Assembly (NCBI GenBank): GCA_040218735.1
Contig: JAVJQW010000011.1
Location: forward strand, 456,426-520,425
Direction of reading: 5' to 3'
DNA: 64,000 nt
From: Deltaproteobacteria bacterium
Lineage (GTDB): Bacteria > Myxococcota > Kuafuiibacteriia > Kuafuiibacteriales > Kuafuiibacteriaceae
This document shows positions 1 through 64,000 of this stretch, one piece after another; the stretch's first letter is position 1; each line of letters starts with the position of its first letter. The position numbers were made by a program, and so were the translations under genes. The notes under the pieces were generated by a model. The model was not told the DNA's origin. It did not search any database and was given only the letters and a program-made list of their open reading frames with translations.

Positions 1-76
1 CAAATTCATGCGGGCCTTTTATCTGAGCCCGAATCCGGATCCCACGTCCGCGATGAGTATTCGATTCGAGTACGCG

Positions 77-1105
77 CTACGGCCGCGAATCCGAGTGAGT
101 TTGGAGCCACTCGACGAGCGGGGCGAACACACGTTCGTGACAGGTACGCCCGACGAAGAGATCCGTGTGCGCGTACCAGGTGACTTCGTCGCCGACCTCG
201 AGCACGTCCGCGCGCCCGTCGGTCACCTCGCGCACCGAGCGCGCGGCCGACGGCGGGACGATCCCATCCCGGTTCGCGAGGATGGAGAGGATCGGGACGC
301 GGCTCGCGCGAACACCTTCGGTGACGTTCACACCACCCACCGTGAGATCACGCGACCGCACCCACCTTGCGATCTGTTCGTTGAGTCGAGCGATCGGATC
401 CTCGACGGTCTGCACGAGACGATCGATCTCCGTGAGATCGACGTGCTCGGTGTTCATGTACACCGACAAGAGCCGCGGGAACCGCAACGCGATCGGCAGC
501 ATCCGTCGCGCCGCCGCGCGGGTCCCCTTCACGCGAACGCGGCCCAGCCAGCCCGGCGCGCCGAGCGCGGCCCTCAGCACCGGGTGCGGCTTCGCCCAGA
601 CGAGCGGCGCGCCGATGCCGACGACCGCGCCGAAGGGAGCGTCGCGGTAGTGCGCCAGGTACGTGTAGAGGAACGTCCCGCCGAGGCTGCAGCCGATCAC
701 GTCGAGCCGCTCGCGACCGGTCGTCGTCCGCGACCGCACGGCGTCGATCGCGGCGTGCAGATCCACGAGCGCGAGCGCCTCGAACCCCACGTTCCGATCT
801 CCGCCCGTGGAGCGGGTCTCCCCCTGCCCGCGCAGGTTCGCGGTCCACACCTCGAACCCGCGGTTCACGAGGTACTCGACGATGGGCTCGCCGCCGGGAT
901 GGAACACGAGCGGTGTGGTGTTCATGCAGTAGCCGGGCACGAGCAGCACCGGCCGGCGCACACTCGGCGTCGCACCGAGGTACTGGCGCACGTCGAGGAG
1001 CCATCCGTCCCCGTTGTTCACGGCGTGTCGGCGGACTTCGATGTCGCGCGGGTAACGCCGCGGCGCGGGGGTGTCCAGTGAAACGACTTCAGTGATGCAG
1101 ACCAC
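77..1105 (-). CDS. Alpha/beta-fold hydrolase (lipase/PHA-metabolism-like)
   Basis: PVLLVPGY oxyanion region, GFEVWTANLRG, nucleophile elbow GCSLG, ANRDGIVP (Asp) and YAHTD (His). Start codon uncertain. Confidence 0.85.
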   Translation of the reverse strand: MVCITEVVSLDTPAPRRYPRDIEVRRHAVNNGDGWLLDVRQYLGATPSVRRPVLLVPGYCMNTTPLVFHPGGEPIVEYLVNRGFEVWTANLRGQGETRSTGGDRNVGFEALALVDLHAAIDAVRSRTTTGRERLDVIGCSLGGTFLYTYLAHYRDAPFGAVVGIGAPLVWAKPHPVLRAALGAPGWLGRVRVKGTRAAARRMLPIALRFPRLLSVYMNTEHVDLTEIDRLVQTVEDPIARLNEQIARWVRSRDLTVGGVNVTEGVRASRVPILSILANRDGIVPPSAARSVREVTDGRADVLEVGDEVTWYAHTDLFVGRTCHERVFAPLVEWLQTHSDSRP

Positions 1106-1137
1106 CGGCCGAAGTCCTCCCTGGGCGGTATAGTTCG

Positions 1138-2343
1138 ATGGTGAAGCGCTGGTGGATCGCGGGCCTGATGTTCCTCACGGCCTGCCCGGGCGAGAGCGGA
1201 CCGACCTTCCTGGGCACCCCCGGGGAGCCCCAGGCGGCGCGGCTCGACAGCAACCTGTTCTTCATGCCGACGCGCATCGACGGCCGCGACGCACCGCACC
1301 TCCTCGTCGACACCGGCGCACCGACCGTCGTCGTGGACCCGACGCTCGCGGGCGTGGAGCGCGGGTACCAGGAGGCCGCGTCGTTCGAGATGCTCGGCCT
1401 CGAGTACACCGACTTCGGGTACGTCGCCGACACCCTCATCGCCTCGGACATGGGTGACTACATCGCGGGCGGCGTCATCGGGTGCACCGCGTTCTGCACG
1501 TTCGACACGAGCTTCGACTACCGCGCCGAGACCGTGACACTCGCCGGACCGGGCGCGCCGAGCGACACGATCGAGTCCCACGTGATCGACGTGTCCCTGG
1601 AGGGCGGCGGCCTCACGCGCGACCCCGTCACCGACACGACGTTCGAGGTGCCGACGTCCCGCGTGTTGGTCTCGGCCATCGTCGAAGGACGCCCGCTCAC
1701 GCTCCTCGTCGACTCGGGCGCGAGTGTCACCGTGCTGCGCGCTGCACTCGTGGAGGAGCTGCTCGCCGACGGGCGGCCCACGCTGGAAGCGACCGCGAGC
1801 GGGATGTTCGGGATGGACCAGTCGATCCTGTTCCGCCTCCGCTCGATGTCGGTCGGCGGCGCGGACGTCCCCGACGTGATCGCCGCGCGGAGCGACGGCT
1901 TCGAGGGACTCCTCGACGGTATCTCGGAGGAGACCGGCACGACGATCGACGGCGCGCTCGGCGGGACGGCGCTCCGTGAGTTCCACGTCACCGTCGCGTA
2001 CGACGCCGAGCAGCTCTTGCTCGACCGCTACCCGAACCGCGACCACGTGCGCGACGAAGCCACGCGGATCGGCATCCTCATCGCACAACCCACCGCGACG
2101 AACGTCCCGGTCGGCCAGGTGATCGAAGGCAGCGACGCCGAAGCGCAGGGCGTCGCCGTCGGGGACCGCATCGTCGCGATCGACGGCGTGTCCGTCGCGG
2201 GCCTGAGCGTCGGCGAGATCGCGTACCTCCTCGCCGGCACGAAGGGCGCGACGCGGACGGTGCAGTTCGGCTGCGACGGGTGCGGCGGCTTCACGGGCAC
2301 CCGCACCATCGACGTCGACTACGACGTCCTCGAGCTGCCCTGA
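1138..2343 (+). CDS. Lipoprotein with two retropepsin-like aspartyl protease domains and a C-terminal PDZ domain
   Basis: Lipobox FLTAC; motifs LVDTGA and LVDSGA, each with a downstream GxxG (GGVIG, DGALG); PDZ-like GSDAEAQGVAVGDRIVAIDG. Confidence 0.85.
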   Translation: MVKRWWIAGLMFLTACPGESGPTFLGTPGEPQAARLDSNLFFMPTRIDGRDAPHLLVDTGAPTVVVDPTLAGVERGYQEAASFEMLGLEYTDFGYVADTLIASDMGDYIAGGVIGCTAFCTFDTSFDYRAETVTLAGPGAPSDTIESHVIDVSLEGGGLTRDPVTDTTFEVPTSRVLVSAIVEGRPLTLLVDSGASVTVLRAALVEELLADGRPTLEATASGMFGMDQSILFRLRSMSVGGADVPDVIAARSDGFEGLLDGISEETGTTIDGALGGTALREFHVTVAYDAEQLLLDRYPNRDHVRDEATRIGILIAQPTATNVPVGQVIEGSDAEAQGVAVGDRIVAIDGVSVAGLSVGEIAYLLAGTKGATRTVQFGCDGCGGFTGTRTIDVDYDVLELP

Positions 2344-2403
2344 CCCCGCCCCGTCCCCGCAGGCAGGTTTGCCCGGATCGCGGGTTCACGCTAGATCGCG
2401 GGG

Positions 2404-3720
2404 ATGCATCGGCTCGTGGTCGGCGCCGCGCTCGCTTCGGTGATGCTCTCCTCCGCGGGGTTCGCCGAGGAGCGCGCGATCATCGCGGTGTTCCCGATCG
2501 AGGATCGCACCGAGACGATCCCCGACAAGGAGGTCTCGCAGCTCACCGACTACTTCGGCGTGAAGATCGCCGAGACCGGCCGATTCATCGTCGTCCCGCA
2601 GGCGGACCTCGAGAAGGCGCTGAAGGCCGCGAAGGTCGCGTCGTACAAGTCGTGTGTCGACGAGAGCTGCCAGATCGAGATCGGCAAGGAGCTCGCCGCG
2701 CAGAAGGTGTTGCGCACGCAGATCGTCCAGGTCGGTGATCAGTGCGCCGTGACCGCGACGCTCTACGACCTGCGCATCGCCGCCACGGAAAAGGCCGCGT
2801 CGGTGAAGGGCGCCTGCAACAGCAACGCGTTCGTCGCGTCGCTGGAGCAGACCACGACGAAGCTCGCGGGAACGGATGCCCCCGAACCTGTCGCGAAGGC
2901 GGCGCCGCCACCACCCCCCGCGCCGAAGCCCGCGACCTGGTCGCTGCGCGTGGACGCCGCCCCCGAGGGCGCCGACGTCCTCGTCTCGGGGCGCCGGGTG
3001 GGCAGCGCGCCGCAGACGGTGAAGGTCCCGAAGGACGGCGCCGTCGAGCTCGCGGTCGAGGCCGAGGGGTTCGAGCCGTACACCGAGACGGTTCGCCTCG
3101 ACCGGGACGAGCGACGCAACGTCGCGCTGCGCATGACGGCGGCGCGCAAACGCGCACGGACGGAGTGGTTCGGCGTGTCCCTCGCGGGCGGCCTCGGCCT
3201 GTCCGGTGCGATCGATCTCGGGGCGTGGATCCGCCTCTTCAACATGCACTTCGGGAGCCTGACGCTCACGCCGCTGGACGCGTTCTTCGGCGTCTCGCTC
3301 GCGAGCCACACGACCGCGAGCAACTGCCCCGACGCGGGCACATACCTCTGCGAGGAAGGCGTCGGCGCACCGCACTTCGTGGTCGGTCCGCGGTTCGGCT
3401 ACAAGCTCACGTTCGCCGACGACCACAACCTGGAGTTCTCGCTGGGCGCCGCGTTGATGGCCGTCATCGGGAGCGACGACGACTACCTCGGCCCCGCGAT
3501 CGGCCCGTCGATCCGGTACCTGCACATCGGCGACGGTGCGTTCTCCTGGGGCATCGGGATCCGCGGCCTGATCCCCGTGCTTCCGAAGTCCTGCGACGGC
3601 GTCCTCGCGGACGAGGAACAGCTCAGCAACAGCGGCGGCGCTATCGCGGTCTACGCGCAATGCGCGAACGCCCAGCCGTACTTCATTCAGCTCGAGGTTC
3701 CGCTCGGAGGGTACTTCTGA
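2404..3720 (+). CDS. Secreted PEGA-domain protein with an N-terminal CsgG/TolB_N-like domain
   Basis: Signal peptide; CVDESCQIEIGKELAAQ motif; Pro linker; PEGA-like LRVDAAPEGADVLVSGRRVGSAP; C-terminal beta-rich region ending in Phe. Confidence 0.75.
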   Translation: MHRLVVGAALASVMLSSAGFAEERAIIAVFPIEDRTETIPDKEVSQLTDYFGVKIAETGRFIVVPQADLEKALKAAKVASYKSCVDESCQIEIGKELAAQKVLRTQIVQVGDQCAVTATLYDLRIAATEKAASVKGACNSNAFVASLEQTTTKLAGTDAPEPVAKAAPPPPPAPKPATWSLRVDAAPEGADVLVSGRRVGSAPQTVKVPKDGAVELAVEAEGFEPYTETVRLDRDERRNVALRMTAARKRARTEWFGVSLAGGLGLSGAIDLGAWIRLFNMHFGSLTLTPLDAFFGVSLASHTTASNCPDAGTYLCEEGVGAPHFVVGPRFGYKLTFADDHNLEFSLGAALMAVIGSDDDYLGPAIGPSIRYLHIGDGAFSWGIGIRGLIPVLPKSCDGVLADEEQLSNSGGAIAVYAQCANAQPYFIQLEVPLGGYF

Positions 3721-4208
3721 TGTCGGCCCTGACCCGCACCACCGCCGTCTTCGCCGCGGGGCTCACGTTCGCGTGCGCGCCGGTCGAGTTCGACTACGTC
3801 GACTACGAGCAGACGAACAACCAGCACGACTGGGACTGCCCCAACGACACCTTCAGGTACGAGATGGGCGGCAGCTCGGTCGTCGGCGAAGAGTATCAGC
3901 GGTCACTGACGTGCATGGGCCTCACGACACGTTGCCCGAACCTGAGCATGGGGGAGTTCGAGCCCGGCAGCCCCGAGTGCGAAGAGGCCGTGAACAACGT
4001 CTTCCTCGGGACGTGCGTCGAGGACTTCTTCGCCGCGTTCGACCCGGCGGGCGCGTGCACGTTCGAGGACGGCGTCACGAGCTGGGCGAACGGAGCGCGC
4101 TGGGAGGGCGACCGACCGAACGGCATCGCCTACGACTCGGCCGGGGAGGTCGCGTTCATCGTGACCAGCTCCGGGATCCTCGAGTTCCGCTACGCACGAC
4201 CGCGCTGA
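3720..4208 (+). CDS. Cys-rich hypothetical lipoprotein (162 aa)
   Basis: ATG overlaps the upstream TGA; lipobox TFAC; typical codon usage. This is the 3' part of track ORF 2742..4208. Confidence 0.75.
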   Translation: MSALTRTTAVFAAGLTFACAPVEFDYVDYEQTNNQHDWDCPNDTFRYEMGGSSVVGEEYQRSLTCMGLTTRCPNLSMGEFEPGSPECEEAVNNVFLGTCVEDFFAAFDPAGACTFEDGVTSWANGARWEGDRPNGIAYDSAGEVAFIVTSSGILEFRYARPR

Positions 4209-4254
4209 CGCGGCCTGCCCCGAGCGCACCTGGACCTGGTAGCCTCCGGGCGCT

Positions 4255-6459
4255 TTGGACGAGACGCCCATCCTCGGTCGAGACCTTGTGGACTCGACCA
4301 ACGTCGCGATCGTGCACCTGGATCGCGGCGCCGACCCGGCGGAGCTCGAACGTCTCGTCGCGACGTTCCCCGACGCAAACGTCGTCGCGTTCGACGGGCG
4401 CGCCGAGGCCGTCCTCGCCGCGCGCGCGCTCGACCACGACGTCGTGCTCATGGCGCACGACGCGCGCAAGCTGACGCTCCTCGCGTTCCTCGCCGGCGCG
4501 CGGAAGGTGCTGCTCTACAAGGGCGGCCGAATCGCCGAGGTCGAGCCCGCGCGCTTCCTCGCCGACCGCGCACCGTTCGTCGCGGCCGGGCAGCACCTGC
4601 GGCGCCTGAAGGCCTCCGCCGGGTACGCGTCGGTGACGCCGAGCCACCCGCAGCGGTTCTACGTCGTGTCCTGCGCGCGCAACGCAGGCGCCGCGGCCCT
4701 GCGCTGCCTCGACTCCGTGCACGCGCAGACCCACCCCGCGGATCGCATCGAGCACGTCTACCTCGACGACGCCTCGACCGACGACACCCGCGCGCAGATC
4801 CGCGGTTGGCTCGGCACGCACCCGAACCATCGTGTCACCTACGTCGAGACGGCCGAGCGTCGCGGCGGGACGAAGAACACGCTGGAGCTGTTCCGCGCGG
4901 CGCCGCTCGGATCGATCGTCGTCGAGCTCAACGGCGACGACTGGTTCTTCGACGAGGGCGTCCTCGCGCACCTCGACACCATCTACGCCGACCCCTCGGT
5001 GTGGATGACGTACAACTCCAGCACGTTCGCCGATGGACGGCTTCGCCACCTGAACCGCCCCTACCCCGAAGCGACCGTGCGCGACGCGAGCTACCGCGAG
5101 GACGACTGGTACGCGGGGAGCGTGCGCACCTTCCGCGCCGAGCTGTTCTCCCACGTCGCCGACGACGAGCTGGTCGATCCCGCCACCGGCACGTGGTGGG
5201 AGAGCGCCGACGACATGGTCATCTACCTCGCGCTCCTCGAGCTGTCCGGCGGACACGCGCGACACGTCGAGCGCCCGACCTACGTCTACAACCACCGCGA
5301 GGACTCCGAGGATCGACGCGACCTCTCGGGCGGTCGCAAACGCGGCGAGCGCATCCGCGCGATGCCGCGGCACGAGCCGCTCGCGCGGTTGTCCTCGCGC
5401 CCCCGCGACACTCGCGCCGGGCCGCTCGTGTCGGTGCTGATGCCGGCCTATAACGCGGAGCCGTACGTCGAGGCGGCGATCGGGAGCATCCTCGACCAGA
5501 CCTACGATCACCTTCAGCTCGTGTTCGTCGACGACGGCTCGACCGACGACACCCACGCGATCGCGCGGCGCCTCGCGGACGCGGACGGGCGCATCACGAT
5601 CGTGCAGAAGGAGAACGCGGGCCTCGTCGCCGCGCTCAACCGCGGCCTCGAACACACCGAGGGCGAGCTGATCGCACGCATGGACGCCGACGACGTCTGC
5701 GCGCCCGACCGCCTCGCGCGACAGGTCGAGTTCCTCGGCCGACACCCGGAGGTCGGCGTCGTGGGGAGCTGGGTCGAGCGCATCGACGGCGCCGGGCACC
5801 CCCTCGAAGAGACCTGGGAGACGCCGCTCACCGGCGGGGTCATCGGGTGGCACCTGTTCTTCGAGAGCCCGCTCGCGCACGGCGCGGTGACGATGCGGCG
5901 CCACCTCATCGATCGGATCGGCGGCTACGATCCCGACGCTCCACACGTCGAGGACTTCGCGCTGTGGATGCGGCTCGACACGATCACCGAGCTCGCGAAC
6001 CTCCCGGAGCGTCTCCTGTCGTTGCGCATCCACGGCGCGCGGGTCGGCGTACGTCACCGCGAGGACCAGCTGCGAACGGCCGCGCTCCTGATCGAGCGCC
6101 GCGCCGCGGACTACCTGCGTCGGCCCGTCCCACGGGCGATCGCGAGTGACCTGCTCCGACTTCACCGCTGCATCTTCGACGCCCCCCCGTCGGACGCAAC
6201 GGCGCTCCTCGACACCCTCCTCGATCTCTTCCACGCCTACGCGGCGGATCGTGGTTTGCTGCCGAGCGAGCGGAACGCCGTGCGCTACGACGTCGCGCGC
6301 AAGCTGGCTTTCCTCGCGCGGTGGTGTGCGACCTCCCACGCGGCCGTCGCGGCGCGCGCGGCGGCGGAGGCGCTCCGCATCGACGCCCGCGCGCTCACCG
6401 AGCGCTCCGCGCGACGCGCCCTCCGCGAGGCGCGGCACCGCCTCCCTCGAATGTTGTGA
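4255..6459 (+). CDS. Glycosyltransferase with two GT2-type domains
   Basis: Domain 1: VVSCARNA, YLDDASTD, ELNGDDW. Domain 2: LVSVLMPAYNA, FVDDGSTD, RMDADD, VEDFALW. Confidence 0.9.
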   Translation: MDETPILGRDLVDSTNVAIVHLDRGADPAELERLVATFPDANVVAFDGRAEAVLAARALDHDVVLMAHDARKLTLLAFLAGARKVLLYKGGRIAEVEPARFLADRAPFVAAGQHLRRLKASAGYASVTPSHPQRFYVVSCARNAGAAALRCLDSVHAQTHPADRIEHVYLDDASTDDTRAQIRGWLGTHPNHRVTYVETAERRGGTKNTLELFRAAPLGSIVVELNGDDWFFDEGVLAHLDTIYADPSVWMTYNSSTFADGRLRHLNRPYPEATVRDASYREDDWYAGSVRTFRAELFSHVADDELVDPATGTWWESADDMVIYLALLELSGGHARHVERPTYVYNHREDSEDRRDLSGGRKRGERIRAMPRHEPLARLSSRPRDTRAGPLVSVLMPAYNAEPYVEAAIGSILDQTYDHLQLVFVDDGSTDDTHAIARRLADADGRITIVQKENAGLVAALNRGLEHTEGELIARMDADDVCAPDRLARQVEFLGRHPEVGVVGSWVERIDGAGHPLEETWETPLTGGVIGWHLFFESPLAHGAVTMRRHLIDRIGGYDPDAPHVEDFALWMRLDTITELANLPERLLSLRIHGARVGVRHREDQLRTAALLIERRAADYLRRPVPRAIASDLLRLHRCIFDAPPSDATALLDTLLDLFHAYAADRGLLPSERNAVRYDVARKLAFLARWCATSHAAVAARAAAEALRIDARALTERSARRALREARHRLPRML

Positions 6460-6514
6460 GCGTGGATTCGGATCGCATAGAGTCGGCGCCGTCGTGACGG
6501 GTGGCTACACCGAG

Positions 6515-6985
6515 ATGTACTGCGCGTGGTTCGAGTCGCTCCCGCCGGAGATCGGGCGGGAGCTGGCGCTGAGCCTCATGCGCCTCGCGCCCGGCGGGAT
6601 GCTGGAGTCCGCGATCCTGACCGCGGATCCGCTCGATGGGTTCGTCCCGCGCCTGAAGCGCCTCGCGTCGGATCCGCTCCGCGACGCGGGCACCGCGCTG
6701 ACGCTCGCGACCCTCACCGACTTCACGTTCTTCGAGCGCGGCGATCCCGACACGTGGGACAAAAACGAAGAGATCCTCGAGCTCCTCGACGAGGCGCAGC
6801 AGGCGCTCTACTCCGAAGACGACGCCGTCGCCGGGGACCTGTCGGAGTGGATCGCACAGAACAAGCTGCGCCACCCGCTCCGCGCGCGGCAGTGGATGAA
6901 GGAGCAGAAGTCCTGGCGTGAGCTCCGCGCGGGCGACCTCGCGCCCGAGGCGATTCACCGGGCGCTCAATCGTCCAACCGAGTGA
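6515..6985 (+). CDS. Hypothetical helical protein (156 aa)
   Basis: 3' part of track ORF 6146..6985 from ATG 6515; high GC3 codon usage; fills the gap between genes. Confidence 0.65.
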   Translation: MYCAWFESLPPEIGRELALSLMRLAPGGMLESAILTADPLDGFVPRLKRLASDPLRDAGTALTLATLTDFTFFERGDPDTWDKNEEILELLDEAQQALYSEDDAVAGDLSEWIAQNKLRHPLRARQWMKEQKSWRELRAGDLAPEAIHRALNRPTE

Positions 6986-7394
6986 CCGCGTCGCGCTGCC
7001 ATTGCGCGAGCAGCCGGGTCCAAACCCGACCGAAGGAGCGCGGGTCGATGCGCGACAGATCGATCGGCCCGACCTCCTGCACGAGCGGAAGGCCGGCGAC
7101 ACCGCGAAACGTGGTGGCGAAGTCGAGGGTCGCGCGGCGGCGACGCCCGCGGATGCCGACGCGAACCACGACGTCGCAGTCGGGTAGACGCGCCTGCGCG
7201 TGGGCCGCCGGGATCCAGATCAGCTTGGTCGGGGCCTCGTGTTTGTCGAGGGACGAAGCCAGCGCCGCCTTCAGGCGGGCGCGATCGAGGTGCACGACCC
7301 GCGCGGGCTCCGTGATGCAGACACCGGGCGGCTCGGCGGCGAAGGCGTCGGACGCGCCGAGGAGCAGGACGGCGGAGGCGAGGAGGAGGCGCAC
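6966..7394 (-). CDS. Hypothetical secreted protein
   Basis: Signal peptide MRLLLASAVLLLGASDAFA; GAGGA upstream of the GTG start. Confidence 0.65.
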   Translation of the reverse strand: MRLLLASAVLLLGASDAFAAEPPGVCITEPARVVHLDRARLKAALASSLDKHEAPTKLIWIPAAHAQARLPDCDVVVRVGIRGRRRRATLDFATTFRGVAGLPLVQEVGPIDLSRIDPRSFGRVWTRLLAQWQRDAVTRLDD

Positions 7395-7504
7395 GTCCTC
7401 ACCATTCGGCGGGTGCGGCGCGGGGATGAGCCCGGCGACTCGGGTCGAAACGCTCGCGCGGCGTCGGATTTCGACCGTCGGGGCGGGAATCTCCGCAGGA
7501 TCGG

Positions 7505-9343
7505 TTGCAGTCCGATGAAATTCAGGGTTTCAAGACCCCGATGTACGACAGCATTCCGGCCCGGCTGCAGAAGCGGGGCGAGACCCACGGCCACGAAGTC
7601 GCGCACTACACGAAGTCCGGATCCTCGTGGGAACCGACGACCTACAAGGAGTTCGCGGACGACGTGAAGCAGGCCGCGAAGGCGCTCATCCACCTCGGGC
7701 TCGAGTCGCAGCACACCGTGTGCATCCTCGGGTTCAACCGGTCGGAGTGGGTCGTGTTCGACGTCGCCGCGATGTCCGCCGGCGGGGCCCCCGCGGGGAT
7801 CTACACCACGTGCTCGCCGCCGGAGGTGCAGTACATCATCGACCACGCCGAGGCGCGCATCGTCCTGCTCGAGAACGAGGACCAGTGGGCGAAAGTCGAG
7901 GCCGAGCTCGCGAACCTCCCGAAGCTCGAACACGTCGTGATGATGAAGGGCGCGAAGGTCGAGCACGACAAGGTGATGTCGTGGGAGGAGTTCCTCACGA
8001 AGGGTGACGAGGTCGAGGACGCCGTCTTCGACGAGCGCCTCGGCGCGATCGATCCGAACCAGCTCGCGACGCTGATCTACACGTCGGGCACTACCGGCCC
8101 GCCGAAGGGAGTCATGCTCTCCTTCTCCAACCTGACCGAGACGAGCAACCTCGTCGGCAAGGTCGTGCAGGTCGGCTCCGACGACTCGACGCTGTCGTAC
8201 CTGCCGCTGTCGCACATCGCCGAGCAGATGTTCACGATCCACCTGCCGATCACCTACGGCGTTCAGGTCTACTTCGCGGAGTCGATCGACAAGGTCGCGG
8301 ACAACATCAAGGAGGTGCAGCCCACCGTCGTCTTCGGCGTGCCGCGCATCTGGGAGAAGTTCTACGCGGGGGTCACCGCGAAGATGAAGGAAGCGACCGG
8401 CATGAAGAAGCGCATCGCGGACTGGGCGCAGCGCGTCGGCCGCGAAGCCAACGCGATCAAGAACCAGGGCAAGCAGCCGTCCGGCTTCCTCGCGTGGCAG
8501 TACAACACCGCCAACAAACTCGTGTACTCGAAGGTGAAGCCGGCGCTCGGCCTCGGGCGCGCGCGCTACTGCATCAGCGGCGCGGCGCCGATCGCGAAGG
8601 AGGTGCTCGAGTTCTTCAGCGGCCTCGACGTCATCATCCTCGAGGTCTACGGCCAGAGCGAGGACAGCGGTCCGACGACCTTCAACCAGCCGGGCAACGC
8701 CAAGTTCGGGTCGGTCGGCCCGGCGGTCCCCACCGTCGAGGTGAAGATCGCTGACGACGGCGAAATCGTCGTGAAGGGGCCGAACGTGTTCCTCGGCTAC
8801 TACAAGGACGAGGCCGCCACGAACGACGCGTTGATCGACGGGTGGCTGCACTCCGGTGACCTCGGCAAGTTCGACGAGCAGGGCTTCCTCAACATTACCG
8901 GCCGCAAGAAGGACATCATCATCACGGCGGGCGGGAAGAACATCGCGCCGAAGAACATCGAGGCGGCGCTCAAGAACACGCCGTTCATCGAGGAGGCGGT
9001 GGTCATCGGCGACCGCCGAAAGTTCCTCTCCGCCCTGCTCTTCCTCGACCAGGAGGCGGCGAAGAAGTGGGCGTCCGAAAACGGCGAACCCACGACCGAC
9101 CTGAGGAACAACGCCAAGCTGAAGGCGCTCATCCAGGCGGACGTCGACGGCGTGAACAAGCTGTTCGCGCGCGTCGAGCACGTCCGCAAGTGGACGGTCC
9201 CGGCCAAACCCCTCTCCATCGAGGGCGGCGAGCTCACGCCGACGCTGAAGGTCAAGCGCGCTAAGGTGAACGCCCACTACGAAGAGGACATCGAGTCGAT
9301 GTACGCAGAGGGCGACGCGAAGCAGGCCGAATCCGCCGCCTGA
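7505..9343 (+). CDS. fadD: Long-chain fatty acid-CoA ligase (AMP-dependent synthetase)
   Basis: YTSGTTGPPKG, YLPLSHIAE, YGQSE, GWLHSGDLG, ITGRKKD. Start uncertain. Confidence 0.92.
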   Translation: MQSDEIQGFKTPMYDSIPARLQKRGETHGHEVAHYTKSGSSWEPTTYKEFADDVKQAAKALIHLGLESQHTVCILGFNRSEWVVFDVAAMSAGGAPAGIYTTCSPPEVQYIIDHAEARIVLLENEDQWAKVEAELANLPKLEHVVMMKGAKVEHDKVMSWEEFLTKGDEVEDAVFDERLGAIDPNQLATLIYTSGTTGPPKGVMLSFSNLTETSNLVGKVVQVGSDDSTLSYLPLSHIAEQMFTIHLPITYGVQVYFAESIDKVADNIKEVQPTVVFGVPRIWEKFYAGVTAKMKEATGMKKRIADWAQRVGREANAIKNQGKQPSGFLAWQYNTANKLVYSKVKPALGLGRARYCISGAAPIAKEVLEFFSGLDVIILEVYGQSEDSGPTTFNQPGNAKFGSVGPAVPTVEVKIADDGEIVVKGPNVFLGYYKDEAATNDALIDGWLHSGDLGKFDEQGFLNITGRKKDIIITAGGKNIAPKNIEAALKNTPFIEEAVVIGDRRKFLSALLFLDQEAAKKWASENGEPTTDLRNNAKLKALIQADVDGVNKLFARVEHVRKWTVPAKPLSIEGGELTPTLKVKRAKVNAHYEEDIESMYAEGDAKQAESAA

Positions 9344-9362
9344 TCTTTGCGCGCCGATCGCC

Positions 9363-10346
9363 GTGTCCACCGCCGCCTGCACCGTCGCGCTCCTCGCCAC
9401 GATCGCGGGCACGACCCCCGACCTGCGCCTGAAGCCGACGCTCGCCGCGCCCGGGGCCGAGGATCCGGCGGAGCGCGTGGTGCGTTTCGAGGACGCGGAC
9501 GACGACGTCGACACCTCCCACCCGGCGGTGGTCATCGGCATCACCGCGGGCGTCACCGCGCTCATCGGCGCGTGGGCCGTCGACGCGTGGTGGTCGGACG
9601 GCCTCGAGCCCTTCTCCTTCCGCGACGCGGGTGCGTTCGGGCAGGACACCTACGCCGGCGGCGCGGACAAGATGGGACATGCGTACTCGATGTACGTCGT
9701 CACCCACTCCGTCTACAGCCTCTACCGGTGGCTCGGCATGACGAAGGTCAACGCGGCGCTGTGGACCGGCGCGATCGCGTTCACGGTGTCGAACTGGGTG
9801 GAGCTGATCGACGGGTTCACGCAGTACGGGTTCGAGGGTGGCGACGTCATCGCGAACAGCCTCGGCATCGGGCTCGGCCTCCTCACGAAGCTGTCGCCGC
9901 GGGCGGAGTCACTCGTCGGGTTTCGGTTGAGCTACGTCCCGAGCCCCGATTTCCTGCAGAACGAAAAATCGGTGCTCAAGTGGATCAACGACTACACGGG
10001 CATGACGTATTACCTGGACGTGAAGGGTAAGGGCGTCCTCGAGCTCATGGACCGCGACCCGGGGCTGTTTAGGTACGTCCAGGCGGGCATCGCGTTCAAC
10101 ACGGACCAGTACTCCCCGGTGAAGCGGTGGGAGGAGCGTCGCAGGAATCTCGGCGTTCACGTCGGCGTCTCGATGTCCGAGGTGCTGCGCGCCTGGGGCG
10201 ACGGGGACGAGGGGGTCGAACCGATCGCCACGTTCTTCGACTACTACGCCGTCCCGTTCCTGAACTTCGCATTGATGAAGGACCTCAACGACGGTGGGTG
10301 GTTCATCAACTTCGGAGTGGCGAACCAGTTCGAAAGCCCGCTGTGA
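9363..10346 (+). CDS. DUF2279/YfiM-like protein
   Basis: GADKMGHAY motif, ELIDGF...GFEGGDVIANSLG, DYTGMTYYL. Confidence 0.7.
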   Translation: MSTAACTVALLATIAGTTPDLRLKPTLAAPGAEDPAERVVRFEDADDDVDTSHPAVVIGITAGVTALIGAWAVDAWWSDGLEPFSFRDAGAFGQDTYAGGADKMGHAYSMYVVTHSVYSLYRWLGMTKVNAALWTGAIAFTVSNWVELIDGFTQYGFEGGDVIANSLGIGLGLLTKLSPRAESLVGFRLSYVPSPDFLQNEKSVLKWINDYTGMTYYLDVKGKGVLELMDRDPGLFRYVQAGIAFNTDQYSPVKRWEERRRNLGVHVGVSMSEVLRAWGDGDEGVEPIATFFDYYAVPFLNFALMKDLNDGGWFINFGVANQFESPL

Positions 10347-12118
10347 AGCGACTCGCCTGGTTGCTGCTGCTCGTCGCGTGCAAGGGCACGTCGTCGACTT
10401 CGTCCGAAGCACCCGACGCGATCCGCTACGTCGCCGTCGTGGAGCTCGACGACGCGGGTGATGTCGTCGCGAGCGGACCGCTCACCTCGTGGGCGCCGAC
10501 GGACCCGCTGTTCGTCGCGGCCCGCGGCTCGAACGTCCGGCTGGTGGGGTACGACGAAGCGACGTTGGCGGCGGTCGGCATCCTCGACGTCGCCGCGGAG
10601 GGGCCGCTGTTCCTCTCCGCCGCGGAGGGCTGCGACCCGCGGCTCCCGGACGCGACGTGGATCGCGGCGTGGTCCCCGAGCGCGGTGCAGACGCTGGACG
10701 ACGCCCCGACGCCAGCGCTGACCGCACCGCGCCTGGAGTCGATCTGCCCCGACCTGTCCCCCGACATCTCGGTCGACGTCGCGTGCGCCGAGCCCAGGTG
10801 CACGCCGAACGTCGTGGCGCGCGACGCGTGCGCGCGCACGGTCGAGTTGGACTGCGCACCAGGCACCCAGATGACGATCCACGTGGATCCGGCGGGGCGT
10901 GTTTGCTCCGAGCTTTCGTCGTCGTTCGGCGCGTGCACGTCGATGGCTTCGACGATCGGCTACGCGTCGAACGTGTGTGGGTCGTGCCGCATCGACACCT
11001 ACGCGCCGACCGCCGCCGCCACCTCGGGCCTCGCGACGCAGGTGGTGAAGATCGTGCCCGGAGAGTTGAGGCAACCGCGCAACGTCGGGATGAATCGGCA
11101 GCCGTTCCGCCAAGAGTTCTACGAGGGCTACGTCCTCGACATGATCGCGCTGCCGGACCGCATCATCGTGCTCGGCCCCGAAGGCGGGTACGGGAAGCGC
11201 TGCAACGTCCCGCCCGACACCGCGAACCCGATGCGCTTGTTCTTCCTCGACCCGGACACGCTGACCGTGACCTCGTCCCGGGCCACCGAGGTGTGTCTCA
11301 CCGCGATCGAAGCCGATGTGCACTCCGACGGGTTCGTGGGCGTGTTTGGCATCTTCAAACAGTGGCACCTCGGCCGCTTCGACCCCGACGGCAACCTCGT
11401 GGACCGCGCTGACTTCGACCCCGCAGCCTTTAGCGCCGACGGGGAAGACGGCGGCATCCACGAGCTGCACTTCGTCAACGATGACGCGACGATCGTGGTC
11501 ATGGCGAACATCCGCCCCACCAACCCCCCGATCCTCGGAGGCGTTCGGACCTTCGACGCCCGGACCCTCGCGCCGATCGACCGCTTCGGCTTCCCGTCGC
11601 GCCGCATCGAGTACGCGGCGCCGGGCGAAGGCACGACACTCTACGGCTTCGAGTCACGCGAGCTCGACCGCGACTGGTACGCCATCGACCTGGAGACCGG
11701 GACCCTCAATGGCGTCCGCTCGCTCCCGGTGGACCAGCAGTTCCGCTCCTCGTCCTTCGCCGTGCTCCAAAAGGATGGGTATCTGTTCACCGGCGGACGC
11801 GGTCACGACGCCGTCTACGCGCTCGACCCCACGACAGATGAAGTCTGGAGCGCGAGCGCCCACGTCTTCGACCTTCACATCTTCACAATGCAAACGTGGC
11901 CCGCGGACCCGAGCCTGATCGTCGTGGCGGGGGGCACGGAGACGTTCTACGCCGGCGGGGCGATGCTCTTCGACCCGGCCGACCGGCGCTTCCGCTACGC
12001 CCACGCGGTGGGTTTCTCGGAGTCGGCCGTCACGAACCTCACCGACGACCTGCGCGGCGGCGTCCTCGGCGTCCTGCCCTGGACCGGGGAGATCGTGCGC
12101 ATCACCGCGGATCCCTGA
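10343..12118 (+). CDS. Lipoprotein with a Cys-rich middle region and probable C-terminal beta-propeller (591 aa)
   Basis: GTGA overlap with the upstream stop; VKRLAWLLLLVAC lipobox; blade-like repeats such as FFLDPDTL, TFDARTL, AIDLETG, ALDPTT. Confidence 0.75.
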   Translation: MKRLAWLLLLVACKGTSSTSSEAPDAIRYVAVVELDDAGDVVASGPLTSWAPTDPLFVAARGSNVRLVGYDEATLAAVGILDVAAEGPLFLSAAEGCDPRLPDATWIAAWSPSAVQTLDDAPTPALTAPRLESICPDLSPDISVDVACAEPRCTPNVVARDACARTVELDCAPGTQMTIHVDPAGRVCSELSSSFGACTSMASTIGYASNVCGSCRIDTYAPTAAATSGLATQVVKIVPGELRQPRNVGMNRQPFRQEFYEGYVLDMIALPDRIIVLGPEGGYGKRCNVPPDTANPMRLFFLDPDTLTVTSSRATEVCLTAIEADVHSDGFVGVFGIFKQWHLGRFDPDGNLVDRADFDPAAFSADGEDGGIHELHFVNDDATIVVMANIRPTNPPILGGVRTFDARTLAPIDRFGFPSRRIEYAAPGEGTTLYGFESRELDRDWYAIDLETGTLNGVRSLPVDQQFRSSSFAVLQKDGYLFTGGRGHDAVYALDPTTDEVWSASAHVFDLHIFTMQTWPADPSLIVVAGGTETFYAGGAMLFDPADRRFRYAHAVGFSESAVTNLTDDLRGGVLGVLPWTGEIVRITADP

Positions 12119-12120
12119 GA

Positions 12121-13035
12121 TCAGAGCTCGGTGATTTCGAAGCGCGGCACGCCGAAGCGGCGCTGGCCGCGCCGCGACTCGACGATCCCCGCGGAGCCCT
12201 CGATCCCCGCCTTCGCGAACTGCTGGCGGGCGCGGTGGATCATCACGTCGATCATGTTGCGACCGACCTTCAGCATGTCGCAGAGGTCGTCGACCTTGCG
12301 CCAGCCGCGGTCGGAGAGCGCGACGTCGTTGGCCTCGTCCTCGGCGTACGCGCGCGCGAGGGTGAGCAACAGGTAGCTGTGCTCGCGCGCCTCGAGATCG
12401 GATTCGATGCCGTGGAAGATCGCGGTCGCCACGACCGTCTCCTCGTCGCGGCTCACGGCGAGGCGTAGCGACAGGTTCGACAGCGTCCGGGCTACCGCGT
12501 ACATCGGGGTCTCTTCCGCCGCGGCGGGGAGCTCCAGCTTGAAGCTCTTGCCCTCGACCACGATCACCTGACCGTCGTCGACCGGCGTGGTGTCGCCGTC
12601 GGCGTCCTCCATCACCCAACCGACGCCGTCCTTCGACGGGTGCACGGAGACCCGCGGGGCCTCTTCGGTCGGGAGGACGAGGTAGTCCCCCTCCGCGATG
12701 CGCGGCGCCTGGGACTCCTGGTCGACCGCCATGAGGCGCGGCCCCTCGACGTCGATGACGCGCCAGCCGCCGTTCGAGTCGCCGAAGCCGACGGTCGCGC
12801 CGACCTCCAACGCCACCGGCTCGCCGGGCTTCAGACGTTGGCCGTCGACGAAGGTGCCGTTGCGCGATCCGAGATCGCGGATCTCCCACGCGGTCCCCAT
12901 CCAGGTGACACGCGCGTGCTCACCCGAGGCGTAGGCCTCCTCGAGGCGAACGTTGCACCCCGGCGATCGCCCCAAGAGGCAACGCGAGGACAGGGGGAGC
13001 TCGACTCCGTCCGATAGCCGCCGAAACCGCGCCAA
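12121..13035 (-). CDS. FHA-domain protein with a C-terminal winged-helix-like DNA-binding domain
   Basis: FHA motifs LGRS, SGEHA and DLGSRNGT; C-terminal IDVMIHRARQQF...IVESRRGQRRF. Confidence 0.85.
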   Translation of the reverse strand: MARFRRLSDGVELPLSSRCLLGRSPGCNVRLEEAYASGEHARVTWMGTAWEIRDLGSRNGTFVDGQRLKPGEPVALEVGATVGFGDSNGGWRVIDVEGPRLMAVDQESQAPRIAEGDYLVLPTEEAPRVSVHPSKDGVGWVMEDADGDTTPVDDGQVIVVEGKSFKLELPAAAEETPMYAVARTLSNLSLRLAVSRDEETVVATAIFHGIESDLEAREHSYLLLTLARAYAEDEANDVALSDRGWRKVDDLCDMLKVGRNMIDVMIHRARQQFAKAGIEGSAGIVESRRGQRRFGVPRFEITEL

Positions 13036-13061
13036 CGCGCGGCGAGTCTACCATGCGATGG

Positions 13062-14228
13062 CTACTGCGCGAGGATGTGACCCGCGCCGAACGCCGTGAC
13101 CCCCGCCGCACCGCCGACGAGCAGCGCCCACCACGGCGGCGCGTCCCGCTCGCCCCACCACAGCGCGCCGAGCGCCCACGTCAGACCGGCCGTGAGGAGG
13201 CCACCCGCGAGCGCGCCCGTGACGACCCCCGAGGGGTTCACGTCCGCCGCGATGGTGGTCGGCGCCGCGCCCGCGTCGTAACCCAACGTGAGGCCCCCAC
13301 GAACCGCACAGTCGGTCGAGGACCCCGAGCGCGACACGCAGCTGAAGTCGACGTCGTCGTTCGCGCGAACGAGGGACCACACGCCGAACGCGACGCCGGT
13401 CGCGGCGACGATCCCGCCGCCCACGAGCGTCGCCGTGCGCAAGGGATGTTGCGCAATGGGCGGCGGGAGGAAGACGACCTGGGCGGTGCTCCCGCGCTCG
13501 ACGTCGACCTCGTGCGCGGAGACAAACGCGCCCGCGCGTCCTTCGATCCGGTGCGACCCCGGGAGCACGCCGGTCACCGTCACCTGGCCACGCGGCACCG
13601 GGCCGACGATGGCTTCGTCGACGACGAGATCGAACCCCTCTGAGGGGACGGCGACCTCGACCGTCCCGTAGGGCCTCCACTGACCGTCGGCTTCGAGCTT
13701 CGCCCGGAGCGTCTGTTCGACCGTCGCGACGAAGTAGGCCTCGAGCGCCGCGGCGTCCGACGTATCCAACGTCTGCGGGGCTCCCACGACCGACGACGAG
13801 AAGATCTCGGCCTCCGCTTTGTCGCGCCACGACGGATCGCCCCCGTCGAGCCAACGCCGGTAAATCTCGTGCGACGCCTTCACATCGACGAAGAACGTGA
13901 TCAACCGATCGCGCCCGTCCGGGAGCGGCTGAACCGCGAGCGCCCAGAAGTAACGCACCGGCCCCGCCCGCATCGTCTTCGTCCAACAGCTCAAGCGCGA
14001 CTCGACCGGACAACGATCGATCGCATCCGGGGCCACGCCGGCGCGCTCCATCGACCACACCTCGAGGCCGGTCCGCTCCACCAACGCATCCGCCGCCGCC
14101 GCGTAGACCGCGGCGCTCGGCGCCTTCGACGTCACGTCCGGCGGCGACACGAGGTACATCGCGGCCGGCACGCGGTCCGCGACGGAGACGACGTGCGCCG
14201 CCACGAGCGCCGCCCACAGCGCGTTCAC
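13062..14228 (-). CDS. Secreted/membrane PEGA-like protein
   Basis: Signal peptide; CPVESRLSCW; PEGA-like GFDLVVDEAIVG...VLPGSHRIE; C-terminal hydrophobic segments; translationally coupled to the kinase gene. Confidence 0.7.
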   Translation of the reverse strand: MNALWAALVAAHVVSVADRVPAAMYLVSPPDVTSKAPSAAVYAAAADALVERTGLEVWSMERAGVAPDAIDRCPVESRLSCWTKTMRAGPVRYFWALAVQPLPDGRDRLITFFVDVKASHEIYRRWLDGGDPSWRDKAEAEIFSSSVVGAPQTLDTSDAAALEAYFVATVEQTLRAKLEADGQWRPYGTVEVAVPSEGFDLVVDEAIVGPVPRGQVTVTGVLPGSHRIEGRAGAFVSAHEVDVERGSTAQVVFLPPPIAQHPLRTATLVGGGIVAATGVAFGVWSLVRANDDVDFSCVSRSGSSTDCAVRGGLTLGYDAGAAPTTIAADVNPSGVVTGALAGGLLTAGLTWALGALWWGERDAPPWWALLVGGAAGVTAFGAGHILAQ

Positions 14229-16168
14229 GACGACGCGCGCTCCAACGCACGCAGCGCGCGCTCCAACCCCGCGACGTCCGCCATCACTCGGCTCGTCTCC
14301 ACCATCCGGATGATCCGATCTCGCGCCCGCTCGTCGGAGAGGCGCTTGGCCGCACCGACGAGCCCATCCGCGAGCGCCTCGAGCGCGTCCGCATCGGACG
14401 GCGACGACTTCACCCGCGCGAGCATCGAACGCAAGCGGCCCGACGCAGGCTTCGGCGCTTCCTCGACAGGCGGAGGCGGCGGTGGCGTACGTGGGGCGAC
14501 CGGAGTCTCACGCGCGCGGCGACGACGACGCTTCGTCGATCGCGCGGGTTCGATCGGCGGCGGCGCCTCCTCGACGGACTTCGCCGTGACCTGCACCGAC
14601 GGCGCGGCGGTCGCTCCGGGGACCGCCGAGGCCTGAGGCGTCCGCTCCGAGAACGGCACGCCAAACACGGCGATCACCACCAGCGCCACCGCGATCCCGA
14701 CGACCGCCGCGACGATCGGCGCCGCGCGGCTGGGCGAAGAGCGCACCGCCGTGCGGGTACGATCGTCGAAGACCGCGGTCGTGTCGGGCGACGCGCCGTC
14801 GAAGGCCACCGACGCCTGCCCCAGCGGGGCGCGCCCGTCGAGCGGCGTGGGATCGAGGGGAGGCTCCTCTTGCGGGACGATGACGGGCGTGGGCGCGGGG
14901 GCCTCCACCTCGAGCTCTTGCGTCACACCGACGATGGGCGCCGGGACGTCGGAGCGCGACACCACCGCGACCGCATCGGTCGGCGCCGCCGTAGGATCGA
15001 CGACCTCGATCGTCTGCGTGTTCACCTGCGCGGCCCGCGGAACGTCGGGCACGGCATTCTCGGCCGTGGGGAGCGTCGCCGGATCGAGGACAGACTCCCC
15101 GCTCACATCCTCGGACGCGACGATCAAGGAAGACGCACGCCGCGGAACGACGCCGGTGGTGTCTTGCGCCTCGCCGGGCGGAGCGATCGTGCTGCCGCGG
15201 CGGCGTCCGCGCTCCACGACGTACGTCGCGTCGACCTCCGCGAGCACCACGCCGTCGAGCGCGTCGCGCGTCGCTTCACCGAGCTCGGCGACGGACGTGA
15301 ACCGCTCCTCGGCGTCGGCCGCGAGTGCGCGCTTCACGACCTCGGCGATCGCGCTCGGCAGCTCGGGACGAACCTCCCGCACGTCCGGCCGCGCCGCGGT
15401 GCAGATCCGACGGAACAACCCCAGCGGGCGGTTCTCGATGATCTGCGGGATGGGTCCATCGTACGCGTGCTGATGCCCGCCCTGCCCGTCCAGCACCCAC
15501 GCGCGACGCAGCGTGAGCATCTCGAACAACAACACCCCGAGCGAGTATTGATCCGCGCGGTGATCGATCTCCTCCCCCGCCGCCATCTCCGGCGCGAGCG
15601 ACGCGGGGGTGCCGATGATGCGACCGAGCGTCGTCGCGTGGGAGCGGTCGGCGTCCATCAACTTCGCGACACCGAAGTCCACGACGCGCGCGGACACCTC
15701 GTCGCCCGTTGTGTCGAGCAAGACGTTCGCCGCGGAGAGATCTCGGTGCAGCACGTTCTTCGAGTGCGCGTAGTCGACCGCCGACGTGAGCTCGGTGAAG
15801 AGACGAATGAGCAGGTCGGTCGTGAAGTGCCGGTCCGTCGGCGCGCGCCGACCGAGCTCCTCCTTGAGGCTGTGCCCCGCGACGAAGTCCATCGCGATGT
15901 ACGGCGCGACGGTGTCCATCCGGAACGCGTGACAGCGGGCGATGTTCGGGTGGTCGAACTCGAGGAGCACCGTCGCCTCGCGCGCGAAGCGCTCCAGCGC
16001 CCGGATCTGTTTACGGAGGTGAGCGTGGACGAGCTTGAGCGCGACCTCGGTCTGCGTGCGCGTGTCCTGAGCGAGCCACACGGTCGCCCCGCCGCCCTGG
16101 CCGAGGCGCCGGAGCAACACGAACCGGTCGTCGACGACCGATCCCGAGCTCGTGTTCTCCTCGGTCAT
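14225..16168 (-). CDS. Membrane-anchored Hanks-type Ser/Thr protein kinase
   Basis: LGQGGGATV, VALK, HRDLSAAN, DFG, APE, DQYSLG; low-complexity linker; one TM helix. Confidence 0.92.
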   Translation of the reverse strand: MTEENTSSGSVVDDRFVLLRRLGQGGGATVWLAQDTRTQTEVALKLVHAHLRKQIRALERFAREATVLLEFDHPNIARCHAFRMDTVAPYIAMDFVAGHSLKEELGRRAPTDRHFTTDLLIRLFTELTSAVDYAHSKNVLHRDLSAANVLLDTTGDEVSARVVDFGVAKLMDADRSHATTLGRIIGTPASLAPEMAAGEEIDHRADQYSLGVLLFEMLTLRRAWVLDGQGGHQHAYDGPIPQIIENRPLGLFRRICTAARPDVREVRPELPSAIAEVVKRALAADAEERFTSVAELGEATRDALDGVVLAEVDATYVVERGRRRGSTIAPPGEAQDTTGVVPRRASSLIVASEDVSGESVLDPATLPTAENAVPDVPRAAQVNTQTIEVVDPTAAPTDAVAVVSRSDVPAPIVGVTQELEVEAPAPTPVIVPQEEPPLDPTPLDGRAPLGQASVAFDGASPDTTAVFDDRTRTAVRSSPSRAAPIVAAVVGIAVALVVIAVFGVPFSERTPQASAVPGATAAPSVQVTAKSVEEAPPPIEPARSTKRRRRRARETPVAPRTPPPPPPVEEAPKPASGRLRSMLARVKSSPSDADALEALADGLVGAAKRLSDERARDRIIRMVETSRVMADVAGLERALRALERASS

Positions 16169-16199
16169 CTCCCCTGATGCTATAGGACCCGCGGACGCG

Positions 16200-16856
16200 A
16201 TGCTGCCCCCCGACTTCTTCGATCGCGACGCCCGGACCGTCGCCCAGGCCCTGTTGGGGAAGGTCCTGCGTCGCCGCTACGGTGACCTCTGGCTCTCGGC
16301 CGCGATCGTCGAGACGGAAGCGTACTACCGACGCGAGAAGGGCAGCCACGCGTCGTTGGGGCGCACCCCGAGCCGCGAAGCCCTCTTCATGCCCGCCGGG
16401 ACGATCTACATGTACTACGCGCGCGGCGGAGATTCCTTGAACGTCAGCTGTCGCGGCCCCGGCAACGCGGTGCTCTTCAAAGCCGGGCGCCCCTTCCTGG
16501 ACGAACGGTCTGGCGCGGAAGCACGCGCGGCGATGCACCGCCTCAACCCGCTGAAGGATCGGCAGCGCCCCGACCACCGGCTCTGCGCGGGCCAGACGCT
16601 TCTGTGCCGAGCCCTCGACCTGCGCGTGCCGGACTGGACCACGAAGTCGTTCAACACGGAGCTTCACCTCGAGGACGTCGGCGCCCGGCCGTCGAGGATC
16701 GTCGTCGCGCGGAGGCTCGGCATCCCGAAGGGTCGCGACGAGCACTTGATGTACCGCTTCGTCGACTACGATCATCTGCGCAGCGCGACGCAGAACCCGA
16801 TGCCGCGCAGCGCGGTGGAGGGGGTCGACTACCTGGTGCGAAAGGCCCGCGGATGA
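16200..16856 (+). CDS. mpg: DNA-3-methyladenine glycosylase, AAG/MPG family
   Basis: FFDRDARTVAQALLGK, IVETEAY, SHA, GTIYMY, LNVS, GNAVL, RLGI. Confidence 0.9.
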   Translation: MLPPDFFDRDARTVAQALLGKVLRRRYGDLWLSAAIVETEAYYRREKGSHASLGRTPSREALFMPAGTIYMYYARGGDSLNVSCRGPGNAVLFKAGRPFLDERSGAEARAAMHRLNPLKDRQRPDHRLCAGQTLLCRALDLRVPDWTTKSFNTELHLEDVGARPSRIVVARRLGIPKGRDEHLMYRFVDYDHLRSATQNPMPRSAVEGVDYLVRKARG

Positions 16857-17338
16857 GTGACCCGACGAAGCAGATGAAGACCATGTCGATGGTCTGTCTG
16901 ATCCTCGGGCCGATGATGATCATCCTCGCGCTCGTCACCCACGGCGCGTTGCGCCTGTACGACTACGCGGTCGAACAGCAGTTGCCGATGGAGACATTGG
17001 GCGGCACGACCGACCTCCTCTTCGGCTTCGCGCGCAGCTCCTTCCCCTGGATGCTCGGCCTCGGCGTGACCTTCGGCGTGACCGGGTTCATCGGACGCGG
17101 CGGCGGCCAGCGCGGGCGCAAGTCCCTCGTGGTCGCGGGGTGGATCGGCACGGTCGGGATGGTCGCGCTGACGTTGCTGTGGGTGCTGGAGGTCCACCGC
17201 CTCGACATGCACTGGCTCTGGCACGTCATCGGCGTGGTGCTGCACGGGGTTCAGCTCGTCGCGATGATCCGCGGCCTCCTCTACCTCATGAGCGAGAAGG
17301 CGATCCGCGCGGCGGACGGCGTCGCACCGCAGCCTTGA
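16853..17338 (+). CDS. Four-TM membrane protein (161 aa)
   Basis: ATGA overlap with the mpg stop; four hydrophobic segments. Confidence 0.75.
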   Translation: MSDPTKQMKTMSMVCLILGPMMIILALVTHGALRLYDYAVEQQLPMETLGGTTDLLFGFARSSFPWMLGLGVTFGVTGFIGRGGGQRGRKSLVVAGWIGTVGMVALTLLWVLEVHRLDMHWLWHVIGVVLHGVQLVAMIRGLLYLMSEKAIRAADGVAPQP

Positions 17339-19823
17339 TCACCCGTTTGTGATCGAACGCGAGGCGCGGGAGCGCGTCGAGCGCGTACCACTTCGCGTCG
17401 CGGGCATCGTCACCGCCGACGATCGGGCGGTCGGCGTACGCGTCGGGGAGCTCGACCGAGAACGCCGTCGATCGGCTCCACGCGACGGGGGTGTCACGCG
17501 TGTCGCGCGCGTGGCCCTCGAACACACCGACCTCCATGAGCGCGTCCGCAATCGCCGACAGGTCGAGGCCGGTCTCCTCGTGTAGCTCGCGGACCGCAGC
17601 GCTGCGCGCGTCTTCGGAGGCGACGAACGGCGCACCGAGCTCGGCGTCGGTCTCGCGGAAGCCGCCGGGGAGCGCCCACGCGAGCGGCTCCGACGCAGCG
17701 TCGGCGTCGCGCTGGATCAGGAGCACCTCGTCGCCGCGGAAGACGACGCAGTCGACGACCTCGTTGGCGCCGCGGTGCCAGAACGGCGCGGACGGCCCCA
17801 TGCGATCCAGCGCGGCGAACACCTGCGCGGCGGAGTCGACGACGCGCCCCGGATCCACCGCGGCGTGCTCGCGAGCGGCGCCGGGCACCGCGGCGAACAG
17901 CGCGCGCCGAAGGCGGAGGTTGGCGGCGGTCTGGATCTCGTCGTTCACGATCGGGCCACCGCCCACGAACACCGCGACGCCGTCCGTCGCCGCGACGTGG
18001 GTGTAGAGCGCCGACGCCTTGTCGTAGAAGGAGTCGCCGACGCACAGGAACGCCGTGACGCGATCGTCGAGCGCGTCGGGTGTCACGGAGGTACCCACGA
18101 CGCCGACGACCTCGGCGGGCGCGAGCCCGTGGAGCACGCCCTCGACGCCGTGGCAGGTGCCGCCGGTGAACAGGACGTGCCGCTCCGGATCCAGCCGCGC
18201 GACCAGCTCGGCGAGGAACGCTTCGGCGACCTCGCGCTCCTGCTCCGACCACTTCGCGTAGCTGTGTTTCCAGGCGCCCGCGACGGAGACGATGCGGCGG
18301 CCCGCGAGGTAGCCGTCGACGTCGTCGATCGTCGGCCGTCCCGTCGCGGTGAGCGCGGCAGCGAAGCGTTCTTCATGCTCCGCTCGCTCCGCGCGCTTGG
18401 CCGCCGCGACCTCGGGGGTGAAGTGCACGAGCGGCGGGTCGGGGTCGACTTCGATCTCGGCCAGACGGCTTGCTTCGTCGTTCGCGCGCCGCGCGAGGAG
18501 CCGCGCCTCGGTGCGAGCGACGTGTTCCAGATGCACGTCCTCCAGCCCTGCGAGGCGGGCGGTCTCGAGCGCGTCGGGGATCGAGGTGCGGTACAGCCCG
18601 GGGCCGTCGGTGCCGATCACGATCGGCACCCCGGCGTCCGCGTACCGAGCGATAGGTGCCTCCGGACAGCGCTTCAGGTTGTTGAGCGCGTAGTTGGAGT
18701 CGAGGTTGAACTCGACGATCACGTCGCGCGCGCGCAGCGTGGCGAGCGTCGCGTCGTCCACGCCGTACAGACCGTGACCGATGCGCAGCTCGACGTCGTA
18801 GGGCCCGACGATCTCCAACGCGCGACGCACGTTGTTCGGGTGCGCCGGGTTCTCGCCCGCGTGTACGCGCACCACGAAGCCGGGGCGGTTTGCGTCGGCC
18901 CACTTCGCGACGGCCTCGAGCTGGGCAGCGAACGCATCGGTCGGGTTCGTCTCGTGGCCCATGAAGTCGACGCCCGCGAGGTAGAGGCTCTCCTTCTTGC
19001 GATCGATCCGCGCGAGCATGTCGAGGTCCCACTCCAGATCGTCTTGGCGATGGAACGCGACGAGGAAGCGGAGCGCGACGCCGGTGTCGGCCTCGATCGC
19101 GGGGAGGCAGCGCTGCGCAACCTCGAACCACTCCGCGCGCACGACGTCGAACAACGACAGCTCCGCGTACCTCACGCCCGTCGCGGCGTAGTCCTCCGCG
19201 ATGCGACGCAGCTGCGCCGGCAACAGCGGGAGGTGTTTCGTGATCGGCGAACGCCGCCGGTACACGTCGCTCATCGCCGCGAACGGGACCTGCCGGTCCG
19301 CGGGGATCGCGAGGCGCTCCGCGAGTGTCCGCCGCACCGAAGACGAGAGCCGGTCGACGCGGCCGTCCGTCTGGCGAATGCCCAACGCGTCGAGGTCCGG
19401 GTAGACGAGCTCCGCCTCGACCGCGACCTCGACGAGCGCTTCCGCGGTGAGGCACCCCGCGAAGTGGGTGTGCAGATCCGTCCGCAGCGCAACGTTCGCC
19501 GTGCCCCGTCGCCGCGGGTGCACGGTGCCGGTCTCGGCCATGAACCGCGCCTCGTACGGCGTGAGGCGGCGAACCTCGAAGAGCGCGCCGCCCTCGACCC
19601 TCGCGACCGGATCCCCCAGGAGCACCGTCGCGTCGTCCTCCGTCGGCGCCGAGAACGTCGCCGGATCCAACCGCCGCGTCCCGCGCGCGTCACGGATCTC
19701 GAGGGCCCCCAGCAACGCTTCGTGCAGCGGCGACCGCCGATCGTTCGGAGGCGGCGGGAGGTGAAGCCGACCCGCGTCGAGGACGAGCACGTGCTCGCCC
19801 GCCGGATCCAGCGCGACGGTCAC
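17286..19823 (-). CDS. Fusion of adenosine-deaminase-like, SLOG/LOG-like and Nudix (ADP-ribose pyrophosphatase-like) domains
   Basis: Deaminase motifs DLHTH, HAGE, RIGHG, GTDG; SLOG-like VSVAG, FTGGTCHGVEG, VFVGGG; Nudix WALPGGF...RELHEETGL...GGDDA...LAFDH. Confidence 0.8.
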   Translation of the reverse strand: MTVALDPAGEHVLVLDAGRLHLPPPPNDRRSPLHEALLGALEIRDARGTRRLDPATFSAPTEDDATVLLGDPVARVEGGALFEVRRLTPYEARFMAETGTVHPRRRGTANVALRTDLHTHFAGCLTAEALVEVAVEAELVYPDLDALGIRQTDGRVDRLSSSVRRTLAERLAIPADRQVPFAAMSDVYRRRSPITKHLPLLPAQLRRIAEDYAATGVRYAELSLFDVVRAEWFEVAQRCLPAIEADTGVALRFLVAFHRQDDLEWDLDMLARIDRKKESLYLAGVDFMGHETNPTDAFAAQLEAVAKWADANRPGFVVRVHAGENPAHPNNVRRALEIVGPYDVELRIGHGLYGVDDATLATLRARDVIVEFNLDSNYALNNLKRCPEAPIARYADAGVPIVIGTDGPGLYRTSIPDALETARLAGLEDVHLEHVARTEARLLARRANDEASRLAEIEVDPDPPLVHFTPEVAAAKRAERAEHEERFAAALTATGRPTIDDVDGYLAGRRIVSVAGAWKHSYAKWSEQEREVAEAFLAELVARLDPERHVLFTGGTCHGVEGVLHGLAPAEVVGVVGTSVTPDALDDRVTAFLCVGDSFYDKASALYTHVAATDGVAVFVGGGPIVNDEIQTAANLRLRRALFAAVPGAAREHAAVDPGRVVDSAAQVFAALDRMGPSAPFWHRGANEVVDCVVFRGDEVLLIQRDADAASEPLAWALPGGFRETDAELGAPFVASEDARSAAVRELHEETGLDLSAIADALMEVGVFEGHARDTRDTPVAWSRSTAFSVELPDAYADRPIVGGDDARDAKWYALDALPRLAFDHKRVIKAAVRRRPPRGSPSRS

Positions 19824-21106
19824 GGACCGCCGATCGCGAGGCGCGCACCCTGGGTCACGGCCGCCGACGAGTTGAGCTCACCGATCACGAACAGGCCGTC
19901 ACCGAGGCGCGAGAGGAGCCCGCGGAACCCGAGCACCGGGAGCACGCCCTGCGCTTCGCAGAGCCCCTGCGGATCGTGGAACCGTCCGACGCGGCCGCTC
20001 GCGAGGAGGAAGTACAGGCCGCCATCGGCGTCGATGATGTCGAGGACGAACGCGGAGGGCTGACGACCGACGGTCGACCATTCGTCGGCCTCGAAGCGTG
20101 TGATGGTCCCGTTCCCGAGGCCGACCATCGTGCCGAGCGCCGTCTGCGCGATCGAATGGACGACCTCCTCCGGGCCTGCGATGCGGCGGATCCTCCCGCC
20201 CCGCACCACGGCGACGTTCGTGGTCTCGTTCTCGACGATCAGGGCCTCACCCGGCGCGTGCCACGCGATGTGTTGCTCGCCGAACTCGACGCTCCCGTCC
20301 ACCGCGGTGAAGCCGTTGCCGTCGAAGTGCGCGACGTCGCCGTAGTCCGTCACCGCGAACAGCTCGATGTTGCGTGCCGCGTCGAGGTGCCCGTCGATGC
20401 GCACGTCGGTGAAGGACGAAGGGAACGCGTACTGCTCGGTGATGTCGACGATGCCGTCGCGCGTGAGCCGACCGCGGTACACCCGCCCGTTCGTCGCGCC
20501 GTACCAGACCGAGTCGTTCGCCGCGCGCCACACCGAGAACGGCGCGGCGCGACGCTCGAACGGGTTCGCGAGCATGACCGGCGCGCCCCCGTCGGTTCGG
20601 TACATCGTGATCTCGCCGGCGGTCTCCATCGCAAACACCACCTCGTCGCCGATCGGCTCCGCCCACTGCGGAAACCCCGGCACATCCCAGCTCGCGGTGA
20701 CCGCGGTGATCGGCGCGCAGAGCCGACGCAGGAACGACGACGACAACGCAGCGCTCGACGCCGGCTCCCAGCTCGCGAGCTCGCCGTCGACCACCAGGGT
20801 GAAGACGTCGTCCGGGTTGGGGAGCGACAGGCCGATCTCCCCCGCGGGCGCTGCGACGAGCGGGCCCACCGGGAGCGCTTCGTCGTCGTAGGCCAACACC
20901 TCGACCGCGGGGGCGCCCTCGGAGACGTCGAGCCGAAGCGCGAAGTCCCCCGGGTCCGCCGGGTCCAGCACCACCGGATCGGCACCCGCGACGTCGAAGA
21001 CGAACCGGCTCGCGTCCGGCGCCGGGGGCAGCGCGAGGAAGAGGTCGACGTCGGCCGGCGCGCATCCCGCCCCGGCGACGGCCAAGACCCACCACACCCC
21101 ACGCAC
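19820..21106 (-). CDS. Lipoprotein with probable beta-propeller (428 aa)
   Basis: GTG 21106, lipobox GAGC; blade-like repeats (SVWRAANDSVWYG, VAHFDGNGF); stop overlaps the start of the deaminase fusion gene. Confidence 0.7.
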   Translation of the reverse strand: MRGVWWVLAVAGAGCAPADVDLFLALPPAPDASRFVFDVAGADPVVLDPADPGDFALRLDVSEGAPAVEVLAYDDEALPVGPLVAAPAGEIGLSLPNPDDVFTLVVDGELASWEPASSAALSSSFLRRLCAPITAVTASWDVPGFPQWAEPIGDEVVFAMETAGEITMYRTDGGAPVMLANPFERRAAPFSVWRAANDSVWYGATNGRVYRGRLTRDGIVDITEQYAFPSSFTDVRIDGHLDAARNIELFAVTDYGDVAHFDGNGFTAVDGSVEFGEQHIAWHAPGEALIVENETTNVAVVRGGRIRRIAGPEEVVHSIAQTALGTMVGLGNGTITRFEADEWSTVGRQPSAFVLDIIDADGGLYFLLASGRVGRFHDPQGLCEAQGVLPVLGFRGLLSRLGDGLFVIGELNSSAAVTQGARLAIGGP

Positions 21107-21176
21107 GCCGCCCAGCTTAGGCGACGGCCCCCCTTTGCGAAAGCACACCGCGTCCGTCTACGCTGAAGATCCGCCG

Positions 21177-22388
21177 ATGGAGCTCGTCACGCTGGCTGTC
21201 TTGATCGCGACGATCGCCACCCTGCACCGGGTCGCGACCCACGCGAACGATTCGATGCGCGCGCTCCTCCCCTCACTCGACGATCCGCTCACCGGCGTCC
21301 TCCTCGCGGAAGGTTTCGTCGCGAAGAACCACCGCGCGGTCGAGCTCGCGCCACGCGTCACGAACATCCTCCCGCTGTCATTCGTGAAAGAAGTCGACGG
21401 CCGAACGATCATCGTCGAGCGCGAAGTCGACGCACGTGCGCAGACGATCGTCGTGCGCACCGTCGTCCACACCGCGTGGCCGGACACCGACGCCGTCGTG
21501 AACTGGACGCTCGAACCCGACGGCCTCGTCGTCGCGGGGCTCCTCTCCGGCGGCATCTCGCAGTGGGTGCACGAGGGAGCGACGGTGACGTTCGACGGCG
21601 CCGCACTCACCATGAGCTACCCGTTCACCTACGCGCGCCCCGGGAGCGTGCGGCGCGCCGTCGACGCCGTCCTCGCGTGTGCGGGCAAGCTCGACCGCGG
21701 CCCCGCGACGCTGCACGACTGGGCGTTCGAGGTGGCGACGAGTGACTCCCTCCCCTACGCGCGGCGGATCGCGACGACGAACCTGCTCGCGAGTGACCTC
21801 GCGGAGGACAAGAAGGCGCGCCTCGTCGAGATCGGCCGGACGGACCCGGACGTCGGCGTGCGCCTCGCGGTCGCGGCGCACACGGGGGAGGACGTCGTCG
21901 AGTTTCTCCGCCTCCTCGCGACCTCGGTAGAGGAGCCCGCGCGTGTCCGCCGTGACGCACTCGAACAGCTCGTCACGCAGACCGACGACACCCGCGCGCG
22001 CGACGCGCTCCTGCGCGCCCTCACCTGCGAAGACGGTCGCCGCGCGGATGCGCTCTCGACGTTGACCGAGCTCGTCGCGGAGTCCGACGAACACGCCGCG
22101 CGGGTGTTCGCGTTGATCGACGACGCCGCGTTGCTGAAGCCGGCGCGCCCGGTGCTGTGGGCGATCATCGTCGCCGCGGACGAGCCGCTCGCCATCCAGG
22201 CCGTCGACCGCCTGGGGCGGGTCGGTAACGGCAACGACGTCCGCGACCTCGAACGCCTCAACGCGGGTGCTCGCCTCGTCGCCTGCGCGGACCTCACCGC
22301 CGCGCGCATTCGGGAGCGCATCGGTCGGCACGGGTTGTCGATCGTGCAGTCCGAGCCGGAGGGCCGGCTCAGCGTCGTCGGCGAGTGA
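21177..22388 (+). CDS. Membrane-anchored HEAT-repeat protein
   Basis: N-terminal hydrophobic anchor; DPDVGVRLAVA, RVRRDALEQL, AVDRLGRVG. Confidence 0.65.
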   Translation: MELVTLAVLIATIATLHRVATHANDSMRALLPSLDDPLTGVLLAEGFVAKNHRAVELAPRVTNILPLSFVKEVDGRTIIVEREVDARAQTIVVRTVVHTAWPDTDAVVNWTLEPDGLVVAGLLSGGISQWVHEGATVTFDGAALTMSYPFTYARPGSVRRAVDAVLACAGKLDRGPATLHDWAFEVATSDSLPYARRIATTNLLASDLAEDKKARLVEIGRTDPDVGVRLAVAAHTGEDVVEFLRLLATSVEEPARVRRDALEQLVTQTDDTRARDALLRALTCEDGRRADALSTLTELVAESDEHAARVFALIDDAALLKPARPVLWAIIVAADEPLAIQAVDRLGRVGNGNDVRDLERLNAGARLVACADLTAARIRERIGRHGLSIVQSEPEGRLSVVGE

Positions 22389-22392
22389 TCGT

Positions 22393-23547
22393 CTACGGGA
22401 TGAAGCAGTGGTTCGGGAACATGCCCGGCGGCAACCCACCGACCCACGGCGAGGGCTGCCCGCGCGTGTGGTTGTAGTAGAACGGCAGGTACGCGCTCGG
22501 CGGCGGGTCGAACGGGAGCTGGTGCCCGAAGTCACCCACGCAGTGCATGACGAAGCTGCCCTGGCTCCGTAGCGCGCTCGACAGCGCGAGCGACGCCGAC
22601 TCGAAGCTGAAGTTGCCGTAGGTGTCGGTCGGCCCGCCCCAGAGCAACAGGCCGTTGATCGGCCACGAGGGTGTGGTGTTCGGTGTGTTGTCGCCGCCCG
22701 ACATCGCGACGAACCCGGCGATGTACTGCGCGCGGAACTGGATGAGCTGGCTGATGAACAGCGCGCCCATGCTGTGCCCCGTCACGAAGATCCGGTTCGG
22801 GTCGATGCTGAAGTTCTCGTACATGCAGGCGAGCACGTCGTCGAAGAGCTGCACGTCCTCGTTCACCCACTGACCGCCCGCGCCGGGCGCGGTGACCATC
22901 GAGACCACGTAGGAGTTGTTCGCGGTGACCTCGCCGAGGCCCATCCAGTCCATCGCGTGGTCGGCCTGCCCCTGCCACCAGTGCCACACGAACACGATGC
23001 CGGAGTTCTGCGGGTTCACGCCGGTCGGCTGCTGCATCAGGAACTGACGCGACTGCCCGCTCGACTGGATGGTGTTGAAGTTCCAGTTGTTCGGGTTGCC
23101 GCCGCGGTCGACGAACGACGGGCAGGTCCCGTTATAGACCGGCACACCGGTCGGCGGCGGGCCGGCGTCGCGGCGCGGCGCGGTTCCGCCGTCGCGGGGC
23201 GGCGGGTTGTTGCCGCCGTCGCGCGGGGGTTGGTTCACGCCGCCGTCGCGCGGGGGTTGGTTCTGGCCACCGTCGCGGAAGCCGGCGTCGACGACCTCGC
23301 CGATGCACTGGCAACCGGTCGCCCAGGCGCCACAGGTCTGGCCGGGGCCGCACATGCAGGTCTGGAGGTTGTCGAACGAGCTGCAGATCTCGCCGCCTCC
23401 GGAGCCGCCGTCACGGGTGCTGGACGTACCGCCGTCCCGGGCGGTGCGATTCCCGCCGTCCCAGGCCACGGGGTTGAAGTCGTCGCGGTCCGTCGTCCCG
23501 CAGGCCACGAGCGTGGCGATCATGGCGAATCCCAGTACGAATCGCAT
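22393..23547 (-). CDS. Lipoprotein esterase (PHB-depolymerase/LpqC-like alpha/beta hydrolase) with an RDGG-repeat linker
   Basis: Lipobox LVAC; IDPNRIFVTGHSMG; GPTD; GH near the C-terminus. Confidence 0.8.
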   Translation of the reverse strand: MRFVLGFAMIATLVACGTTDRDDFNPVAWDGGNRTARDGGTSSTRDGGSGGGEICSSFDNLQTCMCGPGQTCGAWATGCQCIGEVVDAGFRDGGQNQPPRDGGVNQPPRDGGNNPPPRDGGTAPRRDAGPPPTGVPVYNGTCPSFVDRGGNPNNWNFNTIQSSGQSRQFLMQQPTGVNPQNSGIVFVWHWWQGQADHAMDWMGLGEVTANNSYVVSMVTAPGAGGQWVNEDVQLFDDVLACMYENFSIDPNRIFVTGHSMGALFISQLIQFRAQYIAGFVAMSGGDNTPNTTPSWPINGLLLWGGPTDTYGNFSFESASLALSSALRSQGSFVMHCVGDFGHQLPFDPPPSAYLPFYYNHTRGQPSPWVGGLPPGMFPNHCFIP

Positions 23548-23643
23548 CGGCGGCGTCATCCTGCGCAGATAAGTCCACCTTGTAAACGTACAAGACGTGG
23601 ACGGACCCACGACCGATACGGGCCTCGGGCCGGATTGGGTCCC

Positions 23644-25902
23644 TCAAATCGGTCGCGCGAGCAGCTCGAGCAGCTCGACCGCGCGCACCATCAACCACAC
23701 GCCAACGCCGCACAGGAGGAACAGCCGGCACATCAACCAGGAGACACTCACCAGCTCCCCGGCCCAGGCCACGGCGAGGGAATGCTCGCGGCGGGTCTCG
23801 AAGCGCGACCGCTTCGCCGCGAAGCGCTCGCCGAAGCGGCCCCAGACCCCGCGTGCGTTCTCGATGACGGCGCCCCGCGCCGCCGCCAGGCGGGCGCGAA
23901 CGTCCCGCGCTGCGATCCCCAGCCCGAGCGCGGCGAGGACGCCCGCCCACGCGGTCGACACGTCCATCCACCAGGCCGCTTGGACGGAAACCGCCGCGAG
24001 CGCGAGCGCGGCGAGGAAGGAGCGGCGCCGGAGCCGCCACGCGAAGGCGAGCGCCACCGCGATCCCGATCACACCGAGCAGATTCCCCAGCAGCTCGATC
24101 GGCGCGCGGACGAAGGTGAAGCGCACCGACGTCGCCTCCCCCGCGTCGACCCAGTAGCGCCGGTACACGCGGTGCTGCCCGCGCTTCGGGATGCGGACCT
24201 GCACGGCCATCGCGCCGCTGCCCGCGTCGGTGACGAAGCCCTCCGTCGAGGCGGCCTCGAGCGCGTCCGCCTCCGCGTCCTCCGTGGTCTGGATGAACGG
24301 GATCGAAAGACCGGCGTCGTGCCACTGGGCGTTCTGCGCGAACCGCTGCGCGCGCACCGGTCCGTCCAGCTCGGTCGCCGCGTAGCCGCCCGGGACGTAG
24401 ACGTTCCATTCGAGCGAAGACACCGGCACGTCGAGCTTCGGAAGCATGAGCTCGCGTCGCCCGACGAGGGACATCGCGTCGACGTCGAAGCGATAGACGA
24501 CCTGCGCCTCGAACGGGACCAGCTGACCGTTCTCGCGCTTCGAGCGGACGAGCGGGAGGAGCACCCGGCCCGAGTCGTCGCGGCTCGGCTTGACGGGGCG
24601 GCCGTCGATCGTGGCGCTCTCGACGGTCGCCCGCGCGTCGATGTGCAGCGCGAGGTACTGCTCGAGGACGTTGCGCAGCTTCAACCGCGCGTCGGTCATG
24701 ATGCGACCGTCCTTCGTGACCACCGAGGTCGCGACGAGCTGATCCACGCCTCCCGTCGCCAGCGCTCGCTCGGGGTAGCGGGCGACGCGCAGCCACACGG
24801 GGCTTCGACGGTCCGCGTAGCGGAACGCGCGAACCACCGGCGAGACCGCGCTCATCACGATCTTCTCCGGGAGCTCGCGGACGTCGAGCGGCACGAGGCC
24901 GTCGCCCTCCACGCCTTCGACGGAGAGTTTGCCGGGGATCTCGATCGCGACGAAGCCGGTGTCGCGTTCGACGTCGAGGAGCTCGAGCACCGGCATCTGC
25001 ACGCGTGCCTCGTCGACGGCGAGCGTTCTCTTCAAACGAAGCGAGATCTCGTAGTGGTCGCGCATTCCGAACGCGGTCTCGCCTATGAGCACCGGCTTGT
25101 GATCGATGACCTCGATGCGGTGGTGGAAGGCGCCCTGCCCATCCGCGCTCACCACGTCGTAACCCGCGGGGAGCTCGACGCGGAACGTCTTCTGGGGCGC
25201 GTAGAGGATCGTGTAGTCGATCACCGAGAACAGCTCGATGCTCTCCCGCGACAGCGACACGAGGTTGTGTGTCTGGCCGTAGACCTTCGCGGGTCGCCCG
25301 GCGCTCGCGCGGACGTCGTGCAGGCCGACGATGTGGATCTCACTCGTCGGTTTCAACACCGCTTCGAGGCGGGTCCCGGTGTCCGTCGAGCGGACCTGCT
25401 TCGAGACCGCGGAGGCGATGCGGGGGGAGAGGTCCGGCGTGTCGAAGGTGACGTCGAGGCGCGTGACCGGGCTCGGGGCGACGGCGAACCGATACTCGAT
25501 CGAGCCGCGCGGGCCACGCGGCGGGACGACGAGCTCGACGACGAGCTGCCTGCGCCCGGGGCGCTCCGACGACCACGCCCAGCGGTCGTGCTCCGCGACG
25601 AGCGCGACCGGTTGTCCGTCTTCCTCGGCGGAGAGGACGACGACGTCGGAGCCGAGCACCGCGAGCTTCTGACCGGGCGCGGAGAACTGCGCGACCACGC
25701 GGAGCGAAAAGCGCAGGTTCCGGCCGTCGGAGCGGCCGGAGAAGATCGTCTCCTGGATGACCGGCGCGCGCGCGGCGGTTTGCGACTTCACCTTCTCGCG
25801 GAGCGCTTCGAGGTGCGCCTGGCGTTCGGTGAAGACGTCGAGCGGGACGCGGACCTCGGGGCCGGCGGCGACGAGCGCGAGGGCGATGGCGGGCGCGAAC
25901 AT
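23644..25902 (-). CDS. Large secreted beta-rich protein with C-terminal TM helices (752 aa), paralogue of the upstream gene
   Basis: ATG 25902 coupled to the upstream TGA; signal peptide; colinear motifs shared with 25902..28346. Confidence 0.75.
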   Translation of the reverse strand: MFAPAIALALVAAGPEVRVPLDVFTERQAHLEALREKVKSQTAARAPVIQETIFSGRSDGRNLRFSLRVVAQFSAPGQKLAVLGSDVVVLSAEEDGQPVALVAEHDRWAWSSERPGRRQLVVELVVPPRGPRGSIEYRFAVAPSPVTRLDVTFDTPDLSPRIASAVSKQVRSTDTGTRLEAVLKPTSEIHIVGLHDVRASAGRPAKVYGQTHNLVSLSRESIELFSVIDYTILYAPQKTFRVELPAGYDVVSADGQGAFHHRIEVIDHKPVLIGETAFGMRDHYEISLRLKRTLAVDEARVQMPVLELLDVERDTGFVAIEIPGKLSVEGVEGDGLVPLDVRELPEKIVMSAVSPVVRAFRYADRRSPVWLRVARYPERALATGGVDQLVATSVVTKDGRIMTDARLKLRNVLEQYLALHIDARATVESATIDGRPVKPSRDDSGRVLLPLVRSKRENGQLVPFEAQVVYRFDVDAMSLVGRRELMLPKLDVPVSSLEWNVYVPGGYAATELDGPVRAQRFAQNAQWHDAGLSIPFIQTTEDAEADALEAASTEGFVTDAGSGAMAVQVRIPKRGQHRVYRRYWVDAGEATSVRFTFVRAPIELLGNLLGVIGIAVALAFAWRLRRRSFLAALALAAVSVQAAWWMDVSTAWAGVLAALGLGIAARDVRARLAAARGAVIENARGVWGRFGERFAAKRSRFETRREHSLAVAWAGELVSVSWLMCRLFLLCGVGVWLMVRAVELLELLARPI

Positions 25903-28346
25903 CAGCGGACCTCCTTGGCGGTCACGAGGAGCAGGACGAGCCCGAACAGGCTCGCGGTGCTGAGGAGGAGTGGATAGGCGAGGAGCACCGAGAGCACGGT
26001 CGCCACGACGGCGATCTTCACGATGCGACGCGGGCGCCACCACGCCTCGACCTGGAGCGACCGGGTCCGCACGGCGTCGCGCGCGGCGGTGAGCCAGCGC
26101 GACATGAGCGGCGGGAGCACGACGAGCGCGAGGCCGACGTCGGCGCCGAGGACGGCGTGGCGGTGTACGCCGAGCACGTAGTGACCGACGAAGACGGCGA
26201 GCGCCGCGGCCGCGAGGAACGTGAGCGACACACTCGACAGCAGCGCCGGCACGAGGCCTTCGCGGCGCACGTGCGACGCGAGCCGGAACGCCACGAAGAC
26301 GAAGAGGGCGAAGAACGCAAAGCGGAGCCACGGCAGGAGGCTGCGTTCGACGTAGACGACGTCGACGACCGCCGGCTCGTGCTCGAGCAACACCCGCTCG
26401 AATCGATAGCGACGTCCGACCAGCGGGAACGCGGCGAGCGCCTCCGTGACGCGGGTCTTCTGCTCGCGCTGGAAGATGATCTTCCGCGACTCGAGGATGT
26501 TCTCGTAGAGGTGACCGCCGCCGGCCCAAGCGTGGTCGATGACCTCGACGTGCTCGAAGAACTGCTTCAGCCGGCGCAGCGGGTCGTAGCGGATGTTGCT
26601 GAGCTGCTGGAGGTTCGAGTCGAAGCGCAGCGGCTCGAACGCCTGCGGGAAGTAGTAGTGCCAGGTCGCGGACATCACGGGGATGTCGAGCGTCGGCAGG
26701 CGCGTGGTACGTGCGCCCGCGCGCGTAAGGGCGCCGGTCTCGACCTTGTAGGCGAGCTCGACGACGAAGTTGCTCTCCTCGAAGGTCACGTCGCCCGCGC
26801 GGTTCGGGATGTCGACGACCTCGCCGACGACGAGATCTTCGGGGCCGTACACACTCGGGTTTGCGTCGATGATCGCGTCCCAGCGATCACTCGTGCCGAA
26901 GTATCTGAGGGAGAGGCCGCCGAGGGTGTCACCCGGTCGAATTCGGTGACGTCGCTGCCCGCCGGTGATGCGCTCGGACTGACGCAGCGGAACGAGCAGG
27001 CGTTCGTCGTCGGCTTCGCGGGTGACGGCGGGGAGGAACGGCGCGCCGTCGATCATCGCGTGGGTGACCTGCGCGCCCTCCGGGAGGCGCATCGACAGGT
27101 ACTGCCGCGTGTTGTTGCGGACGTAGAGGCGCATCTTCGTCACCTCCAGGCCCTGCTCCACGAGCACCGTCGAGACCCAGAGGTCGTCGATCACCGCCTG
27201 CGTCAGATCGATCTCGTGGTTGGCGGTGCGCACGAGCCCGAGTGACGGCCACGCGGTGCGCGCGCGGTACGCGAACAGGAGCGGTTTGTCGGTGAGGTTG
27301 GCGAGCTGCTCGGGGACCTCGCGCGGGCGGACGGCTTCGGCGCCCTCCATCTTCGACACCTCGAGGTGGAAGCCGGCGCGGCCTTCGACGGCGACCCAGG
27401 CGTCGCGGAGCGTCGCGTCGGCGGGGGTGACGAACCGAACCTCGGCGGCGGTCGGCGAAGTGAGCGGCGCCTGGGCGCCGACGACGATCTGCACCTTGTC
27501 GTCGACGAGGTGTTTGAGGAGCACGACGAGGTGTCGCTTCGCGCCGCGCTCCTCCGTGTACCACTGCAGGATCGCGGGGCCCTCGACCGCCGTGACCTCG
27601 ACGCCGTCCGGGATGTGGGCTTCGACGCGGTCCGTCTCGCCAGCGACCATCGTGTAGGTGAGCACCGCCTGCGTGTGGACGAGCTCGGGCTCGAGCCGGA
27701 CGAGCCCCAGCGCGGCGGCCTCCATCTCTCTTGCCCGCGCGACGTCGTGTGTCGCGCGCCGGCGCCAGCGGACCCGGAGCCCGTCGCCGCCCGTGAAGTG
27801 CAGGCGGGCGCGGGTCTTCTTGCCGTCGGTGCGCAGCTCGTCGACGACGCCCCGCTCGACGTCGACGTCGACGTCGCGCTCGGGGAGGACGAGGTTCACG
27901 CGAGAGACGGGCGCCCGCGGGAGCGCGAGCGCGAGCGCCCGTTCGAAGCGGGCCTGCTCGCGGCCGGCCTGGAACCGGACCTCGACGCGGTGCCGTCCCG
28001 GCTTGGCGATCGTGCCCTCGTAGAAGGAAGGGCCGCGGACGAGAACGCCCGGTGCGCCGTCGATGGTGACCGACTCGAGGGAGGCGGCGCGGTCGAGGAG
28101 CGGGAGGACGGCGTCCTTCGTGTGGGTGTCGACGTCGAGCGTGACGGTCCCGAAGAGCACGCCGCGGACGAACTCGACGTCGAGCGTCCGGCGCCGCACC
28201 GCGTGGGGGAGCACGTCGGGCGCGTAGGCCTCCAGGCGAGTGATCTCCTTTTCGACCTCCAGCCACTGCTCGAGCGGGAGCACGACCTCCCCGGCCGAGG
28301 CCTGGGCGACGAGGAGCGTGAGGACGGAGAGCGGCGCGGGACCCAT
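25902..28346 (-). CDS. Large secreted beta-rich protein with an inserted LysM domain and C-terminal TM helices
   Basis: Signal peptide; LysM HRIRPGDTLGGLSLRYFG...WDAIIDANP...LVVGEVVDIP; several C-terminal TM segments. Confidence 0.8.
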   Translation of the reverse strand: MGPAPLSVLTLLVAQASAGEVVLPLEQWLEVEKEITRLEAYAPDVLPHAVRRRTLDVEFVRGVLFGTVTLDVDTHTKDAVLPLLDRAASLESVTIDGAPGVLVRGPSFYEGTIAKPGRHRVEVRFQAGREQARFERALALALPRAPVSRVNLVLPERDVDVDVERGVVDELRTDGKKTRARLHFTGGDGLRVRWRRRATHDVARAREMEAAALGLVRLEPELVHTQAVLTYTMVAGETDRVEAHIPDGVEVTAVEGPAILQWYTEERGAKRHLVVLLKHLVDDKVQIVVGAQAPLTSPTAAEVRFVTPADATLRDAWVAVEGRAGFHLEVSKMEGAEAVRPREVPEQLANLTDKPLLFAYRARTAWPSLGLVRTANHEIDLTQAVIDDLWVSTVLVEQGLEVTKMRLYVRNNTRQYLSMRLPEGAQVTHAMIDGAPFLPAVTREADDERLLVPLRQSERITGGQRRHRIRPGDTLGGLSLRYFGTSDRWDAIIDANPSVYGPEDLVVGEVVDIPNRAGDVTFEESNFVVELAYKVETGALTRAGARTTRLPTLDIPVMSATWHYYFPQAFEPLRFDSNLQQLSNIRYDPLRRLKQFFEHVEVIDHAWAGGGHLYENILESRKIIFQREQKTRVTEALAAFPLVGRRYRFERVLLEHEPAVVDVVYVERSLLPWLRFAFFALFVFVAFRLASHVRREGLVPALLSSVSLTFLAAAALAVFVGHYVLGVHRHAVLGADVGLALVVLPPLMSRWLTAARDAVRTRSLQVEAWWRPRRIVKIAVVATVLSVLLAYPLLLSTASLFGLVLLLVTAKEVR

Positions 28347-28403
28347 GTGGACGGGCGAACCCCGGCCCGATCCACGACCATTCCGTTAGGGTTCGTTTGT
28401 CGA

Positions 28404-29102
28404 TCAGGGCTCGGCGTCGAGCGCGGCGAGCCGAGCCTCGAGCGCAGCGGCGCGCGCCTCGGCGGCCGCAGCGCGAGCTTCCGCGGCCCCCGCGTGCTCC
28501 TCCGCCGCGTCGGCGCGAGCTTCCGCCTGCCGGCGCGCGTCGATCTGCTCCGCGAACGTCCTGAACGCGGCGCCGTCCGGCCCGAAGATCCGCAGCGTCT
28601 CCTTCAGTTCGAACCGAATCCGCAGACGCGGGCTCACGAAGCCGTCCATCGAGTCGACGTCCACGAAGCGCTCGCCCTCACGCACCCAGCCGGAGAGCGT
28701 CTCCCGCTCGGGGTCGTAGTAGTACAGCTCCTCGACGCCGTACTGCTCGTAGAACCGCAGCTTCTTGATCAGCTCCGCGGTGGTGTTCGACGGCGAGATG
28801 ATCTCGAAGACCACCTGCGGCGCGACGTCACCCTCCATCCACTGGATGTACGAAGGCCGAATCGCCTTGGGCCGCCCCAGCACGACGAACACGTCCGGCG
28901 CCATGCAGAGCTTCGGATCGCCTCGCACGGGGTACCAGAACATGTCGGCCCCGACGAAGTCCTCGAGCATCGCATCCAGGTTCCCCTGAATGGTCACGAG
29001 CCATTCGTACTGAGCGCCCCCCTCCGCCATCGGTTTGCCGTCGCTGGATGGATAGACGATGTCGTCTTCTACGTACGGCGCGCTGGCATGCATGTGGCGC
29101 AT
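28404..29102 (-). CDS. Uma2/DUF820 family PD-(D/E)XK nuclease-like protein with a coiled-coil tail
   Basis: YPSSDGKPMAE, APDVFVV, PQVVFEIISPSN, YEQYGVEELYYYDP; AEARA heptads. Confidence 0.92.
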   Translation of the reverse strand: MRHMHASAPYVEDDIVYPSSDGKPMAEGGAQYEWLVTIQGNLDAMLEDFVGADMFWYPVRGDPKLCMAPDVFVVLGRPKAIRPSYIQWMEGDVAPQVVFEIISPSNTTAELIKKLRFYEQYGVEELYYYDPERETLSGWVREGERFVDVDSMDGFVSPRLRIRFELKETLRIFGPDGAAFRTFAEQIDARRQAEARADAAEEHAGAAEARAAAAEARAAALEARLAALDAEP

Positions 29103-29134
29103 CTCGCGTTGAACTCTAACATGCGCCCTCCAAG

Positions 29135-29150
29135 ATCACGTCCCGTGCCA
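29135..29150 (-). promoter_or_regulatory. Possible sigma54 -24/-12 promoter for the Uma2 gene
   Basis: Minus strand reads TGGCAC-GGGAC-GTGAT; the -24 element is perfect and the -12 element is degenerate. Confidence 0.3.
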
Positions 29151-29252
29151 CGCGGGAGGTCGCCACGGCTCGCGCGCCGCGTTCGATAATCGAACTTTCG
29201 TCCGGATATCGAACTTCTCGTCGAACAAACCTCCGGATAAAGATCGAAGCGC

Positions 29253-29747
29253 ATGGACCTCGCCGGTATCGACAAGGCGGCGCTGATCGCCGCGATCGTC
29301 GCGCAGCTCGCCGCCGAGCTCGATGGGGTGCGCGAGGCCGCGAGCTCGGCGCGCGAGGGCGCGACGCACGAGGACGCGCAGCCCGAGAACCAGTACGACA
29401 CACGCGCGCTCGAGGCCTCGTACCTCGCCGGCGCGCAGACGGCGCGCGCCGAGGTGATCGAGGCCGCCATCTCCGTCCTCGAGCGCATGCAGCTCCGTGA
29501 CTTCGACGAGGACACGCCGATCGCGTTCGGCGCGCTCGTGCAGGTCGAGCACGACGACGGCGACGAGATCTACTTCGTCGCCCCGGAGGGCGGCGGCGCC
29601 AAGGTCCGCTACGCGGACCTCACCATCCGCGTCGTCACCCTCGCCTCGCCCGTCGGCCGCGCGCTCTCGAAGAAACGCGTCGGCGACGGCTTCGAGCTGA
29701 CGCTCAAGCGCGTCCGCCGTGAATACGAGATCGTCGCCGTGGCGTGA
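29253..29747 (+). CDS. GreA/GreB family transcription elongation factor-like protein
   Basis: N-terminal coiled coil with ATHE...ENQYDTRALEASYLA; C-terminal VVTLASPVGRALSKKRVGD. Confidence 0.85.
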   Translation: MDLAGIDKAALIAAIVAQLAAELDGVREAASSAREGATHEDAQPENQYDTRALEASYLAGAQTARAEVIEAAISVLERMQLRDFDEDTPIAFGALVQVEHDDGDEIYFVAPEGGGAKVRYADLTIRVVTLASPVGRALSKKRVGDGFELTLKRVRREYEIVAVA

Positions 29748-29775
29748 CCTCCGCGTTCGGCGTTACGATCCCCCC

Positions 29776-31050
29776 GTGCACCCCCTCGCCGCCGAAGCCG
29801 CCGCCGCCGAGGCGGCGGGCGACCTCGACCGCGCGCTCGCGCTCTACCAACGCCTGGAGACCGAAGCGCCCGACGCGCCGATGTGGAGCAAGAAGCTCGC
29901 TGGCGTTCATCGTCAGCGTAATGATCTCGACGCCCGCATCGAAGCGCTCGTCCGCGCCGCCGACAAACACAACGCGCGCGGCGAGCTGATGAAGGGCATC
30001 GCGACGCTCAAGAGCGCGCAAAACATCGCGCCCAAGCACCCCGCGCTCCTCACCGCGATGGACCGCCTCCGCCGCGCACGCCCGAGCACCCCCGCCGCAT
30101 CGCCCGCGCTCCCGCAGGTCGGCGATCAGGCGCTCGCGGTCATCCCGTTGATTCGACGCGCGCGCGCCGCGTCCGGGATCACACCGCCGATCGTCGAGGT
30201 CCAGTCGCGCGACCTCGACCCGCGCGCAGAGCCGAACGACCCGATCCCCCTCGACATCCTCCCGCCCATACCGCTGTTCTCCTCGCTCGACGGCGACACG
30301 TTCGCGCGCCTCCTCGACCGCAGCACGCAGCGCCCCGTCGCGGACGGCGCCACGATCTTCGAAAAGGGCACCCGCGGCGACGCGCTGTTCGTCGTCGTCG
30401 ACGGCGCCGTGGACGTGTTCCTCGCGCCCGACGCCCCGCCCGTCGCGCGCCTCACCGAAGGCACCTTCTTCGGCGAGATGAGCCTGTTCACCGGACGCCC
30501 GCGCAACGCCACCGTGCGTGCGTCCGGCCCCGGCGAGCTCCTGGTGATCGACCACGACGAGATCCACGCGCTGATCGGTGAGGCCCCCGAGATCCTCTCC
30601 AACCTCCTCGAGTTCTTCCGCGAGCGCCTCGCCACGAACGTGCTCATGCGCCTCGGCGGCGCCGACCTGTCCGAGGCCTCACGCCGGGAGCTGCGCGCGT
30701 GTTTCACGCTCCTCGATGTCGCCGCCGACCACGCGATCATCGAGCAGGGGCGCCCCTCGCCCGGCCTGTTCGTTGTGGTCGACGGCACGCTCTCCGTCGA
30801 CCACGTCTCCGCGTTCGGCAACCCCGCGGAGATCGCGACCCTCGAACCCGGCGCCATCTGCGGCGAGATCTCTACCATGACGGAGGTCCCCGCCACCGCG
30901 ACGGTCATCGCCAAGACCGACGCGATCGTCCTCGGCCTCCCCCGCGAAAACCTCGGCGCCGTCGCCGCACGTCACCCGGTGCTCCTCGACTACGCAAGAC
31001 AACTTGCGGCCGAGCGCCTCGAAGCGCTGAACGGCCCGCTCTGGACCTGA
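29776..31050 (+). CDS. Protein with a TPR-like region and two cyclic-nucleotide-binding domains
   Basis: IFEKGTRGDALFVVVDG...FFGEMSLFTGRPRNATV; second domain IIEQG...GEISTMTEVPATATV. Confidence 0.88.
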   Translation: MHPLAAEAAAAEAAGDLDRALALYQRLETEAPDAPMWSKKLAGVHRQRNDLDARIEALVRAADKHNARGELMKGIATLKSAQNIAPKHPALLTAMDRLRRARPSTPAASPALPQVGDQALAVIPLIRRARAASGITPPIVEVQSRDLDPRAEPNDPIPLDILPPIPLFSSLDGDTFARLLDRSTQRPVADGATIFEKGTRGDALFVVVDGAVDVFLAPDAPPVARLTEGTFFGEMSLFTGRPRNATVRASGPGELLVIDHDEIHALIGEAPEILSNLLEFFRERLATNVLMRLGGADLSEASRRELRACFTLLDVAADHAIIEQGRPSPGLFVVVDGTLSVDHVSAFGNPAEIATLEPGAICGEISTMTEVPATATVIAKTDAIVLGLPRENLGAVAARHPVLLDYARQLAAERLEALNGPLWT

Positions 31051-31052
31051 CC

Positions 31053-32756
31053 TCAGCGCGGGCAGTGCGGCACGTAGGTCACCGTGATCTCGGATCCCGG
31101 CGGCGGGATGCGACGTTCGCTGAACGTGATCCATCGCCCGTCCGGATCGTACGCGTAGCCATCGAACGCGTCGCGCGGGACGAACGCGCCATCGACGCGG
31201 ACGTCGAGCGTCAGCTCGTCGGCGTGGTGCTTCAACCCGAAGCGGCTACGCGGCCGAAACACGTCGAGGCCAAGCGACGTCAGCAACGGCGACCAGTCGT
31301 CCGCGCAGATCCCGAAGAACATGCCCCCCGTCGCGTCGACCATCTGGGAGTAGCGCAACGCTCGGTTGGCGAACGGGCACCCCATCGGGAGCGGACCGGC
31401 GATCGCGTGGAAGCGCACGCGACTTCGGTCGAAGTCCTTCGCCGCGAACATCGCGTCGAGGAGGACGTCGTCCGGCAGCAGTGACTGATCGTCCTCGTCG
31501 CTGATCGCGACGATCGCGAGGTCCGCGTGCGGACGCAGGAACCCGGCGTTCGGGTTGCTCGACGTCTGGTCGTCCGACTGCGCGCGCTCCAGCGCGATGC
31601 GCGTCGCACCGGCCGCCGTCTCCGTCGCGAACCCCATCGTCCCCACCTCGACCATGCAGGAGAACGCTTCGTTGCGCGCGTCGTTGTCCAGGTACGACGC
31701 ACCGACCACCGGCGGATGCGGCGCACACGTCCTGAAGACACCGGCCCCACTCTCGAGCTCCTGCGCCTCGATCACCGCCATCTGGTAGTCGGCCCCGAGC
31801 CCCTCGGCGTAGTCGACGAACTGACCGAGGTTCGCGACGAGCCGCGCCTGCTCCTCCTCCATCGAACCGCTGGAGTCGATCGCCCACAGGATGTCGACCG
31901 CCACCTCCGTGCCCTGGTGGAACGTCTCGACGATCGGCGACGCGTCGATCCCACGCCCCGCCAGGTTGACCTCGGAGACCCCCTCGGGGGCGTCGTGGAG
32001 CAACCTCAGCACATCCCGCTGCTCGCCGTAGGCGGTGGGCGTGTAGCGGAACGCCACCTCGGCGCGCTGGTTGCGCTCCAGAACGAAGGGCCCCCGCTGC
32101 TGAATCGTCCCGCCGACCTCGATGTACTCGACCTCGAACGGCGACGGCGGGACGACGGTGCCCACGTGCAAGAGCCCGTACCCCACGTTCTTCACGCGCA
32201 GGTACGCGAGCTCCGACGCACAGAACGATGGCGAGCCCGGACCGTCCGTCGACTCGTAGACGACGTCGCCGAACTCGAGGAGCGTCCGGTCCAACTCGAT
32301 GCGCGGAGCAACCACGTCACCGCGCATCGTCAGGCGCAAGTGAGCTTGCGCTTGGTCGTCGAACGCAAACTGCACCGAGCCCGACTCCTCGGGCCAAGTG
32401 TCGGAGCCGACGTAGACGACCGTGAGCGTGTACGTGTCGCGCGCGCGCAGCGTCGTCGGTGGCGACGCGTAGCCCTCCATCGAGAAACCGCCGCTGTCGC
32501 TGTCGAGCGTCATCGACGTGAGCTGCACGTCCCAGTCGCAGTGGCTCCGAATGATCGCCTCGCGTTCGTGTCGCTCGCCCGCCTGCTGATTCACGAACCG
32601 AAGGAAGTCCTCGTCGAGCTCGATGCACGCGTACCGCGCGGACTCACCGATCCCCGGCAACGCCGGCCCGCCGTCGCGACCCTCGAGGTCCACCGAGCCG
32701 GCGACACACCCGGTCGCGAGCGCGCAGACCGGAAGGAAGCTCCACGCGACGTGCAT
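31053..32756 (-). CDS. Lipoprotein with two ASH/Ig-like domains and a vWA domain
   Basis: Lipobox ATGC; LEFGDV...VKNVG; MIDAS DILWAIDSSGSM; ISDEDDQS. Confidence 0.82.
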   Translation of the reverse strand: MHVAWSFLPVCALATGCVAGSVDLEGRDGGPALPGIGESARYACIELDEDFLRFVNQQAGERHEREAIIRSHCDWDVQLTSMTLDSDSGGFSMEGYASPPTTLRARDTYTLTVVYVGSDTWPEESGSVQFAFDDQAQAHLRLTMRGDVVAPRIELDRTLLEFGDVVYESTDGPGSPSFCASELAYLRVKNVGYGLLHVGTVVPPSPFEVEYIEVGGTIQQRGPFVLERNQRAEVAFRYTPTAYGEQRDVLRLLHDAPEGVSEVNLAGRGIDASPIVETFHQGTEVAVDILWAIDSSGSMEEEQARLVANLGQFVDYAEGLGADYQMAVIEAQELESGAGVFRTCAPHPPVVGASYLDNDARNEAFSCMVEVGTMGFATETAAGATRIALERAQSDDQTSSNPNAGFLRPHADLAIVAISDEDDQSLLPDDVLLDAMFAAKDFDRSRVRFHAIAGPLPMGCPFANRALRYSQMVDATGGMFFGICADDWSPLLTSLGLDVFRPRSRFGLKHHADELTLDVRVDGAFVPRDAFDGYAYDPDGRWITFSERRIPPPGSEITVTYVPHCPR

Positions 32757-32830
32757 TCCACCATTGTGTACCGAGATGGAGCCGCGGTTGGAGCGCAAGA
32801 CCGCGCGCACACGGTAGAACTACATCCCCC

Positions 32831-35116
32831 TCAGAGCGCACACCCAGGCATGTACGTCACCACGATCTGCGATCCGGGCGGAGGCACCGCGTTCGGCGCG
32901 AACACGACGAGCCGTCGCGACGGCACGTAGATCCACCCGTCCGCGGGGTCGTTCGCGACCGGGACCCCGTCGACCGTGACGACCAGCGTCGACTCCACGG
33001 CGGGCCGCGACAGGTACCACTGATCCTCGGGCGTGAAGACGTCGAGCCCGAGGTTCTGGAGCAGCGGCTGCCAGTCGTCCTCGCAGATGCTGTAGAACTG
33101 CCCGTTCGTCTGGCGCGCGAGCGTCGAGTAACGATGCCCGGCCGACGCCGTCGCGCACCCGGTCGGCAACGGGCCCGCGATTGCGTGGACCGACACACGA
33201 TTCCGTTGCCCGTTCTTCACGCCGTAGAAGAAGTCACGCAGCACGATGTCCGGGCTCGACGACTGGTCGTCCTCGTCGCTGATCGCCACGATGACCAGCT
33301 CCGCGTCCTCGCGTACGAACCCCGCGTTCGGGTTCGTCAGCGGATTCTGATCGGGGTCCGTCGCCCGCCGCAACGCCTCGCGCGCGCCCCCGAGACCGGA
33401 CTCCAACCCCACACCGTTGACGCCGAGCGCGAACATACACGCGAAGACCTGATCGCGAACGGCGCTCGTCATGTAGTTGGAGTCGATGATCGGGGGGTGC
33501 CCGTCGCACTGCTCGAACGTCCCCGCGAGCGAGGAGACCTCTTCAGCCTCCGTGACCGCCATCTGGTAGTCCACGCCGTTCGCGTCCGCGTACGCGACGA
33601 ACTGCGACAGGTTCGCGATCAGCTCCTCCTGCTCCTCGCCCATCGAACAGCTCGCATCGATCGCCCACAGGATGTCGACGGCGAGCGTGGCCGGCTGGTT
33701 GAACACCTCGGTGATCTGCGACCGCGGCTCGCCCTGTCCGATCAGCGCGGTGATCTGCGTCCGCTCTTCACCGTCGTGTCGGATCCGAAGCTGCCCTCGA
33801 TGCTCCGCCGCCGCGGTCGGGCGATACCGCAACACGAACCGCGCCACCGCATCGACGGGGATCTCGATCGGGAGATTCAGCTCCGTCTCGATCGTCCCAC
33901 CGACGTCCACGTACGCGAGCTCGAACTCACCCGCGCTGTCGAGCTCGACCTCCCGCACCGGCAACGGCGTACGCCCGGTGTTGATCACCAGAGCCTCCAT
34001 CTCCTCCGACGCACACGTCGAAGGGGAGCCCGGCCCCGCCGTCGGCTCGTAGATGACCGGCTCGAACCGGAGGATGAACGGGTGCAACGTCCCGCGCGGC
34101 CGCACGACGAACCCCTCCAGCGCGACCGGTAGGATCGCGTCGTAGTAGTCGTCGGTCTGGATGTTGAGCAGCCCCTGCGCGAAGAAGCTGGGGCCCGGCA
34201 CCGGCGAGAACCTCGCGTCCACCCGCGCGCGCGAGCTCGGCGCAATGACGATCGGGAGGTCCCGTTCGTCGACCGTGAAGCCGCCGTCGGCGCTGATGAT
34301 CGACAGGTCCGTGATCGACACGATGTGGTCGCACTCGCTGACCACGTTCACGAACGACGACGCCGTGTCCCCGGGGAGGATGGTGTTGAAACGAATCACC
34401 TCGCGGTCGACCGACAGACAGCGCGATCGCTCCTGCCCCGCGAGCGTCGCGGTCGCCCGGGCACCGCCCTCCGCGCGCGCCGTGAGCTGACGAACGGGGC
34501 GCCCGCGGAACGCCGAGCCGGTGTGGCGGACGTCGACCGGGCGCGTCGCACCGGCTTCGAGGGTCAACGGGAGCTCGGGCGGGTTGGTGATCTCGAAGAA
34601 CGTCTCGTCCGTCGACAGCTCCAGGAGTCTGCAGTCGGAGGTGCTCGTGTTCTCCAACCTCAGCGTCACCACTTCGTCGATCGCGAAGCTGGCGCTCGAC
34701 GGCGCGAACAACAGCGCGCACGGCGCGCGGACGTCCGCGCGGATCCGGAGGCGGGCCTCTGGACGCTCCGGGTCGTTGCTCTCGAGGACGAGGGCGTCGT
34801 CGATGACACCCGGCACGGCGGGCGCGAGGCGAAGCTCGAGGCTCGCGCTGCTGTCGGGGGTGATCTGCGTCGGCGCGCCGATGACGCTGAGTTGACCGGA
34901 CTCGACGAAGACCCGTGAGAAGACCAGCGCCGCGTTGCCCTCGTTCTTCACGAGGACACGGAAGCCGTCGACCGGGTCGCCGATCGTCACCGCGCCGAAG
35001 TCGACGACGGTGTCCGTCTCCGGCACGAGCACCAGCTTCGGCGCCTGCCGGGCGACCTGGTCCCCCTCACACGCCAACGCGCCGACGGCGACGAGGAGCA
35101 CGAGCCACGACCGCAT
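32831..35116 (-). CDS. Lipoprotein with four ASH/Ig-like domains and a vWA domain; tandem paralogue of 31053..32756
   Basis: Lipobox ALAC; VDFGAV...VKNEG...SNDPERP; MIDAS DILWAIDASCSM; ISDEDDQS. Confidence 0.85.
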   Translation of the reverse strand: MRSWLVLLVAVGALACEGDQVARQAPKLVLVPETDTVVDFGAVTIGDPVDGFRVLVKNEGNAALVFSRVFVESGQLSVIGAPTQITPDSSASLELRLAPAVPGVIDDALVLESNDPERPEARLRIRADVRAPCALLFAPSSASFAIDEVVTLRLENTSTSDCRLLELSTDETFFEITNPPELPLTLEAGATRPVDVRHTGSAFRGRPVRQLTARAEGGARATATLAGQERSRCLSVDREVIRFNTILPGDTASSFVNVVSECDHIVSITDLSIISADGGFTVDERDLPIVIAPSSRARVDARFSPVPGPSFFAQGLLNIQTDDYYDAILPVALEGFVVRPRGTLHPFILRFEPVIYEPTAGPGSPSTCASEEMEALVINTGRTPLPVREVELDSAGEFELAYVDVGGTIETELNLPIEIPVDAVARFVLRYRPTAAAEHRGQLRIRHDGEERTQITALIGQGEPRSQITEVFNQPATLAVDILWAIDASCSMGEEQEELIANLSQFVAYADANGVDYQMAVTEAEEVSSLAGTFEQCDGHPPIIDSNYMTSAVRDQVFACMFALGVNGVGLESGLGGAREALRRATDPDQNPLTNPNAGFVREDAELVIVAISDEDDQSSSPDIVLRDFFYGVKNGQRNRVSVHAIAGPLPTGCATASAGHRYSTLARQTNGQFYSICEDDWQPLLQNLGLDVFTPEDQWYLSRPAVESTLVVTVDGVPVANDPADGWIYVPSRRLVVFAPNAVPPPGSQIVVTYMPGCAL

Positions 35117-35164
35117 ACCCGCATTCTTACTCGAAACGCGGGCGTTTGGGTCCGTCCAGGTGAC

Positions 35165-35986
35165 CTACAGCTGAATCTCGTAGAGGACGTCCGTCTCGGC
35201 GTCGACGACCAACGCGTGGTCGCCGTCGACCGCGAGGCCGCCGATCGCGCCGATACCGTGCCCGGAGAGGTCCGTTACGCGGTCGAACCGCTCGGTCTCG
35301 AGGTCCAGGCGGTACAGGCGGTCCCCCTCACCGAGGAGCATTCGGCCCGCACCGTCGATCGCGATGCCTCCGGCCGAGAACGCCGGGTCGTCGAGGTCGA
35401 TCCAGCCGTAGCCCTCGCCGCCCTCGATGTCGAACTGACCGACCTGCGAGATCTCCGGGGCTGCATCCGCGGAGTTCTGGAAGGTCTGCGGCTGCGCGAA
35501 CAGCTTGTTGCGCTGGGCGTCGTAGGTGACCGAGCGGGTGAGCTGCACGATCGGGGTGGGCGCGAACTCGTCCTCGATGAAGCCGGGCACGTAGCAGAAG
35601 TACCGGCTGAAGGTGTCCGTGTTGGTGTCGTAGAGGAAGCCGTCGTTCAGCGCCGTCAGCGCGAACTTGCCGCCGCCGAGCGCGGCGACGTCCGTGATGT
35701 CCGACTGGGGCCAGGCGTCGTCGGCGATGAGGTCGGAGGTCCTGAAGACCAGCTCGGCGCCGTCCGCGTCGAGGCGGTACAGGCCGGCGAGCGCGTCGAA
35801 GACGTAGCGCTTGCCGTCGATCGGGTCGACCGTGACGCCGACCACATCGACGTCGCTCCCGCCGAGCTCCGCCCTCAGGGCCGTCTTCGCGACGACGCGG
35901 TTGTCGTCGTCGGGGTCGAGGTCGCGGACGGTGCCGCCACACGCGACGAGGAGAGAGGGGACGAGCAGGAGGCCGAAGCGGTTCAT
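35165..35986 (-). CDS. Hypothetical lipoprotein, probable beta-propeller
   Basis: Lipobox LVAC; repeats GVTVDP, SVTYDA, GIAIDG, GLAVDG. Confidence 0.8.
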   Translation of the reverse strand: MNRFGLLLVPSLLVACGGTVRDLDPDDDNRVVAKTALRAELGGSDVDVVGVTVDPIDGKRYVFDALAGLYRLDADGAELVFRTSDLIADDAWPQSDITDVAALGGGKFALTALNDGFLYDTNTDTFSRYFCYVPGFIEDEFAPTPIVQLTRSVTYDAQRNKLFAQPQTFQNSADAAPEISQVGQFDIEGGEGYGWIDLDDPAFSAGGIAIDGAGRMLLGEGDRLYRLDLETERFDRVTDLSGHGIGAIGGLAVDGDHALVVDAETDVLYEIQL

Positions 35987-35999
35987 GCCTCGCCAGCTT

Positions 36000-36016
36000 T
36001 ACAAGCGCCGTGCCGA
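36000..36016 (-). promoter_or_regulatory. Probable sigma54 promoter
   Basis: Minus strand TCGGCAC-GGCGC-TTGTA, close to the TGGCAC-N5-TTGC consensus, ending 13 nt before ATG 35986. Confidence 0.45.
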
Positions 36017-36137
36017 CCCGCCGCGCCACCTTGGAGGCGCGGCGCACCTCAGATGTCTGACGTTCGAGAACCGACGGTCGACTTGTTTTCTTGGTCGCCG
36101 CCGCGCGCTTCGGGTATCAGCCGCACGAGCACCGTCC

Positions 36138-37838
36138 ATGACGAAGCTTCGCCGGTACCTCGCGCCCGCCGCGTTCGTCGCGCTCCTGCTCGTGCTCCAC
36201 GTGCGCGCGCTGCTCGCCCACATGGAGAAGGCCTCCGACCCGTACTTCTTCAACGACGACGCCCGCATCCAGATCTTCCCGTTCTTCCGCTACTCGGAGC
36301 CGGCGGCCTTCGCGAACGACTACCTCGGCGACTACGCGCTCGCGCTCCTCCCGACCGGCTACCGGGCGCTGTACTGGCTCGGGGCGCACACCGTCGACGC
36401 GTTCACGTTGTCGAAGATCCTCCCCTACCCGATGTTTCTGTTCACGGTCGTGCTGGTCACGCTCGTGGCCTACCGCATCGGTCGCTACCCGGCCGCGTTC
36501 GTCGCCGCGACGATCGTGCTCGGCTCGAACCTCTACATCGAGCGCATCACCGGCGGCCTGCCTCGCTCCTTCGGCTACCCGCTCGCCGCCGCCGCGCTGT
36601 TCGCGCTGGCGTGGGGTCGGTGGCGCTGGCTCGCCGCGACCACGGTGATCGGCGCCGCGTTCTACCCGACGCTCGGGCTGTTCTCCGGATTGCTGCTCAC
36701 GCTGTGGATGTTGGTCGCGCCCGCCGAGGATCGCGGCGACGCCAAGGACCTCACGCTGAAGCAACGCTTCGTCGTGCTCGCGTCGACGGCCGCGGTGTCG
36801 GCCGTGCTCCTCATCCCCCCCTCGCTGGGCTCCGCGGAGTTCGGCCCGCGCATCACGGGACGCCACTTCAAGATCTACCCCGAGGCCGGCCCGGGTGGGC
36901 TTTCGAGCGCCGAGGATCGTCCGCCCTTCTCCGCGGTGTTGCCGTCCGTCTCCAGCTTCATGGAGCGCGCGGTCGTCGGGTCCGGCGCTGCGTGGTGGCC
37001 GTGGCTCTCCGACAAGCTCACCGGGCTGAAGATGATCGTCGTCGACACGTTCCTCCTCGTGGGGTTCTTCGGCGCGTTCGTCCTCGCGCGCCGGCGCGAC
37101 GACGTGCGGCGGCTCGCCCTCTTCCCGATCGCCGGAATCATCGGCCACCTCTTCGCGCGTGGCTTCGCCCCGTACTTGTACGGGCCGAACCGCTTCGTGC
37201 TCTACACCGTGCCGCTCCTGTTCGCCGTGGTGTGTGGCATCGGACTCGTCGGGTTCGTGGAGCGATTCCTCCCCCGCCTCGACGACCTGCGAAAGGCGGC
37301 CGCCGCCGGCGGGCTGGCGCTGTTGTTCATGCTGATGATCGGCGGTCACGGGCACAAGAGCGCAGGCCTGTCCTTCGGGCTCGGACCGGCGCAGCAAAAG
37401 CTCGCCAACGCCGTCGCCGAGCTGCCGGAGGATGCGCTCGTCGGCGGGTGGCCCGATGACCCGATGAGCAACGTCCCGCTCGTGTCGCGGCGGCGCGCGC
37501 TGATCACCGGCGAGATGCACATCGCCTTCCACGTCGCGTACCTCGAACAGATGCGTGTCCGCATGCGCGCGCTGATCGCCGCGTACTACGCGCGCTCCGC
37601 GGAACCGATCGAGAAGCTCCGCGACGAGCTGGGCGTCACGCACCTCATCGTGAACAAGGGCCACCTCACCGGGCCCGCCCCCGGCTACGCGACGCCGTAC
37701 GGCGGCTGGATCCAGGCCGCGGTCGCCCGCGACAAAGGCAAACCTTACTACCTGCTCACGCACCTCGGTGCGCTGGCCGTGTACCAAGATCCGCAGTTCG
37801 CGATCCTCGACCTCTCCCGCATCCCCGCGACGCCATGA
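36138..37838 (+). CDS. Polytopic membrane protein, possibly a GT-C-fold glycosyltransferase
   Basis: About 10-11 TM segments; NDD in the first loop; GLPRSFGYPL; C-terminal soluble domain with LGVTHLIV. Confidence 0.6.
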   Translation: MTKLRRYLAPAAFVALLLVLHVRALLAHMEKASDPYFFNDDARIQIFPFFRYSEPAAFANDYLGDYALALLPTGYRALYWLGAHTVDAFTLSKILPYPMFLFTVVLVTLVAYRIGRYPAAFVAATIVLGSNLYIERITGGLPRSFGYPLAAAALFALAWGRWRWLAATTVIGAAFYPTLGLFSGLLLTLWMLVAPAEDRGDAKDLTLKQRFVVLASTAAVSAVLLIPPSLGSAEFGPRITGRHFKIYPEAGPGGLSSAEDRPPFSAVLPSVSSFMERAVVGSGAAWWPWLSDKLTGLKMIVVDTFLLVGFFGAFVLARRRDDVRRLALFPIAGIIGHLFARGFAPYLYGPNRFVLYTVPLLFAVVCGIGLVGFVERFLPRLDDLRKAAAAGGLALLFMLMIGGHGHKSAGLSFGLGPAQQKLANAVAELPEDALVGGWPDDPMSNVPLVSRRRALITGEMHIAFHVAYLEQMRVRMRALIAAYYARSAEPIEKLRDELGVTHLIVNKGHLTGPAPGYATPYGGWIQAAVARDKGKPYYLLTHLGALAVYQDPQFAILDLSRIPATP

Positions 37839-39586
37839 GGACCACCGGCCTCGGGTGCATGCGACTGTCGAACGTCGACCGCGCGCAGGCGATCGAAACG
37901 ATTCACGCCGCGCTCGACGCCGGCGTTCGGTGGCTCGACACCGCCGACGTCTACGGCCCCACCGCGCGCGACGTCGGCCACAACGAACGACGCGTTCGCG
38001 AAGCGCTCGACACCTACGGCGGCGACACCTCCAACGTCATCGTCTCGACCAAGGGCGGACTCACGCGCACCGGCGCCCGCTGGATCCCGAACGGCCAGAA
38101 GAAACACCTGGAGGCCGCGTGCGCGCGGAGCCTCGCGACCCTCGGGCACATCGACGTCTACTTCCTCCACGTCGTCGATCCCAAGACCCCGCTCGCGACG
38201 AGCGTCCGCGCGCTCGAGCGACTCCGCCGCGACGGCCACGTGAAGGCGCTGGGCCTCAGTAACGTGACGGTCGAGCAGCTGGAGGCGGCGCTCGAGATCG
38301 CGCCGATCACCTACGTGCAGATGGAGCTGGGCGTCACGTCGCCCCAAGGTTTCGAGTCCGGAGTCCCCGAGACCTGCCGCCGCCTCGGCGTACACCTCGT
38401 CGCGTCGCGTCCTTTCGGGGAAGTGAAGGGCCTGAAGAAGATCCGACGCCACGAAGTGCTCCGCACGATCGCCGATCGGCATGACGTCACCCCGGAGGCC
38501 ATCGCGCTGTCGTGGCTCTACGCGCTCGACGACGACCTGGTCGCGCTCCCCGGCGCGACCCGCCCCGAGACCGGCGCGGCGGCGGCGCGGATCGTCGCGC
38601 TCGAAGACGATGATCGTGACGCCCTCGACGACGCCTTCCCCACCGGCGTGCAGCTGTCGACGCCACGCGCCGAGCGGCGCCCTCAGGACACCGACGGCGA
38701 CGTCGTAATCGTGATGGGCATGCCGGGCGCGGGCAAGACGACGCGCGCCGAAGCGTACGCAAACGACGGCTACGTTCGCATCAACCGCGACGAACGCGGC
38801 GGCACCCTCGCCAAGCTCATCCCGGAGCTGGAGCGTCACCTCGCCGCGGGTGACCGACGCATCGTCCTCGACAACACCTACGCCACCCGCGCGACCCGGA
38901 ACCGCGTCATCGAGGCCTCGTGGCGCCACGGCGCTCCGGCGCGCTGCGACTGGGTCGCGACCTCACTGGAGGACGCGCAGATCAACGCCATCCAGCGGAT
39001 GATTCAGCGACACGGGCGCCTCCTCGACGACGCGGAGGTCCGTGCGCTGAAGAAGTCCGAGCCGAACACGTTCCTCCCGCGGGTGCAGTATCGCTACCGC
39101 GAGCAGCTCGAGGCGCCGCGCGAGGACGAAGGTTTCGCGAAGGTCGAGGTCGTCCCGTTCGAACGTGCGCCGTACGGCGAGGGCCGCGCGGTCTTCGTCG
39201 ACGCCGACGCGTTCCTGTGGGGCGACGGGGGTGTCGCCATCGACGACGCGGTCGCGGACGCGCTCACGGCCTGGCACCGCGCGGGGTTCGCGGTGTTCGG
39301 TTTGGCGTGGCTCCCGCAGCTCGCGGCGACGCCCGATCGCGTCGACGCGTGGGAGCGACAGGTCCGCGAACGGCTCGGCTTCGAGCTCCGCGCTCGCTGG
39401 TGTCCGCACCCGGCGGGCCCCGTCGCGTGCTGGTGCCGTCCCCCGCTCCCGGGGCTGGTGATCGCACACGCGTTGGAGGCCGGCGTCGACCTCGGTCGGT
39501 CACGGCTGCTCGCGACCTCGGCCGCCTACACGACGCTCGCCGCCCGCGTCGGCCTGACGCGGGTCGACGTCGACGACCGCCCCTGA
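37835..39586 (+). CDS. Fusion of aldo/keto reductase, P-loop kinase (AAA_33/PNK-like) and degenerate HAD domains
   Basis: GLGCM, DTADVYG, TKGG, YFLH, LGLSN; GMPGAGKTT, RINRD, LDNT; VFVDAD, CPHPAGPVACWCRPP. Confidence 0.85.
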   Translation: MRTTGLGCMRLSNVDRAQAIETIHAALDAGVRWLDTADVYGPTARDVGHNERRVREALDTYGGDTSNVIVSTKGGLTRTGARWIPNGQKKHLEAACARSLATLGHIDVYFLHVVDPKTPLATSVRALERLRRDGHVKALGLSNVTVEQLEAALEIAPITYVQMELGVTSPQGFESGVPETCRRLGVHLVASRPFGEVKGLKKIRRHEVLRTIADRHDVTPEAIALSWLYALDDDLVALPGATRPETGAAAARIVALEDDDRDALDDAFPTGVQLSTPRAERRPQDTDGDVVIVMGMPGAGKTTRAEAYANDGYVRINRDERGGTLAKLIPELERHLAAGDRRIVLDNTYATRATRNRVIEASWRHGAPARCDWVATSLEDAQINAIQRMIQRHGRLLDDAEVRALKKSEPNTFLPRVQYRYREQLEAPREDEGFAKVEVVPFERAPYGEGRAVFVDADAFLWGDGGVAIDDAVADALTAWHRAGFAVFGLAWLPQLAATPDRVDAWERQVRERLGFELRARWCPHPAGPVACWCRPPLPGLVIAHALEAGVDLGRSRLLATSAAYTTLAARVGLTRVDVDDRP

Positions 39587-41166
39587 CCCGCGGGGGGGCA
39601 GTCGGCCACGGGTCGTTCGGGCTGCGCCGGCGGTTCCGGCTGCGACGGCGCACCGAGATCGGCCGTGTCGAGCTGGGCCTCGAAAGGGAGGATCAGATCG
39701 ACGCGGGTCCCGCGGCCGACCTCCGAGTCGATGATCACGCGCCCACCGTGTTTACGCAGCGTCTCCAGCGCGAGTGACAGCCCGAGCCCCCGCGCGCCCT
39801 CGTGCTCGCGGGTGGTGAAGAACGGCTCGAAGATCCGCTTGTCGTGCTTCGGGTCGATGCCACACCCGTTGTCCTCGATCGATACACACACCCCCTCGTC
39901 GGTGGTGCGGGTGGTGATCGAGATTTCGTTCTCGCGTGCGTCGCGGTCGATTTGATCGACGGCCCACACCGCGTTGAGGAGCACGTTGACGATCGCCTGG
40001 ACCATCTTGGTCGCATCGACGGGGAGCTCCGGCGTGGACTCCAGCTTCTGCTCGAGCCGGGCGCGGCCGACGATCGAGCTCCGCAGCAGATCACACGCCT
40101 GCTCCGCGAGCCGCGCGACATCCATGGGCAACACATCGGTCGGCTGTAGTCGCGCGAAGGCACCGAGGTCGCGGACGATGCCCGCGATGCGCTGGATGCC
40201 GGCGATCGTGTCCTCGGCCATCTCGCGCATCCCCTGGAACCGGTCCGGTAGGTCCTCGTTGTCCAGCATCGCCTGGATGTCGCCCGGGTCGCGCTCGGCC
40301 TTGAGCGCCGCACCGAGCATCTTGAACGTCTCTTCCAACGCGACGATCTCTTCGAGCATCAGCGTGCTGTTGGCTTGGATGAAGCTCGCGGGGTTGTTGA
40401 TGAGGTGCGCGACGCCCGCCGCGAGCTGGCCGATCGACGCGAGCCGATCCGCTTCGAGGAGGCGACGTTCGAGCTCGGCCGAACGCTGCCGGTCCGAGAT
40501 GTCACGAATGGAGACGAGGACCGCGAGTTGCCCGTCCCACGTGATGCGAGAGGTGCGGAGCTCCGCGGAGCGGCTCTCGCCGCTGGGGCGGGTCACCTCG
40601 ATCTTGGCCCCCGCCTCCGCGTCGAGCGGTAGGCCGAGCTCGACGCCGATGAGCTCCTTCGCGGGCCGGCCGAGGATCTCGACGGTCGCGTTGTTCACGT
40701 ACAGGACGACGCCGTGTTCATCGACGACGACCGCGCCGTCCGCGTTGCGCTCGACGATCGCGCGCAGCTGGCCGGCGACGCGAGAGCGCTGGGCGGCGAA
40801 CATGATTCCGCTCGCTAGCGAGATCGTGTGGACGCCATCCTTCGAGACAAAATCGTCCGCACCGTTCGCGAGCACGTTCAGTCGGAGCCGATCGTCGCTC
40901 GATGAGGTGAGCACGACGACCGGCGTCTCCGGAGCCGCTGCGCGGACGCGCTTCACGGTCTCGATGCCGTCCGAGTCCGGCAGCGCAAGATCGGTGAGGA
41001 TGATGTCGAAAGTGTCAGCCGCGAGCGTGTCGACGGCGCTCGCGAGGTCGAGCACGTGCACGACCTCGAAGTCGGCGATTTCGGCGCGGTCGAGCGAACG
41101 CCGGACGATGACTGCGTCCGCGTCGAGGTCCTCGATCAGCAGAACGCGGTAGCGACCGTCGCGCAC
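39526..41166 (-). CDS. Cytoplasmic hybrid sensor kinase (REC-PAS-HisKA-HATPase)
   Basis: REC LLIED...LTDLALPD...VLTS...SK; H-box [10 protein letters not shown]; N box NVLLNA; DNGCG; FEPFFTT; GLGL. Confidence 0.9.
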
Positions 41167-41197
41167 TGCCTTTTTTCAGCACGGGAGCCGGGCACCG

Positions 41198-42172
41198 TCA
41201 ATCAATCGGCCCCGCTTCGGTCCGGTCCGTCTGCCCGACCCGCAAGAAACGCAGGTAGTGCAGCGCCGCCTCTTCCGGCCGCTCGACCATCGGAAGGTGC
41301 CCGCAACCGTCCATGATGACCACCACGGCGTGGGGGACGCGCGGCTGCATGACCTCGATGGACGACACGTCCAGGACGCGGTCCGAGTCGCCCCACAGCA
41401 CCAGCACCGGGACGTCGATGTCCTCGAGTACGGGTTCGAGGGGGAACGGGCGTTCCGCGAGGTCCCCGGAGATCTTGGCGTTGAACGCCCGGGTCTCGAC
41501 CGCGCGACGGGCGAAATGCTCCAAGACGGGGCCCGGCAGGAAGGGGCGCTCGACGAACACGAGATCCACGATGCGCTCGTAGTCTTCGACGCTCGACGCG
41601 AGCAACGGCGTCTCACCGCGGTGCCGCGCCTGCATGACCTCGCTCTCGTTGGTCGGCGTCACGCCGGAGTTGGCGAAGAACGCGACGCTCGTCACGTGGT
41701 CGCGGTGTTTGACGGCGTACGCCCCGACGAGGTTGCCGCCCATGGAGTTGCCGACGACGTGGTGGGGCTCGAGGCCGAGCGCGTCGGCGAAGGCCGCCAA
41801 CCGATCCGCCTGCGAGGCGATGTCGTAGGTCGCGGCTTCGTCGCGGGTGCTCTCGCCGAAGCCCGGGAGGTCCGGGATGACCACGTGGTAGTCGCCGAAG
41901 TGGCGGGCGAAGCGCGTCCAGTTGTCCTTGTCGGCGGAGAAGCCGTGGACCATGAGGATCGTCGGTGACGCTTCAGCGTTGGCTTCGAGGTAGACGATGC
42001 GGTGCCCGTCGACCTCGACGACCTTCTGCTCGAGGCCAGCGCGCCCACGCTCGAGGCGCATCGTCGCGTCCAGGGCGAGGCCCGGCGACAGCCACACGGC
42101 GAGGCCGCCGACCACCGCGACGAGCACGAGCGCGAGGGCGATCCAGCGGAGGATGCGGGCGGTGCGTGCCAT
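41198..42172 (-). CDS. Alpha/beta hydrolase (lipase) with an N-terminal anchor
   Basis: MVHGF, PDLPGFG, GNSMGG, WGDSD, CGHLPMVE. Confidence 0.92.
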   Translation of the reverse strand: MARTARILRWIALALVLVAVVGGLAVWLSPGLALDATMRLERGRAGLEQKVVEVDGHRIVYLEANAEASPTILMVHGFSADKDNWTRFARHFGDYHVVIPDLPGFGESTRDEAATYDIASQADRLAAFADALGLEPHHVVGNSMGGNLVGAYAVKHRDHVTSVAFFANSGVTPTNESEVMQARHRGETPLLASSVEDYERIVDLVFVERPFLPGPVLEHFARRAVETRAFNAKISGDLAERPFPLEPVLEDIDVPVLVLWGDSDRVLDVSSIEVMQPRVPHAVVVIMDGCGHLPMVERPEEAALHYLRFLRVGQTDRTEAGPID

Positions 42173-42253
42173 GGTCTGGAGGGGTCAGTTAGCCCGCTCG
42201 AACGCCGTTCGTCCAATTGCGCTGCGACCGGGGACCGCACTAGATCACGCGAC

Positions 42254-44167
42254 ATGCGGAAGGGGTTGATCGCGTCGTTGGCCGGGCTGGTGTTTGCGTG
42301 CGCCCCTGGCTCGGACGAGCCGGCGAACCACGAGCCGCACGACGAGATGCCGGAGGCGATGGCGCCGCTGACGCAGTCCGCGGAGGACGGTCCGGTCGCG
42401 GAGGGGGTCTATCGAGCACCGGACCTCGCGGCCTTTGCGAGAGCCGACGGGTTCGCGCTGGGGCCCAAGATCCCGCTGCCGTCCGTCGCCTCGCGCGCGA
42501 CGATCTGGGTGACGCTCTCGGACGCGACCGACGCGACGCCGATCGTCTTCGCGCAGGCGGGCTGGTCCAACGGCCAGAGCGGACCCTTCGTTCCTCTGGC
42601 GGAGATCGGCGCGGTCGGCGCCGAGCGGGTGCTCGCCGTGGACCTCGAGACCGCGGCGACTTCGCTCACGCTGCGCGTCGCCGAGAACGCAATCGCGCGC
42701 GTGAAGACGATGCGGTGGGCGGCGTCGGTCCCGCTCGAGGCGAGCCTGCTCGGCGCGCTCGCCGACGCGGAGCCGGTTCAGGACTCGGTCGTCGCGGCGC
42801 GGTCCACGTGGTCGGCGCTGCCGGCGCGCTGCGGTCCGAACGACGTCGCGCCGACGACGATCGTCCTGCGGGCCGAGGAGACGCCGACCGACGAGGTGGC
42901 CGCCCTGCGCGCGCTGCAGCTGCGCGATCGGGACGGGCTCGGGTGGTGTGACGTTCGACCGTCCTACGTGGTGGGCGCGACGCAGGTGTTCATGGGCCGC
43001 GGCACGCGACGGGCGGCGGCCGAGGCGACGGCAGAGGCCAACGCGGGTCGCGTGGCGGTCTCGGTGCTCGGCTGCACGCCGTCCGGCGCGACGGAGGCGA
43101 ACCTCTTCGCGGCGCTCGACGAGCTGGTGCGTCGCTTCTCGATCACGTCGGCGGACGACGTCGTGGTGATGGCGTCGCCGGTCTGCGCGGACGTCGCGGG
43201 GCTGGAGGAAGCCAAGGCGCGCTGGGTCGCGACGGATCCCTTCGACACGATGCCGCCGCCTCCACCCCCACCTCCTCCGCCGCCGCCGCCTCCGACGATG
43301 GGGACGATCGAGGGCGTGGTCGAGGACGGGTCGATGCCCGGCGTGCCGATCGAGGGCGCTCGGGTGATGTGTGCGTGTGGTGCGTCGACGACGACCGGCG
43401 TCGACGGGCGCTTCACGCTCGAGACACCCGTCGGTGCGCAGGCCTTGGTCGTCACGAAGATGGGGTTCGACGACGGGAGCGCGGCGGTGGACGTGATGGG
43501 CGGCGCGACGTCGAACGTGACAGTGACGCTGACACCCGAGGTGATGATGAACCCGGGCGTGAGCGTGATCGACCACGCTTACCTGATCGATCGGTGGGGC
43601 GGCGTGAATGCGGACCCGACGATGTTCCCCGAGACGCAGGACGGCTTTCAGGCCTACCTCGACGCGGTCGGCGTGACGTACTTCGCGGCGTGGGAGTACG
43701 TGGTGCCGAACAACGCGAGCGTGGCGGCGAGCTGCGGGTACACGATTCTTCTTCCGGACCGTTCGATGTGGCCGCGCGCGGCGGCGCTCGGGTTGTTGGC
43801 GGATCAGCTGCGGTCGCTCGTGAACGAACCGGTGACGCTGCGGAACTGGTGGCGACCGCCCTGCTACAACGAGGGCGTGGGCGGGGCGGCGAACGGCGAC
43901 CACCCGGACGGCGACGCGCTGGACCTCGACTTTCGAAGCGCCACGAGCCGCGCCGCGGCGCAGCAGTACCTGTGCAACAACTACTGGAGCCAGGACTTGG
44001 TCGCGCCGGAGGACATCGCGCCGGGAAGCGGGTTGAATCCGCGGCTGAACATGTCGGTCGGGCTCGGGGGCGTGACGATCCACCTTGGGCTGCTGTCGCA
44101 GAACGGGCGGCGCTTCTGGAAGTACGCGTCGTACACGCAGGAGCCGAGCTCGGGGAGCTGCTGGTAG
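42254..44167 (+). CDS. Lipoprotein: degenerate PGRP/amidase_2-like domain, poly-Pro linker, carboxypeptidase-regulatory-like domain and peptidase M15 domain
   Basis: Lipobox VFAC; RSTWSA...GWCDV...VFMGRG; P15 run; GTIEGVVED...PIEGARV...TTGVDGRF; WRPPCYNEGVGGAANGDH...ALDL...IHLG. Confidence 0.75.
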   Translation: MRKGLIASLAGLVFACAPGSDEPANHEPHDEMPEAMAPLTQSAEDGPVAEGVYRAPDLAAFARADGFALGPKIPLPSVASRATIWVTLSDATDATPIVFAQAGWSNGQSGPFVPLAEIGAVGAERVLAVDLETAATSLTLRVAENAIARVKTMRWAASVPLEASLLGALADAEPVQDSVVAARSTWSALPARCGPNDVAPTTIVLRAEETPTDEVAALRALQLRDRDGLGWCDVRPSYVVGATQVFMGRGTRRAAAEATAEANAGRVAVSVLGCTPSGATEANLFAALDELVRRFSITSADDVVVMASPVCADVAGLEEAKARWVATDPFDTMPPPPPPPPPPPPPPTMGTIEGVVEDGSMPGVPIEGARVMCACGASTTTGVDGRFTLETPVGAQALVVTKMGFDDGSAAVDVMGGATSNVTVTLTPEVMMNPGVSVIDHAYLIDRWGGVNADPTMFPETQDGFQAYLDAVGVTYFAAWEYVVPNNASVAASCGYTILLPDRSMWPRAAALGLLADQLRSLVNEPVTLRNWWRPPCYNEGVGGAANGDHPDGDALDLDFRSATSRAAAQQYLCNNYWSQDLVAPEDIAPGSGLNPRLNMSVGLGGVTIHLGLLSQNGRRFWKYASYTQEPSSGSCW

Positions 44168-44168
44168 T

Positions 44169-46895
<2,727 letters not shown>

Positions 46896-46909
46896 GGCGC
46901 GACCGCACC

Positions 46910-47143
46910 TCACCGTTCGAGCATCCGAATGCGCCCGCGCACCCGGTGGCGGCGCCCGGACGCCTCCGTCGTCACCGACCCGCGCGCCGCCCCCTGCACC
47001 ACGTGCAACGCGGAAGTCGCGCGCCCGGCCGCGGCGGCGAGGTCCGCCTCTTGTTTCGCCGCGCCCGTCGCCGTGGGCTTCGCGTCGCCGCAGCCCGACA
47101 CGACGACGGCGAGGAAAGCCCAAGCGCATACGTGTATTCGCAC
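46910..47143 (-). CDS. Small lipoprotein (77 aa) directly upstream of the collagen gene
   Basis: GAGGA ribosome-binding site before GTG; lipobox VSGC; stop lies 14 nt before the collagen ATG. Confidence 0.7.
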
Positions 47144-47240
47144 GGTCCTCGAATCGGCCGCACCGCCTCCGCGCGACAGTCATCGACGTCCGACGTTTCG
47201 GATTGAAACACCGAGTGGGTGTTGAACCCGCGGCGGCGAC

Positions 47241-48557
47241 GTGTTGCCTTCCGTCGCGGTGCGCCGACTCCTCGCATGCGGGCTCGCGATCCTCGGCGCC
47301 TGTGTCCCGACCGCACCGCGGGATCGCGCCTACGTCTCGGACGCCATCCAGGAACGCACCGGCGCAGCGACCGGCGACGCGTCGCGCGTCGAACCCACCG
47401 CCGCACCCAACGTCCGCGTCGACGACGGCGTCACCGAAGACGAGGCCGTGCGCATGGCGCTGTGGAACAACGCCGAGCTCCACGCCACGCTCGAAGACCT
47501 CGGGTTCGCACGCGCCGAGCTCTACCGCGCGGGGGCCCTCCCCAACCCGACGCTCTCGACGTTCCTCCCGCTCGGCCCCAAACAGTGGGAGTTCACGATC
47601 GCTTGGGCGATCGACTGGCTCTGGGGTCGCCCCTACCGCGTCGCCGCCGCGAGCCTCGACATGGAGCGCGTCGCGGAGGAGCTCGTCGCACGCGGCGTGG
47701 AGGTCGCCCGCGACGCGCGCATCGCCCACGCCAACGTCGTGCTCGCCGAGCGGCAGGACGTCCTCGCCCGCGAAGCGGCGAAGGCCTGGGATGCCATCGC
47801 GCACCTCGCACGCGTCCGGCGCGCCGCCGGGGCCGCGTCGCTCCTCGAGGTGAACGCCGTCGAGACCGACGCGCGCGCCGCGAAGATCGAGGCGGACCGA
47901 CGCACCCTGCTCGTCCGCGCCGCGCACGCGCGCCTGCGCGAGGTGCTCGGCGCCGAAGACGTCGTCGACGTCATCCCCCCGACCGGCGCCGCCACCGTGA
48001 CCGCCTCGCTCGAAGACCTCGAAAAGGTCGCCCTCGCCGCGCGCCCCGAAGTGCGTGCGGCCGAGCTCGCGGTCGAAGCGGCCGGCGAGCGCGCCGGCTG
48101 GGAGGTCGCGCGCATCTTCCAGCTCATCGGGCAGCTCGACTTCAACGCCCAAGGATTCGCCGGCGGCCCCGAGGCCGGCCCCGGCCTCATCCTCACGATC
48201 CCGCTCTTCGATCAGAACCAGGCCGGCCGCACGCGCGTCGACGCCGAGCTGCGCGCCGCGTCCTGGCGCTACATCGGCGTGCGTCAACGTATCTTGCGCG
48301 AGGTCGCCGAGGCCTACGCCGCGCTCACGATCGCCAAGACCACACGCGAGCGCTGGCCGGCGGACGTGCTCGAACCGTTGGAGCGCAACGTCCAGCTCGC
48401 GACACACGCGTACGAAGCCGGCGGCGCGTCGTACCTCGCCGTGCTCGACGCCAACCGCCGACGCATCGAAGCCAAACAACGCGAGGCCGAGCTGTTCGCC
48501 GAGGAACGCCGCGCGCTCGCCGAGCTCGCACGCAGCGTGGGGAGGATGCCCGAATGA
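47241..48557 (+). CDS. TolC/CzcC family outer membrane efflux lipoprotein
   Basis: Lipobox LGAC; [38 protein letters not shown]. Confidence 0.9.
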
Positions 48558-49699
48558 CCATCACGAACGCCGCGTTCGTTTGTTTCGCCCTCGTGACGGG
48601 CGGCGCACCGGCGCCGAAGAACCCACCCGCGAAGGTCGAACACGCCGCGAACGGCGGGACGATCACGCTGAAACCCGAGGCCGAGAAGCGCCTCGCGATC
48701 ACCCTCGGCAAGATCGAGAAGCGCTCCGTACGCGACGTCCTCGTTCGCTCGGGGCGCATCGACACCGCCCCCGGCGGACGCGGCCCGATCGTCGCGCCCG
48801 TCGCTGGCACCATCCTGCCGCCGCCGGGGAAGAGCGCCCTCCTCCTCCCGGGCGCCAACGTCACCGATGGTCAGATCGTGATGCGGCTCCTCCCCCTCGT
48901 CGCGCCGGACCGGAACCTGGAGGTCGAAGCCAAACGCGACTACGAGCTCGCGCGCGCCCGCCTCGACATGGCGGAGAAACGCGCCGTGCGCATGAAGACA
49001 CTCCTGAAGGAAGGCGCCGTCGACGTGGCCGCGCTCGAACAAGCGCAAACCGAGCACGACGTCGCGAAGGCGGAGCTGGAAGCCGCGAAGAAACGCGTCG
49101 CGCGCGCCGCACGCAACCCGATGGCCGCCGACGTCTCCCTCTCCTTGCGCGCGCCGCACGCCGGGGTGTTGATGTCCTCAGACGTCGCGAACGGTCAGGC
49201 CGTCACGCAGGGCTCCGTGTTGTTCGAGGTCGTCGCGGCCGACGCGCTGTGGGTTCAGGTCCCGGTCTTCGTCGGCGCGCTCACGAAGATTGACGAGGAC
49301 GCCAAAGCCACGGTGCGAGTCCTCGGCACCGACGTTCGCCGCAGCGCCACGCGCATCAAGCGGCCCCCCGTCGCCGGGGCCGGCTCGGCGGTCGCGGTGT
49401 TCTACGCGCTCGACGACACCGACGGCCTGAGCCCCGGGCTCCGCGCGACCGTCGAGCTCCCGCTGCACGACGCAGGCGAGCGCCTCGTCGCGCCGTGGTC
49501 CTCGATCGTCTGGGACGAAAACGGCGGCACCTGGGTGTACGCGCGGACGGCGGAGCTCACGTACACGCGAAAGCGCGTGCAGGTCGCGCGCATCGTCGGT
49601 GAGCACGCGGTGCTCGACGCCGGCCCCGACGTCGGCACCGAAGTCGCGACCGCCGGCGTCATGGAGCTCTACGGGACGGAGACGGGTATCGGAAAATGA
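48554..49699 (+). CDS. RND efflux periplasmic adaptor (CzcB/CusB-like)
   Basis: ATGA coupling; IVAPVAG and LRAPHAG lipoyl halves; coiled-coil hairpin; LSPGLRATV. Confidence 0.9.
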
Positions 49700-52600
49700 T
49701 GCGCTGGCTGGTCCGCTCGAGCCTCGAGCTCCGCGTCGCGATCGTCGCGCTCGCGGCGATCCTGATGGCGTTCGGTTTCTCGATCGCGCGGGACACACCG
49801 ATCGACGTCTTCCCGGAGTTCGCGCCGCCGCGGGTCGAGATCCAGACGGAGGCGCCCGGCCTGTCGAGCTCGGAGGTCGAAGCGCTCATCACGGTGCCGC
49901 TCGAGAACGCGCTGTCGGGGACGGCGTGGGTCGACACCCTCCGATCGAAGTCGGTCCCCGGGCTGTCCTCGGTCCTGCTGATCTTCGAGCCCGGCACGGA
50001 TCTGATGCGCGCGCGCCAGCTCGTGCAGGAGCGCGTCGCGATCGTCATCCCGCAGCTCCCCGACGTCGCACCGCCGCCGGTGATCCTCGCGCCGCTCTCC
50101 TCGACGAGCCGCGCCATGAAGATCGGCCTGCAGTCCGAGGAGCTGTCGCTGATCGAGCTGTCCACGCTCGCGCGCTGGACGATACGCCCGCGCCTCACCG
50201 CCATCCCCGGGGTGGCGAACGTCGCGATCTGGGGGCAGCGCGATCGGCAGCTCCAGGTCCTCGTGGATCCCGCGCGCCTCGAAGCCAACGACCTCTCGAT
50301 CGACGAGGTCATGCGCGCCGCCGGTGACGCGACGCGCCCCGCCGCCGGCGGGTTCCTCGACATGCCGCTGCAGCGGCTCAACGTCACCCACCTCTCCCCG
50401 ATCGAGGACGCCGAGGACCTCGCGCAGGTCGTCGTCCGCACGAACGCCGAAGGCGTGCTCACGCTCGGTGACGTCGCCGATGTCGTCGAAGGTCACCAAC
50501 CGCTGATCGGCGACGGCGTGATCAACGACGAGCTCGGCATCCTGCTGATCGTCGAGAAGCAGCCGTGGGGCAACACGCTCGAGGTCTCGCTCGAGGTCGA
50601 GAAGGCGCTGGAGGCGATGAAGCCGGGCCTGAAGGGCGTGCACGTCGACTCGACGATCTTCCGCCCCGCCACGTTCATCGAGCGCTCGATCGACAACCTC
50701 ACCAGCGCGCTCTTCATCGGCTGCATCCTCGTCATCCTCGTCCTCGGCGCGTTCCTCTACGAGTGGCGCACGGCGCTGATCAGCGTGCTCGCGATCCCGC
50801 TGTCGCTGGTCGCCGCGGGCATCGTGCTCCACTACCTGGGCGGCACGATCAACACGATGGTCCTCGCGGGCCTCGTCATCGCGCTCGGCGAGGTCGTCGA
50901 CGACGCGATCATCGACGTCGAGAACATCGTCCGCCGCCTCCGCATCGAGCGCACCGTCGACAGCCCGCGCTCCGCGTTCCAGGTGGTGCTGGAGGCATCG
51001 CTCGAGATGCGCTCCGCGATCGTCTACGCGACGATGATCGTCATCCTCGCCCTCCTCCCGGTGTTCCTGCTGGAGGGCCTCTCCGGCGCCTTCTTCCGCC
51101 CGCTCGCCGCGGCCTACGCGCTCGCGGTGCTCGCGTCGATGTTCGTCGCGCTCACCGTGACGCCGGCGCTGTCGCTGCTCCTCCTCCCGCACGCGCCGCT
51201 GGAGGAGCGCGAGTCACCGATCACCACGAAGCTCAAGGACCGCTACGCCGCGTGGCTCCCGACCATGTTCGGGAAGCACCGCTTCGCAATGGGGGTCCTC
51301 GGCGTCCTGTTCGTCGTGGCGGCGGCGATCTACCCGTTCCTCGCGGAGGAGTTCCTGCCGCGCTTCAAGGAGCGCGACTTCCTGATGCACTGGGTGACGA
51401 AGCCCGGCACGTCGCTCCCCGCGATGAACCGCGTGACGATCGCCGCGAGCAAGGAGCTGCGCGCCATCCCCGGCGTGCGGAACTTCGGCGCACACGTCGG
51501 CCGCGCCGAGGTCGCCGACGAGGTCGTCGGCATCAACTTCACCGAGCTGTGGATCTCGATCGACGAGGAGGCCGACTACGACGAGACCCTCGCGAAGGTG
51601 CAGGAGGTCGTCGACGGCTACCCTGGCCTGTACCGCGACGTGCTCACGTATCTGAAGGAGCGCATCAAGGAGGTCCTCACCGGTTCGAGCGCTTCGGTGG
51701 TCGTGCGCATCTACGGCCCCGACCTCGACGTCCTGCGCGACCAGGCGGCGCAGGTGGGCGCGGCGATCTCCAAGGTCGAAGGCGTCGTCGACCTCAAGGT
51801 CGAGCCGCAGGTGAACATCCCGCAGCTCGAAGTGAAGGTGGACCTCGCGAAGGCGCAGCAACACGGGTTGACGCCGGGCGAGGTGCGCCGCGCCGCGCAG
51901 ACCATGGTGCTCGGCACGAAGGTCGGCGAGATCTACGAGCAGCAGAAGATCTTCGACGTCGTCGTCTGGGGCGCGCCGCACATCCGCCGCGACCCGACCT
52001 CCATGCGCCGCATGGAAGTGCAGACGCCGCGCGGCGATCTCATCCCGCTCGAAGCCGTCGCCGACGTCCGCATCGGTCCGGCGCCCAACTCGATCAAACG
52101 CGAGGGCGCCTCCCGCCGCATCGACGTCGGCTTCCACGTGAAGGGGCGCGCGCTGGGCGACGTCGTCACGGACGCGAAAGCCGCGCTCGCCAAGGTCGAG
52201 TTCCCGACCGGCTTCCACCCCGAGGTGCTCGGCGAGTACGCCGAGCGCGAGGCCGCGTCGGCGCGCATCAACACCCTCGGCCTACTCTCGGTGATCGGCA
52301 TCGTGCTGATCCTCTTCACCGCGTTCGGCTCCACGCGCCTCACGGTGCTGATGTTCCTGACGCTCCCGTTTGCGCTGGTCGGCGGCGTGCTCGCGGCGCT
52401 CCTCACCGGCGGCGTGCTGTCGCTCGGTTCACTCGTCGGGTTCGTGACCGTGCTCGGCATCGCGGCGCGAAACGGGATCATGTTGATGTCGCACTACCAA
52501 CACCTCGAGGACGAGGAAGGCATGACCTTCGGCCCCGAGCTGGTGCTGCGCGGCTCCGTCGAACGCCTCGCACCGATCCTCATGACGGTGCTGACCACGT

Positions 52601-52758
52601 CGCTCGCGCTCATCCCCCTCGTCATCGCGGGGGAGCGCCCCGGGCACGAGATCGAGCACCCGATGGCGGTGGTGATCCTCGGCGGCCTGGTCACCTCGAC
52701 GGTGCTGAACCTCGTCTTCGTCCCGGCGCTCTACCTCGCCTTCGGCAAGAAGCGCTGA
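49696..52758 (+). CDS. CusA/CzcA family RND efflux permease
   Basis: [55 protein letters not shown]. Confidence 0.95.
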
Positions 52759-52764
52759 CCCGAT

Positions 52765-54324
52765 TCAGTCCGGGACGTAGATCGCGCCCGTGTTCGTGAC
52801 GAGGTCCGCGAGCCCGCCCCACACGAACATCCCGTGGTCGGTCCATGCGGCGTCGTGCCAGTAGCGCGCGGCCGGCGCGTTCTCCATCTCGACCGGCGTC
52901 CAGACGTCGCGCACCGGATCGTAGCGCGCGCCGTCGCCGAACACGACGCCATCGAAGACACGACCGCCCCACACGATGACCTCCGTGCCCGACCACACCA
53001 CGGTGTCGCTGACGCGCCCCGAAGGCGACCCCACCTGCGTCGTCAGACGCCAAGTCCGTGACGCGGGATCGAAGAGCTGCGCCTGGGTCTCGTCGCCGCG
53101 GCTCACCATCGAGAACACCTCGCTGCCGGTCCACACGATCGGGCTCCGCGTCCCGATGTCGAACGGCCGCTCGGGGACGCTCTCCCACTCACCGGTCGTC
53201 GGGTCGAACAACACCGGCGGTGCAAACGACCCCTCCAGGTACACGTGGGTCCCGGTCCACACCGCCTGGCGCGCATCGGGCGCGACGGTCGTCGTCGGGA
53301 TGGGGCGCCACGTGTCGGCGAGTGGGTCGTACAGCCCGCCGTCGTAGAACGTGTCGCCGTCGGCGCCGCCGAAGACGAACATCTCGGTGCCGGTCCACAC
53401 CAGGACGGGGTTCACGCGCGGCGCGGGCGCGCCGTTCGTCGTCATCGGCGACCACGCGTCGCCCGCGAGGTCGTAACGCCACCCTGCGTTGGTCGTCCCG
53501 GCCGGCGTGCTGCCGCCCCACAGCAGAATTGCGTCCCCGGTGAAGACCTCGCTCCCCGTTCCGTAGTGATCGTCGGTGCGTTCGAGGCCGAACGGCGTCC
53601 ACGTGCGCGCGATCGGGTCGTAGCGACCGCCGTCGAACAGCGCTCCCGTTCGCCCGAAGCCGCCGAACACGATCACCTCGGTGCCCGTCCAGAAAGTGCG
53701 GTGGAGCCGCCGCGACGACGGCGCGCCGAAGCTTCGAACCTCGAACCAACCCGTGCATCGCCCGCAGTCGATCGTCGCGCCGCACCCGTCGTCGACGTCG
53801 CCGCACTCCAGGCCCAGGCACTCGGACTTCGCGACACACGTGGATTCACACTGCGAGGGCTCGCCGCTGCAGGTGAAGTCGGCCTCTACGGTGCACGTCG
53901 CGCTGCAGCCATCGCCGTCGCCGGTGTTCTGATCGTCGCAGGCCTCGTCACCGATGATTCGGCCGTCGCCGCACAGCGGCGTGCACGCGGCGGTTGGACA
54001 GGTCCAGCCGGTCTCGACCGCGCACGCGGAGCAGCCGTCGCCCGACTCGGCGTTGCCGTCGTCGCAGCCCTCGTCGCCGACCGTCAGTGCGTCACCGCAG
54101 ACCGGCGTGCAGACGCTCGGCGCGCCTTCGCAGGCGTAGCCCGCCTCGATGGCGCAGAGCGCGCACCCCGCGCCGCCGTTCACACCGTTCGGGCCGACGT
54201 CGCAGGCCTCACCGACCTCGACGCGACCGTCGCCGCAGATCGGGTCGTCGGCGCACCCCGTCGTCGATGCGACGATCGCTGCTGCGATCGCCGCGAGTGT
54301 CGTTCGTCCCCCAACCCCACGCAT
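52765..54324 (-). CDS. Lipoprotein with Myxococcus Cys-rich repeats (DUF4215-like) and Kelch-like repeats
   Basis: Lipobox TTGC; three CGDx...ExCD...GC repeats; repeated WTGxE...GG...YDP. Confidence 0.88.
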   Translation of the reverse strand: MRGVGGRTTLAAIAAAIVASTTGCADDPICGDGRVEVGEACDVGPNGVNGGAGCALCAIEAGYACEGAPSVCTPVCGDALTVGDEGCDDGNAESGDGCSACAVETGWTCPTAACTPLCGDGRIIGDEACDDQNTGDGDGCSATCTVEADFTCSGEPSQCESTCVAKSECLGLECGDVDDGCGATIDCGRCTGWFEVRSFGAPSSRRLHRTFWTGTEVIVFGGFGRTGALFDGGRYDPIARTWTPFGLERTDDHYGTGSEVFTGDAILLWGGSTPAGTTNAGWRYDLAGDAWSPMTTNGAPAPRVNPVLVWTGTEMFVFGGADGDTFYDGGLYDPLADTWRPIPTTTVAPDARQAVWTGTHVYLEGSFAPPVLFDPTTGEWESVPERPFDIGTRSPIVWTGSEVFSMVSRGDETQAQLFDPASRTWRLTTQVGSPSGRVSDTVVWSGTEVIVWGGRVFDGVVFGDGARYDPVRDVWTPVEMENAPAARYWHDAAWTDHGMFVWGGLADLVTNTGAIYVPD

Positions 54325-54360
54325 CTGCGGTTCGTATACTCGCCGCCCGCACGTTTGGGC

Positions 54361-55383
54361 TCAGCCGGGACACATCTCGGCCTGGCACGTCCCCTCGTTG
54401 CAGTCGAAGGACGCGCACTCGTCCGAGAACGTGCACGTCTGCCCGACCGCCTTGCGCATCGCGCAGACGCCGCCGCTGCAGAAGCCGGTCGTGCAGTGGG
54501 CCGCCTCGGGCCCGTCGTCGTTGCAGGCCTCACCGAGCGCGGGCGGGAAGGTGCAAGTCCCGGCCATCGCGCAGAAGCCGATGACACACTCCTCGTCCCC
54601 GACGGTGCACGCGTCGCCGACCTTCTTGGCCGTGCGACACGCACGCGCGCCCTGCGGCCCGGCGCAGACGAGCTCGTCGGCGCACTGACGGAACGACGAG
54701 GTGCACACGGCGCCGGCGGCGAGCGGCTGCGCGCAGACCCCGTCGTCGTTGCACCACAGGGGCTCGGAACATTCGAAGGTCGAGTCACACGTCGCGCCGG
54801 CTTGTCCGTAGGCGCGGCAGATCGGATCGCCCGTGCCGTTGTACTGGCAGAACAGCCCGTCCGCGCACGAGGCCTCGGCACAGGACGCGCCGGGGCCGGC
54901 CTCGTTCACGAGGGTGCAGCTCCCGGAGCAGGCGTCCGGAGCGATCATGCAGCGCGTCCCCGCGATGCAGTGTTGTTGCTCGGTGCAGCTCTCCCCCGCG
55001 GCGATCGCGCCGACGAACGTCTCGTCACACGCTGCGATGTCGAGCGCCGTCCCGCCGCACGACGCCGACCCGACCGCAGTGTTACACGCCGAGCCCTTGG
55101 CGGCGCTGAACGACAGGCGCGCCGCGCGGACGTCGTCCTCGATCTCGGTGCAGAACGCGTCGTCGACGAGGCGCGACCAGTCGGCCGCCGTCCCCCCGAA
55201 GCAGCGCGCGTAGTACGTGCGCAGGTTGCCGTAGACGCGCGTGCACCACGCCTTCGCCGACAGCGCCGCCGCGTCCCCCGTTCCGCTGACGTCGGTCATG
55301 CCGGGGTCCTTGATGTCGGTCGTGCGCTCGGTGCCGGAGCACGCCACGGCGAAGGTGAGCAGGAAGAGGATACGCGTCCGCAT
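54361..55383 (-). CDS. Cys-rich lipoprotein
   Basis: Lipobox AVAC; repeated GxxC...C...LxC...C modules. Confidence 0.85.
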   Translation of the reverse strand: MRTRILFLLTFAVACSGTERTTDIKDPGMTDVSGTGDAAALSAKAWCTRVYGNLRTYYARCFGGTAADWSRLVDDAFCTEIEDDVRAARLSFSAAKGSACNTAVGSASCGGTALDIAACDETFVGAIAAGESCTEQQHCIAGTRCMIAPDACSGSCTLVNEAGPGASCAEASCADGLFCQYNGTGDPICRAYGQAGATCDSTFECSEPLWCNDDGVCAQPLAAGAVCTSSFRQCADELVCAGPQGARACRTAKKVGDACTVGDEECVIGFCAMAGTCTFPPALGEACNDDGPEAAHCTTGFCSGGVCAMRKAVGQTCTFSDECASFDCNEGTCQAEMCPG

Positions 55384-55453
55384 GCCGCGCTCATCCCTCG
55401 ACTGAGGGCGAACGACAAGCACGAACGCGCGTGTGATCGCGAAAACGTCGCTC

Positions 55454-56671
55454 TCAGTTGCAGCTCATCGGCGGCATCGCGTCGATCCACGCCCGCACGA
55501 CGCGCGCGCCGAGGTCGTGTTTCAGGCTTCGGCCGAGCAGCGGCATCATCTCTCCGACGTTCTCGGTCTCGGTCCGGTAGACGAGGATCGAGGCGTCGGC
55601 GTCGCCCGGGACGATGTCGTAGCGCAACCCGCCGGCCCCGCCGCCCGCGGAGCCGGGCTCCTTGCAGACCCCGAGGTTGAAGGCCGACGTGTTGTGCACG
55701 TCGAGGTACAGCCGCGACGTCTGCCCGTTCGTGCCCGCCGGGTTGTGGCAGTGCGCGCAGTTGATGTCCAAGTAGTCGCGCGCCGCGCGCTCGAGGGTCT
55801 CGAAGTCGAGCGCGGTCGTGCTCGTGTCGCGGAGCGTCTCGAGCGGGAAGGCCTGCGGTACTTCGTCGATCGGCGGGAGGCCGTCGAGCATCCCGAGGTC
55901 GGCGAGGTGCACGAGCTGATTGAGCGACGCCCCCTCGTACTCGAACGTACGGTTCAGGTGACGCGCCTTGGGCCCGACGATCGTGAGGTACTTGTCACCC
56001 GTCTCGTCCTCGAGCTCGTGGCATTCGACGCACTGGTTCTTCTGCGGGACGAGGTACTGCGCCGTACGCGGAGCGCCGTTCGGGTCGATCATCTCGATCG
56101 TCTCGACGCGCCCACGCACGAAGTAGTCGGCGTCGCCGTCCTCATTCCAGAGGTAAGGGTACGTCTCCCAGCCCTCCTCCGTTCGGACGAGGACGCGGGT
56201 CTCGATGATGCGGCGATCGACGTTCGGCGATCGCAGGTCGGGCGCGACGGAGAACGACTTGATGACCGCGCTCCCGACCGGCATCTCGAACGCGTCGCGC
56301 TCCGCGTAGACCGCGGCGGTGCCGGTCGGCACGTACAGCGCGCGATCCTTGAGCGCGAAGTCGGAGAACAACGCCGTGCTCAAGTCGTACGGGACGACGC
56401 GCTCGTTGTAGACGAAGCGGCCGTCGACGAGCCGGAAGAAGTTGTAGGACGACAGCAGCGCGTGCGGCGCGTCCAACGGGACGTCGACCGGATCGAGCGG
56501 CTCGAAGCCGGCGTCGGGGGTGCCGGCGTCGCGAAAGCCCGCGTCGGCGAACCCGGCGTCGTGCGACGCGCCGCCGTCGCGCGCGGTTCCTGCGTCGCGC
56601 GGAGGATCCGTCGTCTCCCCCGAGCAAGCGGCGGCCGCGAGCGCGACCGCCGCGATCCAGGCGCGGCTCAC
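55454..56671 (-). CDS. SO2930/HNE_0200-like diheme c-type cytochrome lipoprotein
   Basis: LSSYNFF, VPYDLSTALFSDFALK, IIETRVL; heme motifs CVECH and CAHCH; MMPLLGR. Confidence 0.88.
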   Translation of the reverse strand: MSRAWIAAVALAAAACSGETTDPPRDAGTARDGGASHDAGFADAGFRDAGTPDAGFEPLDPVDVPLDAPHALLSSYNFFRLVDGRFVYNERVVPYDLSTALFSDFALKDRALYVPTGTAAVYAERDAFEMPVGSAVIKSFSVAPDLRSPNVDRRIIETRVLVRTEEGWETYPYLWNEDGDADYFVRGRVETIEMIDPNGAPRTAQYLVPQKNQCVECHELEDETGDKYLTIVGPKARHLNRTFEYEGASLNQLVHLADLGMLDGLPPIDEVPQAFPLETLRDTSTTALDFETLERAARDYLDINCAHCHNPAGTNGQTSRLYLDVHNTSAFNLGVCKEPGSAGGGAGGLRYDIVPGDADASILVYRTETENVGEMMPLLGRSLKHDLGARVVRAWIDAMPPMSCN

Positions 56672-59529
56672 GGGAGCACGACCTCCTCGATCGGTCCGGC
56701 CGTGAACCCGACGCAGTCGAACGGCACGAACGGCGACGCCGGCTGGAAGATGTCCATCTCGGACGGCAGACCGCCCCCGCCGATGATCCCCGCGAGGTTC
56801 GCGATGTCGAGCACCGCGTAGGTCGCGAGGTCCGACGGCCCGACGCAGATGTGGTTGTTGTTCGTGTTGTTCCCCGCGACGTCCGGATCCACGTTCTCGC
56901 CGATGCCGTCGTAGAGGATGTCGTCGACGCCCATCCCTCGGTAGACCACCGACAGCAACGCGCCGATCTCGCGAGCGACGGCGTCATCCGCGTCCGGCGA
57001 CGAGCCGCTCGCGGCGTGCAGGTTGTCGTGCACGTAGAGCTCACTCGTCGCGAAGTTGAGGACGAAGTTCGCGTCGCCCGGGAGGTTGAGACCGGTGATG
57101 TCGCCGACGAGATCCGCGCGCGGGATCGCCCACGCGGTGGTGGACGAGTTCACGACGAACCCGGAGAGGAGCGCCATGTCGGAGGTGTCGTTGTCGTAGT
57201 AGGTGTTCCCGAAGATCTCGACGCGCCGCGACGCCAACACGACGGTGCCGGTACCCCGCGGGATCTGCGAGACGACGGTCATCGACTGCGCGAAGTTGTC
57301 GCGGTTGTTCGACCCGACGTAGTTGTGGCGCACGCGCACGTCGCGACCGACGATCGGGTTGCCGGGGAGGTCGAAGATCAACAGCCCGCCCGTGTTGTCG
57401 GTGAGGTGGTTGTTGTAGACGTCGGCGTACTGCGTGTTCTCGATCTCGAGGCCCGCGACGTTCCCCGCGCCGACGTTGTGCCGGACGACGGTGTTGATGA
57501 CCTGCCCGACGTAGAGGCCGGCGTCGGCGGCGTTGAACGCCTCACACTCCTCGACGAGCACGTTGGTGCTCTTGACCGGGTAGATGCCGTACGCGCCGTT
57601 CGTCGTCGCCGGGCCGTCCGGCCAGGTGACGCGGATGCGGCGGATGACGATGTCGTCGCTGTCCTCGACGCGGAGGCCGTCCTTCTTGGCGTCGGCGATC
57701 GTGAGGCTCTGGATCTCGAACTCGTTGGCGACGACGTCGACGCCGTTGCTCTGGGTGACCTGCCCCGAGAAGTCGAGCGTCGTGACCTGACGCCCCTGTC
57801 CGAGGAGCTTCACCTCGTTCGCGCCGCGGATGGTGACCGCGTTGTCGAACATGAACACACCACGACCGAGGATGAGCGTGGTGCCGTCGTCGAGATCGTT
57901 CACGGCGTCGAGGAACGCGTCCTCCATGCCCGCCTCGAACTCGAAGCAGATGCCGCCGACCGCATCGCAGTCCCACAGCGGGAAGGGCTCGTCGACCTCT
58001 TCGTCGTACAGGCCGAGCTCGACGCCGGCGATCGGACCGGACGTGAAGGTCCGGCAGTCGTACGGCGCGTACGGCGCCGCGGGGCGGAACAGATCGTCGC
58101 GCGTTGGGTTGCCGCCGCCCATGAGCGCCGCGAGCAACGCGGGGAGGTCGAGCGTCGCGACCTGCCCGCCGGACATGCAGACGTGGTTGTTGTTGGTGTT
58201 GTTGCCGGGGACCGCGGCGTCCACCGTCTCCTCGATCCCGTCGTAGAGGATCGGGTCGACGGTCTCGCCACCGTACACCGCCGCGATCAGCGCGCCGATG
58301 GGCCGCGCCAACGCGTCCGAGGCGTCCGGCGCCGTGCCGCCGCCGGTGTGGGTGTTGTCGTGGATGTAGATCTCTTCGCTGCGGAAGTTCGCGATGCCCT
58401 GGTCGTCGAACGGGAGCACGAGACCCGCGAGGCTCCCCTCGCGGTCGCGGTGGCTGATCGCCCACGCCGCGGGATCCTCGGCGAGCGCGAGGCCGGACAG
58501 CACGATGACGTCGCTCGTGTTGTTGTTCTCGTAGGTGTTGTCGTTGATCTCGACGCGACGCGACGCGAGCACGAAGGAGCCGACGCCCGCCGGGATCTGC
58601 GAAACGACGGTGCCGCTCTGCGCGAAGTTCAGGACGTTGTTGTTGGCGATGCGGTTGTCGTGGATGTGCACGTCGCGACCGACGATCGGGTTACCGGGGA
58701 GGTCGAAGACCATGATGCCGGCCGTGTTCATCTCGGCGACGTTGTCGTAGACGTCCGCGTACTGCGTGTTCTCGATCTCGATCCCTGCGACGTTGCCGCG
58801 CGCGACGTTGCGGCGGATGACCGCGTGCATCGACTGCCCGACGTAGATGCCGGCGTCGGCCGCGTTGAACGCTTCCGAGTCTTCGATGAGCACGTTCTCG
58901 CAGCGCACCGGGTAGATGCCGTAGGCGCCGTTGTCACTCGACTCCGCGGTCGCCCAGCTCACGCGAAGCCGTCTGATCTCGACGTCGCGGCTGTCCTCGA
59001 CGCGAAGGCCGTCCTTCTTGGCCTCCTGGATGTCCAGGTCGGAGATCGTGAAGCGGTCGCCGACGACGTCGACGCCGTTGCTCTGTGCCGTCTGCGCCGA
59101 GAAGTCGAGGATGGTCTCGTCCATCCCCTGCCCCGTCAGCGTGATGCCCGAAGCGCCGCGCAGCGTGAGCGCGTTGTCGAGGGTGAAGGTCCCGCTGCCG
59201 AGGACGATCGTCAGGTCGTCCTCCAGCGCGTTGACCGTGTCGAGCAGCAGGCCGAGCTCGGACGCCGGCACCTCGATGCAGGGCGCCGGGAAGGCCGAGC
59301 AGCGGATACGCATGAACTCGGCGGGGTCGATGTTCGATCCGCCGTCGCGGGGGCCGGCGTCTCGCGGACCGCCGTCGCGCGGAGGCTCACCGCCGTCGCG
59401 CGGATCCACGGCGCCGTCGCGGGGCGCACCGCCGTCGCGATCGGTGGAGGTGTCGTCGTCGTCGTCGCCGGAGCAGGCCACGACCGCCAGGAGACAGAGA
59501 GGAGCGAGGCGGAGTCGGAGTGTCAGCAC
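56668..59529 (-). CDS. Parallel beta-helix lipoprotein with two tandem copies of the domain
   Basis: Lipobox VVAC; NGAYGIYPV, AADAGxYVGQ, NVAGxEIEN and FDLPGNPIVGRDV each occur twice; coupled to the cytochrome gene. Confidence 0.9.
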   Translation of the reverse strand: MLTLRLRLAPLCLLAVVACSGDDDDDTSTDRDGGAPRDGAVDPRDGGEPPRDGGPRDAGPRDGGSNIDPAEFMRIRCSAFPAPCIEVPASELGLLLDTVNALEDDLTIVLGSGTFTLDNALTLRGASGITLTGQGMDETILDFSAQTAQSNGVDVVGDRFTISDLDIQEAKKDGLRVEDSRDVEIRRLRVSWATAESSDNGAYGIYPVRCENVLIEDSEAFNAADAGIYVGQSMHAVIRRNVARGNVAGIEIENTQYADVYDNVAEMNTAGIMVFDLPGNPIVGRDVHIHDNRIANNNVLNFAQSGTVVSQIPAGVGSFVLASRRVEINDNTYENNNTSDVIVLSGLALAEDPAAWAISHRDREGSLAGLVLPFDDQGIANFRSEEIYIHDNTHTGGGTAPDASDALARPIGALIAAVYGGETVDPILYDGIEETVDAAVPGNNTNNNHVCMSGGQVATLDLPALLAALMGGGNPTRDDLFRPAAPYAPYDCRTFTSGPIAGVELGLYDEEVDEPFPLWDCDAVGGICFEFEAGMEDAFLDAVNDLDDGTTLILGRGVFMFDNAVTIRGANEVKLLGQGRQVTTLDFSGQVTQSNGVDVVANEFEIQSLTIADAKKDGLRVEDSDDIVIRRIRVTWPDGPATTNGAYGIYPVKSTNVLVEECEAFNAADAGLYVGQVINTVVRHNVGAGNVAGLEIENTQYADVYNNHLTDNTGGLLIFDLPGNPIVGRDVRVRHNYVGSNNRDNFAQSMTVVSQIPRGTGTVVLASRRVEIFGNTYYDNDTSDMALLSGFVVNSSTTAWAIPRADLVGDITGLNLPGDANFVLNFATSELYVHDNLHAASGSSPDADDAVAREIGALLSVVYRGMGVDDILYDGIGENVDPDVAGNNTNNNHICVGPSDLATYAVLDIANLAGIIGGGGLPSEMDIFQPASPFVPFDCVGFTAGPIEEVVLP

Positions 59530-59690
59530 GGACGGGAGTTTGTGCTCATTCGCGCCGCCCTTGGAAGTAGGTGCGTCCCGCCACGTACGACGCGGTGCGG
59601 CGTGGTTCAGGGTGCGTCAGGGACCGGACGACCGACCGATGCGGGCGCGTCGAGACGCAACGCGTCGCGCGGAGCGTCGAAAAGGTACCG

Positions 59691-60584
59691 ATGCCCGTGG
59701 ATGTCGTCGGCGGACGCCGCATCGTTCGCCCCCTGCCGCCGCCCTCGGCCGCCCCGGACGTGGTCCTCGCACCCGACGTCGTCCTCGCGCCCGACGGAAT
59801 GGAGCGGAGCCGAGTCGTCGCGCCCTCGGCGCTATCGCGGGCTACGGTCGTGGAGCGCGCCAAGCGCGCCGCCGTCCCGCAGCGGGTGCAGGTCGGCCCG
59901 ACGTGCGGGCTGTACGCGCTCGGCATGGTGATGGACTTCTGGCACGCGAAGGACCCCGCGAATCCGACGGCGCTGGTGCAGGACCGGGATCGCGCCGGTC
60001 GCGGCAAGCAGTACACGCTGGAGCCCACGACCTCCGAGCGCATCCTCACGGTGGCGAAGGAGCTCGGCTTCACGGCGCTCGGCGAGATGTTCACCGCAAG
60101 GCAACTTGCAAAGACGGCCGAGCACTTCGGCTACGTGGCGACCACCCACGAAGACGCGACGCTCGACGCCCTGTACCGCGTCCTCGACGCGGGCCACCCC
60201 GCGATCGTCGCGTTCGACGTCGACCACAACGGCGACCCCGCCGACCACGGCGGCGACCGCGCGCATTACGCGATCATTCAGGGCTACTTCGACGGGCCCG
60301 ACGGCCGAATGCTCGTCGCGCGGCACGGGTGGGGCGTGCAGGAAGACCACGTGTGGTCCGCGGAGCGCTTCGATACCAGCTGGAAGGCGCTCCACACCAC
60401 GGCCTTCTACGGCGAGCCCGGCGACGACATCATCCCCGACCACCCGGGCGTCGACGAGCCGGACCGCATGACGCTGCCCGACGCCGGCGGCGGACGCGCG
60501 AAGATCTACGACAGCCTCGGCACCAAGATCGTCGAGGTCGTACCGCCGGGAGAGTCACCCGTCGGCGGGACGCGCGCGGCCTGA
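59691..60584 (+). CDS. C39-like cysteine protease resembling eukaryotic ACTMAP
   Basis: QVGPTCGLYAL (Cys), GFTALGEMF, FDVDHNGDP, RAHYAII (His), RHGW. Start uncertain (59571 or 59691). Confidence 0.75.
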   Translation: MPVDVVGGRRIVRPLPPPSAAPDVVLAPDVVLAPDGMERSRVVAPSALSRATVVERAKRAAVPQRVQVGPTCGLYALGMVMDFWHAKDPANPTALVQDRDRAGRGKQYTLEPTTSERILTVAKELGFTALGEMFTARQLAKTAEHFGYVATTHEDATLDALYRVLDAGHPAIVAFDVDHNGDPADHGGDRAHYAIIQGYFDGPDGRMLVARHGWGVQEDHVWSAERFDTSWKALHTTAFYGEPGDDIIPDHPGVDEPDRMTLPDAGGGRAKIYDSLGTKIVEVVPPGESPVGGTRAA

Positions 60585-60585
60585 C

Positions 60586-62337
60586 TCAGCGAATCGTGAC
60601 CGTCGTCGGATCCGACGACGCCGCAACCTTCACGTAGGTCGCGCGGCGCGAAGCGTCGTAGAACCACCCGCCGTTCGACGCCGCCACCGCGGCGACGTCG
60701 GCGACCGAAGACAGCCCCTCGACTTCGGTGGGAGGGGTGTCGGTTCGCACGACGAAGATCGTCGGTGCGAGGGTGCGAGAGATCGACACCGCGCCGCCGT
60801 CCGCGGCGATCTCGGTCTTGCCGTCGTCGCTGTCGCGCAGCACGAACGAGGACGCGGTGGCGCCCGGGTACACGAGCACCGTGAGGTGACCGGCGAAGGC
60901 CTCGGTCCCAATCTCGGTGAGCGCGCGATCGATGGTCATGGGGACGATCGCGCCGGCGCGAACGAACAACGGGATGCGGCTCGGCGACCCGACATCGTAG
61001 GCGGCGAGCGTCGTGCCGCCGTCGTGGGCGTCGTCCTGGGGCGCCCACCAGTCGTACCAGCTCGCGCCGCCGGGCAGCGGGACGTCGCGCACCCCCGACG
61101 CCTCGAAGATCGGCGCCACGAGGAACGCCTCCCCGAGCACGAAGCGCCAGTCGTCCTCCCACGCGTCCGGGCCGTCGCCGATGGGGTGCATCATCGGCCC
61201 GCCCGCGTCGTAGGCGTCCTCGGCGAGGCTGTACAAGAACGGCACGAGCTCGTGGTGGAGCGTCGCCCAATACCGGTAGGTGTCGACGGTCTCGTCGGCG
61301 CGCTCCGGGACACTCCACGGCTCGAGGTTCGCGCGACCGTGCAGTTGCATGAAGGGGGTCATCGCGCCGAGCGCCGTCCACCGCAGGAAGGTGTCGGTGT
61401 CGTAGGGGACGAGATCCGTGAAGCTCTGGTCGTCGCGGTCGAGGTACCCGCCGATGTCCGAGCCGATCACGACGTAGTTGGCCTCTGCGGAGCGGAACAT
61501 GTGGTCGAGGGCGTCGATCATCCCGACGTAGTCACGCCGGTTGTCGCCGACCCAAGTCACCGGGGCGTGTTCGGGGCGCGCGAAGAACCTACCCTCGAAG
61601 TTGTAGGACTTGTCGTAGGGACGAACCATCGTCACGAACTCATCCGTGCCGAGTCGGTTGGCGCCGTACGCCCAGAAGTCACGGTAATACTCTTCGGAAT
61701 ATTCTTGGTGAGAGATGACTCCGGCGTCCGTCTTCACGGTGTCGGTCATGACGTAACTCTCGCCGAAGTCGAGCTTCCACCCGGCGATGCCGGCGTCGAG
61801 CAAGTCGTCTTGCAGCCCGTGCCACCACGCACGGCCCACGTCGTCGGAGAAGTCGATGCCGGAGCCCTTCCCCTTCCACCAGAAGAAGGTCTCGCCGTCG
61901 TTCACGAAGTACTGTTCGCGCTCGGCGATGAGGTACTCGACGGAGGGTGAGTCGTAGGTGTCGCCACCCGCTTCGACGTCAAACGACTCCACGTTGAGCA
62001 TCTGCGTGATCCACAGGACGGTGCGCACGCCCTCGGCGCGGAGGTCGGCGATCATCTTCGGCATCTCGGGGTAACGTTCGGGGTTCGGGTCGAACGTGTT
62101 GTAGTCGGTCTCCCAGGGGGAATCGAGGACGACGACGCCCACCGGGATGTCGCGGGACTTGAAGCCTTCGACGAACGCGTACGTGTCGGGGCCGTCGGAG
62201 ATGTCCTTCGAGATCCACGGCTCGAACGCCCAGCGCGGCGTGTAGATGTCCGGGGTCTTCGTGGGGTCTTCGGGTTCGGGTGTGCCGCCGCCCGAGCAGG
62301 CGGTGATCAACGCGAGGGAGCAGAGGATGCGACGCAC
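60586..62337 (-). CDS. Glycoside hydrolase family 31 lipoprotein
   Basis: Lipobox ITAC; PRWAF, IPVGVVVLDSPW, WKLDFGE (nucleophile), WVGDN, GSDIGGY, FLVAPI, IPLFVRAGAI. Confidence 0.92.
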   Translation of the reverse strand: MRRILCSLALITACSGGGTPEPEDPTKTPDIYTPRWAFEPWISKDISDGPDTYAFVEGFKSRDIPVGVVVLDSPWETDYNTFDPNPERYPEMPKMIADLRAEGVRTVLWITQMLNVESFDVEAGGDTYDSPSVEYLIAEREQYFVNDGETFFWWKGKGSGIDFSDDVGRAWWHGLQDDLLDAGIAGWKLDFGESYVMTDTVKTDAGVISHQEYSEEYYRDFWAYGANRLGTDEFVTMVRPYDKSYNFEGRFFARPEHAPVTWVGDNRRDYVGMIDALDHMFRSAEANYVVIGSDIGGYLDRDDQSFTDLVPYDTDTFLRWTALGAMTPFMQLHGRANLEPWSVPERADETVDTYRYWATLHHELVPFLYSLAEDAYDAGGPMMHPIGDGPDAWEDDWRFVLGEAFLVAPIFEASGVRDVPLPGGASWYDWWAPQDDAHDGGTTLAAYDVGSPSRIPLFVRAGAIVPMTIDRALTEIGTEAFAGHLTVLVYPGATASSFVLRDSDDGKTEIAADGGAVSISRTLAPTIFVVRTDTPPTEVEGLSSVADVAAVAASNGGWFYDASRRATYVKVAASSDPTTVTIR

Positions 62338-62462
62338 GAACGAAACGCTATGCGTCGGATTGTCCGACTGTCATCAGCCGGTTGCGCCGACGGAGAAACG
62401 CGAACGAATTCCAAAGCGCGCACGCTTGACCGGGCGACCGGCGAGTCCGCATCGTGGTGGGC

Positions 62463-62744
62463 ATGGCGGACGAGCTGACGACGAAGATCCTCGTCGAGAT
62501 CCGCGACGCGGTTCGGGAGAACGGGCGGCGCATCGACGAGAACGGGCGACGCATCGACGACACCAATGAGCGGCTCGCGGTCCTCGCGACGCTCACCCGA
62601 TCGATCGACGGGCGCCTCGCCAAGATCGAAGCGCGCGAGCCGGAGCGGCTCTTCATGCCCCGCCGCGTCGACCAGCTCGAGCTGGACCGCGACGACCACG
62701 AGGCCCGCATCGCGGCGCTCGAAGCGCGCAAGTCGTCCGGTTGA
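62463..62744 (+). CDS. Small coiled-coil protein (93 aa)
   Basis: Heptad repeats ENGRRID-ENGRRID-DTNERL; HEARIAALE. Confidence 0.75.
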   Translation: MADELTTKILVEIRDAVRENGRRIDENGRRIDDTNERLAVLATLTRSIDGRLAKIEAREPERLFMPRRVDQLELDRDDHEARIAALEARKSSG

Positions 62745-62917
62745 CGCGGAGCGTCGACCGTGCGACCTCTCGACCGTGGTCGTGTGTCTTTGCACCTGTC
62801 TGTGAGCCGTCCTGCCGCGTCCGCGGTGTGATGGCTCGACCACGAAAAATCCCTACAACTCGATGAACGAAACGGCGCCGACGTACGTGGTACGTGGCGC
62901 TGAAGAGGAATCACCCA

Positions 62918-63556
62918 ATGACGCTTCGTCTCGGGGACCAAGTCCCGAACTTCACCCAAGCCAGCACCCAAGGACCGATCGACTTCTACGAGTACCTCGG
63001 CGATTCGTGGGGCGTCCTGTTCTCCCACCCCAAGGACTTCACGCCGGTGTGCACCACCGAGCTGGGTCGTGTCGCGAAGCTCCTGCCCGAGTTCGAGAAG
63101 CGCAACACGAAGGTCATCGCGCTCAGCGTGGACCCGGTCGATGACCACAACAAGTGGATCGTCGACATCAACGAAACCCAGAACACCGAGGTCACGTACC
63201 CGATCCTCGCCGACGCGGACCGCAAGGTCTCGGACCTCTACGACATGGTCCACCCGAACGCGAACAACACGCTCACGGTGCGCTCCGTGTTCATCGTCGA
63301 CCCGAACAAGAAGCTCCGCCTGACGCTCACCTACCCGGCGTCGACCGGCCGCAACTTCGACGAGCTGCTCCGGGTCATCGACTCACTCCAACTCACCGAG
63401 TACCACTCCGTCGCGACACCCGCGGACTGGAAGACCGGGGAGAAGGTCGTAATCGCGCCGTCGATTCAGGACGAGGCCGAGCTGAAAGAGAAGTTCCCGC
63501 AGGGGTACGAGGTCGTTCGACCGTACCTCCGCCTCACCACCCCGCCGAAGTCGTAG
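62918..63556 (+). CDS. 1-Cys peroxiredoxin (Prx6 family)
   Basis: FSHPKDFTPVCTTELG, TVRSVF, YPASTGRNFDE, ATPADW; GAGGA ribosome-binding site. Confidence 0.96.
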   Translation: MTLRLGDQVPNFTQASTQGPIDFYEYLGDSWGVLFSHPKDFTPVCTTELGRVAKLLPEFEKRNTKVIALSVDPVDDHNKWIVDINETQNTEVTYPILADADRKVSDLYDMVHPNANNTLTVRSVFIVDPNKKLRLTLTYPASTGRNFDELLRVIDSLQLTEYHSVATPADWKTGEKVVIAPSIQDEAELKEKFPQGYEVVRPYLRLTTPPKS

Positions 63557-63565
63557 CCGGACCGC

Positions 63566-63584
63566 TACGGCCCAGGAGGCCGTA
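63566..63584 (+). terminator. Hairpin just after the peroxiredoxin stop (possible terminator without a U tract)
   Basis: TACGGCC-CAGGA-GGCCGTA, a perfect 7-bp stem starting 10 nt after the stop. Confidence 0.4.
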
Positions 63585-63797
63585 TCAGATAGCCGGGGTG
63601 GGAGTGCCCAGGATCGGCTTCGCTTTCGGCGACGGCCGGGGACCTCCCCTCCGGTCAGAAGCCGTTCGTCTCGCCGGGTGTGGCCCCTCGGCTTCGCTGA
63701 TGGCCGCGGTGGGCGAGCCGAACTGATTCCCTACGGAGAGGTCCCCGCCCGCCGCCATCGCTCCGCTTCTCGAGTTGCCGCTCGCCAGCGATCTGAT
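63584..63797. repeat. Long imperfect palindrome (REP/MITE-like element or structured RNA)
   Basis: Nested complementary arms: ATCAGAT/ATCTGAT, GGGGACCTC/GAGGTCCCC, GTTCGTCTCGCC/GGCGAGCCGAAC, GTGGCC/GGCCGC. Confidence 0.7.
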
Positions 63798-64000
63798 GAG
63801 TGGTGTGACCCGTGGAGCTTCGACCCAACGCCCCGCCAATGCGACGCGCTGCCCAGGCGCCCACTCCGCTCCGACATCGGGCGCGGCGACCTCGGTTCGG
63901 CTTGCCGGGCGACCGTCCGGCGCGGGGATCGCGTTGCGACGCTCGGCAGTACCTGGGTGCATCGGCGTGGCGGTCCGGCTGTCGGAATCGCCGCGCCCGA

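Follow-up and report, generated by a model that had tools for sequence, protein, structure and literature searches.

An orphaned bacterial relative of the actin maturation protease and the beta-propeller partner predicted to cover its active site

The actin maturation protease ACTMAP (C19orf54) was identified in 2022. It shares the removal of an N-acylated residue with acylaminoacyl peptidase, which, like prolyl oligopeptidase and DPP-IV, holds a beta-propeller face-on over its catalytic site and thereby controls access to it. In the staphopain-staphostatin pairs, a papain-fold protease is co-transcribed with a downstream gene for a cytoplasmic all-beta inhibitor that occupies the cleft and shields the producer. 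Staphopains are secreted zymogens with a signal peptide and a propeptide, and staphostatins are small beta-barrels.

The accessible text of the ACTMAP literature reports that the protease acts with profilin-bound actin (PMC11735805), names Cys132 as the nucleophile of the human enzyme (PMC13367750) and places it in an actin pathway specific to animals (PMC11735805, PMC13557074); in the literature searched, ACTMAP was not linked to prokaryotes by any paper. Among bacterial toxins, the closest described pairs are Cpe1-Cpi1 of E. coli, a papain-fold cysteine protease toxin with its immunity gene downstream (PMC12136450), and StbD-CT-StbI of Citrobacter, a C39/papain-like protease toxin with an immunity protein (bioRxiv 10.64898/2026.05.07.723447). 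As far as the available parts of these two reports go, both toxins are delivered by T6SS or CDI and are classical C39 enzymes with a Cys-His-Asp triad that cut a Gly-Gly site in GyrB and ParE, and their small immunity proteins bind an exosite and leave the active site open instead of capping it. The available part of the survey by Zhang et al. 2012 (PMC3482391) further describes Tox-PLC39, a C39-related papain-like domain that ends T6SS, PVC and T2SS toxins; unlike the family described here, it is listed there for Bacteroidetes, Chloroflexi and Firmicutes and with no immunity family, a comparison made by description only.

The window, i.e. the whole 64-kb stretch of DNA that was analysed, carries on its plus strand a gene for an ACTMAP-like, papain-fold cysteine protease (P0001). 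Its open reading frame at 59691-60584 is uninterrupted and comprises 297 codons plus a stop codon at 60582-60584; an alternative upstream GTG start at 59571 is possible and would add 40 residues containing no hydrophobic stretch by hydropathy scan. The protein matches the Pfam family ACTMAP-like_C (PF21646) at 75.4 bits (cutoff 27, E 6.3e-21), and a search of the genome with PF21646 gave 70.2 bits at the same gene, covering profile positions 2-120 of 121. Peptidase_C39_2, at 23.7 bits, falls marginally below its cutoff of 24, PF03412 is not reported by the Pfam search, and NCBIfam returns nothing meaningful (C39_PA2778_fam, 14.1 bits against a cutoff of 150). Used as a single query, the protein matches named eukaryotic ACTMAPs in phmmer, specifically Capsaspora (E 3.1e-11), Styela and chytrid proteins, and no PDB sequence at E <= 10; a profile search of the PDB adds nothing beyond weak matches to the papain family, with ACTMAP not among them. 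Eukaryotic ACTMAP could thus be compared through predicted structure only, where a chordate 'Actin maturation protease' cluster is the second neighbour (TM 0.60), against 0.48-0.56 for ordinary C39 clusters. Foldseek against the PDB yields 39 matches at E <= 0.001, headed by the C39-like peptidase 3erv, staphopain 1cv8 (second best) and cathepsins, with the ComA peptidase domain 5xe9 also among the best; the entry 9l5u, a 'Papain-like cysteine protease toxin/immunity pair', ranks 48th. The models indicate a papain-like (clan CA) cysteine peptidase fold, and by its sequence the gene encodes a true bacterial relative of ACTMAP, a similarity that Pfam membership already captures.

An earlier note on this DNA, made from the letters alone, had placed the protein closer to ACTMAP than to generic C39 peptidases, and the profile, phmmer and predicted-structure evidence agree on that. 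It had been ready to abandon the idea should the best profile and structure hits be ordinary C39 peptidases with no specific affinity to ACTMAP; the HMM and Foldseek comparison of the two families revealed such an affinity. The five motif strings that it read are all present in the frame and in the order it gave, and the ACTMAP motifs that it quoted recur in the eukaryotic sequences as Q-x-G-P-x-C-G-L/M-V-A-L, [A/P]-Y-D-x-D-x-N and G-x-[K/R]-A-H-W-A columns. Its catalytic codons hold as well: the Cys codon at 59904-59906 and the His codon at 60264-60266 encode residues 72 and 192, its APDVVL duplication corresponds to a real tandem repeat, and the hydropathy scan bears out its statement that the protein has no signal peptide.

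The active site shares its Gln, Cys and His motifs, and their order, with eukaryotic ACTMAP. The motif QVGPTC (59889-59906) runs from Gln67 (59889-59891) to Cys72, and Gln67, Cys72 and His192 are identical in all 80 aligned relatives, which include 10 sequences from the eukaryotic clade, five of them with a eukaryotic name. On the strength of this conservation, Cys72 and His192 are assigned as the catalytic residues, and Gln67, from what is known of the papain family, is the presumed oxyanion-hole residue. His212 (60324-60326), in the motif ARHGWG, is likely the third catalytic residue: 67 of the 80 sequences have His in this alignment column, 6 have Gln and 4 have Asn, and a profile-PDB alignment pairs it with the Asn of the KNSWG motif of cathepsin L. 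In the AlphaFold2 model (pLDDT 93.6, pTM 0.84), helix 72-87 begins at Cys72 and His192 lies within strand 191-202.

Compared with eukaryotic ACTMAP, members of the bacterial clade are extended at both the N- and the C-terminus and are accompanied by a propeller protein as dedicated partner. The N-terminal region is Pro-rich and contains the APDVVL duplication as an 18-bp tandem repeat at 59757-59796 (Tandem Repeats Finder: period 18, 2.2 copies, 90% matches), and one metagenome contig (run X4) has an extra in-frame 18-nt copy after 59756. The C-terminal extension, residues 234-297 (60390-60581; ...FYGEPGDD...KIVEVVPPGE...), is ordered in the model at pLDDT 91-98. It is present in all partner-bearing orthologues, whose matches extend to residues 289-296, and missing from a more distant, partner-less clade, whose matches stop at 243-248; within it, residues 241-243 of the paralogue from the same genome fall in the predicted partner interface. 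The scan detected no signal-peptide-like or membrane segment in the protease (maximum 19-residue Kyte-Doolittle mean 1.03, without a trained predictor), and Pfam recognised no trafficking domain.

Family membership does not amount to orthology. In a quick, unrooted tree of 188 columns, the eukaryotic ACTMAP clade takes up 16 of 119 rows (SH-aLRT 98), and the window protein is placed outside it, in another group of 42 rows; it is a member of the ACTMAP family but, on this tree, no ACTMAP orthologue, with the eukaryotic clade not its sister. The genome (96.5% complete) also offers no actin: its PF00022 matches are two MreB paralogues only (454 and 453 bits to MreB_Mbl), which sets it apart from the setting of the eukaryotic enzyme, described in the accessible text as working with profilin-bound actin (PMC11735805). 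The search for profilin gave no match, but this profile was silent in 14 of 14 control genomes too. Of the ideas in the earlier note, the affinity to ACTMAP is borne out, while the link to actin is weakened by a genome with nothing beyond MreB and by eukaryotic ACTMAPs that form a separate clade; the phylogeny that it had suggested does not group the window protein with them.

What distinguishes the bacterial clade most is a second gene. Directly 3' of the protease and on the same strand, it is found in 16 of 31 related loci, namely beside the paralogue and all 15 closer orthologues (L007-L021). It also accompanies the protease in 12 of the 13 named loci from Myxococcota MAGs, whose genomes partly overlap those of the 31-locus set. 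In 15 of the 16 loci its start, with start codons chosen by the analyst, lies 4 to 20 nt ahead of the protease stop; outside close kin, it is the sole neighbour to be conserved. The product (222-345 aa) matches no Pfam family and, by the same hydropathy scan, carries no export signals, as is the case for the protease. Outside the closest kin, partners from different cassettes are merely 19-31% identical, against about 45-56% for the proteases of those cassettes, so that the partner, as judged from these identities, evolves much faster than the protease. Its models have a beta-propeller fold, with DPPIV_N, tricorn and S9-peptidase propellers among the predicted-structure neighbours (TM 0.71-0.74) and DPP-IV 5yp4, prolyl endopeptidase 2bkl and tricorn 1k32 as PDB neighbours. 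Such structural matches are generic for the fold. A fused propeller-protease, P0130 (798 aa), was considered and dropped, its N-terminal PQQ_2/BamB match of 23.6 bits lying below the cutoff of 27.6; the partner profile recognises neither P0130 nor P0137 nor any stored protein outside the partner family. The protease homologue itself is patchily distributed: across the phylum, 33 of 401 genomes bear one, as do 3 of the 19 from the family to which the window genome belongs. PADLOC matches neither of the two proteases of this genome, nor the partner.

The paralogue and its cognate partner from the same genome were used for a complex prediction. It scored 0.85 (runs 0.75, 0.86 and 0.85), against 0.00 for the best of three controls; 58 of 80 solved complexes attain the score mark, as do 2 of 110 mismatched pairs, counts that are approximate because of the analyst's own alignments. 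The runs share at least 57% of contacts, with a partner pLDDT of at least 86. The predicted interface comprises paralogue residues 44-45, which adjoin Cys47, the loop 151-157 and the catalytic His167, and one face of the propeller is thereby predicted to cover the catalytic cleft. The partner N-terminus is conserved as M-x-H-R-L-x4-L-P and might possibly be a substrate of the protease; the named predicted interface contains no partner residues from 1-54, with the unnamed residues uncertain. Between the two proteases of this genome, 15 of 39 interface positions are identical, as opposed to 101 of 193 core positions, which suggests that the protease interface evolves faster than the core. The interface identity of 15/39 lends no support to the idea that the paralogue's partner cross-protects the orphan.

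The same pair appears elsewhere on type VI spikes. Two relatives that share 42-43% identity with the window protein, P0148 and P0151, are VgrG proteins that end in an ACTMAP-like domain, as is L062, and in both VgrG-type loci that were fetched the next gene downstream, at a GTGA stop/start overlap, encodes a PD40 propeller. Aligned with the partner family by hhalign, this propeller reaches a probability of 90.7% (E 1.2e-6, 215 columns), whereas four PD40 proteins from that genome with no relation to it reach 0.4-39%; homology of the VgrG-locus propeller to the partner family is therefore probable, read against a generic PD40 control that itself reached 39%. A VgrG-borne warhead followed by a propeller gene has the arrangement of a type VI effector with its immunity gene, where the propeller would confer immunity, and it equals the layout of Cpe1-Cpi1 and StbD-CT-StbI as given in the accessible text. 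The window copy itself lacks these ties. Its genome contains no TssC/VipB, no VgrG-level match and a single weak Phage_GPD match (31.6 bits) on another contig, and the window gene shows none of the usual marks of a T6SS effector (a VgrG/PAAR/Hcp link, a T6SS genome, a downstream immunity gene). VgrG-level matches occur in just two of the 33 homologue-bearing genomes (G196 and G212), so that the stand-alone cassette is probably not T6SS cargo. No VgrG-ACTMAP-like fusion was found in the 401 genomes of the phylum, where each match was confined either to the VgrG part or to the protease domain, and a word index scored no longer fused form among 586 candidates, which is weak evidence.

In the window lineage, the partner gene has been precisely deleted. 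The protease stop (60582-60584) and the convergent stop of a GH31 gene on the minus strand (60586-60588) are separated by 1 bp, a junction (60582-60588) at which locus L007, from the same genus, has some 745 bp that include a 222-aa partner gene. The partner profile has no match in any frame of the window, and metagenome contigs from two other studies span the junction (X2 record 1 and X4 record 23). The orphan protease is nevertheless intact and subject to purifying selection: of the listed variants that fall in its frame, 18 are synonymous and 10 non-synonymous (pN/pS ~0.19), and the strain variant T>C at 60266, in the His192 codon, is synonymous.

The reading that we prefer, and to which we give about an even chance, is that the window gene encodes a cytoplasmic conflict-system protease from an ACTMAP-like bacterial clade that has been orphaned from its inhibitor. 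Specifically, the protease would act in the cytoplasm with Gln67, Cys72, His192 and probably His212 at its active site, and in most of the clade it would be co-transcribed and translationally coupled with the fast-evolving propeller. With one face on the cleft, the propeller would serve as a tight, immunity-type inhibitor, a function that the complex model suggests. Elsewhere the same pair appears as a C-terminal VgrG warhead with the gene just downstream, and this layout makes a conflict-system protease the most likely role. Freed of its inhibitor, the protease would damage a protein target, possibly by cleavage at or near a protein N-terminus in analogy with ACTMAP; its toxicity, delivery route and substrate belong to the conjectural part of this model. 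In the window lineage, clean deletion of the presumed inhibitor gene has left the orphan.

Several observations sit uneasily with this reading. Loss of an immunity gene while an active-type, constrained toxin is kept is unexpected and argues for a producer that lacks the target or for a partner that is no essential antidote. At 222-345 aa, the partner also exceeds most immunity proteins in size. The absence of a signal peptide or trafficking domain, a genome without TssC/VipB and an empty PADLOC result likewise speak against it, as do the exosite binding described for both characterised C39-type toxin-immunity pairs, the scarcity of VgrG-level matches among homologue-bearing genomes and a propeller-to-propeller homology that is no more than probable.

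Did the pair instead arise for regulated processing within the cell? A housekeeping or regulated cytoplasmic protease could trim the N-terminus of one bacterial protein or a few, as ACTMAP does with actin, with the propeller as a gating or substrate-recruiting subunit and no antidote. This is unlikely, although it would suit true ACTMAP-family membership, two proteins without export signals, a propeller face predicted to be centred on the catalytic residues, cassette-bearing genomes that mostly lack VgrG, and a constrained orphan, whose persistence without the partner poses less of a problem if the enzyme is not toxic. The DPPIV_N, tricorn and S9-peptidase propellers and the entries 5yp4, 2bkl and 1k32 near the partner favour it as well, but these matches are fold-generic. 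In prolyl oligopeptidase, DPP-IV and acylaminoacyl peptidase, all serine hydrolases, propeller and enzyme form a single chain; here a papain fold is paired with a separate, fast-evolving propeller. A patchy 33/401 distribution in variable context is unusual for housekeeping, the partner changes far more quickly than the protease and interface positions more quickly than core positions, and the same pair is found on VgrG spikes. The maturation enzyme that the earlier note had envisaged loses ground, since the capping partner and the VgrG fusions with that same partner point elsewhere.

An abortive-infection type of intracellular defence, in which the propeller restrains the protease and frees it on sensing phage or another insult so that host or invader proteins are cut, is clearly improbable. 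It would fit a patchy, cytoplasmic two-gene cassette in variable context with a fast-evolving partner, the predicted capping of the active site, and independence from T6SS in these genomes. PADLOC, however, assigns no defence family to protease, paralogue or partner, there are no known defence genes among the conserved neighbours, and loss of the sensor or inhibitor with the effector kept would be expected to be harmful.

A weapon against eukaryotes, for instance amoebal grazers, that would clip the N-terminus of actin or another eukaryotic protein is highly improbable. VgrG spikes can carry anti-eukaryotic domains, and such a role would be in keeping with ACTMAP homology, with relatives that bear eukaryote-directed-looking modules (FYVE in P0226, LRR plus AAA in P0236) and with an orphan tolerated without its inhibitor, as expected if bacteria lack the target. 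However, most of the clade and the VgrG forms come with a tightly coupled partner predicted to cap the active site, which implies a risk to the producer, and hence a bacterial target; the protease has no export signal, and its clade stands apart from that of eukaryotic ACTMAPs. An actin-directed effector, one form of the anti-eukaryotic role suggested by the earlier note, thereby gives way to a conflict module with a probably bacterial target. Finally, an ordinary C39-type leader peptidase, which would strip a bacteriocin or a signalling peptide of its double-glycine leader, is barely credible, since the public annotation of homologues as 'C39 family peptidase' and PDB matches such as 3erv and 5xe9 are set against a Peptidase_C39_2 score below cutoff beside 75.4 bits for ACTMAP-like_C, a stand-alone 297-aa protein with no ABC transporter fusion, flanks that encode a beta-helix/NosD-like protein and the GH31 glycosidase, and a propeller as the sole conserved neighbour.

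The conflict-system protease that we favour would differ from each of its closest counterparts. Compared with Cpe1 and StbD-CT, it is ACTMAP-like, has His, Gln or Asn as third residue and has a 222-345-aa propeller predicted over the active site, and its window copy lacks both a delivery domain and the partner. With staphopain and staphostatin it shares a protease followed by a downstream all-beta protein, the presumptive inhibitor, and the structural match to 1cv8; staphostatins are nevertheless no propellers and have no sequence relation to the partner. New here are the conserved propeller partner gene and its predicted capping of the cleft, with a function that is likewise predicted.

If the proposed reading is true, it has three consequences. 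The ACTMAP fold would be an old bacterial weapon with a dedicated beta-propeller inhibitor, and the pair would represent a new type of protease toxin and immunity in which the active site is capped, in contrast to Cpi1 and StbI with their exosite binding. The bacterial proteins and their natural inhibitor would furthermore provide tractable models for ACTMAP, an enzyme without a solved structure. They would also yield a concrete hypothesis on the eukaryotic source of ACTMAP—did eukaryotic ACTMAPs derive from a bacterial conflict protease, one of a set of N-terminal (acyl-)aminopeptidase toxins that would disable a conserved bacterial protein at its N-terminus, are kept in check by an immunity propeller plugging the active site, and are delivered on VgrG in some phyla and by another route in Myxococcota, with the orphan's producer past needing the antidote? 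We consider this extended scenario decidedly unlikely as a whole, and it would make the window protein a bacterial witness to the origin of the eukaryotic enzyme.

The window encodes, at 59691-60584 on the plus strand, a papain-fold protease whose affinity to the eukaryotic actin maturation protease ACTMAP is specific and whose homology to it is real, a relationship already implicit in Pfam. Specifically, the ACTMAP-like_C profile (PF21646) matches at E 6.3e-21 and 75.4 bits (cutoff 27), and Peptidase_C39_2 reaches 23.7 bits, just below its cutoff of 24; NCBIfam returned nothing. All 120 near-length homologues retrieved from 5.8 billion clusters carry PF21646; the few with a name are labelled 'C39 family peptidase' or 'hypothetical', and they come from Myxococcota or 'Deltaproteobacteria' MAGs. 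Exhaustive phmmer against 1.84 billion representatives gave 315 matches at E <= 0.001, among them an 'Actin maturation protease' of Capsaspora (E 3.1e-11, 41% identity over the matched part), further proteins so named from Caulochytrium and, as 'actin maturation protease-like', from the tunicate Styela, chytrid proteins and one Diplonema protein. The PDB copy searched with the protein and the family profile yielded no ACTMAP entry, and the best solved structures were the C39-like peptidase 3erv, staphopain 1cv8 and cathepsins. Among predicted structures, a chordate 'Actin maturation protease' cluster ranked second after the protein's own (TM 0.60, 207 residues aligned), with ordinary C39 clusters lower (TM 0.48-0.56). 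Because profile, phmmer and predicted-structure matches favour ACTMAP, the earlier note's proposal that the protein lies closer to it than to generic C39 peptidases holds.

The other sequence features described in that note are likewise borne out. All the motifs it quoted occur, in the order given, in an open frame that runs for 297 codons to its stop, and the proposed catalytic codons at 59904-59906 and 60264-60266 (both +) are those of Cys72 and His192. Gln67, Cys72 and His192 are invariant in an 80-sequence alignment; His212 (ARHGWG) aligns to cathepsin L's catalytic Asn, and 77 of the 80 sequences have His, Gln or Asn at this position. The AlphaFold2 model is confident (pLDDT 93.6, pTM 0.84). 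In line with the note's statement that there is no signal peptide, a hydropathy scan, which is not a trained predictor, found no signal-like or membrane segment (maximum 19-residue mean 1.03), and an alternative GTG start at 59571 would add 40 residues, again without a hydrophobic segment. The APDVVL duplication corresponds to an 18-bp tandem repeat of 2.2 copies (59757-59796). This repeat (59756-59796) varies in copy number between strains, with an extra in-frame unit in one contig of the metagenome run X4. Divergent from the protease gene lies the gene of a 953-aa protein (56668-59529, -) that is built of two Beta_helix/NosD-like halves and begins with a lipoprotein-like N-terminus; the divergent arrangement is kept in the same-genus locus L007. 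Beyond it, a 405-aa frame (55454-56671, -) has no Pfam match at E <= 1e-5 and shows, by eye, two CxxCH haem-binding-type motifs (QCVECH, NCAHCH).

The window protein is not an ACTMAP orthologue. In a quick, unrooted maximum-likelihood tree of 119 catalytic domains (188 columns, LG+G4), a single 16-row clade (SH-aLRT 98) takes in all six eukaryotic-named rows, and the window protein lies outside it, in a 15-row clade (support 83) within a 42-row group (support 90) that also contains VgrG-fused and GNAT-fused forms. In the genome (11.6 Mb, 70 contigs, 96.5% complete), where the earlier note proposed to look for actin and profilin homologues, only two MreB paralogues match the actin model, and a profilin search, run with no positive control, gave no match. 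Our literature search found no paper joining ACTMAP with prokaryotes or 'actin maturation protease' with bacterial homologs; in the accessible part of a classification of papain-like proteases from 2023, C19orf54 is entered as 'of unknown function'.

Several relatives are of interest in their own right. The ACTMAP clade includes proteins of the euglenozoan Diplonema (P0246/P0277), of chytrid-type fungi (P0194, P0228, P0203) and of Capsaspora (P0197); the available text of reviews describes the actin maturation pathway as animal-restricted (PMC11735805, PMC13557074). Four phmmer representatives (P0130, P0137, P0139, P0141) form a clade with SH-aLRT 100 and share with the window protein its C-terminal extension (...FYGDP...LIEVVP...). 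Their clusters include a protein of the stramenopile alga Pedinella. The clade looks like a second eukaryotic lineage, nearer the myxobacterial type (match to the window protein at E 3.6e-36) than animal ACTMAP; this could reflect bacteria-alga transfer or transcriptome contamination. The metagenomic P0138 (990 aa) combines two ACTMAP-like domains with a GNAT acetyltransferase, which by analogy recalls the acetylation-cleavage-acetylation logic of actin maturation. In one 37-row clade, where one member's cluster includes a Gammaproteobacteria MAG protein, the domain is fused to a FYVE motif zinc finger (P0226, P0209) or to LRR and AAA domains (P0236, 2491 aa); these fusions could be host-directed effectors.

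Functional clues come from gene neighbourhoods. Thirty-one loci, the paralogue's and 30 drawn from 401 genomes of the phylum, were screened by iterated profile search. A single neighbour is conserved: in 16 loci, those of the paralogue and of every one of the 15 closer orthologues (L007-L021), it lies immediately downstream and on the protease's strand. Its start, at author-chosen codons, overlaps the protease gene end by 4-20 nt in 15 of these 16. In a set of named Myxococcota MAG loci taken with 6-kb flanks, whose genomes partly overlap the first set, 12 of 13 have the partner, and no other neighbour is conserved beyond close kin. A distant partner-less clade (L025-L035) also lacks the protease C-terminal extension. 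The partner (222-345 aa) matches no Pfam family, has only four near homologues in a large database and is modelled as an all-beta propeller (pLDDT 81, pTM 0.81), with TolB, LRP6, WD40, DPP-IV, prolyl endopeptidase and tricorn propellers as structural neighbours. Outside closest kin, partners of different cassettes are only 19-31% identical, and their proteases about 45-56%. The window's genome has the partner once, in the intact cassette L002 on contig 56: the second ACTMAP-like gene (from 1141 or 1234 to 2043, +), 48-50% identical to the window's, is followed at an ATGA stop/start overlap by the 303-aa propeller P0272 (2040-2951, +). The protease of L002 is identical to P0105, recorded on five contigs, the longest of 11.5 Mb.

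Complex prediction for this cognate pair, with an alignment supplied for each protein, supports partner binding, although it gauges model confidence rather than binding in a cell. The pair scored 0.85 (runs 0.75, 0.86, 0.85), against 0.00 for the best of three controls; in calibration, 58 of the 80 solved complexes reached the score mark, as did 2 of the 110 mismatched pairs, counts that are only rough since our own alignments were used. Runs share at least 57% of contacts, with partner pLDDT at least 86. Periodic propeller loops (129-137, 154-158, 181-184, 200-205, 225-228, 248-253) are predicted to meet protease residues 44-45 (beside Cys47), 151-157, the catalytic His167, 189-198 and part of the C-terminal extension. 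Orphan and paralogue are identical at 15 of 39 predicted interface positions, versus 101 of 193 in the core, and there are no grounds for supposing that the paralogue's partner covers the orphan.

The partner has left the window locus. In L007, whose protease is 80% identical, about 745 bp with a 222-aa partner gene separate the protease stop from the convergent GH31 stop; in the window just 1 bp lies between the two stops, and the partner profile matches in no frame of the 64 kb. A 3,792-nt sponge-metagenome contig (run X2) covers 59300-60900 with 15 differences and 3 gaps, and an aquaculture-metagenome contig (X4) likewise bridges the junction, which is therefore not an assembly artefact. 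The orphan gene nevertheless appears maintained, since the variants listed within the frame from four runs comprise 18 synonymous and 10 non-synonymous changes (pN/pS about 0.19; nine further variants lie outside the listing, and some contigs may stem from related organisms). Among those listed, the one at the His192 codon is silent and none creates a stop or shifts the frame.

VgrG-fused relatives offer a second setting. P0148 shares 43% identity with the window protein and P0151 42%; each is a full VgrG protein (Phage_GPD, Phage_base_V, Gp5_trimer_C) that ends in an ACTMAP-like domain. A search of the 401 genomes sampled from the phylum found no such fusion. Two VgrG-type loci were taken from metagenome contigs. 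L062 has a complete 838-aa fusion and, at a GTGA overlap, the first 52 codons of the next gene; L063 has the end of a similar protease domain and, at the same overlap, that gene in complete form, coding for a 334-aa PD40 propeller that lacks a hydrophobic N-terminus. By profile comparison, this propeller is probably related to the Myxococcota partner family (hhalign probability 90.7%, E 1.2e-6, 215 columns; 0.4%, 0.8%, 8.1% and 39.2% for four unrelated PD40 proteins of the window's genome), short of proof. Effector-immunity pairs classically have this layout, in which a tightly coupled gene comes straight after a VgrG warhead. Among papain-like toxins, the characterised toxin-immunity examples are Cpe1-Cpi1 and StbD-StbI; by the accessible text of their reports, the toxins cleave GyrB and ParE, and Cpi1 and StbI bind exosites (PMC12136450; bioRxiv 10.64898/2026.05.07.723447). 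The partner here, unlike them, is predicted to cap the active site. The available part of Zhang et al. 2012 lists a 'Tox-PLC39' domain without an immunity family (PMC3482391).

The functional reading favoured here, a protease toxin of the papain-like type paired with an immunity-type inhibitor, has roughly even chances. Against a simple toxin, protease and partner both lack an export signal, the genome shows no TssC/VipB and just one weak baseplate-hub match, a PADLOC search gave nothing, and it is odd for a toxin to be kept once its antidote is gone. By our reading, moreover, a VgrG-level match occurs in only 2 of 33 homologue-bearing genomes (G196, G212), versus roughly 100 of 401 overall. 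That 31 of the 33 are without one is a pattern only, as kin are not independent. Because of these points three alternatives are kept alive: a regulated processing protease gated by its propeller, a defence module, and a protease whose target is absent from the producer. What is new for this family is a conserved propeller partner, predicted to cap the active site, its apparent recurrence behind VgrG-fused relatives and its clean loss in the window's lineage.
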